This document shows, in pieces, positions 1 to 64,000 of a stretch of DNA of 64,000 nucleotides; position 1 is the first letter of the stretch, and each line of letters begins with the position of its first letter. The stretch lies in contig OZ245838.1 in the NCBI GenBank assembly GCA_965228735.1, positions 6,688,001-6,752,000 of the forward strand, written 5' to 3'. The position numbers and the translations under genes are program-made. A model generated the notes under the pieces. It was not told where the DNA came from, ran no database searches, and saw only the letters and a list, made by a program, of their open reading frames with translations. The DNA is from Planctomycetota bacterium. Its GTDB lineage: Bacteria; Planctomycetota; UBA1135; UBA2386.

Positions 1-1
1 C

Positions 2-2074
2 ACGTGGCCGTGGCGCGACTGGCTGATCCGATCGTTCCACGACAACAAGCCGTGGCCGCGCTTCGTGCGCGAGCTCGTCGCCGGTGACCTGTTGCCCGAC
101 GCGGACCTCGAGAGCCGGACGGCGACCGCGTTCTGGCGCCTGCATCGGCAGACGAACGAGGGTGGTTCGATCGAAGCCGAGTGGCGCCACGAGTACATCG
201 CCGATCGCGTCGACACGTTCGGGACCGCGTTCCTCGGGCTCACGGTGGGCTGTGCGCGGTGTCACGACCACAAGTCCGACCCGATCACGCAGCGCGACTA
301 CTACGCGCTCGGCAGCTTCTTCGCGATCGACGAGTCCGGCGTCTATCCGTACTCGACGGGCGGGGTGCCGCAGCCCACCGTGCGCCTCGCGTCGCCGGCC
401 GACGAACGCGAGGTCGAAGAACTCGCGGTGCGCGCCGGGTTGCTCGCGGCTAGGTGGGGCAACCCGCGGCCACTCGCCGAGTCGCCGACGTGGACGCGGT
501 CGGCGCTCATCGAGTGTGACGGCGATCGCCGGACGACGGCCAGCGACGCGCCGAAGTTCACCCGGGCCGACCCGTTCCGGATCGGCCTCGAACTCTGGTG
601 TCCGCAGGACCAGGCCGGCACGCAAGAACGCGCCGTCGTGCTGCACACGAGCCGCTACACGCTCGATGCCGACGCGCAGGGCTACCAGGTGCTGCTGCGT
701 GACGGTCACCTGTGCTGGGAGATCGTGCACCACTGGCCGGGTTCGGCGATCGCCGTGCGGACGAAGGAGCCGCTGCCGTTCGGAGAATGGGTGGACGTCG
801 TCGTCGGCTACGACGGCAGCTCGCGCGCGAGCGGACTCACGGTCACGTTCGACGGGCGCTCGGTGCCGCTCGAGATCGTGCGCGATCACCTGCGCGGGCC
901 AGCTATGGTGCGCACGTTCGAGCTCGGCGCGCGCGACCGCGATCGGGGGTTCACCGGCGGTCGGATCCGCAACGTCCGCGTGTTCGACGACTGCACGACG
1001 GCGAAAGAGCAGGAACTGCGGGATGCGCGCCGGGCGCACCATGCGCGGCTCGAGAAGATCCCGGAGCTCATGGTCATGGCGGAGCACGGATATCCCCCGG
1101 CGCGCTACGTGTTGCGGCGCGGGGCCTACGACATGCCCGACGAGGAGCAACCCGTCGAACCCGACGTGCCCGCGAGCGTGCTGCCGTTCGGCGACCGTCC
1201 GCGCGACCGGCTCGGGCTCGCCGACTGGCTGCTCGCCGACGACAATCCGCTGCCGGCACGCGTCGTCGTCGATCGGTTGTGGCGCACGTGCTTCGGGCGC
1301 GGCTTCGTGCCGGCACCCGACAACTTCGGCGTGCTCGGGCAGAGGCCGCGGCAGCAGGCGCTGCTCGATGCCCTGGCGCGCGACTTCCAGAAGAGCGGCG
1401 ACATCCGGGCCCTGCTGCGGCGCATCGTGTGTTCCGCGACGTTCCGGCAGAGCTCGCGCGCGGGCGCGGCGCTGCGCGAACGCGACCCCGACAACGAACT
1501 GCTCGCGCGCGGCCCGGTCTCGCGGCTCGCCGCGGAGACGCTGCGCGACCTCGCGCTCGCCGCGTCGGGCCTGCTCTGCCGCGACGCCTACGGCCCGAGT
1601 CGCAAGCCATGGCAGCCGCCGGGTCTCTGGCGCGATGCGGGCGCGGGCTGGGGCGGGGCGGACTACGAGCCGGATGAGGGGCCACAAGGGCACCGGCGCA
1701 GCCTCTACACGTATCGCAAGCGCACGGCGCCGCCGCCCGACATGACGATCCTCGACGCGCCGAGCCGCGAGGTCTGCGTCGCATCCCGGCAGTCGACCAA
1801 CACGCCGCTGCAGGCGCTCGTGTTCTGGAACGATCCGGTGTTCGTCGAGTGCGCCGAGGCGCTCGCGGATCGTGCGTTGCGCGAACGGGCAGACGGCGCG
1901 GTGGCGGATCGGCTCGAGTTCGTCTTCCTCGCGCTCGCTGGCCGGCGGCCGCGCGCGGCGGAGCGGTCGGCGCTTTCAGTGCTCCTGCGCGACGCCGCCG
2001 GCGAAGAACGACACGGCCTCGCGCTCGCGGCATCGACGCTCATGGCGAGCGACGCGGTGGTGGTGGTGCGATGA
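2..2074 (+). CDS. DUF1549/DUF1553 (PSD1) planctomycete protein with CxxCH motif and internal LamG-like domain; 5'-partial
   Basis: Frame is open from the window start (WPWRDWLIRSF...). Motifs GLTVGCARCHDHK, NPLPARVVVDRLW, RRSLY and TNTPLQAL. Stop overlaps the next ATG (ATGA). Confidence 0.9.
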   Translation, partial: TWPWRDWLIRSFHDNKPWPRFVRELVAGDLLPDADLESRTATAFWRLHRQTNEGGSIEAEWRHEYIADRVDTFGTAFLGLTVGCARCHDHKSDPITQRDYYALGSFFAIDESGVYPYSTGGVPQPTVRLASPADEREVEELAVRAGLLAARWGNPRPLAESPTWTRSALIECDGDRRTTASDAPKFTRADPFRIGLELWCPQDQAGTQERAVVLHTSRYTLDADAQGYQVLLRDGHLCWEIVHHWPGSAIAVRTKEPLPFGEWVDVVVGYDGSSRASGLTVTFDGRSVPLEIVRDHLRGPAMVRTFELGARDRDRGFTGGRIRNVRVFDDCTTAKEQELRDARRAHHARLEKIPELMVMAEHGYPPARYVLRRGAYDMPDEEQPVEPDVPASVLPFGDRPRDRLGLADWLLADDNPLPARVVVDRLWRTCFGRGFVPAPDNFGVLGQRPRQQALLDALARDFQKSGDIRALLRRIVCSATFRQSSRAGAALRERDPDNELLARGPVSRLAAETLRDLALAASGLLCRDAYGPSRKPWQPPGLWRDAGAGWGGADYEPDEGPQGHRRSLYTYRKRTAPPPDMTILDAPSREVCVASRQSTNTPLQALVFWNDPVFVECAEALADRALRERADGAVADRLEFVFLALAGRRPRAAERSALSVLLRDAAGEERHGLALAASTLMASDAVVVVR

Positions 2075-3489
2075 GTGAGCTCCTGCCGCTGTATCGGTCG
2101 CTGAATCGTCGCGCGTTCCTGGGCGGGTCGGGCGCGGGCCTCGGCGCGATCGCGATGCGGTCGCTGGTCGGTGACACCGCGGGGCCGCGCGGACCGGACT
2201 TCGCGCCGCGCGCGCGTCGGGTCGTCTACCTGTTCCAGGCGGGTGGACCGTCGCCGTTCGAAACGCTCGATCCCAAGCCCGTGCTGCAGCAGCGCCACGG
2301 CGAGCAGCTGCCGGCGTCGGTGCTCGGCGACCAACGCCTGACCGGCATGAGCGGGTTCCAGGCGAGCCTGCCCATGGCCGGTGCGTTCACGAAGTTCGCG
2401 CGGTGCACGGATGCCGGTCTCGAGGTCAGCGAGCTGCTGCCGCACACGGTGAGGATCGCCGATCGCCTCTGTGTCGTGCGTTCGATGCACACGGAGGCGA
2501 TCAACCACGACCCCGCGATCACGTTCCTCTGCAGCGGCAGCCAGATCAGCGGGCGGCCGTCGATGGGGGCGTGGGCGAGCTACGGCCTCGGCAGCGAGAA
2601 CGCCGACCTGCCCGCGTTCGTGGTGCTCGTGAGCAAGGACGCGCGCCGCGATCAGCCGCTCTACGCGCGACTCTGGGGCACGGGTTTCCTGCCCGGTGAA
2701 CACCAGGGCGTGCAGTTCCGGCCCGGCAAGGCGCCGGTCCTGTTCCTCGACCGGCCCGACGGGGTGTCGGCGGGGGACCGCCGCGCCCAGCTCGCGGCGC
2801 TGCAGGCGCTGCACCGCGATCAGTTCGCGCGCGAGCTCGACCCGGCGATCCAGGCGCGCACGGCCCAGGCGGAGCTCGCGTGTCGCATGCAGGCGAGCGT
2901 GCCCGAGGTCGCGGACTTCGGTGACGAACCCGAGTCGACGTTTCGGCTCTACGGCGAGGGCGCGCGCGACTCGGGCACGTACGCGAGCAACTGCGTGCTC
3001 GCGCGGCGACTGCTCGAGCGCGGCGTGCGGTTCGTGCAGCTGTTTCATCAAGGTTGGGATCAGCACGGCAACCTGCCGAAGGGGATCACGCAGCAATGCC
3101 GGCAGACGGACCAGGCCACGGCGGCGCTCGTGCTCGACCTCGAGCGCCGCGGTCTGCTCGCCGACACGCTCGTCGTCTGGGGCGGCGAGTTCGGCCGCAC
3201 TGCCTACTGCCAGGGTCGGCTGCAGAAGACGAACTACGGCCGCGATCACCACCCGCGGTGCTTCCCGATCTGGCTCGCGGGTGCCGGCGTCCGCGCGGGC
3301 CACGTGCACGGCGCGACCGACGACTTCGGCTACAACATCGCGCACGACCCGGTGCACGTGCACGACCTGCACGCGACGATGCTGCACCTGCTCGGCTTCG
3401 ACCACGAACGCCTGACCTACCGCTTCCAGGGTCGCGACTTCCGCCTCACGGACGTCGCCGGCAAGGTCGTCCGCAACCTGATCGCGTGA
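2071..3489 (+). CDS. DUF1501 family protein (sulfatase-like, Tat-type N-terminus)
   Basis: NRRAFL twin-arginine-like start; motifs GGPS, GWDQH, WGGEFGRT and GRDHH; typical partner of DUF1553 genes. Confidence 0.92.
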   Translation: MSELLPLYRSLNRRAFLGGSGAGLGAIAMRSLVGDTAGPRGPDFAPRARRVVYLFQAGGPSPFETLDPKPVLQQRHGEQLPASVLGDQRLTGMSGFQASLPMAGAFTKFARCTDAGLEVSELLPHTVRIADRLCVVRSMHTEAINHDPAITFLCSGSQISGRPSMGAWASYGLGSENADLPAFVVLVSKDARRDQPLYARLWGTGFLPGEHQGVQFRPGKAPVLFLDRPDGVSAGDRRAQLAALQALHRDQFARELDPAIQARTAQAELACRMQASVPEVADFGDEPESTFRLYGEGARDSGTYASNCVLARRLLERGVRFVQLFHQGWDQHGNLPKGITQQCRQTDQATAALVLDLERRGLLADTLVVWGGEFGRTAYCQGRLQKTNYGRDHHPRCFPIWLAGAGVRAGHVHGATDDFGYNIAHDPVHVHDLHATMLHLLGFDHERLTYRFQGRDFRLTDVAGKVVRNLIA

Positions 3490-3499
3490 ATGCCGGCTG

Positions 3500-3564
3500 G
3501 AACCGGGTACCGTACGCCGGGTGCCGCGGGAGGGCACCGTACGGTACCGCGTTCGTTCTGCCGA
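3500..3564. repeat. Pair of REP-family copies in inverted orientation between convergent genes
   Basis: GAACCGGGTACCGTACGCCGGGT (3500-3522) matches 27908-27930 at 22/23. CCGTACGGTACCGCGTTCGTTCTGCCGA (3537-3564) matches 27678-27705 at 25/28. Confidence 0.85.
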
Positions 3565-3565
3565 G

Positions 3566-5356
3566 CTACCGCACCTGCCGCCGGACCTCCTCGATGATCT
3601 GCGCGAGCATCGGATCGACCTGACCGCGGTCCACGAGCGGTTGCCACGTCGTCAGCGCGCGGCGGAGGTCGCCGAGTTGGTAGTGCGCGATGCCGAGATT
3701 GCGGCGGGCTTCGACGAAGTCGGGTTGGAGTCTCAGCGCGATCTCGAGCTGGTCGCGGGCGCGGGCGACCTGGCCCGTGACGTTGAGCAGTACCGCGTAG
3801 GTGTTGCGAACCTCGGGCTTGTAGGGCGCGAGCTCGCAGGCGCGTTCGGCGTATGCGAACGCCTCGTCGAAGAGGGGCTTGCTCGCGTGCTCCGGCAGGT
3901 CCATCGCCCGGTCGCGCAGCAGGCCCGCGAGATTGATCATCACGGCCGGGTCGTCGGGGTAGTCGCGCAGGATCGCGCGATAGAGCGACTCGGCGCGCTC
4001 GGTATCGCCGAGCGCGTGCACGAGGTTGGCGTGCGCGTTCCGTTCGTGCGCGCCCGGCGCTTCGCACTGCATCGCGCGCTCGAGCGCGGACTTCGCCGCG
4101 GCCAGGTTGCCGCTCGCGAACTCGTGGCTGCCGAGTGCCGTGAGGATCTTGCCGCTGAGGTAGCTGCCGTTCTGCAGCTCGTTGCTCGCGGCCGCGTGGC
4201 GGTCGAAGGTCTCGGCGTCCCGGTACGCGGCGGCTTCGACGTGGGTGCGCCAGGCGAACACGCCGATCACGAGGCCGGTGAGCCACGGGAACGCGCGGCC
4301 GAGTCGCCGTTCGCCGAGCATCGCGACCGGCACGACGATCGCGAGCAGCGGCAGGTACATCCGCCGGTCGGCGCAGAGCTCCGTGATGATCGGATAGACG
4401 CTCGAGGTCGGCGCGAGCAGCAGGAAGAACGCGGCGCCCGCGACACCGAAACGCGGGCGCTTCACGAGCAGCACCACGGTGGCCGCGATCGCAGCGACGA
4501 TTACAACGCCCGGGAGCACGGCGGGGCCGATGTCACGGATCACGCCGAAGTCGTACATGCCGCGCAGATCGGCCGGCACGAACGCGTTCTGCACGTAGTG
4601 CGCGAGGCACTGCGTCTGCGTGAGCAGCCACTCCCACGCGGTCGCGGGCGGGTTGGTCGCGTAGCCGACCGTCGGGTTCTTCGGACCGAGCGCGACGCAC
4701 GCGAGCAGGACGAGCCAGTTCGATGCGATCGCGAGGTGGAATCGCCAGCGGCCGCGGAACTCCTGCCAGCTCGACGTGCCGAACGCGCGGTCCATGAGCA
4801 CGAGCAGGATCGGCAGGCCGGCGCTCTCCTCCTTGCTCGCCAACGCCAGCGCGGCTGCGGCGACGCAGACCAGCCGCCATCGCGTCCGCGCAGTGCCTTC
4901 CGCCGAGTGCGATCGCAGCAACGCGATCGTCGAGGTCAGCGCGAAGAGCCCCATGAGCAACATGGACCGCTGCGTCAGATACGCGACCGCGTCGACGGCC
5001 AGCGGATGCACGGCCCACAGCGTCGCGGTCAGGCTCGCGAACATCAGGCTCGAGGCCCGGCGCGGCCGCGCGAGCAGCCGCACGAGCACCATGACGAGGA
5101 CGGCGTTGCACGCGTGCAGCGCGAGGCTCGAGAGGTGCATGAAGCCCGGGCCGTGCGAGAGCTCCAGCGCGAGCATCAGGCACGCGAGCGGCCGGTTGCT
5201 CAGCGAGTTGTAGTCGCCGAACGCCGCGGCCCACCAGTCACCCTGACGCAGCGCGTGACTCTCGAGGATCGCGCCGTGGTCGTCGAAGACGAAGTCGAAC
5301 CCGTGGACCTCGTGATACGCGACGATCGCGAGGACGACGGGCAGCGCCCACAGCAC
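3566..5356 (-). CDS. Multi-pass membrane protein with C-terminal TPRs (TMTC/GT-C protein O-mannosyltransferase-like); start uncertain
   Basis: FVFDD, RPL, AVHPLAVDAVAYLTQRS, SKEE and ADRRMYLP motifs followed by TPRs. The upstream part of the 800-aa track ORF overlaps another gene and is treated as spurious. Confidence 0.8.
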   Translation of the reverse strand: MLWALPVVLAIVAYHEVHGFDFVFDDHGAILESHALRQGDWWAAAFGDYNSLSNRPLACLMLALELSHGPGFMHLSSLALHACNAVLVMVLVRLLARPRRASSLMFASLTATLWAVHPLAVDAVAYLTQRSMLLMGLFALTSTIALLRSHSAEGTARTRWRLVCVAAAALALASKEESAGLPILLVLMDRAFGTSSWQEFRGRWRFHLAIASNWLVLLACVALGPKNPTVGYATNPPATAWEWLLTQTQCLAHYVQNAFVPADLRGMYDFGVIRDIGPAVLPGVVIVAAIAATVVLLVKRPRFGVAGAAFFLLLAPTSSVYPIITELCADRRMYLPLLAIVVPVAMLGERRLGRAFPWLTGLVIGVFAWRTHVEAAAYRDAETFDRHAAASNELQNGSYLSGKILTALGSHEFASGNLAAAKSALERAMQCEAPGAHERNAHANLVHALGDTERAESLYRAILRDYPDDPAVMINLAGLLRDRAMDLPEHASKPLFDEAFAYAERACELAPYKPEVRNTYAVLLNVTGQVARARDQLEIALRLQPDFVEARRNLGIAHYQLGDLRRALTTWQPLVDRGQVDPMLAQIIEEVRRQVR

Positions 5357-5394
5357 GAAGCGGTGGAGCGGGGCGGGCGCCGGCGGCGCACCGG

Positions 5395-6438
5395 CTACTT
5401 GGGCAGCTTGGACCACGCGGACATGATGTCCACGTCGACGGTGACGGGCCACGGCTTCTTCGCAGCCTTCGCGGCAGCCAGCTGCTCGCGCTGGCGCGGC
5501 GACAGGAAGCGCTCGGCCGCGCCCTTGCTCGCGGTGGCCGTGCCCTTCGGCGCCAACGCGGCGTTGATGCGGGCCGCCTGGGTCGCCGTCATCGCCACGT
5601 GCTTGAACGGCGTCTGCAGCAGGTAGTACTTCGGTTCCTTGTCGGGCCGCGGCTCGCTCTCGAACTTCTGCACGTTGTCGCCCAGGGCCTTCTTGGCCGC
5701 CGCCATCTGCGCCGCAGTCGTCGCCCACGCGCGGCGTGCGCAATCGGTGCTCTTGCCGTGCGCCAGGAGCTTCTCGAACTTCAGGCGCGCGGGGTCGAAC
5801 CACACTTCGGTGACCTCGTGGCCATCGAGCCAGCCGGCGCGCGTCCGGTGAACGCCATCGAGGAGGCCGAACTCGGCCTCGCCGACCCAGAATCAAGTCT
5901 GGGAGAACACGGCCCGTTCGAGGCCGCGGCGCTGCGCCTGTTCTTCCTGGGTCAGCAGCCGAAGCCACTCGGGCACGGGTCGCTCGGTCGCCTCGAGCGC
6001 GGTCGCCATCCGGGTGACCACGCCGTGCACGCTCCAGTCGCGCGTGAGCTTCTCGGCGAGCGGCCGTTCGTCAGCATCGATGCAGTAGACGACGGGGTTG
6101 TTCCACGCGCGTTCTCCGAAGTGCGCCAACACCTCGGCGTCCGCATCGCCCTTGCTGTTGTTCTTGATCGCGAGCGGGACGAACAGGGTCTCGGCGGCTT
6201 CCTGCACGAGTGGGTGGCTCAGCACGTGAGTCCCGAAATCGACGCAGGTCTTTCAACCGGGCACTTCCTGGAAGAGCAGCAGGATCGGCTTGCCGGTCCG
6301 CTGACTCGCGGCCTTCGCCGCCGCGAAGTCGCGTTGCCAGGCGATCGCGCCGAACTCGGTCGGGGGCGCGTCCTGGGCGCTGCCTGGAGCGGCTGCGCAG
6401 GCGGCGAGCACAAACGGGGTGAGGTGCCGGTGGGCCAT
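5395..6438 (-). CDS. Putative double selenoprotein: signal peptide + thioredoxin-like domain (VPGUKTC) + MsrA-like domain (UFWVGE); 347 aa with two recoded UGA codons
   Basis: Three track ORFs (6253-6870, 5893-6225, 5395-5805) are in one frame and are separated only by TGA at 6255-6253 and 5895-5893. Read-through gives LFQEVPG*KTCVDFG and FSQT*FWVGEAEFG...GHEVTEVWFDP. Confidence 0.85.
5863..5880 (-). promoter_or_regulatory. Candidate bacterial SECIS hairpin after the second UGA
   Basis: GAGGCCG-AGTT-CGGCCTC stem-loop begins 12 nt 3' of the TGA, with a G in the apical loop. Confidence 0.5.
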
Positions 6439-6577
6439 GGTCGGATCGTCGGCGGTGGAGCCGGGTCGCGCAAGCCGCTGCGCCCAGTCGGAACTGCGAG
6501 CCGTGGCGAGGCAGAGGTTGACGTCCCAGGCGAGAACAGGCGGGTCCAGGCACCGAGACGAGGGTCTGCGGCGTGCG

Positions 6578-8326
6578 CTACCCTCCGATCTCGACGCCGA
6601 GTTGTCCCGCCATCTGCATGGCGCGCGCGTTGCTCGGATTGCTCCGCAGCGCCTCGCGGACGCAGCGTCGTGCGTCGTCCAACTGGCCGAGCTGCTGATG
6701 CAGGAACGCGCGGTTGAACCATGCCTCGGAGTGGTTCGGATCGAGTTCGATCGCGCGGTCGAGCGCCTGCCCCGATTGCTGCGGGTTGCCGAGCATGCCG
6801 TGCGCGACGCCGAGCCCGACCCACGCGGCCGGGTTGTCCGGGCCGGCGCGGACCGCGGCTTCGAACGCATCGATCACCTGCTGGCGGTCGGGGCGGCGCT
6901 GGTTGGGTCCGAGCAGCAGGCACCACGCGAGGCCGAGGCGGCCGGCGGAGAGGGTCACGCGCACCGGCCCGTCGGCGTTGCTCGGCGTGTGTTCGACGGC
7001 GCGCCGGTAGTGCTCGTTCGCTATGGCCCACTGCGACGCGTCGCCGGCCTGCGCGCGCTGCAGCGCTGCGTCGGCGACCATGACGAGCGCGCTCGGTTGC
7101 TCGGGGAAGTGCTGCACGGTGTGTTGGCCGAGGCTCTCGTCGTCACGCCAGTGGTCGAACTGCAGGAACGTGATCCCGGCGAACGCGATCGGCAGCAGCC
7201 ACGGTGCCACCGACCCGAGTCGCCACAGCCACGCACGCGTGCCGAGCGCGAGCGCGAGGCCGAACGCGGCCAGATAGAGGTAGCGGTCGTTGAGCGGGTG
7301 GGCGCCGATCGCGCGCCAGTTCACCAGCGGCGGCAGCAGCGGGAGCAGCACGAGCGCGACGCCGAAGCGCAGGGCGCCCCCGTCCTGCCGGTCGCGACGC
7401 CAGAGCACGACGGTGATCGCGACGGTCATCGCCAGCAGTGGCAAGGTCAGCCACGCGGGCCAGTCCGGCGCGGGGCGCAACGGCGTCGCGGGCAGCGGCC
7501 ACGCGAGCAGGCCGAGGTGCCGCAGCAGCAACGTCGCCGGCTGCAGCAGGCTGCCCTCGGTGGCATCGTCCGCGGCCGTCGCCGTCAGACTGCTCAGCAC
7601 GAGAATACGCAGGCCGAGCCAGGCGATCAGGGTGATCCCGAGAACGATCACGGCGCGCCCGAGCCGGGGCCGCCGTGGCGTTCCCGCACCCGGGCTCGCC
7701 GGCACGAGGACGAATGCGAGCAGCGCGAGCGGCGCGATCGCGACCGCGGTCTCCTTCGCCACGAGTCCGCCGAAGAACGCGAGGCCCGCGAGCCACGGCC
7801 AGCCCACGTTCCCGTCCCAGGCACGGCGATCCCGCCAGCGCACCGTCGCATGGATCGCGAGCAGCGTCGCGGTGGCCCACAGCGGATCGTTGATCGCCGC
7901 GCACCAGCCGACGGCCTCGGCCTGCACCGGGTGCAGCGCGAATACGAGCGCGACCCAGGCCGCGCGCGGACCCGGCAGCCAGCGTTGCGCGAGGCGCAGC
8001 ACGAGCACGGCGTTACCGGCGTGCAGCAACAGCGCGATCGCATGCACGCCGGCGGCGCCACCGAGGTGGTGACCGATCGCCAGCGTCAGCAGCGTGAGCG
8101 GGCGCCAGAGCCCCTCGGATTCGCCGTAGAGCGGTGACGTCAGCAGGTCGCCGATATCGCCGGCGAGCAACGCCGGATTGCGCAGGACTAGCGTGACGTC
8201 GTCGTAGACGTAGTTGCCGAGCAGCGCGGGCCAGCACACCGCGAGCGTCGCGGCGAGGACCACGAGCGGCAGCGTGGTCGGGCGCTGCGTCGCAGCGTCG
8301 GTCGAGCGGGTTGGAGCGGCGGTCAT
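6578..8326 (-). CDS. Second TMTC-like membrane protein with TPRs
   Basis: YVYDD, WRPLT, ALHPVQAEAVGW, AKETAV and NDRYLYL motifs plus C-terminal TPRs. Confidence 0.82.
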   Translation of the reverse strand: MTAAPTRSTDAATQRPTTLPLVVLAATLAVCWPALLGNYVYDDVTLVLRNPALLAGDIGDLLTSPLYGESEGLWRPLTLLTLAIGHHLGGAAGVHAIALLLHAGNAVLVLRLAQRWLPGPRAAWVALVFALHPVQAEAVGWCAAINDPLWATATLLAIHATVRWRDRRAWDGNVGWPWLAGLAFFGGLVAKETAVAIAPLALLAFVLVPASPGAGTPRRPRLGRAVIVLGITLIAWLGLRILVLSSLTATAADDATEGSLLQPATLLLRHLGLLAWPLPATPLRPAPDWPAWLTLPLLAMTVAITVVLWRRDRQDGGALRFGVALVLLPLLPPLVNWRAIGAHPLNDRYLYLAAFGLALALGTRAWLWRLGSVAPWLLPIAFAGITFLQFDHWRDDESLGQHTVQHFPEQPSALVMVADAALQRAQAGDASQWAIANEHYRRAVEHTPSNADGPVRVTLSAGRLGLAWCLLLGPNQRRPDRQQVIDAFEAAVRAGPDNPAAWVGLGVAHGMLGNPQQSGQALDRAIELDPNHSEAWFNRAFLHQQLGQLDDARRCVREALRSNPSNARAMQMAGQLGVEIGG

Positions 8327-8743
8327 CGTGAACGGGCCGCGCCGGACACTACTCGCCGCCGCGCTGCTATGACACCGCGGGCAAGAGTGGAGGCCGGGCC
8401 GCGTCACCGAACGTGACCAGACGCTGCCCTACCGCTCCGACAAGTGCAACGCCGCCGGCATCCGCGGCCCGGCTCCGGTCGAGGTATCCGGTCGATCTCC
8501 GAAGGTAACGAAACACGCGCAAACGGGCCGATTCCGTGCGTCCGCGCGTTTCGAAACCGCTCGCCCGTCGAGCGCGACCGCTCGTGCGATTGCGCCCACG
8601 CGACGCCGAGCGCGGCGCTCCGGGCAGCGCCGGATCGGTCACGATCCGCTGCGTTCGCCCCTGGTCCTCGCACTTCCGTTGTCGATCTCGCCTGACCTGC
8701 GCTGGATCCGCGCGGCCCGTTGGCGCACGATGCGCGCCGACCG

Positions 8744-9694
8744 ATGGCCGAACCCGACCGACCGCTGCGCATCCGCCCGCTCGACGAGCGTCGCAATCTC
8801 GTCACGAAGGACCAGTTCGCGAGCGTGTTGCCGCCGGTCGACGGGTTCCTCTCGTGGTTCGACGCGCTGCCCGATATCTACGGCAGCCGATCGCTGAAGC
8901 AGATCGTGCGGCGCATCGTCGATGCCCGTGCGGACGGTCGCGAGGTCGGCATGGCGCTCGGCGCGCACGTGCTCAAGGTCGGCCTGTCGCCGCTGCTCAT
9001 CGACCTCATGCGGCGCGGGTTCATCACCCACGTCGCGACGAACGGCGCCTCCGCGATCCACGATTGGGAGACCGCGTATCAGGGCGCAACGAGCGAAGAC
9101 GTCGGCGAGAACCTGCCCGACGGCTCGTTCGGGTTCTGGCAAGAGACGTTCACGGGCCTCAATGGTGCGGCGGCGGACCCGGCCAGCAAGGAGCGCGGGC
9201 TCGGTCGCGCGCTCGGCGACCGCATCCTGGCGGACGGACTGCCGCATCGCGAACTGTCGGTCTTCGCCGAAGCCGCGCGGCTCGACATCCCCGCGACGAT
9301 CCACGTGGCGTTCGGTTGCGACATCACGCACATGGACCCGGCGCTCGACGGCGCGGCGCTCGGCGCGGCGACGCAGCGCGACTTCTGGATCCTCTCGGAT
9401 ACCGTCGGCCGGCTCGATCAGGGCGTCTGGTGCAACATCGGGTCGGCCGTGATCATGCCCGAGGTGTTCCTCAAGGCCGTGTCCGTCGCGCGCAACCGCG
9501 GGCAGCTCGGTGACGATTTCCTCACCTGCAACTTCGACATGATCTCGCACTACCGCGCCATGACCAACGTCGTGCAGCGCCCGCCCAAGGAGGGTCGCAA
9601 CGTGATCGCGATGCACGAGATCGTGCTGCCGCTGCTGCACCAGGCCATTCTGTGCACCGCTGCCGATCGCGGCAGTCTCTCGGAGCCGCGCTGA
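8744..9694 (+). CDS. Deoxyhypusine-synthase-like (DHS-fold) protein of unknown function
   Basis: GAHVLKVG, HVATNGASAIHD and NIGSAVIMPEVFLKA motifs; coupled to hldE by a TGATG overlap. Confidence 0.65.
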   Translation: MAEPDRPLRIRPLDERRNLVTKDQFASVLPPVDGFLSWFDALPDIYGSRSLKQIVRRIVDARADGREVGMALGAHVLKVGLSPLLIDLMRRGFITHVATNGASAIHDWETAYQGATSEDVGENLPDGSFGFWQETFTGLNGAAADPASKERGLGRALGDRILADGLPHRELSVFAEAARLDIPATIHVAFGCDITHMDPALDGAALGAATQRDFWILSDTVGRLDQGVWCNIGSAVIMPEVFLKAVSVARNRGQLGDDFLTCNFDMISHYRAMTNVVQRPPKEGRNVIAMHEIVLPLLHQAILCTAADRGSLSEPR

Positions 9695-11202
9695 TGAGCA
9701 GCGACCGGACCACGCCGCCGCTCGACAGCGAGTCGCACCGGTTGACGGCAGCGCTCGCGGGCCTGCCCGACACGCGCATCCTCGTCGTCGGTGACCTGAT
9801 CCTCGATCGCTACGCGGACGGCAACGCGAATCGCGTGTCGCCCGAGGCACCCGTTCTGGTCTTCGACTTCACGAGCGAACGCTACCTGCTCGGCGGCGCG
9901 AGCAACGTCGCGGCCAACCTCGCCGCGCTCGGCGCGTCGGCGTCCGTGCTCGGCGTCATCGGTGACGACGAGGGCGGTCAGCGGCTGCGAAAGCTGCTCG
10001 AGGACGCCGACATCGACACGCAGGCGCTCGTCGTGGATCGCACGCGACCGACGACACGCAAGACGCGGTACGTCGCGAAGACGATGCAGGTGCTGCGGGT
10101 CGACGAGGAGAGTCGGGTGCCGGTTTCCGGTGAGGCGGAGCAGCGCATGCTCGATCTGCTGAACCAGCGGCCGTTCCCGTGGAAGTCGGTGCTGCTGTCC
10201 GACTACGGCAAGGGCGCGTTGACACGCCCCGTGATCGCTGCCGCGGTCGAGGCCGCGCGGTCACAGGGCGGCGTCACCGTCGTCGATCCGAAGGGCACGG
10301 ACTACTCGATCTACCAGGGCGTCGACCTGCTCACGCCCAACCGCGAAGAAGCGGAGAAGGCCACGGGCGTGACGATCCGCGGCAGCGAGGATCTGCACCG
10401 GGCGGCCCAGCGGCTGCGCGAGATCACCGGTGTGCGCACCGCGGTCATCACGCTCGGCAAGGACGGCATGTTCTTCGAACGGGAGGACGGGTCGCATCGC
10501 ATCATTCCGACCGAGGCGCGGCAGGTCTTCGATGTCACGGGCGCCGGTGACACGGTCGTCGCCGTGCTGACGCTGTGCCGCGCGTGCAACGTGCCGCTCG
10601 AGGACAGCCTGCGGCTCGCGAACCACGCCGCGGGCGTCACGGTCGCCAAGCTCGGCAACTGGACCCCGAGCCGGGACGAGGTCGCGGCCAAGATCCGCGG
10701 CGGTTCGGACCGCCCCGCCGGCACGGTCCTCACGCGCGAACAGGCCATCCAGGTCGGCTCGCACATGCGCGCCGAAGGTCGCCGTCTCGTCTTCACCAAC
10801 GGTTGCTTCGACATCCTGCACGCGGGCCACTGTGACTACCTCCAGAAGGCGCGGTCGTACGGGGACGCGCTCATGGTCGGACTCAACACCGACCAGTCGG
10901 TGCAGCGGCAGCAGAAGGGGCCGGGCCGCCCGTTCAACGGTCTCGAGGATCGCGCCGCCGTGCTCGCCGCGCTGCAGGCCGTCGACTACGTCGTGCCGTT
11001 CGACGAGGACACGCCGGGTGAGCTCATCGAGGCCGTGACGCCGCACGTGCTCGCCAAGGGCGAGGACTGGCGCGACAAGGGCGTCGTCGGCCGCGAGTGG
11101 GTCGAGTCCAACGGCGGCCAGGTCGTGCTCGTGCCGCTCGTCGCCGGGCGGTCGACGACGAACGTCGTGGAGAAGATCCTCGCGAGCCGGCGGGGCGAGT
11201 AA
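9694..11202 (+). CDS. hldE: Bifunctional heptose-7-phosphate kinase / heptose-1-phosphate adenylyltransferase
   Basis: PfkB domain (RVSPEAPV, SDYGKG, DVTGAGDT) plus cytidylyltransferase domain (FTNGCFDILHAGH, GRSTT). Confidence 0.95.
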   Translation: MSSDRTTPPLDSESHRLTAALAGLPDTRILVVGDLILDRYADGNANRVSPEAPVLVFDFTSERYLLGGASNVAANLAALGASASVLGVIGDDEGGQRLRKLLEDADIDTQALVVDRTRPTTRKTRYVAKTMQVLRVDEESRVPVSGEAEQRMLDLLNQRPFPWKSVLLSDYGKGALTRPVIAAAVEAARSQGGVTVVDPKGTDYSIYQGVDLLTPNREEAEKATGVTIRGSEDLHRAAQRLREITGVRTAVITLGKDGMFFEREDGSHRIIPTEARQVFDVTGAGDTVVAVLTLCRACNVPLEDSLRLANHAAGVTVAKLGNWTPSRDEVAAKIRGGSDRPAGTVLTREQAIQVGSHMRAEGRRLVFTNGCFDILHAGHCDYLQKARSYGDALMVGLNTDQSVQRQQKGPGRPFNGLEDRAAVLAALQAVDYVVPFDEDTPGELIEAVTPHVLAKGEDWRDKGVVGREWVESNGGQVVLVPLVAGRSTTNVVEKILASRRGE

Positions 11203-11219
11203 CCGGTCGCCGTCGCTCG

Positions 11220-11963
11220 ATGTTCCGCAAGCTTCGCCGTCTGTTCCGCAGCGTCTTCGGCCCCGGGCCGACCGAGGGCGAACGGCGCAACGCGCGCTAC
11301 GACGCCGAGACGGTCGAGGTCATGCGCCGCGTCCTGTCCGACGACAGCGGCTGCGTCGACGTCGGCTGTCACCGCGGCACGATGCTCGACGAGATGCTGC
11401 GCTGCGCGCCGAACGGCCGCCACTTCGGCTTCGAGCCGATTCCGGAGCTGGCCGCCCAACTCGAGAAGCGGTACGGCAAGCGCGACAACGTGACGATCCA
11501 CCGCGTCGCCCTGAGCGATTCAGCCGGTCGATCGACGTTTGCGCACGTCGTGACCAACCCGGGCTACAGCGGCCTGCGCGAGCGGCGCTACGACCGCGAC
11601 GACGAACGGGTCGAGACGATCGAGGTCGAGACCGCGAGACTCGACGATCTGCTCCCCGACGGCGTCCGCATCCGCTTCGTCAAGATCGACGTCGAGGGCG
11701 GCGAACTCGGCGTCCTGCGCGGGGCGGCCAGCATGCTGCGCCGGGACCGCCCGGTCATCGTGTTCGAGCACGGCGTCGGGTCAGCGGACCGCTACGGCAC
11801 CGAGCCGGACCACGTGTTCGACGTGCTGACCGACTGCGGTCTCGAGGTCACGACGATGCGCCGTTGGCTGGCCGGTGAACCGCCGCATTCCCGCGACACC
11901 TTCTGCGAGGCGTTCCGGAAGGTCGAGGACTTCTACTTCCTTGCCGGCCCGAAGTCGGGCTGA
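11220..11963 (+). CDS. FkbM family methyltransferase
   Basis: VDVGCHRG, FEPIP and KIDVEGGE motifs. Confidence 0.9.
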   Translation: MFRKLRRLFRSVFGPGPTEGERRNARYDAETVEVMRRVLSDDSGCVDVGCHRGTMLDEMLRCAPNGRHFGFEPIPELAAQLEKRYGKRDNVTIHRVALSDSAGRSTFAHVVTNPGYSGLRERRYDRDDERVETIEVETARLDDLLPDGVRIRFVKIDVEGGELGVLRGAASMLRRDRPVIVFEHGVGSADRYGTEPDHVFDVLTDCGLEVTTMRRWLAGEPPHSRDTFCEAFRKVEDFYFLAGPKSG

Positions 11964-11984
11964 ATGTGAGGTCGGTCGTCGCCA

Positions 11985-13460
11985 TCAGCGTCGCTGCAAC
12001 CCGGCCGGCACCGCCGCGATGCCGCGCTCGCGCATCAGCGCCTCGATCGCATCGGGCGACGACGGCAGGTGCCCCGACAGGTTCTCGTGACCGTCCGCGG
12101 TGACGAGCACCGTGTCCTCGATGCGGCAGCCCATGCCCTGCTTGCGCAGGTACGCGCCGGGCTCGACGGTGATCACCATGCCCGGCTGCAGTTCGTCGGT
12201 CGACGGGTCGTGCACGGCCAGCCCCACGTGGTGGCACGGGCCGTGGTCGACGCGGTAGCCCTTCGCGCGCAGGAGCTCGCTGCAGCGCCGCCCGATCACG
12301 CTGAGGCGCGCGCCGGGCTTCACCATCGCGAGCAGCTGCTGCTGCACTTCGTGTACGTCCTCGACGAGCTCGCGCTGCTCGTCGCTGAATTTGCCGGACG
12401 CCGGGAACGTACGTGTCACGTCGCTCGCGTAACCGTGCAGCGTCGCGGCGTAGTCCATGACGATGAGGTCGTCGGCCTGCAGCTTCCTCGTGCACGCGTT
12501 GTAGTGCAGGATGCAGCCGTTGGGCCCGCCGCCGACGATCGCGCCGTAGGCGTCCGGGCCGCAGCCGCGCAGCGAGAACACGTAGCGCGCGACGGCCGCG
12601 ACCTGGTACTCGAACATCCCGGGGCGCACGCTCTTCATCGCCTCGGCGATGCCCTCAGCGGCGATGCGCGTCGAGGCGCGCAGCAGTTCGAGTTCGTGGG
12701 GGCTCTTGACCGTCCGCATCGTGCCGAGCAGGCGTTCGACGCCGTGGATCCGCAGGCCGTCGAAGCGTTCTTCGAGATGCTGCTTCAGCATCGACTCGCG
12801 CGGCTGACGGCCGTCGAGCGGGTCGCGCGTCACCGCGCGCGCGGCGGTCGCGGCCTTGCTCGGTGTGCTGCCGGTCGCGGGTGACGGCCGGACTGCGGTG
12901 TAGAGGTGGGGGCGCGCGCCGGTGTCGTCCTTGCCGAGCAGTTCGTCGAGTCGGCGGTCGAGCGCGCGCACGTTGCCGGCGATGCCGAACCCGGTGCGTT
13001 CGGCGGTCTGCTCACCCGGCGCGAGGAAGTTGCCGTCCCAGACCGCGGCGAAGCGCGAGAACGGCGGTACGAGCAGTTCGTCGCGCGTCAGCTTGCCCTC
13101 GCCGTCGATCTCGAGCAGCACCGCGACGTTGGGCTCCGTGATGCCCGCGAGGTAGAGGAAGTCCTGGTCCTGCACGAACGAGCCCATGTCCGGCGTCTGC
13201 AGCGCGCCGCGCACGAGCACGACGGCGCGTTCGCCGGGATGGCGCAATGCGATCGCCGCGGCGAGTGCGAGGCGGCGCTCCCGGTGTTCTTCGATGCTCG
13301 GTGGCGCGGGCGGTTCCGGCAGCTCGGCCTCCCGGATGGCCGCGGCCGCCGGCCCCTGCGCCAGCAGTGAGGTCGCGGGCAGCGCGAACGCGCCGAGCAT
13401 CACGACCAGCGGCAGCGCGCCGGCGACGGGGGCAGGGATCGAACGGTCGGTCTGTGCCAT
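11985..13460 (-). CDS. pepP: Xaa-Pro aminopeptidase (M24B), possibly exported
   Basis: QDQDFLYLAG N-domain; ILHY, GYASDVTRT, HHVGLAVHD, TVEPG and RIED metal-binding motifs. Confidence 0.88.
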   Translation of the reverse strand: MAQTDRSIPAPVAGALPLVVMLGAFALPATSLLAQGPAAAAIREAELPEPPAPPSIEEHRERRLALAAAIALRHPGERAVVLVRGALQTPDMGSFVQDQDFLYLAGITEPNVAVLLEIDGEGKLTRDELLVPPFSRFAAVWDGNFLAPGEQTAERTGFGIAGNVRALDRRLDELLGKDDTGARPHLYTAVRPSPATGSTPSKAATAARAVTRDPLDGRQPRESMLKQHLEERFDGLRIHGVERLLGTMRTVKSPHELELLRASTRIAAEGIAEAMKSVRPGMFEYQVAAVARYVFSLRGCGPDAYGAIVGGGPNGCILHYNACTRKLQADDLIVMDYAATLHGYASDVTRTFPASGKFSDEQRELVEDVHEVQQQLLAMVKPGARLSVIGRRCSELLRAKGYRVDHGPCHHVGLAVHDPSTDELQPGMVITVEPGAYLRKQGMGCRIEDTVLVTADGHENLSGHLPSSPDAIEALMRERGIAAVPAGLQRR

Positions 13461-13522
13461 GCCTGCAACATACGGGTGAAGCCAGCTTGTCGTTGGCGGC
13501 GCAATCGTCGACATTTCGTCCC

Positions 13523-15856
13523 ATGACCCGTCGCCATGCCGCCCTCCTGGCCTCGTTGTTCGCCGCGACCGCGCTCACCGCGCAGGACGCGGCCACGGAC
13601 GACGCCAATTCCTACGGCCACTCCCGCCACGGCGAGGCGTTCGACGAGGGACCGCGGCAGGCCGCGTATCGGATGCCGGGACTCGGCGACCAGGTGCATC
13701 TGCCGGTCGCGGGTCTGAGCCCGGAGGCGCAGGCGTTCTTCGACCAGGCGGTCACCCAGCAGCACGGCTTCTGGTACTACGAATCCGAGCGCAGCTTCCG
13801 GCAGGTCCAGAAGCTCCATCCCGACTGCGCGATGGCCTACTGGGGCATGTGCGTCGCGAACATCGACAACGCCGAACGCGCCGCGGGCTTCATCTGCAAG
13901 GCCGTCGAGCACGAACAGGGCATCCCGGCGCGCGAGCAGCTCTGGGTCGACGCGTGGGCGACCTACTACGGCGTGACGGACAAGGTGCGGAAGGAGCTGC
14001 AGTCGGGCGACAAAGAGCGCGTGGAGGCGGCGACGAAGAAGCTCGTCGAGCAGGTGAAGGGCTGGGGCGACGAGAAGGATCGTGGCAAACGGCGCGCGGC
14101 GAAGGGCAAGCGCGAGAAGAAGCTCATCAAGGATCTCGGCACGCTCGTCTACGAGCATCCGGACGACCTCGAGGCCAAGGCGTTCCTCGCGATCCAGAAC
14201 TGGCACGCCTACGCGTGGGGCGGCGGCGTCGAGATCGTCTCGCACACCGCGGTCGACGCGCTGCTGCACGAGGTGCTCCGCGAGAAGCCCCTGCACCCGT
14301 GCCACCACTATCGCATCCACCTCTGGGATCGTGAGGACGCGCGGCGGTCGCTCGACTCCGCGAGCAAGATCGGGTTCTCCGCGCCGGCGATCGCGCACCA
14401 GTGGCACATGGCCGGTCACATCTACGCGAAGCTCGACCGCCACGCCGAGGCCGCGTGGCAGCAGGAGGCGTCGGGCCGCGCCGATCACGCCCACATGCAT
14501 CGGGATCGCGTGATGCCGTTCGACATCCACAACTACGGGCACAACCAGGAGTGGCTCTGTCGCAGCCTGTCGCTCGTCGGGCGCTGGCAGGAGGCGCTCG
14601 CGATCGCGAAGAACCTCGCCGAGCTGCCGCGGCACCCGAAGTTGAACATGCCGGGTTCGCGCGGCGACATCGCCTACTACGGCCGCCAGCGCCTGCTCAG
14701 TGTCTGCGAGGATCACCGGCTCTGGGAGCAGGCCGTCGACATCTGTCGCGCGGGCTACTTCGAGGCCGAAGCCGACGTCCATGGCGAGGCTTCGCGCCTC
14801 GGTCTGCTCGGGCGCGCGCTGTTCCAACTCGGTCGGCGGGACGAAGCCGAGCGCGTCGTCGCCGATGCCGAGAAGCTGCTCGACCGAGCGCGCCGCGAAC
14901 GCGCCGCGGGAATGGACGAGGCCGAGCAGGAGGCGATCGATGCGGACAAGAAGCGCACGGAAGTCGACGACGCGCTCGCCGAGGCCAGCCGCGAAGGCAC
15001 GGACGCCGTGCGCCGCGTGCGCGATCTGCTGAAGGAGCTCGAGGCCGAGCGACTGCTCGCCGACGGCGACGGCAAGGCCGCCGTCGCGTTACTCGAGGAT
15101 GTCAACCGCTTCCCGAAGACGTTGCTGGCGGACGCCAAGCTCGCGGCCGGTGACATTGCCGGTGCGGTCGAGTTGCTCGAGCAGGAGGTCGAGTCCCGTC
15201 CCGCCCGCGTGCCGACGCTGCGCCGGCTGCTGACCGCGCTGGAGACAGCCGAGGAGAAGGACGCCGACCGCATCGCCGAGGTGCAGGCCGCGCTCGCCGC
15301 GATCCCGAGTTCGATGGCCGGGTTCGGCGACGACTTCGGCGAACGCCCGCCGCTCGCGGACCTCGGCCCGTTCCGCTGGCAACCACAGCCGGCGCGCCCG
15401 CTCGATCTGCCGATCGCAGGCCGCGACGGCGAGCGCTTCCGCCTCGCGGACGCGGGTGGTCCGACCCTCGTCGTGTTCTACCTGGGTTTCGGCTGCCTGC
15501 ACTGCGTCGAGCAACTGCAGGCGATCGCGCCGCAGGCCGAGGCGTTCGCCGACCTCGGCATCCGGATCGTCGCGGTCGGGACCGATACCGCGCCGAAGGC
15601 CAGCAAGTCGCTGGCGAACATGGGCGAGGGCGCCTTCCCGTTCCCGCTCGTCGCGGACCCCGAACTCGCGGCGTTCAAGGAATGGCGCTGCTACGACGAC
15701 TTCGAGGCGATGCCGCTGCACGGCCTGTTCCTCGTCGATGGCGACGGCCGCGTGCGCTGGTCGGACATCAGCTACGAGCCGTTCGTCGAGATCGAGTGGC
15801 TGCTCGACGAGAGCCGTCGCCTGCTCGCGCTGCCTGGCGTCGCCGGCTCGCGCTGA
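13523..15856 (+). CDS. Exported TPR-like protein fused to a C-terminal AhpC/TSA redoxin domain
   Basis: Signal peptide, then a helical region (HHYRIHLWD, HQWHMAGH), then VVFYLGFGCLHCVEQL...HGLFLVDGDGRVRW. Confidence 0.8.
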   Translation: MTRRHAALLASLFAATALTAQDAATDDANSYGHSRHGEAFDEGPRQAAYRMPGLGDQVHLPVAGLSPEAQAFFDQAVTQQHGFWYYESERSFRQVQKLHPDCAMAYWGMCVANIDNAERAAGFICKAVEHEQGIPAREQLWVDAWATYYGVTDKVRKELQSGDKERVEAATKKLVEQVKGWGDEKDRGKRRAAKGKREKKLIKDLGTLVYEHPDDLEAKAFLAIQNWHAYAWGGGVEIVSHTAVDALLHEVLREKPLHPCHHYRIHLWDREDARRSLDSASKIGFSAPAIAHQWHMAGHIYAKLDRHAEAAWQQEASGRADHAHMHRDRVMPFDIHNYGHNQEWLCRSLSLVGRWQEALAIAKNLAELPRHPKLNMPGSRGDIAYYGRQRLLSVCEDHRLWEQAVDICRAGYFEAEADVHGEASRLGLLGRALFQLGRRDEAERVVADAEKLLDRARRERAAGMDEAEQEAIDADKKRTEVDDALAEASREGTDAVRRVRDLLKELEAERLLADGDGKAAVALLEDVNRFPKTLLADAKLAAGDIAGAVELLEQEVESRPARVPTLRRLLTALETAEEKDADRIAEVQAALAAIPSSMAGFGDDFGERPPLADLGPFRWQPQPARPLDLPIAGRDGERFRLADAGGPTLVVFYLGFGCLHCVEQLQAIAPQAEAFADLGIRIVAVGTDTAPKASKSLANMGEGAFPFPLVADPELAAFKEWRCYDDFEAMPLHGLFLVDGDGRVRWSDISYEPFVEIEWLLDESRRLLALPGVAGSR

Positions 15857-15995
15857 GCATTCTCACGAGAACGGCACGGGAACGGCGCGGGATTACCGCC
15901 GTATCGTTGCCGCTGGGGCGGCCGCGTGGCATCCTACCCAGCGAATATGCCGGCGCGGCAGGGCTCGCGTCGGTCACGCAATCAGGGAGGCTCGA

Positions 15996-16613
15996 TTGGT
16001 CGTTACACCCCGCAAGCAGCGGTCGAAAGACAAGGTCATCGCCGATCGGCGCGCACTCGCACTGATCCTCAACGGGCTGCGCACGAGCGGCAAGAACGTC
16101 GTGCTGACCAACGGTGTCTTCGACCTGATGCACGTCGGCCACATGCGTTGCCTCGAGGATGCGCGCTCGCGCGGCGACTACCTCGTCGTCGCCGTCAACA
16201 ACGACAAGTCCGCGCAGGCGATCAAGGGCAAGGGGCGTCCGATCGTGCCCGTCGCGGAGCGGATGGAGATGCTCTCCGCGCTGTCGTTCGTCGACTACGT
16301 GACGACGTTCGAGGACGAGACGGCGGACGCCCTGCTCGAGCAGCTGCAGCCGAGCCTCTACGCCAAGGGCACGGACTACACGCTCAAGACTCTGCCGGAG
16401 CGCGACACGGTCAAGGCGCTCGGCATCAAGGCCGTGTTCGTCGGTGACAAGAAGGGGCACTCGACGGCCAAACTGATCCAGAAGGTGCAGAAGCTGCCGG
16501 CTGGCAAGGCGGCGGCGGCGGGCAAGAAGCCCGCGGCGAAGAAGGCTGCCAAGAAGGCACCCGCGAAGAAGCCGGCGAAGAAGGCCGTCAGGAAGAAGGC
16601 CGCGAGCCGTTAG
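15996..16613 (+). CDS. Stand-alone RfaE domain II-type nucleotidyltransferase with Lys/Ala/Pro-rich tail
   Basis: TNGVFDLMHVGH, KGKGRP and KGTDY motifs; TTG start after SD AGGGAGG (15984-15990); tail KKPAAKKAAKKAPAKKPAKK. Confidence 0.85.
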   Translation: MVVTPRKQRSKDKVIADRRALALILNGLRTSGKNVVLTNGVFDLMHVGHMRCLEDARSRGDYLVVAVNNDKSAQAIKGKGRPIVPVAERMEMLSALSFVDYVTTFEDETADALLEQLQPSLYAKGTDYTLKTLPERDTVKALGIKAVFVGDKKGHSTAKLIQKVQKLPAGKAAAAGKKPAAKKAAKKAPAKKPAKKAVRKKAASR

Positions 16614-16682
16614 TCGACCGGTTCGTCGACCGGCGACGGGCCCTCTGTGACGCTGCGGGCGCCGCCGGCTATGGTGGGCGCC

Positions 16683-18152
16683 ATGCCGAGCCCGTTCCGC
16701 GTGTCGTTCCTGCCCGTCCTGCTGCTCGCGGCCACGGCCGCCGGCCTGACGGTCGTGACACCGGCGCAGTCGGCGCGCGATCGCAACGTCAAGGCCTACG
16801 AGAAGGCCCGCAAGCTCGAGCTCATCGAGATGGGGCAGCGCCACGTCGACATCGGCTGGTCGATGCGCAAGAGCGGGCTCAACCAGCAGGTGATCTACCA
16901 GTTCGTGCGCGCCAGGGAGCTGTCCGAGGGCGAGCACCTGATGGCGGGCCGGATGATCGGCATCGTGCGCGCCTACGGCGACGCGTTCTGGCGCAAGGCG
17001 CGCAAGAAGGCGACGCGCAAGGCGCTCGTCTACTACACGAAGCGCGCGGCCGACGCCGAGGAACGCGATCAACGCGCGCACGCCAAGCTCGCGCGGCTCG
17101 CCGAGCGCGCGCACATGGACGACACCGCGCGCCACCACTGGCGGCGCGCGCTCGAGCTCGGGGCCGAGCTCGAGATCACGAGCCGTGGCGCGAAGATCGG
17201 CCGCCAGAAGGTCGGTGAGGCGCACGTCGAGTGGCTGACGGCGCAGACGATCGAGGTCGACGGCGAGCGCAAGTTCGACTACGCGAGCGTGATGGCGACC
17301 GGGGGTGGAGCGCCGCCGGGGCCGAACGGCACGCCGCGCGCGCCGCAGTTCCGGCCGCTGCCGAAGCTCGCGGGCTTTCGCGAGGCGAGCACGGACGCGG
17401 TCGTTCTACGGACCGACCTGCCGAAGGCCCGGGCGGAAGAGCTCTGTGCTCTCGGCACCGCGCTGTGCGAGCCGCTCGCCGAGCGCCTCGAGGGTCTGCC
17501 GGTCGGCAAACTGCACGTGCTCGTGTTCGGGAAGCGCAGCGACTACGACGCCTACCTGCAGGCGCGCGGGCACGGCGACGCGACGGTCGCGCGCGGGCTG
17601 TGTGACTACGGTGGCCGCCAGGCGATGCTCTGTGCCGAGGGGCTCGAAGCCGCGGACCTGCACGCGTTGCTGCTGCACGAGCTGACGCACCTCTACTTCT
17701 GGTGCTGCTCGCCGGTGCGGATGCCAGACTTCTACGCCGAAGGCCTCGCCGAGACGTTCGGTGGGCAGGGGACGTTCGTCTGGGACGGCAAGGCTCTGAC
17801 GGTCGGCGGTCCGATGCGCCGCGACCGCGTCGATGCGGTGAAGAAGGCGCCGCTGCCGCTGCGTGATCTCGTCGCGGCGAACGCGCTGCAGTTGCTCGGT
17901 TCGGACCACGACAAGGCGATGGTCTTCTACACGCAGGCGCAGCTGCTGCAGCGCTTCCTCGCCACCCCGGACTGTCCGTGGCGCGCGCGATTCGGCTGGT
18001 GGGAGGACGAGTGCCGCGGTGCGCTGCGCGGCACGGAGTCGACGTTGCGTCAGGGCAGCGTCGCGCCGGCGGAGCAGTCGTTCCAGCGGCTGTTCGGCGA
18101 GGACCTCGGCGACCTCGAGAAGGCGTTCTTCGCCTGGCTCGCCGAGCAGTAG
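16683..18152 (+). CDS. Exported protein with gluzincin-type metallopeptidase motif (DUF1570-like)
   Basis: Signal peptide; LLHELTH followed by FYAEGLAE. Confidence 0.65.
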   Translation: MPSPFRVSFLPVLLLAATAAGLTVVTPAQSARDRNVKAYEKARKLELIEMGQRHVDIGWSMRKSGLNQQVIYQFVRARELSEGEHLMAGRMIGIVRAYGDAFWRKARKKATRKALVYYTKRAADAEERDQRAHAKLARLAERAHMDDTARHHWRRALELGAELEITSRGAKIGRQKVGEAHVEWLTAQTIEVDGERKFDYASVMATGGGAPPGPNGTPRAPQFRPLPKLAGFREASTDAVVLRTDLPKARAEELCALGTALCEPLAERLEGLPVGKLHVLVFGKRSDYDAYLQARGHGDATVARGLCDYGGRQAMLCAEGLEAADLHALLLHELTHLYFWCCSPVRMPDFYAEGLAETFGGQGTFVWDGKALTVGGPMRRDRVDAVKKAPLPLRDLVAANALQLLGSDHDKAMVFYTQAQLLQRFLATPDCPWRARFGWWEDECRGALRGTESTLRQGSVAPAEQSFQRLFGEDLGDLEKAFFAWLAEQ

Positions 18153-18276
18153 GTCGCGGTCGACGGTCGACCGGCGATTCGTGGCCGGGAATCTCCTGAG
18201 CCGACCCGCGCGCTGGCACGGCGCGGTCGCCGTCGCCGTCAAGCGCGCCCGCGTCACGGGCCGATCGCTACCGGAG

Positions 18277-19200
18277 ATGGCTACGGCCCTCGACAAGCAG
18301 GAGGCCCGCGCGGAGGGGTATTCCGCGGTTCCCGTGATGGGATTGGCAGCGGATCGTCCGCTCGGTTTCCCGCTGTACCTCAGAACGGCCGAACGGACCT
18401 GGGTGCTCTACCGCCCGGCGAGCGCGGAGATCGACGCGGCCCAGGTCGGGCGGCTGTACGCGGAGGGTGTGGTGGAGCTGTTCATCCGCAATGCGGACCG
18501 GAGTCTCTACTTCAACCGGGTTCGAGACTCGCTGGATCGGGTGCTGCTCGAACGGGACGTGCCGCTCGACGTGCGCGCCGACGTGCTCGTCGGCGTTGCG
18601 ACGCGCATGGCCGACGAGCTGCTGGCCGCGCGCCCGGACCGCGCCGGCGTGCAGCGTGCGCGCAAGGTGATGATGGCGACGAGCGGGCTGATGCTGCGTG
18701 AGCCGAAGGGATTCTCCGCGGTGCGCAAGATGCTGTCGCATAGCAATGCGCTGTCGAAGCACGCGCTGACCGTCGGGTTCTTGAGCATGGGGCTCGCCAA
18801 GGTTGCCTACGGGGCGGACGCGAACGGGTTGATGCTTGCGGGGCTCGCGGGCCTGCTGCACGACATCAGCCACATCGGCAACACGGGTGGCGACGACGAT
18901 GACATGCACGCGATTCGCAGCGCCGACTACCTCGCGGAGCTCGGGCTGCCCGAGCCGATCGTGCTCGCCGCTCGCCATCATCATGAGCGCTGGGACGGCT
19001 CGGGCACGCCGCATGGGTTGCGCGGCGAGGACATCCCGAAGCTCGCGCGGGTCGTCGGTCTCGCGGACACGTTCGACAAGGTCTACGGCGCGCAGCGTCC
19101 GCGGGTGTCGGTGTTCGACGCGCTGCGCATCGTCGCGACGGCGTACCGCGACTGCTTCGACCCGCGGCTCGCGCCGGCGTTCGTCAAGCTGTTCCGGTAG
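18277..19200 (+). CDS. HD-GYP-like phosphohydrolase
   Basis: GLLHDI and HHHERWDGSGTPHGL (GYP replaced by GTP), then LADTFD; SD GGAG before the ATG. Confidence 0.85.
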   Translation: MATALDKQEARAEGYSAVPVMGLAADRPLGFPLYLRTAERTWVLYRPASAEIDAAQVGRLYAEGVVELFIRNADRSLYFNRVRDSLDRVLLERDVPLDVRADVLVGVATRMADELLAARPDRAGVQRARKVMMATSGLMLREPKGFSAVRKMLSHSNALSKHALTVGFLSMGLAKVAYGADANGLMLAGLAGLLHDISHIGNTGGDDDDMHAIRSADYLAELGLPEPIVLAARHHHERWDGSGTPHGLRGEDIPKLARVVGLADTFDKVYGAQRPRVSVFDALRIVATAYRDCFDPRLAPAFVKLFR

Positions 19201-19215
19201 CCGGCAGCGCGCCCT

Positions 19216-19247
19216 CGGTACCGTACGGGCGCGGTACTGTACGGGCG
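19216..19247. repeat. Two tandem 16-bp REP cores between convergent genes
   Basis: CGGTACCGTACGGGCG followed by CGGTACTGTACGGGCG. Confidence 0.75.
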
Positions 19248-19916
19248 TTACGGGGCGCTGACGCCGAACGCGGTCCAGTAGTCGTCGGCGCCTTCGGCCC
19301 GCAGTCGGTCCGTCGGGGTGAAGCCGAACAGGCATGCGATCGCGCGGCAGCCGAATGCCCTGCTCGCGCGCAGGTCCTGCACGCCGTCGCCGACCATGGT
19401 CACCGTCCGAGGCTCGACGTCCCGGAGGCCGAGTTGGTCGAGCGCGTGCCGCAGGGGGGCCGGGTCGGGTTTCTTCACGGCGAGCGTGTCGCCGCCGACG
19501 ACGACGGGCAGCAGATCGCGCAGGCCGAGGTGATCGATGATCGGGTCGGCGAAGCGGGCCGGCTTGTTGGTGACGACGGCGAGCGGATGGCCGGCCGCGC
19601 GCAGGTGCTCGAGGTGCTCGCGGACCCCGGGATAGGTGGTCACGGCTGCCGTGCAGCGGGTGCGGTGGTCTTCCGCGTAGATCGCGAACGCCTCGTCGAT
19701 CGCCCGTTCCGCGGTGGTGCCCTCGGGCAACCGGCCCTGCAGCGCCCGACGCAGCAGCATGCGGGCGCCATCACCCACGAACCCACGGACCTCGGCCTCG
19801 GTCACGGCCGGCAGACCGTAGGCCGCCCGCACGTGATTGGTGCTCGCCGTGATGTCGGGCAGCGTCGCTGCCAGTGTGCCGTCGAGGTCGAAGAGGAATG
19901 CGTGCGGGTGGGCCAC
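19248..19916 (-). CDS. gph: HAD-family phosphatase (phosphoglycolate phosphatase-like)
   Basis: FDLDGTL, VVTNKP, KKPDP and MVGDG motifs. Confidence 0.85.
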   Translation of the reverse strand: MAHPHAFLFDLDGTLAATLPDITASTNHVRAAYGLPAVTEAEVRGFVGDGARMLLRRALQGRLPEGTTAERAIDEAFAIYAEDHRTRCTAAVTTYPGVREHLEHLRAAGHPLAVVTNKPARFADPIIDHLGLRDLLPVVVGGDTLAVKKPDPAPLRHALDQLGLRDVEPRTVTMVGDGVQDLRASRAFGCRAIACLFGFTPTDRLRAEGADDYWTAFGVSAP

Positions 19917-19945
19917 GGGCCGCGCCGGTATACTGGTCGCCCCGC

Positions 19946-20389
19946 ATGAAGTCGAAACGCCTGCTGCTCGTGTCCCCTCTCCTGTTCGCCGCCTGCGGCG
20001 TGTCGCGACAGTGGCAGGAGGTCGTGACGGCGCCGATGTCCCGCGCGGAGGCCTACGAGGGGCTCGTGTTCGTCGCGACGTCCGACCGCTACGCGCCCGA
20101 CATCGCGGAGTGCGACCGCGGGCTCGGCACGTGGCAGTCGCGCTGGCGCGTCATCACGCGGGAGCGGTTCGCGCTCTACCGCAGCCGGCTCAAGGCCGAG
20201 ATGCTCATCGACGACGGCTCCTCGACCGAAGGCTGGACGATCCGTTACATCGTCGAGCAGCAGCGGGTCAAGGACATGCGCAAGGACCGCGATCCGAAGG
20301 AGAACGACTGGTCGGACGCCGGTCAGGACCGCGAGGCCGAGGCGATCCTCGGCGCGCGGCTGCAGCGCAAGCTGGCGCCCGAGTCGTGA
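19946..20389 (+). CDS. Hypothetical lipoprotein
   Basis: MKSKRLLLVSPLLFAAC lipobox; TATACT upstream. Confidence 0.7.
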   Translation: MKSKRLLLVSPLLFAACGVSRQWQEVVTAPMSRAEAYEGLVFVATSDRYAPDIAECDRGLGTWQSRWRVITRERFALYRSRLKAEMLIDDGSSTEGWTIRYIVEQQRVKDMRKDRDPKENDWSDAGQDREAEAILGARLQRKLAPES

Positions 20390-20485
20390 GGGAGTGGCTC
20401 GTTTCGACCATGCCACCGACGTCAGAAGGGCGCAGCTGTGGCTACTGGCCCGCGAAGGTCGATTCAGGGATGGGGGAACCCACCG

Positions 20486-21802
20486 ATGCCTGAGCTGTCC
20501 GTCCTGATCGTCAACTACAACACGTGGCGCGAGTGCATCCAGGCGGTGCGGACGCTGCGGCAGAACGGTCCGACGCGCCCCGATGGCTCCCCGATGCCGT
20601 TCGAGTGCATCGTCGTCGACAACAACTCACCCGCGACGGTCCCGGGGCAGCCCGAGAGGCTGCGCGAGGAGCTGCGGGCGCTCGCGGAGGAGCAGGGCGA
20701 TCCGGAGTCGGGCCGCCTGATCATGCACGACGAGAACGGCGGCTACAGCAAGGGCATGAACCTCGCGTTCGCGCACAGCCGTGGCCGTTGGATCCTCGTG
20801 AGCAACCCGGATCTCGTGTTCACGCCGGGGTTGATCGAGAAGCTGCAGCGGCACCTCGAGAACGATCCGAAGGCCGGCATCGTCGTCCCGAAGGGCTTCT
20901 GGGACACCGGCTTCTCCGGGCGGCTGCCGCCGAACACGTTGCCGACGCTGCGCGACCTCGTCGTCACGACGTTCGGCGCGTTCTCACGGCGGCTCAGCCG
21001 TTGGCACGCGCGGCGGCTCGCGCGCAGCTGGCTCCGGGTCTGGGAGGCGAACGAGCCGCAGGCGCTGCCGATGATGTCGGGCTGCCTGTTCCTCGTAGAG
21101 CGGTCGTTCTTCGAGTCGATCGGGCTCTTCGACGAGCGCTACCCGCTCTACTACGAGGACGCGGATCTCTCGGTGAAGATCCGCAAGGCCGGCCGTACGG
21201 TCACCCAGGTTCCCGACGCCGAGCTCGCGCACTTCGTGAACCGCTCCGGCATGAGCGACCCGAAGACGATGTGGGAGCGGCACGACACGAGCCGCGGGTT
21301 GTACTACCGCAAGTGGTACGGCCGGCTCGGCAAGTGGCTGCTCGGGTGGCAGCAGTGGATGTGGTCGACGAAGCGACTCGCGCGTTTCCGCAAGCAGGCG
21401 CCGCACGGCCCCGTGACCGACCTCGGCGAGAGCGCGCTGCGGCCCGTGATCGAGCTGCCGCGGCACTGCGACAAGTTCCTGCTGCTGATGTCGCTGGACC
21501 CGCGCTTCTACCTGTCCGGCGGGATGATCCTCAGCGGGGACCGCTGGACGCCCGACGACGAGATGTGGAGCAACTTCCACTACTCGACGTTCTTCTACAA
21601 GGTCTACGACCTCAGCGACGGCCGGTTCGAGGAGCTCGGGCAGTGGCGCTACAGCAGCCTGTCGCACCTCGGAGAGCTGACCGAAAAGGGGCGACAGTGG
21701 CTGGCCGACCGCGGGCTCGGGGTCGACGGCCAACCTGTCGAGAGCGACGCCGATGACGATGCGCCGAACACGTCGGCAGCGTCGGCCGGAGGGTGTGCAT
21801 GA
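20486..21802 (+). CDS. Glycosyltransferase family 2
   Basis: SVLIVNYNT, VVDNNS, NPD and YYEDAD motifs. Confidence 0.9.
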   Translation: MPELSVLIVNYNTWRECIQAVRTLRQNGPTRPDGSPMPFECIVVDNNSPATVPGQPERLREELRALAEEQGDPESGRLIMHDENGGYSKGMNLAFAHSRGRWILVSNPDLVFTPGLIEKLQRHLENDPKAGIVVPKGFWDTGFSGRLPPNTLPTLRDLVVTTFGAFSRRLSRWHARRLARSWLRVWEANEPQALPMMSGCLFLVERSFFESIGLFDERYPLYYEDADLSVKIRKAGRTVTQVPDAELAHFVNRSGMSDPKTMWERHDTSRGLYYRKWYGRLGKWLLGWQQWMWSTKRLARFRKQAPHGPVTDLGESALRPVIELPRHCDKFLLLMSLDPRFYLSGGMILSGDRWTPDDEMWSNFHYSTFFYKVYDLSDGRFEELGQWRYSSLSHLGELTEKGRQWLADRGLGVDGQPVESDADDDAPNTSAASAGGCA

Positions 21803-22734
21803 CGGACGGCGCGCCGGTCCTGTCGGTCGTCGTGCTCAGCTGGAACACGAAGGCGCTGACGCTCGCGTGTCTGCGTGCGCTGCACGACGAGTCGCCGGCA
21901 CCCCGACACGCGCGCGAGGTCATCGTCGTCGACAACGGCAGCGAGGACGGTTCGCCGGACGCGATCGCGAGCGAGTTCCCGGACGTGCGGCTCCTGCGGA
22001 ACCCCGACAACCGGCTCTACGCGGCGGCCAACAACCAGGGGGCCGCGATCGCGACCGGCGAGTTCGTCTGCACGCTCAACTCCGACACCGAGGTGCGCGC
22101 GGGCGCGCTCGATGCGCTCGTCGACTTCCTGCGCGAGAACGCGGACTACGGCGCGGCGGCGCCCAGGCTCGTCGATCCCGACGGCACAGTGCAGCACGCG
22201 TGTCAGCGCTTTCCGACGCTGCTCACCGCGCTGTGTTTCGACTCGTGGTGGGGGACGTTCTGGCCCGGCAAGGGGATCCAGGACCGGTACCTGATGCGCG
22301 ACTTCGACCACCTCGGTTCGTGCGACGTCGATCAGCCGCCGGGGGCGTGCTTCCTCATGCGGCGCGCGGAGTGGGCGGAGCTCGGCGGCCTCGACGAGGA
22401 CCTGAGCCTGTTCTACAACGACGTCGACCTCAGCAAGCGGCTCCGTGATCGCGGGCGCAAGACGCGCTACGTCGCGGACGTCGAGGTGATGCACCACCGC
22501 GGCGCGTCGACGAAGAACTTCGCGCGCATGCTCGTGATCTGGCACAAGAACCGCTTCGCGTACTACGGCAAGCACTACGGGCTCGTAGGGCGGCTCTGGA
22601 TCCGCGTTTGCGTGCGACTGCGGATCTGGGAGGAGTGGTGGAAGATCGGTCGGCGTCACAAGCGTGATGTGGGGCTGCGGCGCGCCGAGCGCGCGCACCT
22701 GAAGAAGGCGACCGCGGAGCTCTGGTCGTCGTGA
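21799..22734 (+). CDS. Glycosyltransferase family 2 (WbbL-like)
   Basis: VVDNGSEDG, LNSD, GACFLMR and YNDVD motifs. Confidence 0.9.
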   Translation: MTDGAPVLSVVVLSWNTKALTLACLRALHDESPAPRHAREVIVVDNGSEDGSPDAIASEFPDVRLLRNPDNRLYAAANNQGAAIATGEFVCTLNSDTEVRAGALDALVDFLRENADYGAAAPRLVDPDGTVQHACQRFPTLLTALCFDSWWGTFWPGKGIQDRYLMRDFDHLGSCDVDQPPGACFLMRRAEWAELGGLDEDLSLFYNDVDLSKRLRDRGRKTRYVADVEVMHHRGASTKNFARMLVIWHKNRFAYYGKHYGLVGRLWIRVCVRLRIWEEWWKIGRRHKRDVGLRRAERAHLKKATAELWSS

Positions 22735-23936
22735 AGGTCTGCTTCCTCACGAGCAACCACCTGCCCGAGGCGCGCGGCGGCACGGAGCAGGTCGTGCACG
22801 CGTTGGAGATGGCGTTCGGCGACCAGGGCGTCGAGGTCGTCGCGATCACGAGCAGCGACGTGCCGCACCGGGGCACCGACGTCGCCGAGGAGACGTTCGA
22901 AGGCGTGCGGATCCGCCGCGTCTTCAAGCTCGCCGACGAGTGGGATCACCAGGGGTTCGTTCGCCCGCGCATCCTCGACCTCGTGCGCGGACTGCTCGTC
23001 GAGGAGGATCCCGACGTCGTGCACATCCACTCCACGGCGGCGCTCGGCACGGGTTGCGCGGCGATCGCGACGGAGCTCGGCGTTCCGGTCGTCATGACGT
23101 TCCACGATCTCTGGGTCACGTGCGCGCGCTACTTCCGGTTGCCGGTCGGTGGTGTGACGTGTCCGACGGGCACGGCTCGCGAGCCGTGCCTCACGTGCAT
23201 CGACAGCGAACTCGGGGTCGGCCACGCGCACGTCGCGCAGGCGCTGAGGGAACGCGATGAACGGATTCGGGCCGACGTCGCGCACGCCCGGATCTACACG
23301 GCGCCGAGCCACACGACGGCACGAACCGTCCGCGAGTGCCTGCCCCTCGATCGCGCGATCGAGGTCGTGCCGCACGGTTTGCTGCGGGCCGTGCCCGCGG
23401 ACGATCGGGCGACCGGGCCGCGCGCGGGAGCGCCGCTGCGGGTCGGGACGTTCGGTGGGCTCGGAGCAGAGAAAGGTCTGCTCGAGCTCGTCGCCGCCGT
23501 GGCCGGGCTGCCGTGCGAGCTGCACCTCGCGGGGCGCCATTACGGGCAGCAGATCAGCGATGCCGTGGCCGAACTCAAACGTGCGGGAACGACCGTGGTG
23601 AACACGCTCGAATACGGGCCGCTCGACCCGCATCCGGCGCGTTCGTTGGATCTCGCGGTGTTCCCGTCCAAGTGCCAGGAGACCTACGGCCTGGTCGTCG
23701 ACGAGGCCCTCGCGCATGGCGTGCCGTGCGTCGTGTCGGATCGAGGCGCGCTCGCGGAGCGCGCGCACCAGCCGGGCGTCGTCGTCTCGCCGCTCGCAAA
23801 TCTGCGCACCACGCTGCACGATCTCGTCCACGACCCGGAACGTCTCGCCGGGCTCCGAGCCGCGATTCCGAGCGCGCTGCCGAGCGTGCGGGATGCTGCC
23901 GCGCGTTACCTCGACCTCTACCGGCGTCTGTCATGA
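22731..23936 (+). CDS. Glycosyltransferase family 4
   Basis: GGTE, TFHD and ETYGLVVDEALAHGVP motifs. Confidence 0.9.
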   Translation: MKVCFLTSNHLPEARGGTEQVVHALEMAFGDQGVEVVAITSSDVPHRGTDVAEETFEGVRIRRVFKLADEWDHQGFVRPRILDLVRGLLVEEDPDVVHIHSTAALGTGCAAIATELGVPVVMTFHDLWVTCARYFRLPVGGVTCPTGTAREPCLTCIDSELGVGHAHVAQALRERDERIRADVAHARIYTAPSHTTARTVRECLPLDRAIEVVPHGLLRAVPADDRATGPRAGAPLRVGTFGGLGAEKGLLELVAAVAGLPCELHLAGRHYGQQISDAVAELKRAGTTVVNTLEYGPLDPHPARSLDLAVFPSKCQETYGLVVDEALAHGVPCVVSDRGALAERAHQPGVVVSPLANLRTTLHDLVHDPERLAGLRAAIPSALPSVRDAAARYLDLYRRLS

Positions 23937-24667
23937 ATCACCTCTTCACCCCGCTGTTGCCGAAGGACGCGCTGGAGCCGCCCGTCCTCGTGCTCGCGGC
24001 GCACCCCGACGACGAGGTGATCGGCGCCGGGGCGATGCTTGCGTGGCACGCGCAGCAGGGCCACGCCGTGACCGTGGTGCACATCACCGACGGCGCCGGG
24101 GGCGATCCCGGCGCGCGCGAGGCCGGCGACATCCGTGACGTGCGGCGGGCGGAGGGCGCGGAGGCGCTGCGGCGCCTCGGGCTCGGCGCGCCGCGGCACT
24201 GGGATCTGCCGGATGGGCAACTGCCGGAGCACCTCGACGATCTCACCGCGCGGTTGCGCGAGCTGTTCGCCGAGGTGCAGCCCGCGACGCTGTACTCGTT
24301 CTGGTTCGGCGAAGCCCATCGCGATCACCGCGCGGTCGCTCGCGCGACAGCGGTCGCGAGCGCTGCGCTGCCGGCGGAGTGCCGGTGCCTGCTCTACGGC
24401 GTCAACCACGTCGTGCCGGGCGGCGCTTTGTTCGACACGAGCGCGACCTACCCGGCGAAATACGAAGCGCTCAAGGCCTACGTCTCGCAGAACGCCTACA
24501 TCGATCTGCCCGGCATGAGCGAGCACCGCGATCGCGCCGCGACCGTCAATCTCGACATCGGCGGAGTGATGTACGGCGAGATGTTCGCCGACCTCCGATC
24601 GGGCGATCTGCCGCGCGCGAGCGAGCTGGCCGTCGACCTGCATCGCATGTTGCTGAGGGATTCGTGA
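23933..24667 (+). CDS. PIG-L family deacetylase
   Basis: AHPDDE and HRDH motifs; ATGA overlap with the preceding gene. Confidence 0.9.
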   Translation: MNHLFTPLLPKDALEPPVLVLAAHPDDEVIGAGAMLAWHAQQGHAVTVVHITDGAGGDPGAREAGDIRDVRRAEGAEALRRLGLGAPRHWDLPDGQLPEHLDDLTARLRELFAEVQPATLYSFWFGEAHRDHRAVARATAVASAALPAECRCLLYGVNHVVPGGALFDTSATYPAKYEALKAYVSQNAYIDLPGMSEHRDRAATVNLDIGGVMYGEMFADLRSGDLPRASELAVDLHRMLLRDS

Positions 24668-25602
24668 GCAGCAGTGGCAACACGGCGCCGACCGTCTCGC
24701 TCGTAATCTCGGTCTGGAATCGCAAGGACGACCTGCGCGAGAACCTGCAGGCCATCGCGCGGCAGACCCGACCGGCGGAGCAGGTCATCGTCGTCGACAA
24801 CGACAGCACGGACGGCACGCCGGAGATGGTGCTCGGTGAGTTCCCGGACGTGCAGCTGATCCGGATGCCGCACAGCAACTACGGCGCATGCGAGACGTTC
24901 AACGTCGGGTTCTCGAGCGCCCGCGGCGACTTCGTTGGGATCCTCGACGACGACGTCGTGTTGCCGGCGACGTTCGTGCAGCAGATGGTCGACAAGTTCG
25001 CGGCGGAGCCGGAGACGACCGCGATCCTGTCGCCGAAGGTCATCGAGCCCGAGATGCCCGAGTGGTACAAGGACTCGCCGGCGGTCAACACGGAGCGCTA
25101 CCTCGCGACGTTTCGCGGCTGCGGTTCGATGGCGCGCGCCGAGGCGATCCGCAAGGCGCGGTGGTACGACATCCGCTTCTTCATCTTCGGCAACGAACGC
25201 GACCTCACGACCCGTCTGCTCAACCTCGGCTATCGCGTGAAGATGTTTCCCGCGGTCGAGGTGTTTCACAAAGCGCCGTTCGGCATGCGCCACGGCAAGC
25301 GCAGCCTCTACTACCACGTGCGGAACTTCTGGCTCTACGCCTACAAGTACCTGCCGTGGAGCCAGGTGCTCGGCTTTCCGTTCCGGTTCTTGCGGAAGGG
25401 CCTCGGCGGCAAGAAGAAGCAACAGGGCGGCGAGGTCGCGGACGCGGTCGGGACGATCGGCCTGTTCGACAACATCAAGGGCGTGAAGGGCGGCTATTGG
25501 ATCTGCCTGAAGGCCACGCTCGCGTCGTTGTGGCATCTGCCCTACTGCCTCCGGCAGCGGCACGTTTGCACGCACGAGGACTTCGAGCCGCCGCTGAAGT
25601 AG
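24664..25602 (+). CDS. Glycosyltransferase family 2
   Basis: VVDNDSTDGT and ILDDD motifs; GTGA overlap. Confidence 0.9.
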   Translation: MSSSGNTAPTVSLVISVWNRKDDLRENLQAIARQTRPAEQVIVVDNDSTDGTPEMVLGEFPDVQLIRMPHSNYGACETFNVGFSSARGDFVGILDDDVVLPATFVQQMVDKFAAEPETTAILSPKVIEPEMPEWYKDSPAVNTERYLATFRGCGSMARAEAIRKARWYDIRFFIFGNERDLTTRLLNLGYRVKMFPAVEVFHKAPFGMRHGKRSLYYHVRNFWLYAYKYLPWSQVLGFPFRFLRKGLGGKKKQQGGEVADAVGTIGLFDNIKGVKGGYWICLKATLASLWHLPYCLRQRHVCTHEDFEPPLK

Positions 25603-25618
25603 GCGCCGCATTCGCCCC

Positions 25619-26719
25619 GTGACCGTCAGCCCCTCGACCGAACTGAGCGCGATCGTCGTCAACTGGAACGGCGCGGAGTACCTGGCTGGGTGCGTCGATG
25701 CGCTGCTCGCGCAGGAGCCGCCGCCCGCCGAGATCCTCGTCGTCGACAATCACAGCACGGACGGCTCGCGCGAGCTCCTCGCCGAGCGCTATCCCGCGGC
25801 CGAGTTCCCGACCGTGCGCGTGATCGACAGCGGGAGGAACGGCGGGCCGTGCTTCGCGCGCAACGTCGGCATGCTTGCGGCGCAGAACGAGCTGTGCCTG
25901 CTCATCGACAACGACGTCATCCTGCGGCCGGGTGCGCTCGCCGAGCTGCGGCGCTGTCTCGAGAGTGACCCGCGTTGCGCGATGGTGCAGGCGCGTTCGG
26001 TGTGCGGCGACGATGAGTCGGTCGTGCATTACGACGGCGGTGATCTGCACTTCCTCGGCACGCTCGTTCTGCACAACTGGTATCGGCCGCTCAGTGAGGC
26101 CGCGGACCACGACGGGCCCGTCGGCGCGGCTGTGGCGCTCTGCTTCCTCACGCGGAAGAGCGCCTACCACGAGATCGGTGGCTTCGACGAGAACCTGTTC
26201 ATCCTCTACGAGGACAACGAGTTCTCCTACAAGCTGCGGATGCGCGGCTACACGATCCGGCTGTGCGCCGCCGCCGTCTGCGTGCACCTCGCGGGGACGG
26301 CGGATCTGTCCATTCGGGGTGCTGGGGCCGGGGCGCGGTATCCCGGGCGACGCACCTATCTGCACAGCAAGAACCGTTGGTACGTGCTGCTGACCTGCAT
26401 GCGTTGGCGCACGCTGCTCCTCACGATCCCGGCCCAGCTCGTCTACGGTGCGGTGTATGCGGCCTTCGGGCATCAGCGTGGGCACGTGTCCGATTGGTGG
26501 CGCGGCAAGTGGGAGCTGTTCAAGTTGCTGCCGGCGGCCGTGCGCGCGCGGTCGGCGGCGCAGCGCGGTCGCACCGTGCCGGATCGTGAGCTGCTCACGA
26601 GCGCGGCGATGACGCTCAACCCGGGGCTCGCGGAGCGCGGGTTCAAGGGCTGGCTGAGGCGCAGTCTGGATCGGTTCTTCGCGGGTTACTGGCGGCTGCT
26701 GCGAGGGCTGTGTGGCTGA
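25619..26719 (+). CDS. Glycosyltransferase family 2
   Basis: VVNWNG, VVDNHSTDGS and GGFDENLFILYED motifs. Confidence 0.9.
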   Translation: MTVSPSTELSAIVVNWNGAEYLAGCVDALLAQEPPPAEILVVDNHSTDGSRELLAERYPAAEFPTVRVIDSGRNGGPCFARNVGMLAAQNELCLLIDNDVILRPGALAELRRCLESDPRCAMVQARSVCGDDESVVHYDGGDLHFLGTLVLHNWYRPLSEAADHDGPVGAAVALCFLTRKSAYHEIGGFDENLFILYEDNEFSYKLRMRGYTIRLCAAAVCVHLAGTADLSIRGAGAGARYPGRRTYLHSKNRWYVLLTCMRWRTLLLTIPAQLVYGAVYAAFGHQRGHVSDWWRGKWELFKLLPAAVRARSAAQRGRTVPDRELLTSAAMTLNPGLAERGFKGWLRRSLDRFFAGYWRLLRGLCG

Positions 26720-27653
26720 GCGCACGCGCGGGTCCGGCGGCGAGGTCGCTGTCCTGCTGCTGAACTTCCGGCGGCCGGAGCTCACGCTGCGTTGCCTGGA
26801 CGATCTGCTCGCGGTCGTTGGGGTCGAGCTCGCCTTGCTGGTGATCGACAACGGTTCGGGCGACGGCAGCGCGGAGCAGCTGCGCCAAGGAATCGCCGAG
26901 CGGGCGGGTGCGAGTGACGCGACGATCGAACTGCTCGAGCTCAGAAGCAACCTCGGCTTCGCCGGCGGCATGAACCGCGGCATCGCGTGGGCCGGCGAAC
27001 GGGGGCTGCCGTTCTGCCTCGTGCTCAACAACGACGTGCGCGTGCCCGCGGCCGCGATCGCGCCGCTTCGCGACGTCTTGCAGAACGATCCGCGCGTCGT
27101 GGCCGTCGGCCCGACGATGGTCACGCCCGACGGTCGCGTGTGGGCGGAGGGCGGCCGCACCCGCTTCGGGCCGAACGCGCTGACGCTGCGGCACCAGGGG
27201 GCCGAGCCGCGGCCACGAGAGCACGGGCCGGAGGCGGTCGAGTTCCTGCCCTGCGCGTGCGTGCTCTTTCGGACCGCGGCGCTGCAGGCCGTCGGCGGGT
27301 TCGACGAGCGCTACTTCATGTACTGGGAAGACGTCGATCTCTGCACGCGCCTGCGCGAGCGCGGCGGTCGCATCGTCTGGCTGCCCTGGACCCGCATCGA
27401 ACACGACAGCGGCGGCTCCAGCGGCGGCGGCAGATCCCGGCTCCGCAAGTTCCTCATGGCGCGCTACGCCGTGCGCTACCTGCGCGACCACGGCCGCCCG
27501 TCGACGTGGGCCGGCTGGCTGCTCTTCGACATCCTGCTCTGGCCCCTGACCCTCGTCACCAACCCGACCACCGCGATCGCCAAACTCCGCGGCACGTTCG
27601 CCGGCCTGACCGACCGAACGATCACGAGCAAGGACATCGACGCCTGGCAGTGA
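26712..27653 (+). CDS. Glycosyltransferase family 2
   Basis: IDNGSGDGS, NLGFAGGMN and FDERYFMYWEDVD motifs. Confidence 0.9.
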   Translation: MAERTRGSGGEVAVLLLNFRRPELTLRCLDDLLAVVGVELALLVIDNGSGDGSAEQLRQGIAERAGASDATIELLELRSNLGFAGGMNRGIAWAGERGLPFCLVLNNDVRVPAAAIAPLRDVLQNDPRVVAVGPTMVTPDGRVWAEGGRTRFGPNALTLRHQGAEPRPREHGPEAVEFLPCACVLFRTAALQAVGGFDERYFMYWEDVDLCTRLRERGGRIVWLPWTRIEHDSGGSSGGGRSRLRKFLMARYAVRYLRDHGRPSTWAGWLLFDILLWPLTLVTNPTTAIAKLRGTFAGLTDRTITSKDIDAWQ

Positions 27654-27672
27654 CACCGCCGCCCCTTGATCG

Positions 27673-27756
27673 GGGCCCCGTACGGAACCTGGTTCGTTCT
27701 GCCGACGTCGTCAACCGGGCCCCGTACGGAACCTGGTTCGTTCTGCCGACGTCGTC
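27673..27756. repeat. Two identical 40-bp direct repeats (REP copies) upstream of the RAYT gene
   Basis: GGGCCCCGTACGGAACCTGGTTCGTTCTGCCGACGTCGTC at 27673-27712 and 27717-27756. Confidence 0.9.
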
Positions 27757-27907
27757 GACACTCCCGTCTGGGCTTTGTGTGCCCGGCTGAGTTCGAGGAC
27801 AACTTCCATGCTGCAGGAGCAGCGTAACCTGGCTGTCCACTCCGCCGGGGGAAGGTCAGGTTGATCGCGGGGAGAGAAGCGCGGCGCGGAGGTCGGCATG
27901 CCAGCAC

Positions 27908-27930
27908 GAACCGCGTACCGTACGCCGGGT
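27908..27930. repeat. REP copy immediately upstream of the RAYT gene
   Basis: GAACCGCGTACCGTACGCCGGGT. Confidence 0.8.
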
Positions 27931-27990
27931 CACGTCGGGATTTGCGTGTGATCTCAGGGTCTGCGTTCCACTTGGGGAGGAGGTGACCTC

Positions 27991-29019
27991 ATGGTGCGAA
28001 AGCCGCGAGCGGATGGGCCCGGCAAGTGGTTTCACGTGGTGAACCGAGGCGTTTCCCGGCGCTCGGTCTTCGAGAACAGGGCAGATGTAGAGTTCTTCCT
28101 GGACGGTGTTCGCGATGTCGTTGAGCGCGGTTGGCTCGAGGTGCACGCCTATGCGGTGCTGACGACCCACTATCACTTTCTCGTCCGCAGTCCGGCTGCG
28201 GAGCTGTCTCGGGCGATGCATCACGTTCAGCTGCGCTACGTCCGATACTTCAATAGGACCCGTCGGCGGGACGGGTCTCTGCTGCGCGGCCGGTTTGGCT
28301 CGAAGCACGTGGACTCGGTTCGCTACCGGCTTGCCGTCGTCGGCTACATCGACACCAACGCGCCCGCGGCGGGCCTCGCGCGGTGTGCGTCCGACTATCC
28401 GTTCGGTAGCGCAGCCGCATACCTGTCGGGTGGCGGTCCGGAATGGCTCTGCCGTGACTGGGTCCACGACGAACTCCGGCTCTGCACAGGCGAGGTCGCA
28501 CCGTCGGGAACAGCGTATGCAGATGTGTTCGCGCGTGGGTTCACGGATGCCCAGCGCGCGATCGTGGAGCGCCGGTTGGCGTTGCCGGACGCGGCGAATG
28601 ATCCGATCGACGAACTGATGCGGGGTGGAGCACTGGCGCTTCGCGAGTGGTTTCACAAGAAGGCCCTGCTGGCTGACGGCACCAAACCGGGACTTCCGAT
28701 CGCGGCACCCGAAGAGATCCAGCGAGCGCTGGCCGTCGAGTTGCCGGCAGCGATCGAGCCGGTCGTGAAGCACCTCCGGCAGGGCTCCGCCGATTGGCGC
28801 GCGGCGCTCACAGCGCTGCTTCTGCGTGAGGCATGCGGACTGACGCAGGCGGAGATTGGCGAGCGGCTCGGACGGTCGCGGGAGACCGCCAGGAGTCTGG
28901 TTGCCCGAGCGCGTCGGGTGGCGGCCGAGCACCCTGCGATCGGCGACTTCGCCGCGGCGGCTATCCATCGCGCGTTGGCTGCGACGTTCCCGCCACCAGG
29001 ACACACTTCGGCAGACTGA
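27991..29019 (+). mobile_element. REP-associated tyrosine transposase (RAYT; Y1/HUH, IS200-like) with C-terminal HTH
   Basis: FHVVNRG, AYAVLTTHYHFLV (HUH), RYFN...GRF, GYIDTN (catalytic Tyr position), DYPFGS; C-terminal LTQAEIGERLGRS HTH; strong SD GGAGGAGG; flanked by REPs. Confidence 0.9.
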
Positions 29020-29075
29020 ACCAGGTACCGTACGGCCAAGGTACCGTACGGCCACAGCCGGGTTCAGTACCGCCA
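29008..29075. repeat. REP cluster downstream of the RAYT gene, including a half-copy of the intron-target repeat
   Basis: TCGGCAGACTGAACCAGGTACCGTACGG is inverted relative to 27678-27705 (25/28). A second AGGTACCGTACGGCCA follows. GGGTTCAGTACCGCCA (29060-29075) matches 55649-55664 at 15/16. Confidence 0.85.
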
Positions 29076-29096
29076 TGATCGGACGGCTTGCAGCCG

Positions 29097-30527
29097 TCAG
29101 GGGAGTTGGGTCAGGAGCGTCGTGTTGTCCGGGGTCTGGCGCAGGAGGTCGACGACGTGGTCGAGGCGTTGGCGTGAGGTGAGGGGGGCGAGGTGCTCGC
29201 GCAGGCGGCGGAGGGCCTGGATCTGGGATTCGGGGAGCAGGGTGTCTTCGCGGCGGGTGCCCGTGCGGAGGACGTCGAGGGCCGGGGCGACGTGTTGGTC
29301 GGCGAGGTCGCGGTCGAGGACGATGTCGCTGTTGCCGCGGTTGTGGAACTCGTCGAGGATCGCGGTGTCGAGGCGCGAGTCGGCGTCGGTGATCGCCGTC
29401 GCGATGAGCGTGAGGGAGCCGCCCTCTTCGCACTTGCGCGCCGCGCCGAACAGGCGTTTGGGCCGCAGCACGGCACCGGCGTCGAGGCCGACGCAGATGA
29501 GGCGGCCGGTCGGGATGATCTCGAGGTTGAGGGCGCGGACGTAGGCGGTCAGCGAGTCGAACAGCAGAACGACGTCCTCGCCCGCCTCGACCATGCGCTG
29601 GGCGCGCGCGAGCGTCATGTCGGCGAGCGCGACATGGCGCGCCGGCGGTTGCTCGAACGTCGTCGCGACGATGTCGGCGTCGCCGCTGCCCGCCGCGTGA
29701 ATGCGGCGCCGGATACCCGTCAGTTCCTCGGGCCGCTCGTCCAGCAGGCACATGTGGACGAACAGGTCCGGGTGATTGAGCCGCAGCGCCACGGCGATCT
29801 CCTCGAGCAATCGGGTGCGGCCGGAGCCGGGCGGCGCGGCGATGAGGACGCGCTGGCCGAGCCCCCAGGGCGCGAGCAGGTCGATCGCGCGCAGGGCCAG
29901 CGACGCGTTCTCGTGGTCCAGCCGCAGGCGGTCGGTCGGCAGGATCGGCGTGCGAGCGCCGAATGGCACGCGCCGGCGCTGCGTCGCGATGTCGCCGCCA
30001 TTGACCGAGTCGACGTGCAGCAGCGCGAAGAAGTTCTCACCCCGCCGCGGCGGCCGCACTGGGCCAGCCAGTCGATGCCCGCTCTTGAGGTTGAGGCGGC
30101 GCACCTGACTCGGGCTCACGTAGACGTCGTCGGGACCGGGCTCGAAGTCGTTGCGGATCGAACGCAAGAATCCGAAGCCGTCGGGGAGCACGTCGAGGAC
30201 GCCCTCGGCCCAGCCGAGTCCCGAGCGCTCGAAGCGGTGCTGCAGGATCGCGAACACGAGCTCGCTCTTGCCGAGGTTGGGAACGACGTCGAGGCCTTCG
30301 TCGTGCGCGAGGTCGAGCAGTTCTTTGGCGGAACGCGCCTGCAGCGCGGTGATGTCGCCGCCGTGGTCCCGCCGCGCCTGCTTCAGCAGTTCTTCGCGCT
30401 CCTCGGCGCTCATGGTCTCCAGGTCCGTCCCGTCGGATCGGCCAGCCGCCGGCTGCCCGTCGGCCTGCGGCCCGCTCGCACGGGACCCTTCTCGGCGCGG
30501 GGCGGGGTTGCGGGACGAGTCGTGCAC
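29097..30527 (-). CDS. rho: Transcription termination factor Rho, divergent copy
   Basis: EGVLDVLPDGFGFLRS, DDVYVSPSQVRR, DERPEE, LFDSLT and PKRLFGAARKCEEGGSLT motifs; Walker A reads APPGSGRT. Confidence 0.85.
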   Translation of the reverse strand: MHDSSRNPAPRREGSRASGPQADGQPAAGRSDGTDLETMSAEEREELLKQARRDHGGDITALQARSAKELLDLAHDEGLDVVPNLGKSELVFAILQHRFERSGLGWAEGVLDVLPDGFGFLRSIRNDFEPGPDDVYVSPSQVRRLNLKSGHRLAGPVRPPRRGENFFALLHVDSVNGGDIATQRRRVPFGARTPILPTDRLRLDHENASLALRAIDLLAPWGLGQRVLIAAPPGSGRTRLLEEIAVALRLNHPDLFVHMCLLDERPEELTGIRRRIHAAGSGDADIVATTFEQPPARHVALADMTLARAQRMVEAGEDVVLLFDSLTAYVRALNLEIIPTGRLICVGLDAGAVLRPKRLFGAARKCEEGGSLTLIATAITDADSRLDTAILDEFHNRGNSDIVLDRDLADQHVAPALDVLRTGTRREDTLLPESQIQALRRLREHLAPLTSRQRLDHVVDLLRQTPDNTTLLTQLP

Positions 30528-30563
30528 GGGATCGCCGGGAAGTGGCCGAGGAGGAGCGCCGCA

Positions 30564-31229
30564 TCAGCCCGCGCCGGTTGCGGCCAGCTCGTCGAGCACG
30601 GCCGCGACCTGCTGCGCGGTGACCGTGAGGTCGCCATCGTTCTGGATGGTATGGCGCGCGTGCGCCTTTTTCACCGCGAGGTCGACCTGCGCGGCTTCGC
30701 GGCGCGCGAGCTCGCCGTCGCTCCAGCCGCGCGCCGCGGCCCGTTCTCGCCGCGTGGCCGCACTCGCATCGACGAACACCGTGACGTCGCAGAACTCGAC
30801 GAGACCGGTCTCGTGCATCAGCGGGGCATCGAGGAGAACGGAGTGACCGGCGGCCTTCGCAGCGTGGAGGTCCGCGAGGATCCGGGCCCGGATCGGCGGG
30901 TGCAGGATGGCCTCGAGGCGGGCGCGGCGGTCCGGCGCGGGGAAGACCACGTCGGCCAGCGCCTGGCGGTCGAGGGCCTGCCCGCTGGCGTCCAGGACGT
31001 CCGGGCCGAACTCCGAGCGCACCGCGGCGACGATCTCGGGGGTCCCGGCGACCTCCCGGGCGACCGCGTCGGCGTCCACCGGCACCAGCCCGTGGCCGCA
31101 AAAAAGCTCCGCCACGGTGGATTTCCCCGCGGCTACGCCGCCCGTGATACCGACGACAACGGGCCGCGCGGGCCGGAAAGGCGGCCCGGCCCTGGGGTCT
31201 TGCGGGGGCTTCCGCGCCATGTCGGCCAT
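30564..31229 (-). CDS. coaE: Dephospho-CoA kinase
   Basis: GITGGVAAGKSTV, DAD, LDRQALA, LEAILHP and DAPLMHE motifs. Confidence 0.93.
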   Translation of the reverse strand: MADMARKPPQDPRAGPPFRPARPVVVGITGGVAAGKSTVAELFCGHGLVPVDADAVAREVAGTPEIVAAVRSEFGPDVLDASGQALDRQALADVVFPAPDRRARLEAILHPPIRARILADLHAAKAAGHSVLLDAPLMHETGLVEFCDVTVFVDASAATRRERAAARGWSDGELARREAAQVDLAVKKAHARHTIQNDGDLTVTAQQVAAVLDELAATGAG

Positions 31230-31275
31230 CCTGGGGTAGTCTATGGACGATGGCAAGTCGAAGCGAGGCGCCGCC

Positions 31276-31305
31276 TTGACCGAGACTCGCCTGCCTACCT
31301 AAGAT
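31276..31305 (+). promoter_or_regulatory. Putative sigma70-type promoter
   Basis: TTGACC-N18-TAAGAT upstream of the gene at 31417. Confidence 0.5.
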
Positions 31306-31416
31306 CCCGTCCCTCGCGAACCTCGGGTTTCGGCCCGGTCCGGCGTGCCCTCGCCCGGATGCGCGATTCCCTCTCCGTCCGAATCCCGACAGACCCCACC
31401 CTTGGAGCACGTTCCA

Positions 31417-32697
31417 ATGCAAACCCGCCAGAGCGGTGCCGCCCACGTCCCGATCATGTTCTTCCTCATTCTCCTGGTGATCTTCCTGGGGACGTTGGGG
31501 TTCGCCTACGTGACGCTGACCGAGAACGGCGAGCTGATCCAGGAGCGCGATGAAGCCGTCGCCCTCGCCGACGCCGAGAAGGCCAAGGCGCTGCTCGTCG
31601 AGCACTACATCGCCGACATCGGTGCGAAGGTCGGGATCCCGGCTTCCGAGTACCAGGGCCGCGCCGGGAGCTCCGGGCTCTACAACGGCAACACGCTGAC
31701 CAGCGAAGGCGTGATGGACCCGGACGCGATCAAGGCGGCGATCGACAAGGCCTGCCAGGACGCCGGCGTGTCGGTCGGCATCGGCCTGCCGAACGTCCTC
31801 AACTCGATGGTCACGAAGATCAGTCAGCTCGAGCAGGCGGCCAAGGACGCCCGCGCGGAGCGCGACGCGATCACTGCGAAGAACGCGCAGCTGCAGAGCA
31901 GCTTCAGCACGGCGACCGCGGACGCCGCGGCGAAGGGTCGTGACTTCGACCAGTCGCTCGAGACCGCGCGTTCGACGTTCGCCGCCGACGTGCAGCGTCG
32001 TGACACGACGATCGCCAACCTGCAGCAGAACCTCGTCGACAAGGACGACGAGATGAACCGCAAGGCCGAAGAGAACACGGCGAACGAGAAGAAGCTCAAG
32101 GGCGAGATCGCCGAGCTGCGCAACCAGAACAGCTACCTCACCTCGCGTGAGACGCTGCGCAAGCCCGCCAACGTCGCCGACGGCAAGGTCATCGCGGCCC
32201 GTCAGGGTGTCCGCACGGCCTACATCGACCTCGGCAAGAAGGATCTGCTGCAGGAGAACACGATCTTCCGCATCCAGAACCCGCGCAAGGAAGGCGTGAA
32301 GGGCTACGCCCGCGTCATCCGCGTCGAGCCGACCCGCGCCGAGGTCGAGATCTCCGGCGTCGTCGACCCGGTCGGTGACTTCGTCCGCGAGGGCGATCTG
32401 CTCTTCAACGACCTCTACACCCCGAACATGCCGCGCACGATCTACCTGATGGGTCGCTTCAGCGCGCCCTACAACAAGGACACGATCGCGACGCTGCTCC
32501 GCGGCCTCGGCAACAAGGTCGTGACCCGCATGGGCCCGGGCGTCGACACGGTCGTCCTCGGCAACGACCCGCTCACCGAGGCCGGCGACGGCTTCGCCAA
32601 GATCGAGGACAGCGAGGAGTACAAGAAGGCGGTCCAGCTCCGCGTCGAGTTCGCCCCGCTGCTCAAGATCCGCGACCTGATCACGCCGACCCGCTGA
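31417..32697 (+). CDS. Membrane-anchored coiled-coil protein with C-terminal BRCT-like domain
   Basis: N-terminal TM helix, long heptad region, beta-rich domain, then TIYLMGRF...LLRGLGNKVVTRMGPGVDTVVLG...YKKAVQLRV (BRCT pattern). Confidence 0.65.
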   Translation: MQTRQSGAAHVPIMFFLILLVIFLGTLGFAYVTLTENGELIQERDEAVALADAEKAKALLVEHYIADIGAKVGIPASEYQGRAGSSGLYNGNTLTSEGVMDPDAIKAAIDKACQDAGVSVGIGLPNVLNSMVTKISQLEQAAKDARAERDAITAKNAQLQSSFSTATADAAAKGRDFDQSLETARSTFAADVQRRDTTIANLQQNLVDKDDEMNRKAEENTANEKKLKGEIAELRNQNSYLTSRETLRKPANVADGKVIAARQGVRTAYIDLGKKDLLQENTIFRIQNPRKEGVKGYARVIRVEPTRAEVEISGVVDPVGDFVREGDLLFNDLYTPNMPRTIYLMGRFSAPYNKDTIATLLRGLGNKVVTRMGPGVDTVVLGNDPLTEAGDGFAKIEDSEEYKKAVQLRVEFAPLLKIRDLITPTR

Positions 32698-32738
32698 TTC
32701 TGCTGGCCCGCTGATCCAACCGCGATCCTGAGATCCGG

Positions 32739-32773
32739 AGAACGGCCGCTCCCGCAAGGGGGCGGCCGTTCTT
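32739..32773 (+). terminator. GC-rich hairpin with GCAA tetraloop; probable terminator
   Basis: AGAACGGCCGCTCCC-GCAA-GGGGGCGGCCGTTCT(T), about 40 nt after the stop codon. Confidence 0.7.
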
Positions 32774-32832
32774 GCGTACGGTACGCGGTTCAAACTGCCG
32801 GACTCCGGCAGTTTGAACCGCGTACCGTACGC
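32774..32832. repeat. Perfect 59-bp palindrome (REPIN-like doublet)
   Basis: 29-bp arms GCGTACGGTACGCGGTTCAAACTGCCGGA and its exact reverse complement around a single C. Confidence 0.92.
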
Positions 32833-32846
32833 TAGAGTCTGGCGGA

Positions 32847-33854
32847 ATGGTGCAGCTCGACGACCCGAACCTCGGTGCGGACCTCGATCAGGGAGGGGGG
32901 GAGCTGGCGCGGATGTCGTTCGGGGATCACCTCGACGAGTTGCGCAAGCGGTTGATCCGGTCGTTGCTGCTGGTCTTCGTCGCGATCCTGGCGGTGATGC
33001 CGTTCAAGACGGAGGTGCAGGCGATCGTCACCGAGCCCTATCGCGTGCAGTGGCGCATCGGGTTCGAGAACTGGGTCGCCGAGCTCGAGCGGCAGGAGGC
33101 CGAGGGCGAGCTCGCGGAGGATCCGGAGGGGCGCGAGATGCTCGCCTATTGCCGTGAGCACATGGAGTCGATCCTCTCCGGCGACAAGAAGCACAAGCAC
33201 CTGCTCGATGACAAGACTGGCTACCCGGTGCCCTACACCCTCGCCGCGATCAACGGCCTCGAGGACATGTTCAACTACATGCTCGCCTCGGTGCTGTTCG
33301 CCCTCGTGCTGGTGTCGCCGTTCGTCGTGTGGCAGGCGTGGGCGTTCGTGGCCGCGGGCCTCTATCGTCACGAGCAGCGGCTATTCTACCGCTACTTTCC
33401 GTTCATGGTCGCGCTGTTCGCATCGGGCGTGGCCTTCGGCTACCGGATCGTGTTGCCGTTCAGCCTCGGCTTCCTGATCTCGCTGATGAACCCCGACCAG
33501 GTCGGTGCCATGCTCGCCGTGGGGCAGTACTTCACCCTGCTGTTCTGGCTGACGGCGGCGATGGGGCTCATGTTCCAGCTGCCCCTCGTGATGCTCGCGC
33601 TGCAGCGCGTCGGCCTCGTGACCCACAAGGGCTTCCGCAAGCACTGGCGGATCACGCTGCTGATCATCTTCATCGCGGGCGCGATCTTCACGCCGCCGGA
33701 GCCGATCTCGATGCTGCTGACGGCGACGCCGATGGTGATCCTCTTCGGGCTCGGTCTGCTCCTGACCTACTTCGGCCAGAAGGGTGAGGCGCGCATCGCG
33801 GTCGAATCGGCCGCGGCAGCCGCCGCCGAAGAAGCGGACGGCGAGAAGTCCTGA
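32847..33854 (+). CDS. tatC: Twin-arginine translocase subunit TatC (enlarged first periplasmic loop)
   Basis: MSFGDHLDELRKRL, QAWAFVAAGLYRHE, FQLP and IFTPPE motifs. Confidence 0.93.
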   Translation: MVQLDDPNLGADLDQGGGELARMSFGDHLDELRKRLIRSLLLVFVAILAVMPFKTEVQAIVTEPYRVQWRIGFENWVAELERQEAEGELAEDPEGREMLAYCREHMESILSGDKKHKHLLDDKTGYPVPYTLAAINGLEDMFNYMLASVLFALVLVSPFVVWQAWAFVAAGLYRHEQRLFYRYFPFMVALFASGVAFGYRIVLPFSLGFLISLMNPDQVGAMLAVGQYFTLLFWLTAAMGLMFQLPLVMLALQRVGLVTHKGFRKHWRITLLIIFIAGAIFTPPEPISMLLTATPMVILFGLGLLLTYFGQKGEARIAVESAAAAAAEEADGEKS

Positions 33855-33867
33855 GGCCGGTCGCAGC

Positions 33868-35100
33868 ATGACCCTCCAGGCCCAGGTTCTCGCGATCGGT
33901 GACGAGCTCGTGCACGGCGCAGCACTCGACACCAACAGCCGCTACCTCGCGCAGCAGCTCGAACGCCTCGGCCTCGTCGTGCGCCGCTTCACGGTCGTCG
34001 GCGACGACCCCGACCACCTCGAGCAGGCGATCACCGCCGCGTGCGAGCACGCCGACGTCGTCGTCGCGACGGGCGGACTCGGGCCGACGCTCGATGACCG
34101 CACGCGCGAGGTCGTGGCGCAGATCCTCGGCGTCGAGCTGCTGTTCGACGAACCGAGCTGGCACCACGTGCGCGACTGGCTGCGGCAGCGGAAGCGCCCC
34201 GTGCCCGAGAGCAACCGGCGGCAGGCGATGTACCCCGCGGGCGGCGATCTGCTCGCGAACGCGTGGGGCACGGCACCCGGCTTCGCGGTGACGATTCGCG
34301 GTGCCCGCTTCTTCGCGCTGCCCGGCGTGCCGCGCGAGATGCGCGCGATGTTCGCGGAGCACGTCGAACCGGCGGTCGCGGCGATGCCCGGACTGACGCC
34401 GACGACCGACCTCAAGCTGCGCGTGCTCGGCCCGTCCGAAGCCGCGCTCGGCGAGAAGCTCGCGCCGTTCATGGCCGCCGGCCGGAACCCCGCGGTCGGC
34501 ATCACGGCGAGCGGCGGGCTGCTCACGGTCCGCATCGTCGCGACGGCCGGCGACCGCGCGGCCGCGACCGGACTCTGCGAGGCGACGGCGCAGCAACTGC
34601 GGCCGCTGCTCGGCGATGGGCTGTTCGCGGAGGGCGAGGGCGAACTGCCCGAGCTCGTCCTGCAGGCGCTGCGCGAACGTGGTCTGACGCTGGCCGCCGC
34701 CGAGTCCTGCACGGGCGGCAAGATCGCGGCGCAGCTCGTCGACGTCGCGGGCGCATCCGACGTCTTCTGCGGCGGCGTCGTCGCCTACAGCAACGCGAGC
34801 AAGACCGCGCTGCTCGGTGTGCCCGCCGAACTCATCGCGGACCACGGCGCCGTCAGCGAGCCCGTGGCGCGGGCGATGGCCGTGGCTGCGCGCGAACGCT
34901 TCGGGGCCGATCTCGCGGTCGCCACGACCGGCATCGCGGGGCCGGCCGGCGGCTCGGCCGAAAAGCCCGTTGGCACGGTCTGTTTCGCGCTCGTCGGCCG
35001 CGACGGCGAACGCGTCTGGACGAGCCGCATTCCGGACCTCGGCCGCGAGTTCATCCGTGACCGCGCGGTCTACGAGGTGTTCCGCGCGCTCATCCGGTGA
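33868..35100 (+). CDS. cinA: CinA family (MocF domain + NMN deamidase)
   Basis: IGDEL...DTNS, TGGLGPTLDDRT, AESCTGG, GAVSE and TTGIAGP motifs. Confidence 0.93.
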   Translation: MTLQAQVLAIGDELVHGAALDTNSRYLAQQLERLGLVVRRFTVVGDDPDHLEQAITAACEHADVVVATGGLGPTLDDRTREVVAQILGVELLFDEPSWHHVRDWLRQRKRPVPESNRRQAMYPAGGDLLANAWGTAPGFAVTIRGARFFALPGVPREMRAMFAEHVEPAVAAMPGLTPTTDLKLRVLGPSEAALGEKLAPFMAAGRNPAVGITASGGLLTVRIVATAGDRAAATGLCEATAQQLRPLLGDGLFAEGEGELPELVLQALRERGLTLAAAESCTGGKIAAQLVDVAGASDVFCGGVVAYSNASKTALLGVPAELIADHGAVSEPVARAMAVAARERFGADLAVATTGIAGPAGGSAEKPVGTVCFALVGRDGERVWTSRIPDLGREFIRDRAVYEVFRALIR

Positions 35101-35148
35101 GGCGTTCGTGTCCGGTCACCGACGGGTACCGACTATGATGGGTCACCG

Positions 35149-38100
35149 GTGAACATCTGTCTGTCGTGCGAGGGCGTGACGGCCACAACGGCCAAGCGCT
35201 GCGGCCACTGCGGGGCCTTCCTGCTGCCGCTGGACGACGTCCACTTCCCGACGCGCCGCGGCGAGGCCGATGCCGGCCACCCGATGCTCGGCGCCGTCGT
35301 CGACGGCAAGTACCGGCTCGAGGGCGTGCTCGGCCGCGGCGGCCTCGGCACCGTGTTCCAGGCCGAGCACGCCGGTTCGCTGATGAAGGTCGCGGTCAAG
35401 CTGCTGCACCCGCGGTTCTCCGAGCGGCCGGAGTATCAGAAGGCGCTGCTGCCCGAAGCGCGCCGGGCGGCGACCGTCACCAACGAGCGGTGCGCGCGCC
35501 TGCTCGATGTCGGCGAGACCGCGGACGGCGGCACCTACCTCGCGATGGAGCTCGTCGACGGCGACACGCTCGACACGCTCGTCAAGTCGGGGCCGGTCGC
35601 GCCGTCGCACGCCGTCGACATCCTCGTCGACATCGCCGAGGCGCTCGTCGCGATCCACGAGGTCGGCCTCGTGCACTGCGACCTCGCGCCGCGCAACGTG
35701 ATGGTGTCGCAGCGCAGCAGCGGTCTCGTGGCGAAGGTGCTCGACTTCGGCATCGCGCGGTCGGTGTCCGTCACCGCGGGCGAACGGCTCGAACACGGCG
35801 AGTTCCGCGGCTTCGCGAACCCCGCGTTCTCCGCACCCGAGCAGCTCGCCGGGCAGGACGTCGATCCGCGCGCCGATCTCTACTCGCTCGGCGCGCTCGG
35901 CTGGTTCCTGCTCACGGGCAAGCCGCCGATCGAAGAAGGCGATTCGTCGCGCGCGGCGCGCGCCGCGGTCGCCGGCGAGCTCGTCGACTGGCCCGGCGTG
36001 TCCGGGGTGCCGCGCCGGCTGCAGCGGTTGTTGCAGCGTTGCCTCGCGCGCGACCCCGGAGCGCGGCCGGCGTCCGCGGCGGCCGTGCGGCGCGAGCTGA
36101 TCACGATCGCCGGGACGCGCCGGCCGGCGCTGACCAGGTTGGCCGTGTTCGCGCTCGCGGTGGCGGCCGTGCTCACCGTCGCGGTGTCGTTCGCCGGGCA
36201 GGAGGCCTACCTGCAGTCGGTCGGCGGCCCGCTCGTGCTCAGCGAGCGCACCTCGATCGATGTCGTGCACCTGCAGAGTCGGCAGCTCGAGACCGTGCAG
36301 CTGCGCTTCGGCGGTTTCCGCGCGGATCGGCTGCGTCTCGACATCGCGCGCGACGGCACCGTGCTGCGTCAGTGGCCCCTCGGCCCGCAGGTCGACGCCA
36401 ACCAGGAGACGCTGACGCTCAGCGTCGCCCAGCCCGAGTGGCAGCGCGCGCTGCAGAGCATCCTCGACAGCAGCCGGGACAACGCGGTGGATCTGACGTT
36501 CGTCGTGCCGGGTCGGCCGCCGCTCGGCACCTGCCGCGTTCGGCTCGACGACGACCCGCCCGCGCTCGAGCTGACGCTCAACGACCCCGATACGGCGGGG
36601 ATCTCCGCCGGGACGGTAGCCCAGTGGCAGGTCGACGACCGAACGGGCCTCGTCGAGGCGCGGTTGGTCGTCGAACTCGAAGGGGGCCGGACGTTCGGCT
36701 TCGACCTGCCGGTCGCGTCGGCCGGCGGCGGTGAGGTCGCGCTCGGCCGCGACCTCGCGACCCGGATCGACGAGGTCCGTTCGAGCGGCGGCGGTGCGAT
36801 CCGCATCGTCGCCGCGGATCTCGCGGGCAACGTCGCGAATCGGATCGTGCACGAGTTCGACTGGCTCGACGTGCGCGCGCCGAGCGTGCAGGACGTCACG
36901 GGGCCGACTGGCGAGGACTACCTGCCGAGCGTCTCGGGCCGGATTCGGATGCGGGTGCAGCTGTCCGCCCCCGAGCCCGGCAGTCGGCTCGTCGTGCGGA
37001 ACGTCGACGGCAGCGAGGTCGCGCGGCGGCAGCTCGAGGAGGCCAGCGTCTGCGTCCTCGAGATCGACGCCGATGCGCCGGAGGTCGGGCCGCCGAGCGC
37101 CTCGAAGCGTTACGAGTTCGAAGTCGTCGACCCGGTCGGCAACCGCTCGACGCGGACGGTCACGTGCGCGGTGCGTGACAGTTCGATCGGGCTGCAGTTC
37201 CTCGGCGACGGGCTGAGCTTCGTGACGGTCGGCGAGGAGCTCGTCATCGGCCCCGACGGCGCGGACGCGACGTTGCGGTGTTCCCCGCTCTACCGGGTCG
37301 CAACGATGCGTATCGAGTCCGAGAACGCGGCGGCCCAGAAGGCGACGATCGACTTCCGCGCTCAGCCGGGCACGACCGCGGTCACGTTCGGCAGCGTGCC
37401 GCCCGGTCGCCATCGCCTCGCGATCGAGCTCACCGAGAGCGCGGGCGACGGCGCGCTGCGCGTGCGGGAATGGCTGCCGCTGCGGGTCCTGCCGCCCGCG
37501 ATCGAGGTGCACATCGCGCCGCCGGCCTCGCGCTTCCTCGCCGGGTTGGTGCGCGCCGGTGTGCTGGCCGAAGCGGGCGATGGCTACCGCGAAGGCAACG
37601 GCTGGGGGCTCGACCCCGACCTGCGGACCTACGTGCGCGGCTCGGTCTGGACCGGGTTCACGCTCGGCCCGATCCCGCTGCCGATGGTGGCCGATCCGAG
37701 CGATCCGCTGCTGCCCGAGCTGCGTCCCCTGCCGGGTCACAACGTTCTCGCGCTCGATCTCGTCGACGTGCTCGATCGTGACGTGCGCGTCCTCGTCGGG
37801 GATGCCGCGCCGCCGCGCCGCCTCGTGGGCGGTCGCAGCGTCGACGTCATCGCCGAGTTCTTCTGGCACAACGAGCCGCCGGTGGCCGTCGGCGAGGAGT
37901 TGCTCGTCGAGCATGGTCAACCGGCGCGCCTGCGGCTGCGTTTCCCGCTGCCCTACGACGAGCGCGACGCGTTGCGACTGAGCCTCTCCGAGAACGAGTT
38001 GCTGCCGGTCGGCATCGAGTCCGAGGGGGCCGGGGACGATCGGTCGATCGCGACCTACGAGATCCCGTTCGAGATCTGGCGGTCCGCGGCGGGCCTGGTC

Positions 38101-39282
38101 GACACACCGCGCGAGCGCTTCGCCGACCAGTTGCAGCGCCCCGTCGAGATCAGCGTCGAGACGCCCGTCGAGCGCTACGACCTGCGGCTGTCGCTGCGGA
38201 CGACGCGTTCGACGCTGCGGGCCGTGGAGCTGGGCGAACTCGCCGATGTCCCGGCAGCGCTCGCGGACCTGCGGCTGCTGCCGCTCCTGGCACCGACCGG
38301 CCCGTTCCCGGAACCGGTCCCGGACGGGGCACCGCCGCGAGCGCTGTATCGACCCCAGGTCGCCGCCGCGGTTCGCAACATTCACGACCTCGTCCTGCAG
38401 GACCGCGAACTGACGGCCGAGCAGGCCGTCGCGATCGTCGACGTCGGACTCGCGCGGCGCGGGGATCTGCCCGCGAGTGCGCTCGTGCACGTCGCCGATC
38501 CGCTGCAGCACGAACGGCTCACCGCTCGCGCGCTGTTGCCGGAGTCGGCCCGGCGCGGTCGACCCGGGGCGCCGCTCACGGGCATCGACTTCTACCAGGC
38601 CTACACGCTGTGCCGCCTGCTCGGTGTCGCCGTCGCGGGTGACCCCGAGCTGTTCCGGTTGCCGTTCGGCGTCGAACTCGAACTCGCGGCGTTCGGAACA
38701 GTGCCGACAAGCGCGTGCAACGGGCCCGCGGCGCGCGGGCAGCCGGTGTCGATGCCCGCGTTCCGCGCCGCGAGGACGCGGCTGTCGATCGGGCGCGCGC
38801 CGACGGTGGCGGAGAGCCTGCGCGCGGGCGACGTCGCACCGGGTGCGGCGGGCGGCGAGTTCGTCGGCCTCGACTTCGGGGTGCGCGAATGGGTCGGCGA
38901 TCTGCCGCACGTGCCCGAGCAGAAGTCGCTGCTCGAGGAGTGGATCGGCGACCACGAGAGTCACGTCGCGCGGGTTGCCGGTTTCGCGGACGGCACGAAG
39001 ATGCCGCCCGCCGAGCTCGCGGGCCCGTTGCGCACGTTCGGCGTCGTGCGTGGCCTCGCGCTCGGCGAAGTCGCTGGCCTGCTCGCGGCGTCCGGACAGC
39101 GGCTCGAGCCGATGGGACTGACCACGGTCCCCGCGTCGGTGCCGGGCGTGTTGCGCAGCGAACAGCTGCGACGTGACGGGCGCGATCTGCTCGCGGACCG
39201 CCCGGATCCCCGGCTGCAGGTCGTCGGCTTGCGCGTGGCCGGCACGACGGCATTCGTCGCGCGCTTGCGAGGACTCGAATGA
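35149..39282 (+). CDS. Hanks-type Ser/Thr kinase with N-terminal Zn ribbon, TM helix, beta-sandwich repeats and degenerate FGE-sulfatase-like C-terminus
   Basis: CxxC...CxxC; LGRGGLGTV, VAVK, HCDLAPRN, DFG and APE motifs; TM helix; DLAGN/DPVGN repeats; GIDFYQAYTLC...FRLP...GVREWV. Confidence 0.85.
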   Translation: MNICLSCEGVTATTAKRCGHCGAFLLPLDDVHFPTRRGEADAGHPMLGAVVDGKYRLEGVLGRGGLGTVFQAEHAGSLMKVAVKLLHPRFSERPEYQKALLPEARRAATVTNERCARLLDVGETADGGTYLAMELVDGDTLDTLVKSGPVAPSHAVDILVDIAEALVAIHEVGLVHCDLAPRNVMVSQRSSGLVAKVLDFGIARSVSVTAGERLEHGEFRGFANPAFSAPEQLAGQDVDPRADLYSLGALGWFLLTGKPPIEEGDSSRAARAAVAGELVDWPGVSGVPRRLQRLLQRCLARDPGARPASAAAVRRELITIAGTRRPALTRLAVFALAVAAVLTVAVSFAGQEAYLQSVGGPLVLSERTSIDVVHLQSRQLETVQLRFGGFRADRLRLDIARDGTVLRQWPLGPQVDANQETLTLSVAQPEWQRALQSILDSSRDNAVDLTFVVPGRPPLGTCRVRLDDDPPALELTLNDPDTAGISAGTVAQWQVDDRTGLVEARLVVELEGGRTFGFDLPVASAGGGEVALGRDLATRIDEVRSSGGGAIRIVAADLAGNVANRIVHEFDWLDVRAPSVQDVTGPTGEDYLPSVSGRIRMRVQLSAPEPGSRLVVRNVDGSEVARRQLEEASVCVLEIDADAPEVGPPSASKRYEFEVVDPVGNRSTRTVTCAVRDSSIGLQFLGDGLSFVTVGEELVIGPDGADATLRCSPLYRVATMRIESENAAAQKATIDFRAQPGTTAVTFGSVPPGRHRLAIELTESAGDGALRVREWLPLRVLPPAIEVHIAPPASRFLAGLVRAGVLAEAGDGYREGNGWGLDPDLRTYVRGSVWTGFTLGPIPLPMVADPSDPLLPELRPLPGHNVLALDLVDVLDRDVRVLVGDAAPPRRLVGGRSVDVIAEFFWHNEPPVAVGEELLVEHGQPARLRLRFPLPYDERDALRLSLSENELLPVGIESEGAGDDRSIATYEIPFEIWRSAAGLVDTPRERFADQLQRPVEISVETPVERYDLRLSLRTTRSTLRAVELGELADVPAALADLRLLPLLAPTGPFPEPVPDGAPPRALYRPQVAAAVRNIHDLVLQDRELTAEQAVAIVDVGLARRGDLPASALVHVADPLQHERLTARALLPESARRGRPGAPLTGIDFYQAYTLCRLLGVAVAGDPELFRLPFGVELELAAFGTVPTSACNGPAARGQPVSMPAFRAARTRLSIGRAPTVAESLRAGDVAPGAAGGEFVGLDFGVREWVGDLPHVPEQKSLLEEWIGDHESHVARVAGFADGTKMPPAELAGPLRTFGVVRGLALGEVAGLLAASGQRLEPMGLTTVPASVPGVLRSEQLRRDGRDLLADRPDPRLQVVGLRVAGTTAFVARLRGLE

Positions 39283-40415
39283 TGCACCGGCAGCCATGTT
39301 CGCCAACGCGTCGCCCGGCGGCGCGCCTGATGCTCGCGCTCGTGGCGTCGCTGCTCGCGCTGGTCGGTTGTCAGTCGACGGCATCCGAGGTCGGCGGCCT
39401 CGCCGCGCTGCCGCCGCTCGATTGCGCCGTGCTCGTCACGGGCGGCGCGTTCCTCACGGGGAACGACGACGTCGCCGGCACGTTCTACGACGCGCCGGAT
39501 CCGGCAGCGGCGCCGGCGGGTGCGACCGATCCGGCGCGCGAGGTCATCGCCCTCGACGCCGTCGTCGACGTGCTCCGTCGCGCGCGGGTCTTCCGCCGCG
39601 TCGAGATCGACGCGGATCTCGGGCGCCGTCGGGCGGTCTCGTCGGCGCTTGCCGGCGATGCGGGCAGCGCGGTCATGCCGGCCATGCTCGCGGAGGCGCG
39701 GGAACGGGGGTTCGACTTCGTGCTCGTGCTCGAAGAGCTGCAGGATGGCCCGATCGACGAGCAGGGCATCAACGGCCGCTGGCCCGTGACGTTCGCGACG
39801 TGGATCCTGCTCGGTGTCGGCGCCCTGATTCCGGATCACACGTTCGAATCCCGCGCGACGTTGCGCGCTACGCTGCGCGAGCTGCAGGCCGGCCGCCCGG
39901 TGCACGACCCCGTGTTCGTCGGCGGCCCGATCGAACTCGCCCTGACCGAGCGCACCGACGTGCTCGGGTTGATCCTGTCGATCCTCGTCCCGCCGTTCTG
40001 GGTCGGCAACGATCGCGAGAACCTCGTGGATTCCGTGCGTCAGGTCACGCGGCGGCGCCTGCTGCTGTCGCTCGCGCGCGACCTCAAGAGCGAGACCGTG
40101 CGCCGGCGGTTGCGGGAGGGCAGCGCCGCGGCGGTGACGCTCGTCGAAGGCGGGGAGGACGAGGGCGCGGTCGTCGTCGTCGACACCGTGGAGAGTCTCA
40201 CGGCCGTGCGGCTGCGCGCCGAACCCGCGCTCGATCGCGAAGTCGCTCTGGTGTTCCAGGCCGAGCTGCTCGCGTCGCTCGAGAACATCGGGGGGCGCTT
40301 CCGCTACCGCGCGCGACTGCCGGCCGCGGCCGATGGTCGGCTCGTGCAGGTGCTCGTGGCCACGATCCGCGGCTCCGTCGCGTCCGCCACGTTCCGGCCC
40401 GGGGAAGCGCGGTGA
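39279..40415 (+). CDS. Hypothetical lipoprotein
   Basis: LLALVGC lipobox; overlaps the neighbouring genes by 4 nt on both sides. Confidence 0.7.
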   Translation: MMHRQPCSPTRRPAARLMLALVASLLALVGCQSTASEVGGLAALPPLDCAVLVTGGAFLTGNDDVAGTFYDAPDPAAAPAGATDPAREVIALDAVVDVLRRARVFRRVEIDADLGRRRAVSSALAGDAGSAVMPAMLAEARERGFDFVLVLEELQDGPIDEQGINGRWPVTFATWILLGVGALIPDHTFESRATLRATLRELQAGRPVHDPVFVGGPIELALTERTDVLGLILSILVPPFWVGNDRENLVDSVRQVTRRRLLLSLARDLKSETVRRRLREGSAAAVTLVEGGEDEGAVVVVDTVESLTAVRLRAEPALDREVALVFQAELLASLENIGGRFRYRARLPAAADGRLVQVLVATIRGSVASATFRPGEAR

Positions 40416-41311
40416 ACGTGCCGGCGGCATTCGTGCTCGGCGCGGCGTCCCACACCGGGCACGTGCGGGTCAACAACGAGGACGACTACCTCGTGGGGGC
40501 GCTGCTGCCGCCGGCCGACGAGTTGCTGTTCTGCGCGGTCGCGGACGGCATGGGCGGCGTCGCCGGCGGGGCCGAAGCGAGCCGCGCCGCGCTGCGCGCT
40601 CTCGGGGCGACGGTGCTCGACGGCGAGGCCGACGCCGGCGTCGACGATCGGCTGGCCAACGGCTTCGCGGCGGCGGCCGAACGCGTCGCCGAACAGGCGC
40701 TCGCGGTGCCCGCACTGCGGGAGATGGGAACGACCCTCACGGCGATCTGCCTCGTGCCCGGGCGGGCGCTGGTCGGTCACATCGGTGACACGAGGCTGTA
40801 CCGCGTGCGGGCGACCGAGGCCGAGCTCATGACGATGGATCACGCGCTGCGGTCGCCGAACAACGTGCTCACGAAGTGCATCGGCGGCGGCCACGCGACC
40901 TGCGAGCCCGATCTCGTCGACTTCGACACGCGCCCTGGGGACCGGTTCTTGTTGCTCTCGGACGGGGTGTGGAGCGTGCTCTCCGCAACGGACGTGGCGC
41001 GCCTGGGTCGCGGGAGCGAACCGCAGGCCGCGGCCGAGGCCCTCGTCGCGGCGGCGTTGCGCGCGGGCGGACCCGACAACGCGACGGCGATCGTGGTCGA
41101 CGTCTCGGCGACCGCGGCCTCGGCGGCCGGGCACGAGCTCGAACTCGAGCGCGGCGAACGCCCCGACGCCCGGTCGGTCTGGCCGCGGCCGCGTTCGCTG
41201 CGGCCGCCGCTGTGGCCGTGGCTGGTCCTGATTCTCGCCATGGTCCTGATCGCGCTGGCGCTGATGTCATGGGCGTTCGACTGGACCCTCTGGGGCCTCG
41301 TGCGCCGCTGA
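40412..41311 (+). CDS. PP2C-family Ser/Thr phosphatase with C-terminal TM helix
   Basis: RVNNED, VADGMGG, MGTT, HIGDTRLY, SDG and GGPDNAT motifs. Confidence 0.92.
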   Translation: MNVPAAFVLGAASHTGHVRVNNEDDYLVGALLPPADELLFCAVADGMGGVAGGAEASRAALRALGATVLDGEADAGVDDRLANGFAAAAERVAEQALAVPALREMGTTLTAICLVPGRALVGHIGDTRLYRVRATEAELMTMDHALRSPNNVLTKCIGGGHATCEPDLVDFDTRPGDRFLLLSDGVWSVLSATDVARLGRGSEPQAAAEALVAAALRAGGPDNATAIVVDVSATAASAAGHELELERGERPDARSVWPRPRSLRPPLWPWLVLILAMVLIALALMSWAFDWTLWGLVRR

Positions 41312-41408
41312 TCGTCGGGCCGGGCCAGCCGCGCACGGGCGGGCTGCCGCGGGCTTTCGGTGACCGTTCGGCCGCGGCTCGCTATGCTGCCCGGGCCCCT
41401 CGAGTCGT

Positions 41409-42566
41409 ATGCCGAAGAAGCTCCAGCGCAAACTCTCCGTCCAAAAGGCGAGCCCGGCCAAAGCCGTGGCGAAGAACGGCACGCCCAAGAGCGGCGGCGG
41501 GTTCTCGCTCGGCGGCAACCGGGTCACGCCGCGGGTGCTGACGCAGTTCACGAATCAGCTCGCGGTGTTGCTCAATGCCGGCATCCCGATCGCGAAGAGC
41601 CTGCGAGTCATCGAGGGTCAGCTCCCGGCGGGCCCGATGAAGCGCATCTCCGCGGGCCTCGTCGAGGAGGTCGAGGGCGGCACGCCGCTGTCCGAGGCGA
41701 TGCAGAAGCACGACGCCGTGTTCGATCCGCTCTACACCAACATGGTGCGCGCGGGTGAGGCCGGCGGTGTGCAGGAGGAGATCCTCAACCGCCTCAGCGG
41801 CTTCCTCGAGCAGAGCGAGACGATCAAGTCGCGGGTGAAGGGTGCGCTCGCGTATCCGATCGCGATCCTCGTCGTCGCGATCGCGGTGCTCGCGCTGATC
41901 TTCATCTTCGTGATCCCGCGGTTCCGGTCGGTCTTCGAGAGCATGGGCCAGGGCGATGCGATGCACTGGACCACGGAGACCGTGATCGCCATCGGCGAAC
42001 ACCTGCAGGGGTTCTGGTGGGTCTACCTGCTGTCGATCGTGGGCATCGTCGCGCTGCACCGGCTGCTGATGGCGAAGGCCATGGGCTACAAGCGCGTGAT
42101 GCACCGGCTCGCGCTGAAGATGCCGCTGTTCGGTACGCTGGTGCACAAGAGCATGGTCGCGCGATTCGCGCGCACGTTCGGCACCCTGATCGAGAGCGGC
42201 GTGCCGCACCTCGACGCGCTCGAGATCCTCATCGCGTCGACGAACAACGTGCACATGAAGGACGCGGTCGACGCCGTGCAGACGTCGATCAAGGAAGGTG
42301 CCGGTTTCGCGTCGCCGATGGGCGAGAGCCGCATGTTCGACGACATCGTCGTCAACATGGTGGACGTCGGCGAACAGACCGGTGAACTCGACCGCATGTT
42401 GCAGAAGGTCGCGGACCGCTACGAGATCGAGGTCGACCGCACCGTGGAGACGACGTTCAAGGTCATCGAGCCGATTCTGCTCGTCGTGATGGCCGTGGTC
42501 GTCGGCTTCATCGTGTTCGCGCTGTTCATGCCGCTCCTGACGATGATGCAGAACCTCAAGCGGTAA
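41409..42566 (+). CDS. pilC: Type IV pilus / T2SS platform protein (PilC/GspF)
   Basis: FTNQLAVLLNAGIPI, MVRAGEAGG, ALAYP, VGEQTGEL and IEP motifs. Confidence 0.92.
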   Translation: MPKKLQRKLSVQKASPAKAVAKNGTPKSGGGFSLGGNRVTPRVLTQFTNQLAVLLNAGIPIAKSLRVIEGQLPAGPMKRISAGLVEEVEGGTPLSEAMQKHDAVFDPLYTNMVRAGEAGGVQEEILNRLSGFLEQSETIKSRVKGALAYPIAILVVAIAVLALIFIFVIPRFRSVFESMGQGDAMHWTTETVIAIGEHLQGFWWVYLLSIVGIVALHRLLMAKAMGYKRVMHRLALKMPLFGTLVHKSMVARFARTFGTLIESGVPHLDALEILIASTNNVHMKDAVDAVQTSIKEGAGFASPMGESRMFDDIVVNMVDVGEQTGELDRMLQKVADRYEIEVDRTVETTFKVIEPILLVVMAVVVGFIVFALFMPLLTMMQNLKR

Positions 42567-42570
42567 CCCA

Positions 42571-44058
42571 TTGTCGCTGGCCTGGCGGATCCTGCTGATC
42601 GCGCTGCTGCTCAACGTCGCGACGCTGGGCGGCGTCCAGGTCATCGTCCACAGCAACCAGCAGGCCTGGTTCCAGCGCGAGCGCACCAACTTCATCAACT
42701 CGGTCTTCGACTCCGGTCGCGAGCTGGCGCGCGTGTATTCGCCCGAGTCGCTGAGCGACGACAGTGCCGAGGCGCTGCAGGTCCGCAGCCTGATCAGCAA
42801 CACCACGATCCGCAGCGAGTTCGCGGACGTGATCGTGACGAGCGGTCGGCCGCCGCACGGGCGCGTCTACCTCAACCCGGGCGGCGCGGTGCACCGCGAC
42901 CCCGACGCGTTCCCGCATGCGACGATCGTCGCCGCGATGAATCGCGCGGCCGAGGTCAACGGCACGGTGCCGGTCGCGGGCGGCACGTGTTTCGCCGTGC
43001 GGCAGAAGAAGGCCGGCGTCGAGGAGGTCGTCGGCTTCGTGTGGTTCCGCCCGAAGTCGGCCGCGCTGCCGTCGGCGCTGCCGTTCTGGGGCAGTCTCGT
43101 CGCGCTCTCGATCGGCGTCCTGCTGTTCGGAGCCGCGCTGTTCGTCGGGATCCGTCGTACTGTCGGGCGTCCGCTCGAGCAGCTCCACGCGGCCGCGTCC
43201 GACGTCGCGAGCGGGCGCTACGGCGCGCGGCTGCCGACGAACCTGCCCGGCGCCGAGTTCGCGCCCGTCGTTACCGCATTCAACCACATGGCCGGCAAGG
43301 TCGAGGACCACACCGCGACGCTCGAACGGGCGGTGCAGGAGGCCGTCGCCGAGGCCAAGCAGAAGGAGCGCGCGCTCGTGATGAGCTCGCGCCTCGCGAG
43401 CATCGGCACGCTGGCGGCCGGTGTCGCGCACGAGATCAACAACCCGATCGGCGGTATGCAGAACGCCGTCCAGCGGCTGCTCGCCGCCGAGGACCTGACC
43501 GACAAGCAGCGCACCTACCTGCGCCTCGTGCAGGACGGCCTGCAGCGGGTCGGTCGCACCGCGCGCCGACTGCTCGACTTCTCGCCGAAGGAGGGCCAGG
43601 CTGCCGAGTTCGCGCTTGCCCAGGCGGTCGAGCAGGCGGTCGCGCTCGTCGAGCACCGGCAGAAGTCGGCGGCGGTCGCGCTCGACGTCGACGTCCCGGC
43701 GAGCCTGCCTGCCCTGCGCGGCGACGCGCACGAGATCCAGCAGGTCGTGCTGAACCTGTTGCTCAACTCACTCGACGCGCTCGAGCAACGCGGCGCCGGC
43801 GGCCGGATCACGGTGCGGGCCGAATCGACGGGCGAGGGGATGGTGCAGCTCCGCGTCGAGGACGACGGCCCCGGCATGGACCAGGCCCTGCTCGATCGCG
43901 TGTTCGACCCGTTCTTCACCGAGAAGGAACGCCCCGACGCGAGCGGCCTCGGCATGTTCATCAGCTTCTCGATCGTGCAGAACCACGGCGGCACGATGAC
44001 CGTCGACAGCGCCCCGGAGCAGGGCTTCCGCGTCGAGATCCGGCTGCCGGTGGCGTGA
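42571..44058 (+). CDS. Membrane sensor histidine kinase (HAMP-HisKA-HATPase)
   Basis: GVAHEINNP, NLLLNS, DDGPG, FDPFFT and GLG motifs. Confidence 0.92.
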   Translation: MSLAWRILLIALLLNVATLGGVQVIVHSNQQAWFQRERTNFINSVFDSGRELARVYSPESLSDDSAEALQVRSLISNTTIRSEFADVIVTSGRPPHGRVYLNPGGAVHRDPDAFPHATIVAAMNRAAEVNGTVPVAGGTCFAVRQKKAGVEEVVGFVWFRPKSAALPSALPFWGSLVALSIGVLLFGAALFVGIRRTVGRPLEQLHAAASDVASGRYGARLPTNLPGAEFAPVVTAFNHMAGKVEDHTATLERAVQEAVAEAKQKERALVMSSRLASIGTLAAGVAHEINNPIGGMQNAVQRLLAAEDLTDKQRTYLRLVQDGLQRVGRTARRLLDFSPKEGQAAEFALAQAVEQAVALVEHRQKSAAVALDVDVPASLPALRGDAHEIQQVVLNLLLNSLDALEQRGAGGRITVRAESTGEGMVQLRVEDDGPGMDQALLDRVFDPFFTEKERPDASGLGMFISFSIVQNHGGTMTVDSAPEQGFRVEIRLPVA

Positions 44059-44067
44059 TGACGATCG

Positions 44068-45438
44068 TCAGACCGGCTGCCAGTCGAGCGACTCGCGCAG
44101 TGCGTCGGTGACCGCCTGCGCGGCGCCGTAGCCCGCGCCGAACAGCGAGTCGAATCGCACCTCGCCGTTCTCGATGCGGAGCCGGGCGCTGCCGCTGGGC
44201 GAGCGTTCGTAGAGATCCGGGTGCGCTGCGAGCGTGCGTTCGACGACCGGCGCCGGCAGGTGGTCGAGGCCGCCGACGTAGTGGTGGCCGTTGCGTTCGG
44301 CATGGGGGAGTCCGAGCACGGCGGCCGTGACGAGGTCCTGCTGCACGCTGAGCACCGGCTGGTTCGTCAGGTCCTCCGAGCTCTGGAACCGCCCGTGGTG
44401 ATCGGCGCAGAACTCGCCGCTCAGCAGCGCGCGGAACACGCCCTTGCAGTTCTTGACCGACACGCCGTCGTAGTCGCTCTCGCGGAACGTGCGGCGCTGG
44501 GCGTCGGCTTCGTCGAGAAGCAGCGGGCGCGCGCGCGGCCAGTCCGACTCGGACGGTCGCTGCAGCGACGCGTGGCGCGGCAGCGGCTGTTCGATCCACG
44601 CGATGCGCGGCAGCAGTTCGCGGCCCGTGGGGCTCGCGGCGAGTCCGCGCCAGAAGCGGTCGAGCTCCGCGATGTCCGGATACTGCTCGTTGCCGTCGAG
44701 GGTGAGCCGCACGGCGTCGAGTCCGAGCTCGTGGAGCAGCTCGGCGATCGCTTCGAGGCGCGCGACGTCGGCGGTCGCGCCAGCACCGATCTTGACCTTG
44801 AGCCAGCGCACGCCGTGCTGTTGCAGCACCTCGTCGAGCGCTTCGGGCTGGCCGTCGTGCAGTCGAACGGCTGCCGGGATCTCACGGCTGCGCAGCGGGT
44901 CGAGGCGGCCAACGGTGTGCCGCACCTCGATGCGACGCGGGTGCGCGCCGCGGTCCTCGAAGGCGCGCCCGAACACGCCGCTCGTCAGGGCTGTGGCGAA
45001 GTCGAGTTCGTGGGCGCGGCAGACGGCATCGAGCATCGCGCGTTCGACGAGCGCGATGCCGAAGCCGCGCTCGAGCAGGTCGGGCACCGTGGGCGCTTCG
45101 CGCTCGACGCGCTCGTGCTGCACCTGCCGCCAAGTCTCGAACACGGTGTTCGCCGGCATCGCACGGAAGCACTCGGCTCCAACATTGACGGCATCGCAGA
45201 GCGCGCGCTGGTCGCCGTCGTGATCCCGGTCGACGTCTTTGCGGAACCACCGCGGCACGAGCAGATCCGCGGCCATGCCGATCGCGGTCTTGCGGCCGTC
45301 GACTGCGAGCGTCGCTGCGACGTGCAGGAGCGGTGCCTCGGTCACCGTCACGCCCCCGAAACGGAACGGGAGGCGCATCCGGCAGTCGACCGTGGCGACC
45401 TCGACGGCGCGAACGGCGACGTGCGGCGCGCGCGTCAC
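44068..45438 (-). CDS. Enolase-superfamily (mandelate racemase-like) protein
   Basis: RLPFRFG N-domain; KVK, LDGNE, WIEQP and LDE metal-ligand motifs. Confidence 0.75.
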   Translation of the reverse strand: MTRAPHVAVRAVEVATVDCRMRLPFRFGGVTVTEAPLLHVAATLAVDGRKTAIGMAADLLVPRWFRKDVDRDHDGDQRALCDAVNVGAECFRAMPANTVFETWRQVQHERVEREAPTVPDLLERGFGIALVERAMLDAVCRAHELDFATALTSGVFGRAFEDRGAHPRRIEVRHTVGRLDPLRSREIPAAVRLHDGQPEALDEVLQQHGVRWLKVKIGAGATADVARLEAIAELLHELGLDAVRLTLDGNEQYPDIAELDRFWRGLAASPTGRELLPRIAWIEQPLPRHASLQRPSESDWPRARPLLLDEADAQRRTFRESDYDGVSVKNCKGVFRALLSGEFCADHHGRFQSSEDLTNQPVLSVQQDLVTAAVLGLPHAERNGHHYVGGLDHLPAPVVERTLAAHPDLYERSPSGSARLRIENGEVRFDSLFGAGYGAAQAVTDALRESLDWQPV

Positions 45439-46643
45439 TCGGACGCTTCCGAGGTCGTCGGGCCGGGTGGGGTCGGCGAGGCTTCGCCCGGGCGCGGGCC
45501 CTCCGCCGCCTTCTCGTTCGGCTTGCGGCTGGCCTGCGGTCGATCCGCGGCGGCGGCGTCCGCGTGGCCCTCGCTGTAGAGCCAGACCTGGTTCTTGCCC
45601 CGGCGCTTGCTGTCCTGCAGCGCGCGGTTGGCGTTGCGTCGCAGGGTGTCGAGGTTGCTCGCCGTCCGGCCGTCGTAGCTGTCGATGCCGATCGACACCG
45701 TCGCGCGACGTTCGTAGTCGCCGCTCTGCACGACCGTGCTCGCGATGCGATCGCAGATGCGCAGCGCGGTCTGCACGGCCTCGGCCGGGCTCGTCTGCGG
45801 CAACAAGACACAGAACTCGTCGCCGCCGAAGCGTGCCGCGAAGTCGGTCTCGCGGATGTTGTCCTTGAGCGAGGACGCGATGCGGCGCAGCACCTCGTCA
45901 CCGAACTCGTACTCCGTCGAGTCGTTGATGCTCTTGAAGTCGTCGACGTCGATGAGCAGCAGCGAGAGCGGGTTGTGGTGCCGTTGCGCGCGCTTCCACT
46001 CGAGCTCGAGAATGCGCCGGAAGTAGCGATCCGACGTCAGCCCCGTCTTGAAGTCGATGCTGACCTGGTCCTCGAGCATGCGGGCGCGCGACCGCAGACC
46101 GCGGAAGCGACTGCGGTTGGCGAGCGCGAGCTCGAGCCGGTGCACGCACTCGGCGGGGGAGAACGGCTCGAGCAGGAAGTCGCGGAACGGGATGCGCATC
46201 TGCCGCGCGTCCGCGAGCGCCTCGAGGTCGTCGACGATCAGGATCAGCGGGATCGGGTCGTCCTCGCGCTGCAGGGTCTCGATCAGCTCGAGCTCCACGC
46301 CGCCCGAGCACAGCACGAGCGGGTTGAGGATCACGAGGTCTGGTCGTTCGTCCTGTACGAGGCGGTGGCTGTGGGCCAGGGACTCCCCGATCTGCACCGA
46401 GTGGCCGACGCGGGTCAGCGCGTCGCAGAGGCCCTGCAGCTGGTCGCCGCCATGATTCATCACGAGAATCCGGCCGGACCGGGGCGTTTCGGCTTCGCCG
46501 GACCCGTGGCCGGCCGCGCTCTGGCGGCTCTGGCGCGACGCCCCGGGGTCCGTCGTCGTCGGATCGGAAGGCTTCGGCGCCTTCGGATCCGGCCGCGACG
46601 GATCGCGGTCGTCCGGGTTCTTCGAAACGTGCCCCTCGGTCAT
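45435..46643 (-). CDS. Diguanylate cyclase with atypical receiver-like domain
   Basis: DVDDFKSIND and ARFGGDEF motifs; N-terminal PDLVILN (Asn at the usual phospho-Asp position). Start uncertain. Confidence 0.88.
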   Translation of the reverse strand: MTEGHVSKNPDDRDPSRPDPKAPKPSDPTTTDPGASRQSRQSAAGHGSGEAETPRSGRILVMNHGGDQLQGLCDALTRVGHSVQIGESLAHSHRLVQDERPDLVILNPLVLCSGGVELELIETLQREDDPIPLILIVDDLEALADARQMRIPFRDFLLEPFSPAECVHRLELALANRSRFRGLRSRARMLEDQVSIDFKTGLTSDRYFRRILELEWKRAQRHHNPLSLLLIDVDDFKSINDSTEYEFGDEVLRRIASSLKDNIRETDFAARFGGDEFCVLLPQTSPAEAVQTALRICDRIASTVVQSGDYERRATVSIGIDSYDGRTASNLDTLRRNANRALQDSKRRGKNQVWLYSEGHADAAAADRPQASRKPNEKAAEGPRPGEASPTPPGPTTSEASE

Positions 46644-46908
46644 GGCCTCATTGTGCGCGGTCTCGTCCCGCACCGGTATCGGCATGTGGGTAGGAAGCGG
46701 CGGTCGGTGCAAAATCTCTCGCTTTTCGCGCCCGCGGAAAGAATTCGTCGGTCGGGGTCCGCGACCCCCGTCCGCCCTCTGGCCCATGGCTCCGCCCGAT
46801 CCGCCGCGTCCGGCGCCGCGCCGTCCTGACCGGAACGACCGCGACATTCGACTCGGCGGGGGTGATCCAAAACGCTAGCGATCGGCCGGTCGGGGTTCCA
46901 GATCGACC

Positions 46909-46936
46909 TTGACCGGCCTGCTTCGCTCACTAGACT
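46909..46936 (+). promoter_or_regulatory. Putative rpsB promoter
   Basis: TTGACC-N16-TAGACT about 110 nt upstream of rpsB. Confidence 0.5.
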
Positions 46937-47047
46937 GCTTCGCCCCATCTGTCACCGATTCGGGCGACAGAAGGGCCCCGTTCTGGGTAGCCAATTGAAT
47001 CGATTTGTCGTCGCCGGCGTGGTCCGGCGGCCAGGAGCCGTTCGCAA

Positions 47048-48172
47048 GTGCCGCTAGTCACAGCACAGGAATTGATCGACGCCGGGGTCCATTACGGCCA
47101 CCAGGCCAGCCGCTGGAACCCCAAGATGAAGCCGTACATCCACGGCAAGCGGCACAAGATCCACGTGATCAATCTCGAGGAGACGATCCGCGGGATGTAC
47201 GTGGCGACGCACTTCCTGCGCCAGCTGGCGGCTACGGGCGCGCAGATCATGTTCCTCGGCACCAAGCGGCAGATCCGGCCCGTCGTCGAGAGCGAGTCCA
47301 AGCGCTGCGGCATGCCGTGCGTGACGGAGCGCTGGATCGGCGGCACGCTGACCAACTTCTCGACGGTGCGCGAGCGCCTGGCGCGGCTGGTCGAGCTCGA
47401 GAACCTCGAGTCGACCGGGGCGATGGAGAAGTACAAGAAGAAGGACCAGTCGACGATGCGCCGCGAGATGAAGCGCATCGCTCGCAACCTCGAAGGCGTC
47501 CGCGACCTCCACGGCCTGCCGGCGGCGCTCATCGTCGTCGACCCGCGCCGCGAGGAGAACGCGATGCGCGAGGCCAAGCGGATGAACGTGCCCGTCATCT
47601 GCGTGCTCGATACGGATTGTGACCCGACCCTGGCCGACATCGTGATCCCGGCGAACGACGACGCGATGAGCTCCGTGCAGCTCGTGCTCGCGCGCCTCGC
47701 GGATGCGATCGCCGAAGGCCACGCCTCGTGCGACGAGGCCACGCTGCGCGACGCGCAGAAGGCCGCGTCCGAAGACGTGCGCAGCAAGCAGATCCCGGGT
47801 CGCGCCTCCCAAGGGCGCGACGGCCGCGGCGGTCGCGGCGGTGGTGGCGGTCGCTTCGGCGGCGGCGGTCGTCGTGGTGGCCCCGGTGGCGGTCGCTTCG
47901 CCGGCGGTCATGCCGACTCGGTGTCGATCGGCAAGGACAAGCCCGAGTCGGGTTCGCCGACGGCACCCGAGGTGCTGCCGGCCGGCACGCCCGAGGGGGC
48001 GGCTGGCGGCGACGCCGCGGCGGCTCCGGCTGCCGAGGCTCCGCCTGCCGCTGCTCCGGCGGCCGATGCTCCGGCGGCGGATGCGCCCGCGCCGGCTCCG
48101 GCTCCCGATGCTCCCGCTCCGGAGGCCCCGGCCGCCGATGCGCCGAAGCCGGACGAGTCGAAGCCGGACTGA
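47048..48172 (+). CDS. rpsB: 30S ribosomal protein S2 with long low-complexity C-terminal extension
   Basis: AGVHYGH, WNPKM, RWIGGTLTN and IPANDD motifs. Confidence 0.97.
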   Translation: MPLVTAQELIDAGVHYGHQASRWNPKMKPYIHGKRHKIHVINLEETIRGMYVATHFLRQLAATGAQIMFLGTKRQIRPVVESESKRCGMPCVTERWIGGTLTNFSTVRERLARLVELENLESTGAMEKYKKKDQSTMRREMKRIARNLEGVRDLHGLPAALIVVDPRREENAMREAKRMNVPVICVLDTDCDPTLADIVIPANDDAMSSVQLVLARLADAIAEGHASCDEATLRDAQKAASEDVRSKQIPGRASQGRDGRGGRGGGGGRFGGGGRRGGPGGGRFAGGHADSVSIGKDKPESGSPTAPEVLPAGTPEGAAGGDAAAAPAAEAPPAAAPAADAPAADAPAPAPAPDAPAPEAPAADAPKPDESKPD

Positions 48173-48332
48173 TCGAAGTTAGGACAAGACGCACGGCCAG
48201 CGCCGCTCGTTCCTGCGGCACCGTGCAATCGCCCGCGCCAGCGCGCGGGCGCGTCGACCGGCCGGTAATCGCACCGGCAGGTCGGCGTCCAGCCATGATT
48301 CAACCCTGACCCGAACTGCAACTACGAGTGCG

Positions 48333-48959
48333 ATGACCAATATCGACGCCAAGACCGTGATGAAGCTGCGCCAGATGACCGGCGCCCCGATGATGGACTG
48401 CAAAGCCGCCCTCAAGGAGACCGGCGGCGACATGGACAAGGCCAAGGACGTGCTCCGCAAGAAGGGCATGGCCTCCGCCGCGAAGGCCTCGGACCGCGAG
48501 GTCAACGAGGGCAAGCTGTTCAGCTACGTCCACCACAATGGCAAGATCGCGGTGATCGTCGAGGTCGTCTGTGAGACCGACTTCGTCGCGATGAACGAGG
48601 AGTTCAACGCGTTCGGCAAGGGCCTGTGCCTCACGGTCGTCGCCTACAACCCCGAGTACCTCGATCGCGAAGCGGTCGACCCGGCCGCGGTCGAGAAGGA
48701 GCGCGCGTTCGTGCTCGAGCAGACGCGCGAGACGATGCAGGGCAAGCCCGAAGAGGTCGTCGAGAAGGCCGTCGAGGGCCGCATGCGGAAGTTCTTCGAG
48801 GACAAGTGCCTCACCGAGGTCGGCTACGTGAACCCGCTGGATCAGAACGATTCGCGCCGGGTCGAGCAGGTCCGCCAGGAGCTCGTCGGCAAGATCGGCG
48901 AGAACATCAAGATCCGACGCTTCGTGCGCATGGACCTCGGCTCTCCGATCGAGAGCTGA
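48333..48959 (+). CDS. tsf: Elongation factor Ts (short form)
   Basis: LRQMTGAPMMDCKAAL, CETDFVA and GENIKIRRF motifs. Confidence 0.97.
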   Translation: MTNIDAKTVMKLRQMTGAPMMDCKAALKETGGDMDKAKDVLRKKGMASAAKASDREVNEGKLFSYVHHNGKIAVIVEVVCETDFVAMNEEFNAFGKGLCLTVVAYNPEYLDREAVDPAAVEKERAFVLEQTRETMQGKPEEVVEKAVEGRMRKFFEDKCLTEVGYVNPLDQNDSRRVEQVRQELVGKIGENIKIRRFVRMDLGSPIES

Positions 48960-48961
48960 TC

Positions 48962-49708
48962 GTGGCTGCCGCGTCCTCCACGACCGTCTCGCCGCCGCGC
49001 ACCCTGAAGCGCATCCTCCTCAAGCTCAGCGGGGAGAGCCTCGGTGACGAGGGCGGCGGGGTCTCGCCCCCGGTCGTGGCGCAGGTCGCCCGGCAGATCG
49101 CGGGCGTACAGCGGCTCGGCGTCGAGGTCGCGGTCGTCGTCGGCGGCGGCAATCTGCTCCGCGGCGCCGAGTTCGCCAAGCAGGGCACCAACCGCGCGAC
49201 GGCCGACCAGATGGGCATGCTCGCGACGGCGATCAACGCGCTCGCGCTGCAGGACGGCCTCGAGCGCGAGGGCGTCGAGACGCGTTCGGCGAGCGCGGTC
49301 GAGATGAAGACGCTGATGGAGCCCTACATCCGCCGCCGCGTGGTGCGCCACCTCGAGAAGGGCCGCGCCGTGATCCTCGCGGGCGGCACGGGCAATCCGT
49401 ACTTCACGACGGACACGGCCGCGGCGCTGCGCGCGACCGAGCTCGGCGCCGATGCGATCTTCAAGGCGACCAAGGTCGACGGCGTCTACAGCGCCGATCC
49501 CAACGTCGACCCGAACGCCAAGCGCTTCGAGCGCCTCACGTTCCAGGATGCGCTGCAGCAGGACCTCAAGGTCATGGATCGCACGGCGTTCACCCTCTGC
49601 ATGGAGAACGGCATGCCGATCATGGTGTTCGACATGTTCGTCGAGGGCAACATGGAGCGCGCGGTGCGCGGCGACTCGATCGGCACCTGGGTCCTCATGC
49701 CGCAGTAG
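48962..49708 (+). CDS. pyrH: UMP kinase
   Basis: LLKLSGE, GGGN, ADQMGMLAT and GNPYFTTD motifs. Confidence 0.97.
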   Translation: MAAASSTTVSPPRTLKRILLKLSGESLGDEGGGVSPPVVAQVARQIAGVQRLGVEVAVVVGGGNLLRGAEFAKQGTNRATADQMGMLATAINALALQDGLEREGVETRSASAVEMKTLMEPYIRRRVVRHLEKGRAVILAGGTGNPYFTTDTAAALRATELGADAIFKATKVDGVYSADPNVDPNAKRFERLTFQDALQQDLKVMDRTAFTLCMENGMPIMVFDMFVEGNMERAVRGDSIGTWVLMPQ

Positions 49709-49802
49709 CGCCCGTACGGTACCTGGTTCGATCTGCAAGGCCGCCGCGCCTCAGCGCGGCGGCCTTGCAGATCGAACCAGGTACCGTACGGGCGCTACTG
49801 CG
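49701..49802. repeat. Perfect 49-bp inverted repeat with 4-nt loop (REPIN-like), overlapping the pyrH stop codon
   Basis: CGCAGTAGCGCCCGTACGGTACCTGGTTCGATCTGCAAGGCCGCCGCGC-CTCA-exact reverse complement. Confidence 0.93.
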
Positions 49803-49862
49803 CGGATACCCGGGACCGCAGTTCCTTGGCTTTCCGTGCCGCGATAGGATGCGGGGCACGCC

Positions 49863-50432
49863 ATGGAACCCTACGCCGAGATCCTTCTCGAACTCGAAGA
49901 GAAGACCCAGAAGACGGTCCAGCACCTGCGCGAGCAGCTCGGGAGCATTCGCACCGGGCGCGCTTCGCCGACGTTGCTCGACACGGTTCGCGTCGACTAC
50001 TACGGCGCGATGACGCCGCTGCAGCAGGTGGCGCACGTGTCGGTGCCGGAGGCGCGGCAGCTGATGATCAAGCCGTTCGATGCCTCGCCGCCGGTGATGA
50101 AGGAGATCGAGCGCGCGATCCTCAAGTCGGACCTCGGCCTGACGCCGCAGTCCGACGGCAAGGTGCTGCGGCTCATCATGCCGCCGCTGTCGGGTGAGCA
50201 GCGCCAGAAGCTCGTCCACAAGGTCAAGGAGATCGTCGAGCAGAACCGGGTCGCGCTGCGCAACGAGCGGCGCGATGCGAACAAGCACGCCGACCAGCTC
50301 AAGAAGGACGGCGGCCTGACCGAGGACCAGCTCAAGAAGGCCCACGACGAGATCGACAAGGCCCTGAAGTCGGCCGACAAGAAGATGGACGAGATGCTCG
50401 AGAGCAAGAGCAAGGAGATCCTCGAGGAGTAG
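49863..50432 (+). CDS. frr: Ribosome recycling factor
   Basis: IRTGRAS, VDYYG and RNERRDAN motifs; canonical position after pyrH. Confidence 0.97.
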   Translation: MEPYAEILLELEEKTQKTVQHLREQLGSIRTGRASPTLLDTVRVDYYGAMTPLQQVAHVSVPEARQLMIKPFDASPPVMKEIERAILKSDLGLTPQSDGKVLRLIMPPLSGEQRQKLVHKVKEIVEQNRVALRNERRDANKHADQLKKDGGLTEDQLKKAHDEIDKALKSADKKMDEMLESKSKEILEE

Positions 50433-50699
50433 CGGCGACGGCGTCCCGGCCAGGACGCAAGGCCGGGAAGGACGACCGGGAAGAACCGGGCGCCGATCGG
50501 CTCCGATCCCCGGCGTGCCGTCCGGGTGTGCGCTCCGGGTCGGCGCTCCGGGCTGGCCGGATTCCTAGGAACGGCCCTTGTTCGGCGGCGCGCTGGGCCG
50601 AAATCCCCGGTTGCGCAGTCGTTCTGCCGCCGGAATCTCAGAAGGCCCGTTGCGTCGCGGGCACCGGCGCGCTTCGATGCTTCCCCCAATTGTGGCCAC

Positions 50700-50775
50700 G
50701 GGGGCGTAGCTCAGTCGGTAGAGCAGCGGCCTTTTAAGCCGTAGGTCGAAGGTTCGAGCCCTTCCGCCCCTACCA
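50700..50775 (+). tRNA. tRNA-Lys (anticodon TTT), CCA encoded
   Basis: Cloverleaf with D arm GCTC/GAGC, anticodon stem GCGGC/GCCGT with loop CTTTTAA, and T arm GAAGG-TTCGAGC-CCTTC; ends ACCA. Confidence 0.96.
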
Positions 50776-50817
50776 GTCGTGAGCGTTCGCCGTCCGCGGC
50801 CTGCCGTTCCTATCATC

Positions 50818-51156
50818 ATGATCGATCCGGAGTTCCTGCGCCTGCTCGTCTGCCCGGCGACGCGTGCGCCGCTGCGTGCCGCAGAGGCGGCGGAGCTCGA
50901 CGCCGTGAACGCGGCGATCGATGGTGGAACCGCCCGCAATCGCGCGGGGGCCGTGGTCGAAGGGCGGGTCGACGGTGGCCTCGTGCCGACCGACGGCGCC
51001 GCCTTCTACCCGATCCGCGACGGCATCCCGATCCTGCTGTCGTCCGAGGCGATCCCGCTGGCGGACGGCGCGCCGGTCGCCGGAGAGCCGGTCGTCGGGT
51101 CCGCAGATGACGAGTCCGCCCGAGGCCGGGCAATTGGCGGCGAAACCGAGTCCTGA
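50818..51156 (+). CDS. Trm112/YcaR-like protein
   Basis: LLVCP...YPIRDGIPILL motif. Confidence 0.85.
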   Translation: MIDPEFLRLLVCPATRAPLRAAEAAELDAVNAAIDGGTARNRAGAVVEGRVDGGLVPTDGAAFYPIRDGIPILLSSEAIPLADGAPVAGEPVVGSADDESARGRAIGGETES

Positions 51157-51203
51157 AGACGCGCGCCGGCTATCCTGTTCCGGCTCACCCACGCATAGGC
51201 AAG

Positions 51204-53546
51204 ATGTCCAGCACCACTCCTGAAACGAAGACCGCGACCGAGCCCGAAGGCCCGCAGCAAGACCCGATCGTCGACGAACAAACGGGTGTGTATGGCTGGT
51301 TCCGCCGCAACCAGAAGCTGCTGCTCTACACGGTCGGCATGTTCGTGCTCGTGTTCTTCTCGGTGAGTGGCCCGATGCTCGCCCTGATCAACGATTGGTT
51401 CGCGCCGCACGTCGAGCGCCCGGCCATCACGGTGGGCGGCGAAGAGGTCAAGCTGGAGGCGATGGACTACCAGGTCGGCGAGCAGATCGCGAACCGGCCC
51501 GGGGCGCTGAGCTTCGTGCTGCCGATCATCAGCACCGGGGACAACGGCCGTTCGGAAGCGACCGAGGTCTACGCGATCCTGCGCCGCGCGGCGATCACCG
51601 AAGGGCTCGGCATCTCGTTCGCCGAGGTCGACAAGGCGATCGCGACGCGCCTGAAGCAGAGCGCCGGCCAGATGACGTCGGAGACGGCGCTCGCGGCCCA
51701 GGCGGGCTTCAACTCGCTCGCCGCGTTCCGCAACATCGTGGGCGAGGCGATGCGCATCGGCACGCTGATCCACCTGCAGACGCTGGCGCTCGACAGCTCG
51801 GACGCGAGCGTGCTCGAGGACGTGCTCGGCGACCGCGAGAAGGTCAAGTTCAAGGTCGCGACGTTCGACGAGGCCAAGCTCGCCGAAGAGCTCGAAGCGG
51901 CCGGCAACGCGAGCTACGAGGATCTCACGGCCTGGGTCGAGGAGAAGACCACGCTCGAGAAGCGCCAGATGGATGTCCTCGGCGGCAACGAGGTCGCGCT
52001 CGAGATCGCCGGGCTCCTGCTCGCCGACTTCGATCGGACGCAGTGGGAGGACAAATACCTCGCCGAGTTCGAGATCGCGGAGGAGGAGCTGACCCGGCTC
52101 TACAACACCAACCGCGAGCGCTTCAAGCAGGAGGACGAGACTTACCGCGCGCTCGAGGACGAGGGCGTCGCGGAGGAGCTGACGAAGCAGCGCGAGGCCC
52201 AGGAGGTGCTCGTGCAGATGTCGGCCGACATCCGCGAGAAGCAGGCCGAGTTCACGAAGGCCGAGGACGACGCGTTCCGGCAGGCCAACGAGGACGCGTT
52301 CGCCGCGGCGAACGCCGTCACGGAGGCGAAGGCCAAGCTCGAAGCGGATCCCGACAACGAGGACCTCAAGAAGGAACTCGCGGACGCCGAGCTCGCCAAG
52401 ACGCAGGCCGACAACAACCGCAAGGCCGCCGAGGAAGCGCGCGACCAGAAGATCGCCGCGTTCGACTTCTTCGCCGCGTTCACGGAGCTCGCGAGCGACG
52501 AGAACGGCCTGAAGAAGGGCGCCGTCACGAAGAAGGTCGAGCCGCGGCGCGATGCCGAGGCGCTCAAGGACCTCGACTCCGAGGAGCTCGGGCTCGGCAC
52601 CTGGGAGCAGGCGGTGGTCGCGACCTATCTGCGCAAGGTCGGCCAGCTCGGGACGAGCCCGGCCAACACGGACAAGGCGTCGTTCCTCTACCGCGCGACG
52701 GACCTGCTGCTCGAGCCGCTCAAGCCGCGCGAGGAGCTCGAGCCGCTGCTCGCCGGGGCCTACTACAAGGAGAAGGCCAAGGAGCAGGCGGAGGAGAAGA
52801 AGGCGGCCTTCGAGGCTGCGCTGTTGCGGCTCGCCAAGGCCAAGATGCCCGACAGGGTCGCGGAGATCGAAGGTCAGCGCGAGACTCGCATCGAGGAGCG
52901 GTTCACCGAGTGGAAGACCGAGATCGAAGCCGACATCGAGCACGCCAAGGACGTGATCGCGAAGGCTCGCGAGGGCACGATCGCGCACCAGGACTGGCTC
53001 AAGGAGCTCGCCCGCCTCGAGGCCGAGCTCGGCATGGCCGAATCGAAGCGCGAGGAGTTCGGCACCGCGGTCGGTGACGAGATCGACAGCGAGATCGCCG
53101 AGGCCGCGCAGGAGTTCCACGCCGCCGTGCTCGACGAGGCCGCCGCCGAAGCCGGCTTCGTGGTGCAGGAGATCGGGCCGTTGCCGCGCGACGTCGCGCG
53201 CAGTCCGCGCTTCGACAAGAAGTACGACAAGACGGCCGTCTTCCTCTACCGCTCGCACGCCGAGCTCGAGGACGGGGATTCGACCGGCCTCGTCGAGGAC
53301 ACCGCCGAACGCCGGCTGCACTGCGCGGTCGTCACGGGCGTGATGCCGCTCGAGCCGTCCGACGTCCGGCGCGCCGAATTCGTTCGCGCCAAGAAGGGCG
53401 CCGCGAGCGGCTTCTCCGCGTTCGACAGCTACGCCTCGGAGCGCGCCTACACGGCCCAGAGCCAGGCGTTCACCCTGCCGGCCCTCGAAGAGCGCTACGC
53501 CGTCGAGCGCCCGGTCGGCAAGCAGGCCGAACCGAGCGACGGCTGA
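51204..53546 (+). CDS. Membrane-anchored acidic helical protein, possibly a PpiD/SurA-like chaperone
   Basis: WFRRNQK plus an N-terminal TM helix; long acidic coiled-coil; GC3-rich codon usage like neighbouring genes. Confidence 0.6.
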   Translation: MSSTTPETKTATEPEGPQQDPIVDEQTGVYGWFRRNQKLLLYTVGMFVLVFFSVSGPMLALINDWFAPHVERPAITVGGEEVKLEAMDYQVGEQIANRPGALSFVLPIISTGDNGRSEATEVYAILRRAAITEGLGISFAEVDKAIATRLKQSAGQMTSETALAAQAGFNSLAAFRNIVGEAMRIGTLIHLQTLALDSSDASVLEDVLGDREKVKFKVATFDEAKLAEELEAAGNASYEDLTAWVEEKTTLEKRQMDVLGGNEVALEIAGLLLADFDRTQWEDKYLAEFEIAEEELTRLYNTNRERFKQEDETYRALEDEGVAEELTKQREAQEVLVQMSADIREKQAEFTKAEDDAFRQANEDAFAAANAVTEAKAKLEADPDNEDLKKELADAELAKTQADNNRKAAEEARDQKIAAFDFFAAFTELASDENGLKKGAVTKKVEPRRDAEALKDLDSEELGLGTWEQAVVATYLRKVGQLGTSPANTDKASFLYRATDLLLEPLKPREELEPLLAGAYYKEKAKEQAEEKKAAFEAALLRLAKAKMPDRVAEIEGQRETRIEERFTEWKTEIEADIEHAKDVIAKAREGTIAHQDWLKELARLEAELGMAESKREEFGTAVGDEIDSEIAEAAQEFHAAVLDEAAAEAGFVVQEIGPLPRDVARSPRFDKKYDKTAVFLYRSHAELEDGDSTGLVEDTAERRLHCAVVTGVMPLEPSDVRRAEFVRAKKGAASGFSAFDSYASERAYTAQSQAFTLPALEERYAVERPVGKQAEPSDG

Positions 53547-53573
53547 GCGCGGCGTGGTGGCGGTACCGAACCC

Positions 53574-55565
53574 TTGCGCCAGGCGAAGCCTGGACGGGAG
53601 AAATCATGACCTGACAGGAATGAGAACCCCGTATTGGAGTCCCGCGGGTGACGAAACCCGCCCGGCGAAGGCTAGCCACCAGCCGGAAGCGAGTCTTGCG
53701 TGGCGACCGGGTAACCGCCGCTGCGAAGCGTAGACAGCGAGGATGTGGGCGGCGCGACTGAGCCCCGAAAGTACCGACAGCGAGAGAGCCGACGTGGTGG
53801 GTTCATCGGAAGGCAACATGGAAGGGCCGCAACCGGCTTGGCCCGGAAGTCTCTCCGGGGTCCTGAGAACGACCGCACGCATCCATCGGACTCCCCAGGA
53901 ACCTGGGATCCCCTCGATTGGTCCGATCGTCAACTCCGGCTGGGGCCCGGAAACCAACTCTCCAGGGCCGCGACGTCGTGTCCGCGTCGGTGCCGTCAAG
54001 GAATCCGGACACACGGCCGGTACCGCCGAGCGAAGGAAACGAAGCGACGCGGGACGCCAACGAGGGAGTCGGAGTGCGTCATAGTACCAAAGAGTCCGGG
54101 GAACCCGCCCCACGGGGACCCGGCGGAGGGAAGGGCGTCACCGGCGACAAGGAACCGCTGGACGGACCGACCACGGAGACGACGGGCTCCGAGCAGGTCT
54201 CCACGAAACTCCGGCGGGTAGCGGAGCTGGCGAGGCAGCGACCAGACCTGGTCCTGACCACACTGGCACACCACATGGACATCGCGCTTCTGCGGGAGGC
54301 GTATCGCCGCACGCAGAAGTCCAAAGCTCCTGGTGTCGACGGCGTCACGGCTCGCGACTACGAGCAGGATCTCGAGGGCAACCTCGCGGACCTGCACGAA
54401 CGCGCGAAGTCAGGGCGCTATCGCGCACCACCGGTCCGGCGCGTGCACATCCCGAAAGGGAAGGGTGGCACGCGTCCAATCGGAGTGCCGACGCTGGAGG
54501 ACAAGGTCTTGCAGCGGGCGGTGACGCAAGTGATGGAGGCGGTATATGAGCAGGACTTCTTGGACTGCTCGCACGGCTTCCGTCCCGGTCGCTCGCCGCA
54601 CACGGCACTGGAATCGCTTTGGAAGCATGCGATGTCGATGGGTGGCGGCTGGCTGTTGGAAGTCGACATCCAAGGTTTCTTCGACAACCTGGAGCCGACC
54701 CATCTGCGAGCGATCCTCGACCAGCGGGTGCGCGACGGAGTGTTCCGTCGACTGATCGACAAGTGGCTGAAGGCGGGGGTGCAGGAGGACGGTGCGCTGC
54801 ATCGCTCTCGCAAAGGCACCCCACAAGGAGGCGTGATTTCGCCGCTGCTGGCGAACATCTATTTGCACGCAGTGCTGGACCGTTGGTTTGTCGAGGAAGT
54901 CAAGCCGAGGCTTGCCGGTCGCGCGGAGTTGGTCCGCTATGCGGACGACTTCGTGATCCTGTTTGCCGTCGAAGCCGATGCACGTGCGATGTCGTCGATC
55001 CTGGCCCAAAGGCTCGGGCGCTTCGGCCTCACACTGCATCCGGACAAGACCCGGTTAGTCCGCTTCCAACCGCCCGAAGACGGCGCGGCGGGGAGCGGCA
55101 CTTTCGACTTCCTGGGCTTCACCCATCACTGGTCACGCTCCCGGCGCGGCCGATGGACCGTGCAGCGGCGCACCACACGACACGTCGTGACCCGTACCCT
55201 GACTGGGCTACGGGATTGGTGCCGTCGCAATCGGCACGACAAGGTCCGCGTCCAGTACTCCACCCTGTGCTCGAAGCTACGGGGGCACTACCTCTACTTC
55301 GGCGTGACCGGCAACTCTGCTGCGTTACGTCGCGTATGGTACGAGGCCCGTCGCATCTGGCATCGGTGGCTGAGCCGGCGCTCGCGGGCGGCCTACATGT
55401 CGTGGGCCCGCTTCGAGCAACTGCTGCGTGCATACCCGCTTCCTCCGCCCCGGCTGACCCGGTCGGTCTACGCAGCGAGCCCTTGTCGCTGACGAGCCGG
55501 ATGCGTTAGCCGCGCACGTCCGGATCTGTGGGAGCCCTGGGGGGAGACCCCCAGGGCCACCCGGC
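53574..55565 (+). mobile_element. Full-length group II intron (1992 nt, IIB-like)
   Basis: 5' end TTGCG. Domain V GAGCCGGATGCG...CACGTCCGGATC (55494-55526). Domain VI with bulged A at 55559, 7 nt from the end. EBS2 GTACCG (53771-53776) and EBS1 GGGTTC (53799-53804). Boundaries are fixed by the interrupted repeat. Confidence 0.93.
54275..55492 (+). CDS. ltrA: Group II intron reverse transcriptase/maturase without endonuclease domain; true start may lie about 100 nt upstream
   Basis: KAPGVDG, RPIGVPTLEDK, SHGFRPGRS, GTPQGGVISPLLANIYLH, RYADDF (54938-54949), FDFLGF and LRGHYLYFG (domain X). Confidence 0.93.
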   Translation: MDIALLREAYRRTQKSKAPGVDGVTARDYEQDLEGNLADLHERAKSGRYRAPPVRRVHIPKGKGGTRPIGVPTLEDKVLQRAVTQVMEAVYEQDFLDCSHGFRPGRSPHTALESLWKHAMSMGGGWLLEVDIQGFFDNLEPTHLRAILDQRVRDGVFRRLIDKWLKAGVQEDGALHRSRKGTPQGGVISPLLANIYLHAVLDRWFVEEVKPRLAGRAELVRYADDFVILFAVEADARAMSSILAQRLGRFGLTLHPDKTRLVRFQPPEDGAAGSGTFDFLGFTHHWSRSRRGRWTVQRRTTRHVVTRTLTGLRDWCRRNRHDKVRVQYSTLCSKLRGHYLYFGVTGNSAALRRVWYEARRIWHRWLSRRSRAAYMSWARFEQLLRAYPLPPPRLTRSVYAASPCR

Positions 55566-55667
55566 GCTTCGAATCCGCCACCCGTCCGATTCCGCAACCC
55601 CGGTTCCCACCTGCCGTGCCGCCGTGTGGCAGGTGGCGGATTCGAAGCGGGTTCGGTACCGCCAGCC

Positions 55668-56423
55668 CTATTGGGGGCGGCCGAGGGCGAACAGCGAGTG
55701 GCCGAGCGGGAAGCGGAGCCAGCGGAGTGGCACGCGTTCGCTCGACATGATCGCGGTGAACACGCGATTGAGCCACGGCGAAAGCTCGACGCTCATGTTG
55801 TTGTAGCCGGCGGGCAGGCGGCCGAGCCTGTCCATGAGCTTCTGCCAGAGCACCGACGGGATGATCAGCGGCAGCAGCAGCGTGTTGAAGTAGCTCACGC
55901 GCAGCGGCGGCAGGCCGGCCGCGCGCATCACCCGCTTGAGGCGGGTCGCGGTGTAGCGCCGGAAGTGATGCGCCGTGCGGTCGTTCTGCGACCACAGCCA
56001 CTGGTAGGCCGGCACGGACACGAAGACGGCGCCGCCCGGCTCGAGCACGCGCCGCACTTCGCGCAGCGCCTGTTCGTCGTCGGGGATGTGCTCGATCGTG
56101 TCGAACAGGCAGACGAGGTCGAACGTGTCGTCCTGGAACGGCAGCTCGTAGCCAGAGCCGCAGAGCACGTTCTGAAAGCCGCGTTCCTTGCAGACGCCGA
56201 CGTACTCGTGATCGATGTCGAGCCCGGCGATGTCGCCGTAGCGCGACAGCGGGCCGAGCATGCCGCCGGCACCGCACCCGATCTCGAGAACCCGGCGGCG
56301 CTTGCCGTCCGTTCGTTCGGGCAGCAGCCGATCGAGCTGGTCGAAGAAGATGCGCCGCCGGCTCACGAACCAGAAGTGCGAGTGCTCCAGTTCCTTGAAG
56401 GTCTCGTAGGCGACGCGATCCAT
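55668..56423 (-). CDS. Class I SAM-dependent methyltransferase
   Basis: HFWF, VLEIGCGAG, DTIEHI, VPAYQWLWS and HHFRRY motifs. Confidence 0.9.
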   Translation of the reverse strand: MDRVAYETFKELEHSHFWFVSRRRIFFDQLDRLLPERTDGKRRRVLEIGCGAGGMLGPLSRYGDIAGLDIDHEYVGVCKERGFQNVLCGSGYELPFQDDTFDLVCLFDTIEHIPDDEQALREVRRVLEPGGAVFVSVPAYQWLWSQNDRTAHHFRRYTATRLKRVMRAAGLPPLRVSYFNTLLLPLIIPSVLWQKLMDRLGRLPAGYNNMSVELSPWLNRVFTAIMSSERVPLRWLRFPLGHSLFALGRPQ

Positions 56424-56449
56424 GCTCTCCGGCGGGCGACGATCCGGGC

Positions 56450-57385
56450 TCAGACCGGTTTGGCCACGACGATGATCTCGTCGCGCGGATTGACGTAGAG
56501 GTTCCAGTTGCGCAGCAGCCCGAGCGGCTTCGCGAGCAGCCCCGGGATGCGGCCGAGCTTGCCGGCGCGTTCGGCGAGGAACGCGAACGAGACGTACTTG
56601 CCCGCATACGAGGCGCCGATGTCCACGGGTTCGAACCCGCAGTCGCGCAGCAGCCGCGAGATCGTCGCGGGCGTGAAGTGGAACAGGTGCTCGTGGTGCT
56701 TGTAGTGGTGCCAGCGCCTGCCGAGCAGCCGGGCCCAGCGCGAGGCGACGTTCTGCGTCTCGAGCAGCAGGTGGCCGTCCGGTTTGACGAGCTCGCGCAG
56801 CTTGTGCAGCACGGACTGCGGCTCCGGCACGTGCTCGATCACGTCCCACAGCGTCACGAGGTCGAACGAGCCGGGCTCGTAGTTCATCGCGGTCACCGCG
56901 TCGTCGAGCGTGCCGACGTGGATGCGGTCCTCGCCGAGCGCCGCCGTGGCCTCCTTGGCGATCGCCTCGGACAGCTCGACGCCGTGCACGTCGTGGCCGC
57001 GCTCGTGCATCACGCGCAGGAAGTAGCCGGCCGCGCAGCCGACGTCGAGGATGCGCGAGCCCGGCCGCAGCCAGCGGTCGACGAGCGCCGTGCGCTTCTG
57101 GAACGTCTTGAGGTAGAGCGCCGATTCGCTGGCGTAGTCGGCGTAGCCGCGCTCCTTCGGGTTCTGGCTCTTCCAGTAGCCTTCGTCGTAGACCGCGACG
57201 AGGTCGTCGCCGACGAGCCGCGGCGTGACGTAGACGAGGCCGCAGTCCTTGCAGGTGACGACCAGAAACGGCGGTTCGGCGAACTTGAGTTCGCGCTCGG
57301 CGCTGCCGCAGACCTGGCAGCGGTCGATCGACTCCGCGTTCTGCAGGGCCTGGCTCGGTGGCGGTGCGGTCTTGGGCGACTGCAT
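56450..57385 (-). CDS. Class I SAM-dependent methyltransferase with N-terminal Zn-binding region
   Basis: CQVC...CKDC, LDVGCAAG and WDVIEH motifs. Confidence 0.9.
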   Translation of the reverse strand: MQSPKTAPPPSQALQNAESIDRCQVCGSAERELKFAEPPFLVVTCKDCGLVYVTPRLVGDDLVAVYDEGYWKSQNPKERGYADYASESALYLKTFQKRTALVDRWLRPGSRILDVGCAAGYFLRVMHERGHDVHGVELSEAIAKEATAALGEDRIHVGTLDDAVTAMNYEPGSFDLVTLWDVIEHVPEPQSVLHKLRELVKPDGHLLLETQNVASRWARLLGRRWHHYKHHEHLFHFTPATISRLLRDCGFEPVDIGASYAGKYVSFAFLAERAGKLGRIPGLLAKPLGLLRNWNLYVNPRDEIIVVAKPV

Positions 57386-58147
57386 CTACTCGGCCTCCGC
57401 CGCGAGGTGGTCCTTCGGGATCTTCGCGCCGCGTTCGAGGAAGCGCTTGCGGCAGATCGTCCGGAACATCATCAGGGCCGTCTTGGCCTGCCGCATGAAC
57501 GTGTCGCTGTGCTTGCTCTCGCCGCCGACGCGCGGCGAGTAGGTGACGGGGATCTCGATGACGCGGCAGCGCTCCTGCAGCGCGGCGCACATCATCTCGG
57601 GCGAGAATGCCGGGCCGGGTTCTCGGAGGCGCGGCGCGATCTTCTCGAAGGTCGTCCGCGTCAGCGCCCGGTAGGTGCAGCCGACGTCGGTGAACCGCGG
57701 TTCGGCCGGCCGCAGCCAGCATAGTTGCAGGAACTTCGCCATGAACACGTTCCCCCAGCGCAGGAACGAGCGCATGTTGGCGCCCTGCTCGACCATCTGG
57801 CGGGTCGTCCGGGTGCCCATGACCATGTCCGCGTCGTCGAGGTAGCAGAGCATCTTCTCGACGTCGCGCGCACGGAAGCTGCCGTCGGCCTCGACGAGAA
57901 CGAAGATGTCGCCCTTGGCAGCGCGCATTCCGGCCATCAGCGCCGAGCCGTAACCGGGCGTCTCCTCGCTCACGACGCGCGCGCCCTCGGCGGCGGCGAT
58001 CTCGGCGGTCCGGTCGCGGCAGTTGTTGTCCACGACGACGATCTCGTCGAGGTGGGGCTGGCCGCGGAATTCCTCGACCACGCGCCCGATCGTCTCCTCC
58101 TCGTTGTAGGCGGGGATGACGAGTGAAACGGAGCGGTTCCGGAACAT
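57386..58147 (-). CDS. GT2, polyprenyl-phosphate glycosyltransferase (DPM-synthase-like)
   Basis: VIPAYNEE, VVDNN, GYGSA, EADG and TDVGCTYR motifs. Confidence 0.88.
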   Translation of the reverse strand: MFRNRSVSLVIPAYNEEETIGRVVEEFRGQPHLDEIVVVDNNCRDRTAEIAAAEGARVVSEETPGYGSALMAGMRAAKGDIFVLVEADGSFRARDVEKMLCYLDDADMVMGTRTTRQMVEQGANMRSFLRWGNVFMAKFLQLCWLRPAEPRFTDVGCTYRALTRTTFEKIAPRLREPGPAFSPEMMCAALQERCRVIEIPVTYSPRVGGESKHSDTFMRQAKTALMMFRTICRKRFLERGAKIPKDHLAAEAE

Positions 58148-58321
58148 CGGGTGCAGAAGGATAGCCCCGGCTGGCGCGGGCGCCACGGCGGGCCTGAACC
58201 TCGCCCCGCCGTTTCCGTTTGGCCCTAGCGGAGGCCGGTTTATCGTTCTCGTACTGATCCGTTTCCCCGGGGCCTCCCTGACCCCGGACCGAGCTCACGG
58301 ACCCCGACCCCCGACTGCAGA

Positions 58322-60127
58322 ATGCACTTCATTCGCGCCGCGGCCAGCCTGCTGGCCGTCTCCTTCGTTCTTCCCGCCCCGGCCTCGGCGACCGCCACGG
58401 CTTCGGCGTATGCCCAGGCCGACGCCAGCGCGCCCGGTCAGAAGACCGCCCAGAAGGCCGTGCGGAAGACCGGCACGATCTTCAAGTACGACGTCGACGA
58501 CCTCGTCCGCGCGGTGCGCAACGCCGCGGTGGACGGCGTGCTCGGCACGGACGTCGAACACACGGCCAAGGTGCTGGCCGCGATGGGCCACTGCCATCGC
58601 CGCTACCACCGCGGTGACGGCCCCGTCGTCCGGCCCTCGATCGAGTATCTGATCCGGCACCGCCAGGCCGACGGCAGCTTCGGCGACGTCGCGGCGACCG
58701 GGTGGGCGATCGAGGCGCTGAAGGTGATGGACGGCGCCGCGTTCCCCGAGGAGATCGCGCAGGCCGAGAAGTGGCTCGAGCGGAACGCCGATGCCCGGCC
58801 CTCGACGTTCGCCGACCTCGTCGATCGCGTGATCGGCAAGGTCCGCGCGGACGTGTTCCCGCAGCACCTCGGCCAGGACTGGGTCAAGCTCGCGAAGATG
58901 CACGTCGAGCAGGGTGCCGCCATGGATCGCGATGCGGCCGCGGACACTCTCGCGGCGCTCGCGGCGATGCAGACGGCCAACCGGCGCCTCGACTCGTTGC
59001 AGGACCCGAAGGCGGGCGGCAAGAACGTGTTCACCAAGTCGCAGCAGCAGGCGTTCGACTGGTTGCTGACGCAGCACGAGGACGGCGTCGTCTACATCGA
59101 CTACCAGGGGCAGAAGGTGCCGGAGCCCGGGCTCACGGGGTTCTTCCTGCTCGCGCTGCAGACCAAGCCCGAGGGCATGCGGACCGGTGCGGAGCAGAAG
59201 ATCATCGATCAGGGCGTGAAGTGGCTGCTCACGCAGCAGAACGAGGACGGCACGTTCGGGCGCCAGGTGCCCAACTACACGACGTGCGTCGCGGTCGCCG
59301 CGCTCACGCGGGTCTCTGACCCGAGCCTCGCGCCCGTGCTCGAGAAGGCGCAGAAGTCGATCCTCGCGTTCCAGAACATCGAGGCGACGGGCTATCGCGA
59401 GAGCGATCGCGACTACGGCTCGATCGGCTACGGCAACAGCCAGCGCGGCGATCTGAGCAACCTGCACTTCTCGCTGCAGGCGCTCAAGGAGACCGGCCTC
59501 GACGAGAACCACGAGGCGTTCAGCAAGGCGGTGATCTTCCTGCAGCGCACGCAGAACCTGAAGTCGCACAACGATTTCTCCGGCCGCGTTCCGGACCCCG
59601 AGGACGAGGGCAAGATGATCGACGCGATCCCGGGCGACGACGGCGGCGCCGTCTACTACCCGGGCAACAGCAACGCGGGCTACATCGTGCAGCCCGACGG
59701 CAAGGCGATCGCGCGCAGCTACGGCTCGATGACCTACGCGCTGCTCAAGGCCTACATCCTCGCGGGGCTGCCGGCCGGTGACGCGCGCGTGCAGGCCGCG
59801 GTGAAGTGGATCCAGCAGAACTGGGACCTCGCGACGAACCCGGGCGCGGACCCGGCGCTCGGGGAGAAGGTCAAGTTCCAGGGGTTGTTCTACTACTACA
59901 TGGTCCTCGCGCAGGCGCTCGACCTCGCGGGCGTGAAGCACGTCGAGATCCCGGTCGACGGCGGCAAGAACGAGAAGGTCGACTGGCGCGGCGCGCTGAA
60001 GAAGCAGCTCGAGGGCATGCAGCAGCCGAGCGGCGCGTGGGTCAACGGCAAGAACGGCCGCTGGATGGAGAGCCTCGAGCTGCTCTGCACCTGCTACGCG
60101 ATGGTCGCGCTCGAGCGCTGCAACTGA
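58322..60127 (+). CDS. Exported prenyltransferase/squalene-cyclase-repeat (QW alpha-barrel) protein
   Basis: Signal peptide; repeated L..Q..DG.F/W motifs; GDLSN and YGSMT motifs. Confidence 0.8.
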   Translation: MHFIRAAASLLAVSFVLPAPASATATASAYAQADASAPGQKTAQKAVRKTGTIFKYDVDDLVRAVRNAAVDGVLGTDVEHTAKVLAAMGHCHRRYHRGDGPVVRPSIEYLIRHRQADGSFGDVAATGWAIEALKVMDGAAFPEEIAQAEKWLERNADARPSTFADLVDRVIGKVRADVFPQHLGQDWVKLAKMHVEQGAAMDRDAAADTLAALAAMQTANRRLDSLQDPKAGGKNVFTKSQQQAFDWLLTQHEDGVVYIDYQGQKVPEPGLTGFFLLALQTKPEGMRTGAEQKIIDQGVKWLLTQQNEDGTFGRQVPNYTTCVAVAALTRVSDPSLAPVLEKAQKSILAFQNIEATGYRESDRDYGSIGYGNSQRGDLSNLHFSLQALKETGLDENHEAFSKAVIFLQRTQNLKSHNDFSGRVPDPEDEGKMIDAIPGDDGGAVYYPGNSNAGYIVQPDGKAIARSYGSMTYALLKAYILAGLPAGDARVQAAVKWIQQNWDLATNPGADPALGEKVKFQGLFYYYMVLAQALDLAGVKHVEIPVDGGKNEKVDWRGALKKQLEGMQQPSGAWVNGKNGRWMESLELLCTCYAMVALERCN

Positions 60128-60134
60128 GCCCGCG

Positions 60135-61067
60135 ATGACCGCGGCAGGATCCGACTCCGAACTCGTGCTGCCGGCCGCGCCGGCCTGGTTCCGGTTCCTG
60201 CCGGAGACCGGCGGCTCACCGCGCCTCGGCATCGTCGAGCCAACCGCTGCCGGTGGGCCGCGCTACGTCGACCTCGGTCCCGTCGATCCGCATGCCCTGT
60301 TGATCGCCGGCGGCCTCACGGCCGCGGACCTGCAGGTGCGCGCGGCGGGCGGCGCGCCGGTCGCCGCGGACATCATCGCGCGCGCCCGGTTGCTGCAGCC
60401 GCTGCCGCGACCTGGCAAGGTCCTCTGCCTCGCGAAGAACTACGTGGCGCACGCGCGCGAGTTCGGCGCCGAAGCGCCGCCCGAACCGATCTTCTTCAAC
60501 AAGCTGCCGGACTCGCTCTGCGGGCCCGGTGATCCCGTCGTGATCCCGCACTGGCTCGACACGCGCGTCGACCACGAGGCCGAGCTCGCGCTCGTGCTCG
60601 GTTTCGACGACCCGGAGCAGCGCGGTCGGAAGGACGTGGCGGCAGGCGAGGCGCTCGCGCTCGTCGCCGGCTACACGCCGCTCAACGACGTGACCGCGCG
60701 CAAGCTGCAGGGGCAGGACCGCGAGCAGAGGTATCCGTGGCTGCGCGCCAAAGCGCTCGACACGTTCTGCCCGTTCGGCCCGTTCGTCGTGCCGCGTGAG
60801 TCGATCGACGGCAGTGACCTGCAGGTCACGATGCGGGTGAACGGCGAGGTCCGGCAGAGCGCGCGGACGAGCGCGATGGTGTTCTCGATCGAGCAGGCGC
60901 TCGTGGCGATGTCACGCGTGACGACGCTGCGTTCGGGGGACCTCATCGCGATGGGAACGCCCGAGGGTGTGTCCGCGGTGCACGAAGGCGACGTCATGGA
61001 GGTCGAGGTCGAGGGGCTCGGCGTCCTGCGCAACCCGGTCCGAAAGGGCGAGCCGCCCGCGTCGTGA
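60135..61067 (+). CDS. Fumarylacetoacetate hydrolase family protein
   Basis: KNYVAH, DHEAEL, NDVTAR, KALDTFCPFGP and GTPEGV motifs. Confidence 0.9.
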   Translation: MTAAGSDSELVLPAAPAWFRFLPETGGSPRLGIVEPTAAGGPRYVDLGPVDPHALLIAGGLTAADLQVRAAGGAPVAADIIARARLLQPLPRPGKVLCLAKNYVAHAREFGAEAPPEPIFFNKLPDSLCGPGDPVVIPHWLDTRVDHEAELALVLGFDDPEQRGRKDVAAGEALALVAGYTPLNDVTARKLQGQDREQRYPWLRAKALDTFCPFGPFVVPRESIDGSDLQVTMRVNGEVRQSARTSAMVFSIEQALVAMSRVTTLRSGDLIAMGTPEGVSAVHEGDVMEVEVEGLGVLRNPVRKGEPPAS

Positions 61068-62428
61068 CGACAGCCCCGGAGCGACCGCCCCGGCGCGACC
61101 TCGCCCTGCTCGGTCTGTGCGCCGGCGCGGCCGTGATCTGGGTGTTCGTGCTCGCCTGGCATCGCCCCGTGCCGTCGGAGGACGGCGTCTCGTACCTGTG
61201 GATGGCGCAGCGATTCGCGGCCGGCGACTGGGCGGGCGCGACTTCGACGGTCTTTCCGCCGGGCTTCCCGCTGCTCGTCGGTTTCGTCGTGCGGTGCGGA
61301 CTCGAGCTCGAATGCGCCGCCAACGTCGTGAACGCCGCCGCGTTCGGTCTGACGATCGCGCCGCTCGCCGCGATCGCGCGCCGGTTGGCACCGACTCCGA
61401 GCGATCACCAGATCGGCTGGCTCACGGGCCTACTCTTCTTGTCGGGCTCGCTGCTCGCGCGCGTCGCGGCCGAGGTCTACAGCGAGCCGGTGTTCCTGCT
61501 GCTCATGGCGCTCGGCACGGCCGCCGGGCTGCGCGGCGGTCGGTTCTCGCACGCGGTCGGCATCGCTGCCGGCATCGCGTTCTGGTGCCGGCCCGAGGGC
61601 GTGCTGCTCGCGTTGTCGTTCGCGCTCAGCAAGCCGAAGACGATGTGGCCGGCGCTCGTCTGGGCGCTCGCGTTCGTGCTGCTGCTCGGCTGGGCGCGGC
61701 AGGCGTGCGGCCACGGCTTCGACCCGCTGCCGATCCTCGCGTTCCACGAACTGCGCGACGATCTGCCGCAACGCGGCCATGTGTTCGGCAACCTGCTCGC
61801 GGTGCCCGGCGCGTTCCTCGAGGCCTTCGGGCCCGTCGCGCTGCTGCCCGTGCTCCTGCTGTGGCCGCGCTTACGCTCTGGGATCACGCGCGGCCCGGCG
61901 TTGCCGCTGCTCTGGCAGATCGCGCTGCAGACCGGCGCGATCCTCACGTTCGTCGTCCGGCGGCGCTTCTTCCTCTCGGCGGCCGTCCCCGTGATCGCGC
62001 TGGCCGGAGCGGCGGCGGCGCGCCTGCCGCGGCCCTGGCGCGCGCTCGTCGTCGCCGGCTGCGTCGTGTTTGGCGGCATCGGCGCGTGGAACGGGCGGAT
62101 CGATCCCGATCGCATCGCCGAACGGGAGGTGGGGGAGTTTCTCGCCGGTCGGCTGCGGCCCGGCGAGCGCGTGACGGGCGATCTGCCGCGCGTCGTGTGG
62201 TTCGCCGGCATGCGGCCGCCGCCGCCGCGCCACTTCGACACGGCGCAGCTCTTCGCGATGGCGGCCGCGGAGGACGTGCGCTACTTCGTGTTCAGCGAAC
62301 GCAGTCAGCGCAGTTCGTCGCAGACGATCGAAGCCGAGCTCGCCGGCTTGTTCGGGCGCTTCCCGTTGCCCGACGCACTCGCGTCACGCGCCCGCGAGCG
62401 CGGCATCGTCGTGCTCGCCCGGCGTTGA
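61064..62428 (+). CDS. Multi-pass membrane protein, GT-C (ArnT/PMT-like) glycosyltransferase candidate
   Basis: EDGVSYLWMA, PPGFP, YSEP and RPEG motifs with many TM helices. Confidence 0.65.
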   Translation: MTTAPERPPRRDLALLGLCAGAAVIWVFVLAWHRPVPSEDGVSYLWMAQRFAAGDWAGATSTVFPPGFPLLVGFVVRCGLELECAANVVNAAAFGLTIAPLAAIARRLAPTPSDHQIGWLTGLLFLSGSLLARVAAEVYSEPVFLLLMALGTAAGLRGGRFSHAVGIAAGIAFWCRPEGVLLALSFALSKPKTMWPALVWALAFVLLLGWARQACGHGFDPLPILAFHELRDDLPQRGHVFGNLLAVPGAFLEAFGPVALLPVLLLWPRLRSGITRGPALPLLWQIALQTGAILTFVVRRRFFLSAAVPVIALAGAAAARLPRPWRALVVAGCVVFGGIGAWNGRIDPDRIAEREVGEFLAGRLRPGERVTGDLPRVVWFAGMRPPPPRHFDTAQLFAMAAAEDVRYFVFSERSQRSSSQTIEAELAGLFGRFPLPDALASRARERGIVVLARR

Positions 62429-63718
62429 CGCGGCGAGGCCGAAGCCGAGCGCGATCAGCAGCAGGACGATGTCCCAGGCCGTCACGACGTAGATGCTGTT
62501 GAACCACTCGGCGACATCGTCACCGATCAGGTCGCCGCCGAGGAACCCGACGGTGGCTGCCCAGCAGAGCAGCAGGACAGCGAGCCACCAGGCGCGCCGC
62601 CACAGCACGGCCTGCAGCATGAGGACGAACGCGGGCAGCAACGCGACGTGGTGCGCCTTCCAGCTCAACGGGCTCAGCAGCACGGACAGGACGAGCGCGG
62701 CGGCGAACGCCCAGCCGCGAGCCGCCGCGGCCCGGCGGCGGACGTGACCGACGATCAGCACGAGCCCGAGCAGCGCGAGGCCGGTGCCCTTCGCGATCCA
62801 GCCGACGGTCGCGGCATCGAGCCCGAGGCCGGGCCGCACGCCCCCCGGCACCCTGGCCGCGAACTCCGGCGGCACGTCCCCGAACCAGCGCGCGATGCCG
62901 AAGCGCAGCGACTGGTTCATCCACTCGAACGGCGGGAACTCGAGCGCCGGGTCCGCCCACGGGTCGCGCTGCGTCGCGAGCGCCCAGCTGCCCTCGACCC
63001 ACCGCAGCCACGGTCCGATCTCGAGCCGCTGCAGCGCCGCGGTGAGCAGGACGCAGAGCGCGCCCGAAGCGAGGGTCCAGAGGACGGTGCGGTGGTGCCC
63101 GAGCGCGAGCAGCACGGGCAGCAGCCAGACCTGCGTCGGCTTGGTCGCGAGCGAGAACCCGAGCAGCGCGCCGGCCGTCACAGCTCGACCGCGCTCGGCC
63201 ATCGCGAACGCGATCAGACACATCCCGACGTTGATCAGGTTGCCGCCGCCGCCGTGCATGTCGCGGAAGATGAACCGCGCGCCGAGCACGAACGTGAGCA
63301 GCCACAGCACGTGCCAGGCGTTCTCGGAGCGCGGCGGCGCGCGGCCCGCGGTCAGCCGCCGGATGAAGTACGCGGCCAGAGCGACCATGAGCACCTGGAG
63401 GATGGCCCAGGCGCAGCGCGCGGCGCGATCGCCGAGCGTGTCCGCGATCACGGCGAACGGGATCGTCAGCAGGCCGTAGGACGGTGGATACGGCGCGTGC
63501 AGCGGGCGGATCGGCGCGTCCGGATCCGACTTCCACGGCCCGTAGACGTCGTCCCCGGCGAGCAGGCGGCGGCCGAACTCGAGGTGATCGAGGATCACCC
63601 CGCGGGTCGACGGCCGCGTCGTCGCGCGGGCGACGAGGAACACGGCGAGCGCGAGCCACAGCGTGGCCCAGAGGACGCGGGCCGGAGAACGCCTGGGATC
63701 GGAAGCAGTCTCCGGCAC
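62384..63718 (-). CDS. GT87 / DUF2029 membrane glycosyltransferase
   Basis: PYPP, ATKP, NQSL and SPLSWKAH motifs. Confidence 0.8.
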   Translation of the reverse strand: MPETASDPRRSPARVLWATLWLALAVFLVARATTRPSTRGVILDHLEFGRRLLAGDDVYGPWKSDPDAPIRPLHAPYPPSYGLLTIPFAVIADTLGDRAARCAWAILQVLMVALAAYFIRRLTAGRAPPRSENAWHVLWLLTFVLGARFIFRDMHGGGGNLINVGMCLIAFAMAERGRAVTAGALLGFSLATKPTQVWLLPVLLALGHHRTVLWTLASGALCVLLTAALQRLEIGPWLRWVEGSWALATQRDPWADPALEFPPFEWMNQSLRFGIARWFGDVPPEFAARVPGGVRPGLGLDAATVGWIAKGTGLALLGLVLIVGHVRRRAAAARGWAFAAALVLSVLLSPLSWKAHHVALLPAFVLMLQAVLWRRAWWLAVLLLCWAATVGFLGGDLIGDDVAEWFNSIYVVTAWDIVLLLIALGFGLAASTPGEHDDAALAGA

Positions 63719-63722
63719 CGAA

Positions 63723-64000
63723 TCAGAAGCGCAGCGTCTCGATCGTCGGGGTCGTCGTCGTCGCGTCCTGGCCGCCGAAGAGGATCAACGTGCCGTCGGG
63801 CATCACGGAGGCCGCATGGCCCGAGCGCGGCGCCGTGAGCGCCGGGGCCGCGGCCCAGGTGTTGGTCGTCGGATCGAAGATCTCGACGTCTGCGATCGAC
63901 GTCGGCGCGGTCAGCGTGCCCTGGGCGCCGCCGCACACCGCGACGTTGCCGTTCGGCAGCAGGCTGGCCGAGTGCAGGCCGCGCGCCGTGCTCATGTTGA
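63723..64000 (-). CDS. Kelch-repeat protein, C-terminal part (5'-partial)
   Basis: MSTARGLHSASLLPNGNVAVCGG and PRSGHAASVMPDGTLILFGG repeats. Confidence 0.85.
   Translation of the reverse strand, partial: NMSTARGLHSASLLPNGNVAVCGGAQGTLTAPTSIADVEIFDPTTNTWAAAPALTAPRSGHAASVMPDGTLILFGGQDATTTTPTIETLRF

What the first reader, a model, noticed from the sequence alone, without database searches (positions are those of the whole stretch)
27673..29075. RAYT-HTH transposase bracketed by inverted REP copies, with a dispersed GGTACCGTACG repeat family
Seen: an HUH/Y1 gene with a C-terminal HTH is flanked by 28-bp inverted copies (27678-27705 and 27722-27749 versus 29008-29035). The same core recurs at 3500-3564, 19216-19247, 27908-27930, 32774-32832 and 49701-49802, always intergenic or at gene ends. 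Known: RAYT/REP systems are characterised mostly in Proteobacteria (GTAG and CGTC families). Inference: a distinct, probably little-described planctomycete REP family of consensus GAACC(A/G)(G/C)GTACCGTACG, maintained by this enzyme.
Basis: partly seen in the sequence, partly recalled or inferred. Interest (0 to 1): 0.7.

Follow-up and report, generated by a model that had tools for sequence, protein, structure and literature searches.

The report
HTH tyrosine transposase with own repeats
A single-copy DNA-nicking enzyme gene in a planctomycete is bracketed by a short inverted repeat that is also scattered about 200 times between genes, and related bacteria carrying this enzyme type each have their own bracket sequence multiplied, so this supposedly repeat-free enzyme group likely spreads small non-coding elements.

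Summary
Gene 27991-29019 encodes a single-copy 342-aa HUH/Y1 nuclease with a C-terminal HTH, bracketed by 28-bp inverted arms (25/28 identical). It belongs to RAYT Group 1 / subclass 2.1 (TIRYT), not the classical REP-binding groups: the arms have no GTAG and no hairpin of their own. The arm occurs 195 times in the genome (control 0), between genes, often as inverted doublets. All 11 genomes (of 41) with a full-length gene of this clade have a flanking-repeat sequence of their own amplified 39-228-fold. Of 30 non-carriers, 29 lack doublets under a clade-wide pattern, and a same-genus non-carrier lacks every arm tested. This extends Di Nocera's TIRtrons and conflicts with the printed claim that only Groups 2 and 3 have REPINs. 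Binding and cleavage are untested, and no excision was seen. The scan noted similar TIRYT loci on other DNA before. Verdict: new variant of a known kind.

The parts
27991..29019 (+). TIRYT / RAYT Group 1 (subclass 2.1) gene, 342 aa: HUH (H60, H62), catalytic Y119 with N123, helical linker, C-terminal HTH
   Evidence: single copy in the genome
27678..27705 (+). Outer upstream family A arm (tip outward); first unit of a 44-bp tandem duplication
27722..27749 (+). Second upstream family A arm; forms an inverted doublet of about 200 bp with the arm at 27896-27925
27896..27925 (-). Inner family A arm (GAACCGCG variant) closing the upstream doublet, about 65 bp before the start codon
29008..29035 (-). 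Downstream family A arm, overlapping the TGA stop codon
29036..29052 (-). Tandem duplication of the arm's outer tip; seen at 28 of 182 family A arms
29060..29075 (-). Half-arm of sister family B
3500..3564 (.). Two family A arms tip-to-tip between convergent genes
19216..19247 (.). Two degenerate family A tips between convergent genes
32770..32836 (.). Family A inverted doublet (33-nt arms, 97% complementary)
49701..49802 (.). Family A inverted doublet (49-nt arms, 100% complementary; the inverted match extends into locus-specific flanks)
53558..55664 (.). Family B doublet (115 bp when empty) interrupted in its left arm by a group II intron
53574..55565 (+). 1992-bp group II intron with reverse-transcriptase ORF (53918-55492); predicted EBS1 at 53799-53804 is complementary to the last 6 nt of the 5' exon in the family B arm

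Best explanation
The locus is a TIRtron: a single-copy Group 1 / subclass 2.1 HUH-tyrosine nuclease gene with a C-terminal HTH between inverted arms, and the enzyme likely recognises those arms and likely spreads the non-coding inverted doublets built from them. Shown: intact catalytic residues; flanking arms starting RTAC[GC]G[AT][AG][CT]C across the clade; amplification of the gene's own arm in each carrier genome; intergenic and convergent placement; no target-site duplication; no hairpin within one family A arm. Inferred: on single-stranded DNA (for example at the lagging strand) the two arms of a doublet pair into one long stem; the HTH reads this double-stranded stem, or the arm in duplex DNA; the HUH/Y119 centre nicks and rejoins near the conserved outer tip, as in IS608 and E. 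coli RayT peel-and-paste chemistry. Imprecise joining or template switching at the stem foot would give the tip duplications and the inverted flank extensions. Family B carries the same tip motif and is likely the population of a lost paralogue, or a second substrate.
For: Protein: Y1 and HTH domains; best structural match is E. coli RayT 4ER8, E 6e-5. H60, H62, Y119 and N123 are invariant in 50 of 50 clade proteins with a scored TIR. The tree puts it with NHxH / FQGR / YxxxNP proteins bearing GGGGTCAG-type TIRs, apart from E. coli RayT (split 99/97). Flanks: inverted repeats in 63 of 77 testable loci against 2 of 77 shuffled controls. Counts of a genome's own flanking arm, backward controls 0-2: G000 195, G013 103 and 119 (two paralogues, two families), G003 62, G002 39, G028 103, G011 139, G033 113, G021 82, G020 60, G022 228, G014 69. 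Same-genus G001 has no gene and 0-4 hits per pattern, at control level, and 0 doublets. The clade-wide doublet pattern gives 14-107 doublets in 7 of 11 carriers and 0-5 in 29 of 30 non-carriers. All 101 family A loci lie outside predicted genes; 49 of 101 lie between convergent genes against 12% of gaps. No direct target duplication above background.
Against: There is no biochemical or expression evidence. No empty site or excision was seen: in a strain about 97% identical, contigs reach into the repeats at the same places (contigs break there, so this is weak). G036 has 30 doublets but no full-length clade gene in its fragmented assembly (89% complete). Family B (120 arms) has no gene of its own in G000, yet its arms are 94.5% identical to consensus. 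Four carriers (G002, G014, G020, G021) give 0-1 doublets with the clade-wide pattern because their arms deviate from it, so that pattern can also miss repeats in non-carriers. I designed the per-genome patterns from each TIR with differing degeneracy and mismatch limits, the G022 and G021 counts include both-strand matches at one site, and not every paralogue's TIR was tested. Genomes are related, so they are not independent.
Confidence: 0.72

Rival explanations
1. The arms are mainly host-selected sites (terminator-like or RNA-stabilising hairpins at convergent gene ends, or binding sites for the protein acting as a domesticated DNA-binding factor). They spread long ago and are now kept by selection or gene conversion rather than by ongoing transposition.
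For: Strong bias to convergent gene ends (49 of 101 A loci, 44 of 80 B loci, against 12%). Elements sit at the same places in a strain about 97% identical. The 43 intron-free family B doublets have no sister spacers (nearest neighbour mean 56%, maximum 63%) while arms are 94.5% conserved.
Against: It does not explain why a different arm, each time the one flanking the resident gene, is amplified in each of 11 genomes, nor why two paralogues in G013 each have a family. Family A subfamilies do have sister spacers (nearest neighbour up to 94-97%), which fits recent copying. The catalytic residues are invariant.
Confidence: 0.17
2. The TIRtron is an IS-like mobile element and the doublets are its short-lived MITE derivatives (internal deletions) rather than a persistent REPIN population.
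For: The cassette lies at different loci in different genera and is inverted between G000 and G002 at the same GT2-Rho junction. It is absent there in G001, G013 and G017. The enzyme is 48% identical between G000 and G002 while the neighbouring GT2 is 71-73%. Group 1 has the highest duplication rate among true RAYT groups (PMC5581495, passages).
Against: It is single copy in G000, paralogues in other genomes are diverged, and no clade member was found on plasmids (best hits under 40% identity over at most 56% of the query). Spacers are deeply diverged. The two readings share the enzyme and differ only in time scale.
Confidence: 0.08
3. Another enzyme spreads the repeats and the gene is flanked by them only because they accumulate in any intergenic gap.
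For: G036 has repeats without a detected gene; family B has no gene of its own.
Against: Arms abut the start region and the stop codon in inverted orientation in 63 of 77 loci; no other Y1 protein was found in G000; the arm tip motif is conserved across the protein clade.
Confidence: 0.03

Closest known systems
TIRtron / TIRYT (Di Nocera et al. 2013, PMC3733652; section 'REPs and tyrosine transposases' and passages read)
   Same: Y1 transposase gene between terminal inverted repeats that are not GTAG REPs; some TIRs form moderately abundant families organised as dimers or clusters.
   Different: The tip motif here is RTAC[GC]G[AT][AG][CT]C rather than GGGGWSAS, although two carriers of the clade (G020, G021) have GGGGTCAG-like arms. 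Amplification was seen in all 11 carriers tested rather than in some species. Figure 9 and the supplements, which hold the TIR sequences and counts, were not seen.
TnpA-Y1 subclass 2.1 (2.1.2), equal to RAYT Group 1 (Quentin et al. 2018, PMC6006769, parts 1-6 of 10 read; Bertels et al. 2017, PMC5581495, passages)
   Same: HYH/HFH motif, Y-x-x-x-N, conserved serine after the core, C-terminal HTH, low copy number.
   Different: Quentin found no REP-like sequences beside 2.1 genes, and Bertels gives a mean of 12 genome-wide copies for the commonest flanking 16-mer in Group 1; here it is 45 upstream and 55 downstream. The protein is longer (342 aa against a median of 238) and has THxH and YIDxN[AP] variants.
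REPIN-RAYT systems of Groups 2 and 3 (Bertels and Rainey, PMC3337134 part 1 of 3 read; bioRxiv 10.1101/2021.07.10.451892 passages; Corneloup et al. 2021, PMC8266576 passages)
   Same: Single-copy Y1 enzyme; extragenic inverted doublets of about 90-115 bp with preferred spacings, conserved arms and variable spacers; one repeat family per paralogue.
   Different: No GTAG guide; family A arms are not palindromic hairpins; the enzyme has an HTH and lies in another clade. The 2022 preprint states that only Groups 2 and 3 are associated with REPINs.
REP-targeting insertion sequences (PMC1525189, search listing only)
   Same: A mobile element uses the dispersed repeat as its insertion site.
   Different: Here the element is a group II intron with an EBS1 predicted to pair with the family B arm. 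Searches listed no paper on a group II intron homing to REP or TIR repeats.

Membership tests
TnpA-Y1 subclass 2.1 / RAYT Group 1 / TIRYT | HUH plus catalytic Tyr with class 2 signature Y-x-x-x-N(P) | tested here: met
   THYH (H60, H62) and Y119-IDT-N123-A; the proline is replaced by alanine in this protein but present in most clade members
TnpA-Y1 subclass 2.1 / RAYT Group 1 / TIRYT | C-terminal HTH extension | tested here: met
   Pfam Sigma70_r4_2 above cut-off, HTH_23 E 8e-4; helices 266-332 in the model, mean pLDDT 85
TnpA-Y1 subclass 2.1 / RAYT Group 1 / TIRYT | Gene flanked by terminal inverted repeats, not GTAG REPs | tested here: met
   25 of 28 inverted match; 63 of 77 clade loci
TnpA-Y1 subclass 2.1 / RAYT Group 1 / TIRYT | Clusters with subclass 2.1 sequences | tested here: inconclusive
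   Groups at 99/97 with proteins that I assigned to 2.1 by Table 1 motifs and GGGGTCAG-type TIRs, apart from E. coli RayT. The authors' own reference set was not used, the root is the midpoint and only 30 rows were used.
TnpA-Y1 subclass 2.1 / RAYT Group 1 / TIRYT | GGGGWSAS motif in the TIR (most, not all, published TIRs) | tested here: not met
   G000 arms begin GTACGG[AT]ACC; the motif is present in clade members G021 and (as GGAGTCAG) G020. It is not universal in the original description.
Classical RAYT/REP (Groups 2 and 3) | 5' GT[AG]G tetranucleotide at the foot of the arm | tested here: not met
   Arm tips read GTAC or RTAC
Classical RAYT/REP (Groups 2 and 3) | Each arm is itself a palindromic hairpin | tested here: not met
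   Family A arms flanking the gene: z -0.1 to +0.7; four E. coli REPs beside rayT z -1.7 to -2.3 (a fifth GTAGG match did not fold); one family B arm does fold, z about -3.5 (mononucleotide shuffles)
Classical RAYT/REP (Groups 2 and 3) | NCBIfam NF047646 above cut-off | tested here: not met
   49 bits against a cut-off of 80
REPIN-like population (works like) | High-copy extragenic inverted doublets under 130 bp apart with preferred spacing | tested here: met
   62 family A doublets (modes 63, 73, 79) and 47 family B doublets (43 at exactly 99); 107 doublets by one pattern
REPIN-like population (works like) | Repeat family matches the flanks of a single-copy cognate enzyme | tested here: met
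   11 of 11 carriers
REPIN-like population (works like) | Excision or insertion of doublets observed | tested here: inconclusive
   Only contigs were available; no empty site seen in two stretches
REPIN-like population (works like) | Cognate enzyme binds and cleaves the repeat | not testable with these tools
   Needs purified protein
IS200/IS605 | About 150-aa TnpA with Y-x-x-x-Q, multiple near-identical copies, subterminal hairpins | tested here: not met
   342 aa, YxxxN, one copy

The most novel reading that the evidence does not exclude
A Planctomycetota clade of Group 1 HTH-bearing RAYTs runs a separately evolved, persistent REPIN system in which the substrate is the long stem formed by two non-palindromic arms, read by the HTH, with no GTAG guide. 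The populations are old and stable enough that a group II intron has specialised on one of them, and the fixed-length, near-random family B spacers reflect active spacer diversification or host selection on geometry rather than drift.
Probability: 0.35. Interest if true: 0.7.

Novelty: new variant of a known kind. Interest (0 to 1): 0.47.

Why it matters
Group 1 / subclass 2.1 is the largest RAYT group, and none of the papers I read reports a substrate or biochemistry for it; recent work treats it as not associated with REPINs. This clade supplies at least 11 matched enzyme-repeat pairs with different arm sequences. That makes the open question of what these enzymes cut and what their HTH reads directly testable with cognate and non-cognate swaps. 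It also gives a case of a group II intron that appears to home to a dispersed repeat. The general architecture is already in print as the TIRtron, which limits the surprise.

Tried and rejected
(1) Paralogues in G000: none by tblastn or family search. The Pfam genome search also missed the known gene, so it is insensitive. (2) Family B spacers as captured genomic DNA: in the part of the output I could see (it was cut), blastn-short gave only chance-level matches of about 14-26 nt elsewhere in G000; foreign sources were not searched. (3) Target-site duplication: at most 3 of 62 or 3 of 47 at any offset and length tried. (4) First clade-wide single-arm pattern: it missed families A and B and was informative mainly for G028. 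(5) Presence/absence or inversion in reads: only contigs were available and they break at the repeats; one related strain differs by short deletions upstream of the gene and at the tip duplication. No RNA holder listed. (6) Protein-TIR similarity correlates (Mantel r 0.11-0.38, highest for the HTH region), but shared descent explains this, so it is not used as evidence of co-evolution. (7) Classical REP and IS200 readings were rejected (membership table). (8) Literature searches for Planctomycetota with RAYT or TIRtron listed no description of this clade; subscription journals and the supplements of Di Nocera and Quentin were not seen and may list such TIRs.

Full report
Observation. The window holds ORF 27991-29019(+), 342 aa, between a GT2 glycosyltransferase gene and a convergent rho-like gene. 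Arms at 27678-27705 and 27722-27749 are identical, and match the reverse complement of 29008-29035 at 25 of 28 positions; the downstream arm overlaps the stop codon. The core occurs 18 times in the window against 1.9 expected and 110 times in the 7.19-Mb genome against 1.3.

The protein. It has an N-terminal Y1 domain and a C-terminal sigma70-r4-like HTH, and scores 49 bits against the RAYT model NF047646, below the cut-off of 80. The predicted model (mean pLDDT 85) matches E. coli RayT 4ER8 best, then IS608 and ISDra2 TnpA. It is single copy in the genome. Its motifs (THYH, RGRF, YIDTN, FGSA, HTH) fit subclass 2.1 in Table 1 of Quentin et al.. A 30-row core-domain tree places it with NHxH / YxxxNP proteins that carry GGGGTCAG-type TIRs and apart from E. 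coli RayT (split 99/97; the clade itself 92/81; midpoint root). Quentin equates subclass 2.1 with Bertels' Group 1 and probably with Di Nocera's TIRYT.

The flanks. I gave one script 81 loci (the own locus and the 80); 4 were dropped for short flanks. Of the other 77, 63 have an inverted repeat joining the upstream region to the region around the stop codon, against 2 of 77 for the best of 20 shuffles. In 52 of the 63 the arm matched a loose RTAC[GC]G[AT][AG][CT]C tip pattern; most of the remaining 11 show near variants. The repeat is therefore the gene's terminal inverted repeat, read with the GTAC tip outward.

Family A in G000. There are 195 arms with up to 1 mismatch and 0 in the backward control. 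At up to 2 mismatches to one 16-mer, 182 arms fall in 101 loci and form 62 tip-outward inverted doublets, with start-to-start modes at 63, 73 and 79. With a crude codon-based gene finder of my own (5171 genes, 85% coding; it misses this gene and the intron ORF), 101 of 101 loci are outside genes and 49 lie between convergent genes, against 12% of gaps. The single arms beside the gene do not fold better than shuffles (z about 0), whereas four E. coli REPs beside rayT do. The two arms of one doublet resemble each other more than arms of different doublets (0.47 against 1.21 mismatches), and the inverted match runs 6 or more bases past the 16-mer in 18% of doublets against 1% for mismatched pairs. 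There is no direct target duplication. A tandem copy of the outer tip follows 28 of 182 arms.

Comparative test. Among 41 genomes (own plus 40 relatives), 11 have a full-length clade gene (over 200 bits). In each, a pattern taken from a gene's own flank finds 39-228 copies with controls of 0-2: G000 195, G013 103 and G003 62, G028 103, G002 39, G011 139, G033 113, G021 82 and G020 60, G013 second paralogue 119, G022 228, G014 69. The family A pattern gives 0-5 hits in the other 38 genomes. A clade-wide doublet pattern gives 14-107 doublets in 7 of 11 carriers, 0-1 in the 4 carriers with deviant arms, and 0-5 in 29 of 30 non-carriers. The exception, G036 (30 doublets), is a 460-contig, 89% complete genome of the same genus as carrier G028. 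Caveats: patterns were hand-made, some counts include both strands of one site, G040's split gene and several paralogues were not tested, and kin are not independent.

Locus history. Same-genus G002 has the cassette at the same GT2-rho junction but inverted, with its own variant arm. G001, G013 and G017 lack it there, and G001 has about 0.5 kb of other sequence. Inversion between the arms and independent insertion both fit.

A second family has 120 arms in G000 and 0-1 in each of the 40 relatives. Its 32-nt arm contains the same tip motif, resembles the TIR of a G013 paralogue and folds on its own. Of 47 doublets, 43 are exactly 115 bp with a 51-nt spacer. Arms are 94.5% identical to consensus, but spacers average 43% pairwise (34% when shuffled) and the closest pair is 63%; family A subfamilies have sister spacers up to 94-97%. 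A 1992-bp group II intron (Rfam RF02005, 123.5 bits) occurs in 8 intact and 2 interrupted copies, 99.4-100% identical, all at the same position of a family B arm. The only 6-nt complement of the 5' exon end in the first 500 nt lies in the loop where EBS1 is expected. Two intron copies share an identical spacer but differ right outside the arms, which fits either copying of the whole doublet or gene conversion.

Mechanism. Established for relatives: HUH Y1 enzymes nick and rejoin single-stranded DNA through a phosphotyrosine, guided by DNA structure (PMC6006769, PMC8266576). Inferred here: because one family A arm has no hairpin, the recognised structure is likely the stem formed by both arms or the arm in duplex form, bound by the HTH, with cutting near the conserved tip. 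This would account for fixed spacings, the lack of target duplications, tip duplications and arm concordance. None of it is shown biochemically. Rivals are host-selected, now immobile hairpins, and ordinary MITE-like derivatives of a mobile TIRtron.

Novelty. Di Nocera et al. 2013 already described TIRtrons and said some TIRs form moderately abundant families in dimers or clusters. Quentin 2018 found no REP-like flanks for subclass 2.1, and Bertels and Rainey state that only Groups 2 and 3 are associated with REPINs. The finding is thus a new variant: a Planctomycetota clade in which TIR amplification into REPIN-like doublets is the rule among those tested. My searches listed no description of this clade, and none of a repeat-homing group II intron; figures, supplements and closed journals were not seen. 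Earlier notes of this scan describe similar TIRYT loci on other DNA; they agree with my reading but are not independent support.

Noticed in passing
window 53574-55565: Group II intron with 10 near-identical genomic copies, all in the same position of a family B arm; predicted EBS1 pairs with the arm. Two copies are interrupted by another insertion.
   Followed up: partly
window 53558-53573 with 55566-55664; genome-wide: Family B doublets: invariant 115-bp length, conserved arms, near-random 51-nt spacers with a weak GCAAC motif about 12 nt inside each arm; no gene of their own in G000. Unexplained.
   Followed up: partly
G000:C1:6118565-6118693: A family A doublet nested symmetrically between two family B half-arms; 10 of 101 A loci have a B arm within 150 nt.
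   Followed up: no
G000:C1:6838625-6840731 and 1603914-1606020: Two intron-bearing family B elements share an identical spacer but have different outer flanks: whole-element copying or gene conversion.
   Followed up: partly
L008 (G022): A clade gene flanked on both sides by inverted copies of one long repeat that looks like the 3' end of an IS110-type transposase gene (by eye, not tested), inserted at the TIRs.
   Followed up: no
L116 (G001), between the GT2 and rho genes: About 0.5 kb of other sequence, with a possible short Cys-rich ORF, at the place where G000 and G002 carry the cassette.
   Followed up: no
window 29097-30527 (-): Rho-like gene whose Walker A region reads GSGRT rather than the usual GK-type motif (usual motif recalled); conserved in relatives at 43-77% identity.
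   Followed up: no

Follow-up and report, generated by a model that had tools for sequence, protein, structure and literature searches.

Analysis of a 64,000-nucleotide stretch (the window) of a 7.19-Mb genome revealed a group II intron whose ten genomic copies are all inserted at the same bond of a dispersed hairpin repeat, REP-A, between GAACC(C/T) and G. The repeat presents the intron's target in both orientations, and G5 and G6 of this target, the second and third bases of IBS2, are changed in 37 of 67 arms on the lagging-strand template versus 5 of 66 arms on the other strand (p = 1.8e-9). The explanation that best accounts for these results, to which we assign a probability of roughly two in three, is that the intron retrohomes into REP-A in a fork-coupled manner, that a transposase spread the repeat and that selection has favored escape through IBS2.

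Results

The intron is assigned to class E and pairs with its target through EBS1 and EBS2

The intron (Table 1) was recognized by its ribozyme core (RF02005, 123.5 bits) and by an intron-encoded protein (IEP) that matched TIGR04416 with 343.9 bits (cut-off, 300). Profile searches detected no endonuclease domain in the IEP. The intron is assigned to class E by a 33-nt domain V that folds with a pentaloop, like that of the R478 intron, and by pairwise IEP identity over about 375 amino acids (52% to an IEP from an R. etli Mim1 plasmid, matched by strain and not by accession, and 41% to the R478 IEP). A 5-nt loop in domain V is given as a trait of classes IIE and IIF in the available part of PMC3753933. 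The class labels of S.ma.I1 (plasmid R478), Cl.be.I2 and the R. etli Mim1 intron were taken from the supplement table of PMC4244168. Class C (IIC) identity was ruled out by the presence of EBS2 and by insertion inside a hairpin loop. Across 44 distinct related introns, EBS2 and IBS2 covary, with a mean pairing score of 3.68 versus 1.98 after shuffling (2000 shuffles, maximum 2.56; a few rows with doubtful boundaries were kept), and the present intron scores 6/6. Inspection by eye revealed no column covarying with the +1 base that could represent EBS3. The hits of a search for rRNA primer motifs were fuzzy and were set aside.

The tenth copy carries GAACCT as IBS1. Eight copies are full length (six identical and two with one shared change), and two are interrupted, being split by two other multicopy IS-like elements (G000:C1:340496-341793, 342149-343573 and 6552503-6553807). 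The near-identity of the copies points to recent mobility. The contig depth of the intron was about ten times that of its flanks in four runs, and no junction skipping the intron of the occupied site was found among the contigs of these runs, an assembly form that drops rare variants. The ends of the intron are non-canonical (window 53574-53578 and 55559-55565), with TTGCG in place of GTGCG at the start and ...GC in place of ...AY at the end; the G041 intron starts with TTGCG as well. A second group II intron, unrelated (43% IEP identity) and single-copy, is located at G000:C1:7171963-7173750, and its 3' end does not lie in REP-A. The 780-aa ORF located 5' of the REP-A intron (window 51204-53546, plus strand) has no Pfam or NCBIfam match.

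Table 1. Features of the intron, its targets and the transposase locus (window coordinates)
Feature	Position	Strand	Remarks
Two direct REP-B copies	27680..27739	+	Upstream of transposase gene; left-hand inverted repeat
Further REP-B copy	27908..27923	-	Upstream of transposase gene
Predicted HUH/Y1 tyrosine transposase, 342 aa	27991..29019	+	HYH 60-62, Y119, C-terminal HTH
Two tandem REP-B copies (one truncated, one full)	29018..29054	-	Right-hand inverted repeat of transposase gene
Empty intron target	29059..29075	-	IBS2 CGGTAC, spacer T, IBS1 GAACCC, +1 G
5' exon, first 16 nt of occupied REP-A arm	53558..53573	+	On lagging-strand template
IBS2 / IBS1 of occupied arm	53561-53566 / 53568-53573	+	
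Group II intron assigned to class E, 1992 nt (TTGCG...ACCCGGC)	53574..55565	+	One of 10 genomic copies
EBS2 (GUACCG; DNA GTACCG)	53771..53776	+	6/6 complementary to IBS2
EBS1 (GGGUUC; DNA GGGTTC)	53799..53804	+	6/6 complementary to IBS1
Longest ORF with RT/maturase	53918..55492	+	YADD at 54938; start is that of the longest ORF
Domain V (33 nt, 5-nt loop) and short domain VI	55494..55565	+	Bulged A at 55559
3' exon	55566..55633	+	Remainder of left REP-A arm (55566-55580), then 53-nt doublet spacer
Right REP-A arm, complete 31-nt hairpin	55634..55664	-	Second empty perfect target

The empty targets belong to a high-copy intergenic hairpin repeat

The first-pass annotation had singled out an unoccupied perfect target beside the transposase gene and another in the right arm of the intron's host repeat. 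Its reading of the first site was exact: the minus strand at 29075-29059 reads TGGCGGTAC-T-GAACCC-G, with IBS2, IBS1 and the +1 G as described, and the distance from the Y1 stop codon (TGA, 29017-29019), given as about 40 nt, measures 40 nt. The second empty target was likewise located correctly, the minus strand at 55664-55648 reading TGGCGGTAC-C-GAACCC-G with the cut site at 55649/55648. The word "perfect" holds for IBS1 and IBS2 of the 29059 site but does not extend to its surroundings. Here only the 5' half of a REP-A arm is present, truncated and joined to two copies of REP-B, a sister repeat; past +1, its 3' exon differs from that of the occupied site, and the hairpin is missing. Five partial REP-A halves of this kind were identified.

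The 16-mer of the 5' exon has three exact matches in the window (53558-53573, occupied, and the two empty sites) and ten matches with up to three mismatches, compared to 1.58 expected. The genome-wide count of the 13-mer, for which the annotation had called, amounted to 87 versus 0.3-1.7 expected from Markov models, far above chance. The intron follows 9 of these 13-mers and G follows the other 78; since all empty copies carry this G, the +1 base is uninformative. The 29059 site is an ordinary member of a real repeat family, one among 78 empty matches, and the special status granted to the two sites has to be given up.

REP-A is a 31-nt hairpin (z = -3.4) with the target motif as its 5' half. 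The genome contains 133 arms, which include 59 inverted doublets, 53 of them with a 53-nt spacer once introns are removed. Each doublet offers the target in both orientations, 84 nt apart. In agreement with the expected intergenic enrichment of the motif, 131 of 133 arms lie outside genes as delimited by our own crude gene caller. With its extragenic inverted doublets, fixed spacer and high copy number, REP-A corresponds to REPIN/BIME-type doublets. The spacers are constant in length, but their similarity is only about 40%; they contain a conserved CAA around positions 15-17 and a mirror TTG around 37-39. Two intron-occupied doublets, G000:C1:1603914 and 6838625, have different flanks and an identical 53-nt spacer, the sole identical pair among the 53; the pair may have arisen by gene conversion among the intron copies or because the doublet moved as one unit.

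REP-A was absent from the 40 relatives searched, and no sister strain carrying it was found. A metagenome scan returned 27 loci, of which 11 were 99.5-100% identical to the present genome and the others chance-like; a viral scan returned three chance-like loci.

The repeats that bracket a TIRYT-like transposase gene share a core with REP-A

The gene beside the 29059 site, annotated at first as a RAYT, is single-copy by tblastn. A PF01797 search of the genome gave no match at E 0.01, although hmmscan and tblastn find the gene. The deduced protein contains HYH at 60-62 and YIDTNA, which reads YIDxNP or YIDxNA in homologs, and a C-terminal HTH at 274-309 (PF08281 and PF04545 over the cut-off, HTH_23 below). 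A canonical RAYT/REPtron of Groups 2 and 3 was rejected, the score against NF047646 (REP_Tyr_transpos) being 49 bits with a cut-off of 80. The repeat is not of the canonical RAYT type either: it has no GTAG foot, and its core is (G/A)TAC-N-GWAC-S-N-GKTWC. Judged from its HUH and Y motifs, its C-terminal HTH and the bracketing inverted repeats, the protein instead fits a TIRYT, or TnpA-Y1 subclass 2.1-like, enzyme.

REP-B, of which 175 arms with at most one mismatch occur genome-wide, brackets the gene (27680/27724 on the plus strand, 29018 on the minus strand), and repeats are placed likewise in the closest homologs viewed, where inverted repeats with the same core lie on both sides. The core TAC-N-GWAC-S-N-GKTWC is common to REP-A and the gene-bracketing REP-B. 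Transposase homologs were found in 22 of 91 family genomes. Eight of the ten genomes with the closest homologs contain 63-245 core copies, the two exceptions have their own variants of the flanking repeat, in 23 and 110 copies, and the remaining genomes have at most 14 core copies. Repeat and transposase covary across these genomes, which are kin, so that no p value is given. The tie between the target family and the transposase locus, which the annotation had proposed, is thereby borne out across the 91 genomes by the common core and by a high copy number found only with the closest homologs. REP-A was likely spread by the neighboring TIRYT-like transposase, which would act on the repeat.

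The proposed enrichment of the motif near the transposase gene did not emerge. Within 100 kb of the gene, 7 full REP-A arms were counted where 3.7 were expected, a weak clustering without clear concentration, and the nearest lies 25 kb away. In a genome of the same genus (G002, locus L010), a Y1 gene is located between the same glycosyltransferase and rho genes as in window 26712-30527, but inverted; identities are 48% for Y1, 77% for rho and 71% for the glycosyltransferase. This arrangement may reflect an inversion between the repeats of the gene or an independent insertion.

Most intron copies lie on the lagging-strand template

The replication origin was placed near 4.57 Mb (GC-skew minimum at 4,570,541, dnaA-like motif at 4,568,708) and the terminus near 1.25 Mb. 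The strand bias that the annotation suggested looking for is real: nine of ten introns lie on the lagging-strand template. Among perfect arms, 9 of 24 on the lagging-strand template are occupied versus 1 of 58 in the other orientation (p = 3.6e-5), two occupied doublets with identical spacers possibly representing one event. Both empty sites named above, 29059 and 55648, are in the seldom-used (leading-template) orientation; of the 78 empty sites, 17 lie on the lagging-strand template. The 29059 site is probably intact because the strand that it faces is seldom used by the intron. The 29059/60 junction was empty in all three runs with bridging contigs (run X16 had no coverage there); these contigs match the window base for base and probably derive from the same strain, so they document the empty state and do not constitute a population survey. 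At 55648/49, none of the contigs listed extended over 31 letters on each side of the junction. The polymorphic insertion predicted at these sites is therefore unsupported, both being on the disfavored strand. None of 45 REP-B arms with a near-matching IBS1 is used by the intron.

IBS2 bases are changed mainly on the strand that holds most intron copies

The excess of G5/G6 changes on the lagging-strand template was observed in both replichores (21 versus 3 and 16 versus 2), the pattern flipping with the replichore, and all six possible substitutions occur. Target positions other than G5/G6 revealed a slight rise (13/737 versus 4/726), and non-target positions were symmetric (38/1206 versus 38/1188). 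No rise was seen at the mirror positions C9/C10 and C26/C27 in the opposite arm. Of the 58 empty arms on the lagging-strand template, 43 are imperfect targets; the other strand has 8 such arms among 65 (p = 1.7e-12). Occupancy followed the state of IBS2: 9 of 26 lagging-template arms with intact IBS2 contain the intron versus none of 41 with changed IBS2 (p = 7e-5), and GG is intact in all ten occupied arms. In asymmetric doublets, the mutated arm is the lagging-template arm in 32 of 34 cases. For doublets between co-directional genes, the bias follows replication in 14 of 14 cases and transcription in 6 of 14.

The change C26>T was seen in six lagging-template arms, each with a G5/G6 change; stem pairing is restored in two of them.

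Repeats without the intron lack the strand bias

In REP-B of the same genome, no lagging-template excess was found at the homologous bases. The same three bases are kept in 123 of 128 copies in G013 and in 88 of 96 copies in G069. In G003 and G068 they vary without strand bias (11/26 versus 10/26 and 11/29 versus 13/28, respectively), as determined in 20 regions per genome covering 52 and 57 of about 83 and 103 arms. Arms in relatives were oriented by 20-kb skews, which were correct in 352 of 359 windows of the present genome; an impression of strand bias in intron-free G003, gained from 3-kb skews, disappeared with the 20-kb skews. No group II IEP over the cut-off was found in G013, G069, G003 or G068, assemblies that are 82-94% complete and in which an intron could be missed. 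In G054, 16 of 76 copies have the tested prefix, and the genome is too fragmented to orient. The repeats of these relatives lack the outer stem of REP-A and are imperfect controls.

Other introns in repeats

A different intron (56% IEP identity, EBS1 GAAACG) was found in G081, with one assembled copy inside a 169-copy repeat that flanks G081's own transposase. G081 is an independent second case of an intron in such a repeat. In a quick tree, this intron groups with two non-REP introns, and most of 80 relatives from other taxa have unrelated targets where boundaries are readable. A lineage of REP-specialist introns was rejected on these grounds; the targeting looks like repeated retargeting. 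A search for palindromic targets in five other genomes yielded 7-28 matches compared to 7-15 in the control. The class E relatives L062, L087 and L136 lie in a tandem repeat, a GGTACCWGGTACC palindrome and a CT microsatellite, respectively.

Discussion

These results are consistent with a model in which an endonuclease-less class E intron inserts at one fixed bond of REP-A, probably by base-pairing to the single-stranded lagging-strand template at the replication fork. Such fork-coupled retrohoming is proposed by analogy with RmInt1, which, according to the accessible portions of the respective papers, prefers the lagging-strand template (PMC8914252) and needs EBS2 pairing (PMC4075523). Selection, either on the host or on the repeat in its role of replicator, would then have favored IBS2 mutations that keep the intron out and so eroded the lagging-template arms; the bases concerned border the transposase core. 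It is likely that the intron drove this erosion of its targets. On balance we favor the view that the intron erodes its own target family in a replication-strand-specific manner, that it parasitizes doublets dependent on the TIRYT and that escape proceeds through two IBS2 bases.

Several points weigh against the erosion reading or fit it incompletely. It is derived from one genome, G081 being too fragmented for a strand test. Simple escape does not explain the near-confinement of changes to G5/G6, because IBS1 changes should block homing too; some IBS1 bases vary in the repeats of relatives. The present intron copies are nearly identical and thus recent, yet the 37 fixed substitutions point to a long period of exposure; remnants of older introns were not found in the genome. 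The part of PMC3753933 at hand reports that class E/F introns splice in vitro without the EBS2-IBS2 pairing, whose role in their homing is a suggestion.

The same asymmetry could arise from damage rather than selection if aborted reverse splicing nicked lagging-template targets and repair or conversion left resistant alleles that persist. The same strand and sequence specificity would follow, no fitness cost would be required at dozens of separate intergenic sites, and the C26>T changes that accompany G5/G6 changes may reflect patch repair. This account is rather unlikely, as the changes lie 11-12 nt away from the insertion bond and not at it, GG is retained in every occupied arm, and the full range of six substitutions is more readily explained by independent mutation than by copying from a small number of donors. 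It is improbable that the Y1 transposase itself makes the asymmetry by cutting the single-stranded lagging-strand template just 5' of the TAC core, the intron exploiting the perfect arms that remain. The mutated bases do lie directly outside a core conserved across genomes, and IS200/IS605-type Y1 enzymes are described as acting on the lagging-strand template in the available section of PMC6006769; however, REP-B, the actual bracket of the gene, is without such a bias, and the four intron-free genomes with close transposases are conserved or strand-neutral at the homologous bases.

Lagging-strand templates are exposed as single strands, and the mutated bases fall within a GGTACC palindrome, which would favor ordinary strand-specific mutation, transcription bias or palindrome avoidance, with the intron's use of the repeat being incidental. 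These processes are very improbable causes and are already largely refuted by the equal counts at non-target positions (38 and 38), by the mirror positions C9/C10 and C26/C27, by the loss of G from a G-rich strand and by the co-directional doublets, all 14 of which follow replication. A further reading concerns the site beside the transposase gene, which with its perfect IBS1 and IBS2 might be a live landing pad for which strains are polymorphic; one of the ten insertions did use the same orientation. The occupancy of that strand (1 of 58), the missing 3' half of the arm and the empty junctions in all three bridging runs, apparently of the same strain, make this quite improbable. Fork-coupled retrohoming with escape through IBS2 remains the preferred explanation.

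Because the doublets offer the same target on both replication strands, about 60 loci record the strand and the bases required by the intron. Should the intron be the driver of the erosion, this is a case of targets resisting a group II intron, and the role of EBS2-IBS2 in class E/F homing, an open suggestion in the consulted portion of PMC3753933, becomes testable. The repeats would then be evidence from nature, in vivo, that class E homing is governed by EBS2-IBS2. They would also represent hotspot erosion in a bacterial form, with the opposite strand as an internal control. More generally, past intron invasions could be detected from a shortage of perfect targets on the lagging-strand template. 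The results also tie the little-studied TIRYT clade to high-copy REPIN-like families.

Comparison with known systems

The class E introns S.ma.I1 of R478, Cl.be.I2 and that of R. etli Mim1 resemble the present intron in their IEP, 33-nt domain V and the possession of EBS1 and EBS2, and likewise have no detected endonuclease domain. The target differs, being here a 133-copy intergenic hairpin repeat, whereas most close relatives fetched have unrelated targets; use of REP-A therefore represents retargeting and not a class trait. RmInt1 (class D, target ISRm2011-2) shares the lack of an endonuclease, a multicopy mobile target and a preference for the lagging-strand template that is not absolute, the other strand being used occasionally, as far as described in the available text of PMC8914252, in which no mention of strand-specific target mutation was found. 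In contrast to that target, REP-A is non-coding, measures 31 nt and occurs in both orientations, which provides a built-in strand control.

The TIRYTs and TIRtrons (PMC3733652), equivalent to TnpA-Y1 subclass 2.1 (PMC6006769), share with the present system a long Y1 protein with a C-terminal HTH and bracketing inverted repeats from a dispersed family arranged in dimers. Compared with the accessible descriptions, the present repeat lacks GGGGWSAS and forms families of 63-245 copies with fixed-spacer doublets. Quentin et al. report no REP-like sequences near subclass 2.1 genes in the excerpt available (PMC6006769), and the available portions of both papers contain no intron use of the repeats. 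Our searches, which left subscription journals mostly outside, found no literature on introns homing into REPs or on target erosion; the parts of Waldern 2020 (PMC7306698) and PMC12584367 at hand do not mention either.

Class C (IIC) introns, which insert after terminator or attC hairpins according to the portions seen of PMC12584367 and PMC7306698, have an intergenic hairpin-associated insertion in common with the present intron. The latter differs in its six-base EBS1 and EBS2, in inserting inside the hairpin loop and in discriminating by sequence, the near-matching REP-B arms never being used. IS elements that target REPs are known already: ISPpu9, ISPpu10, ISPa11 and ISPsy8 have a REP family as their sole landing site, as does the present intron, and a P. 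putida group II intron is REP-associated in only 2 of 9 cases (PMC1525189, available in part). Here the mobile element is a retroelement that relies on RNA-DNA pairing, not a DNA transposase or recombinase. The relation between this repeat family and its intron is a variant of known behavior with an unusually clean evolutionary signal.
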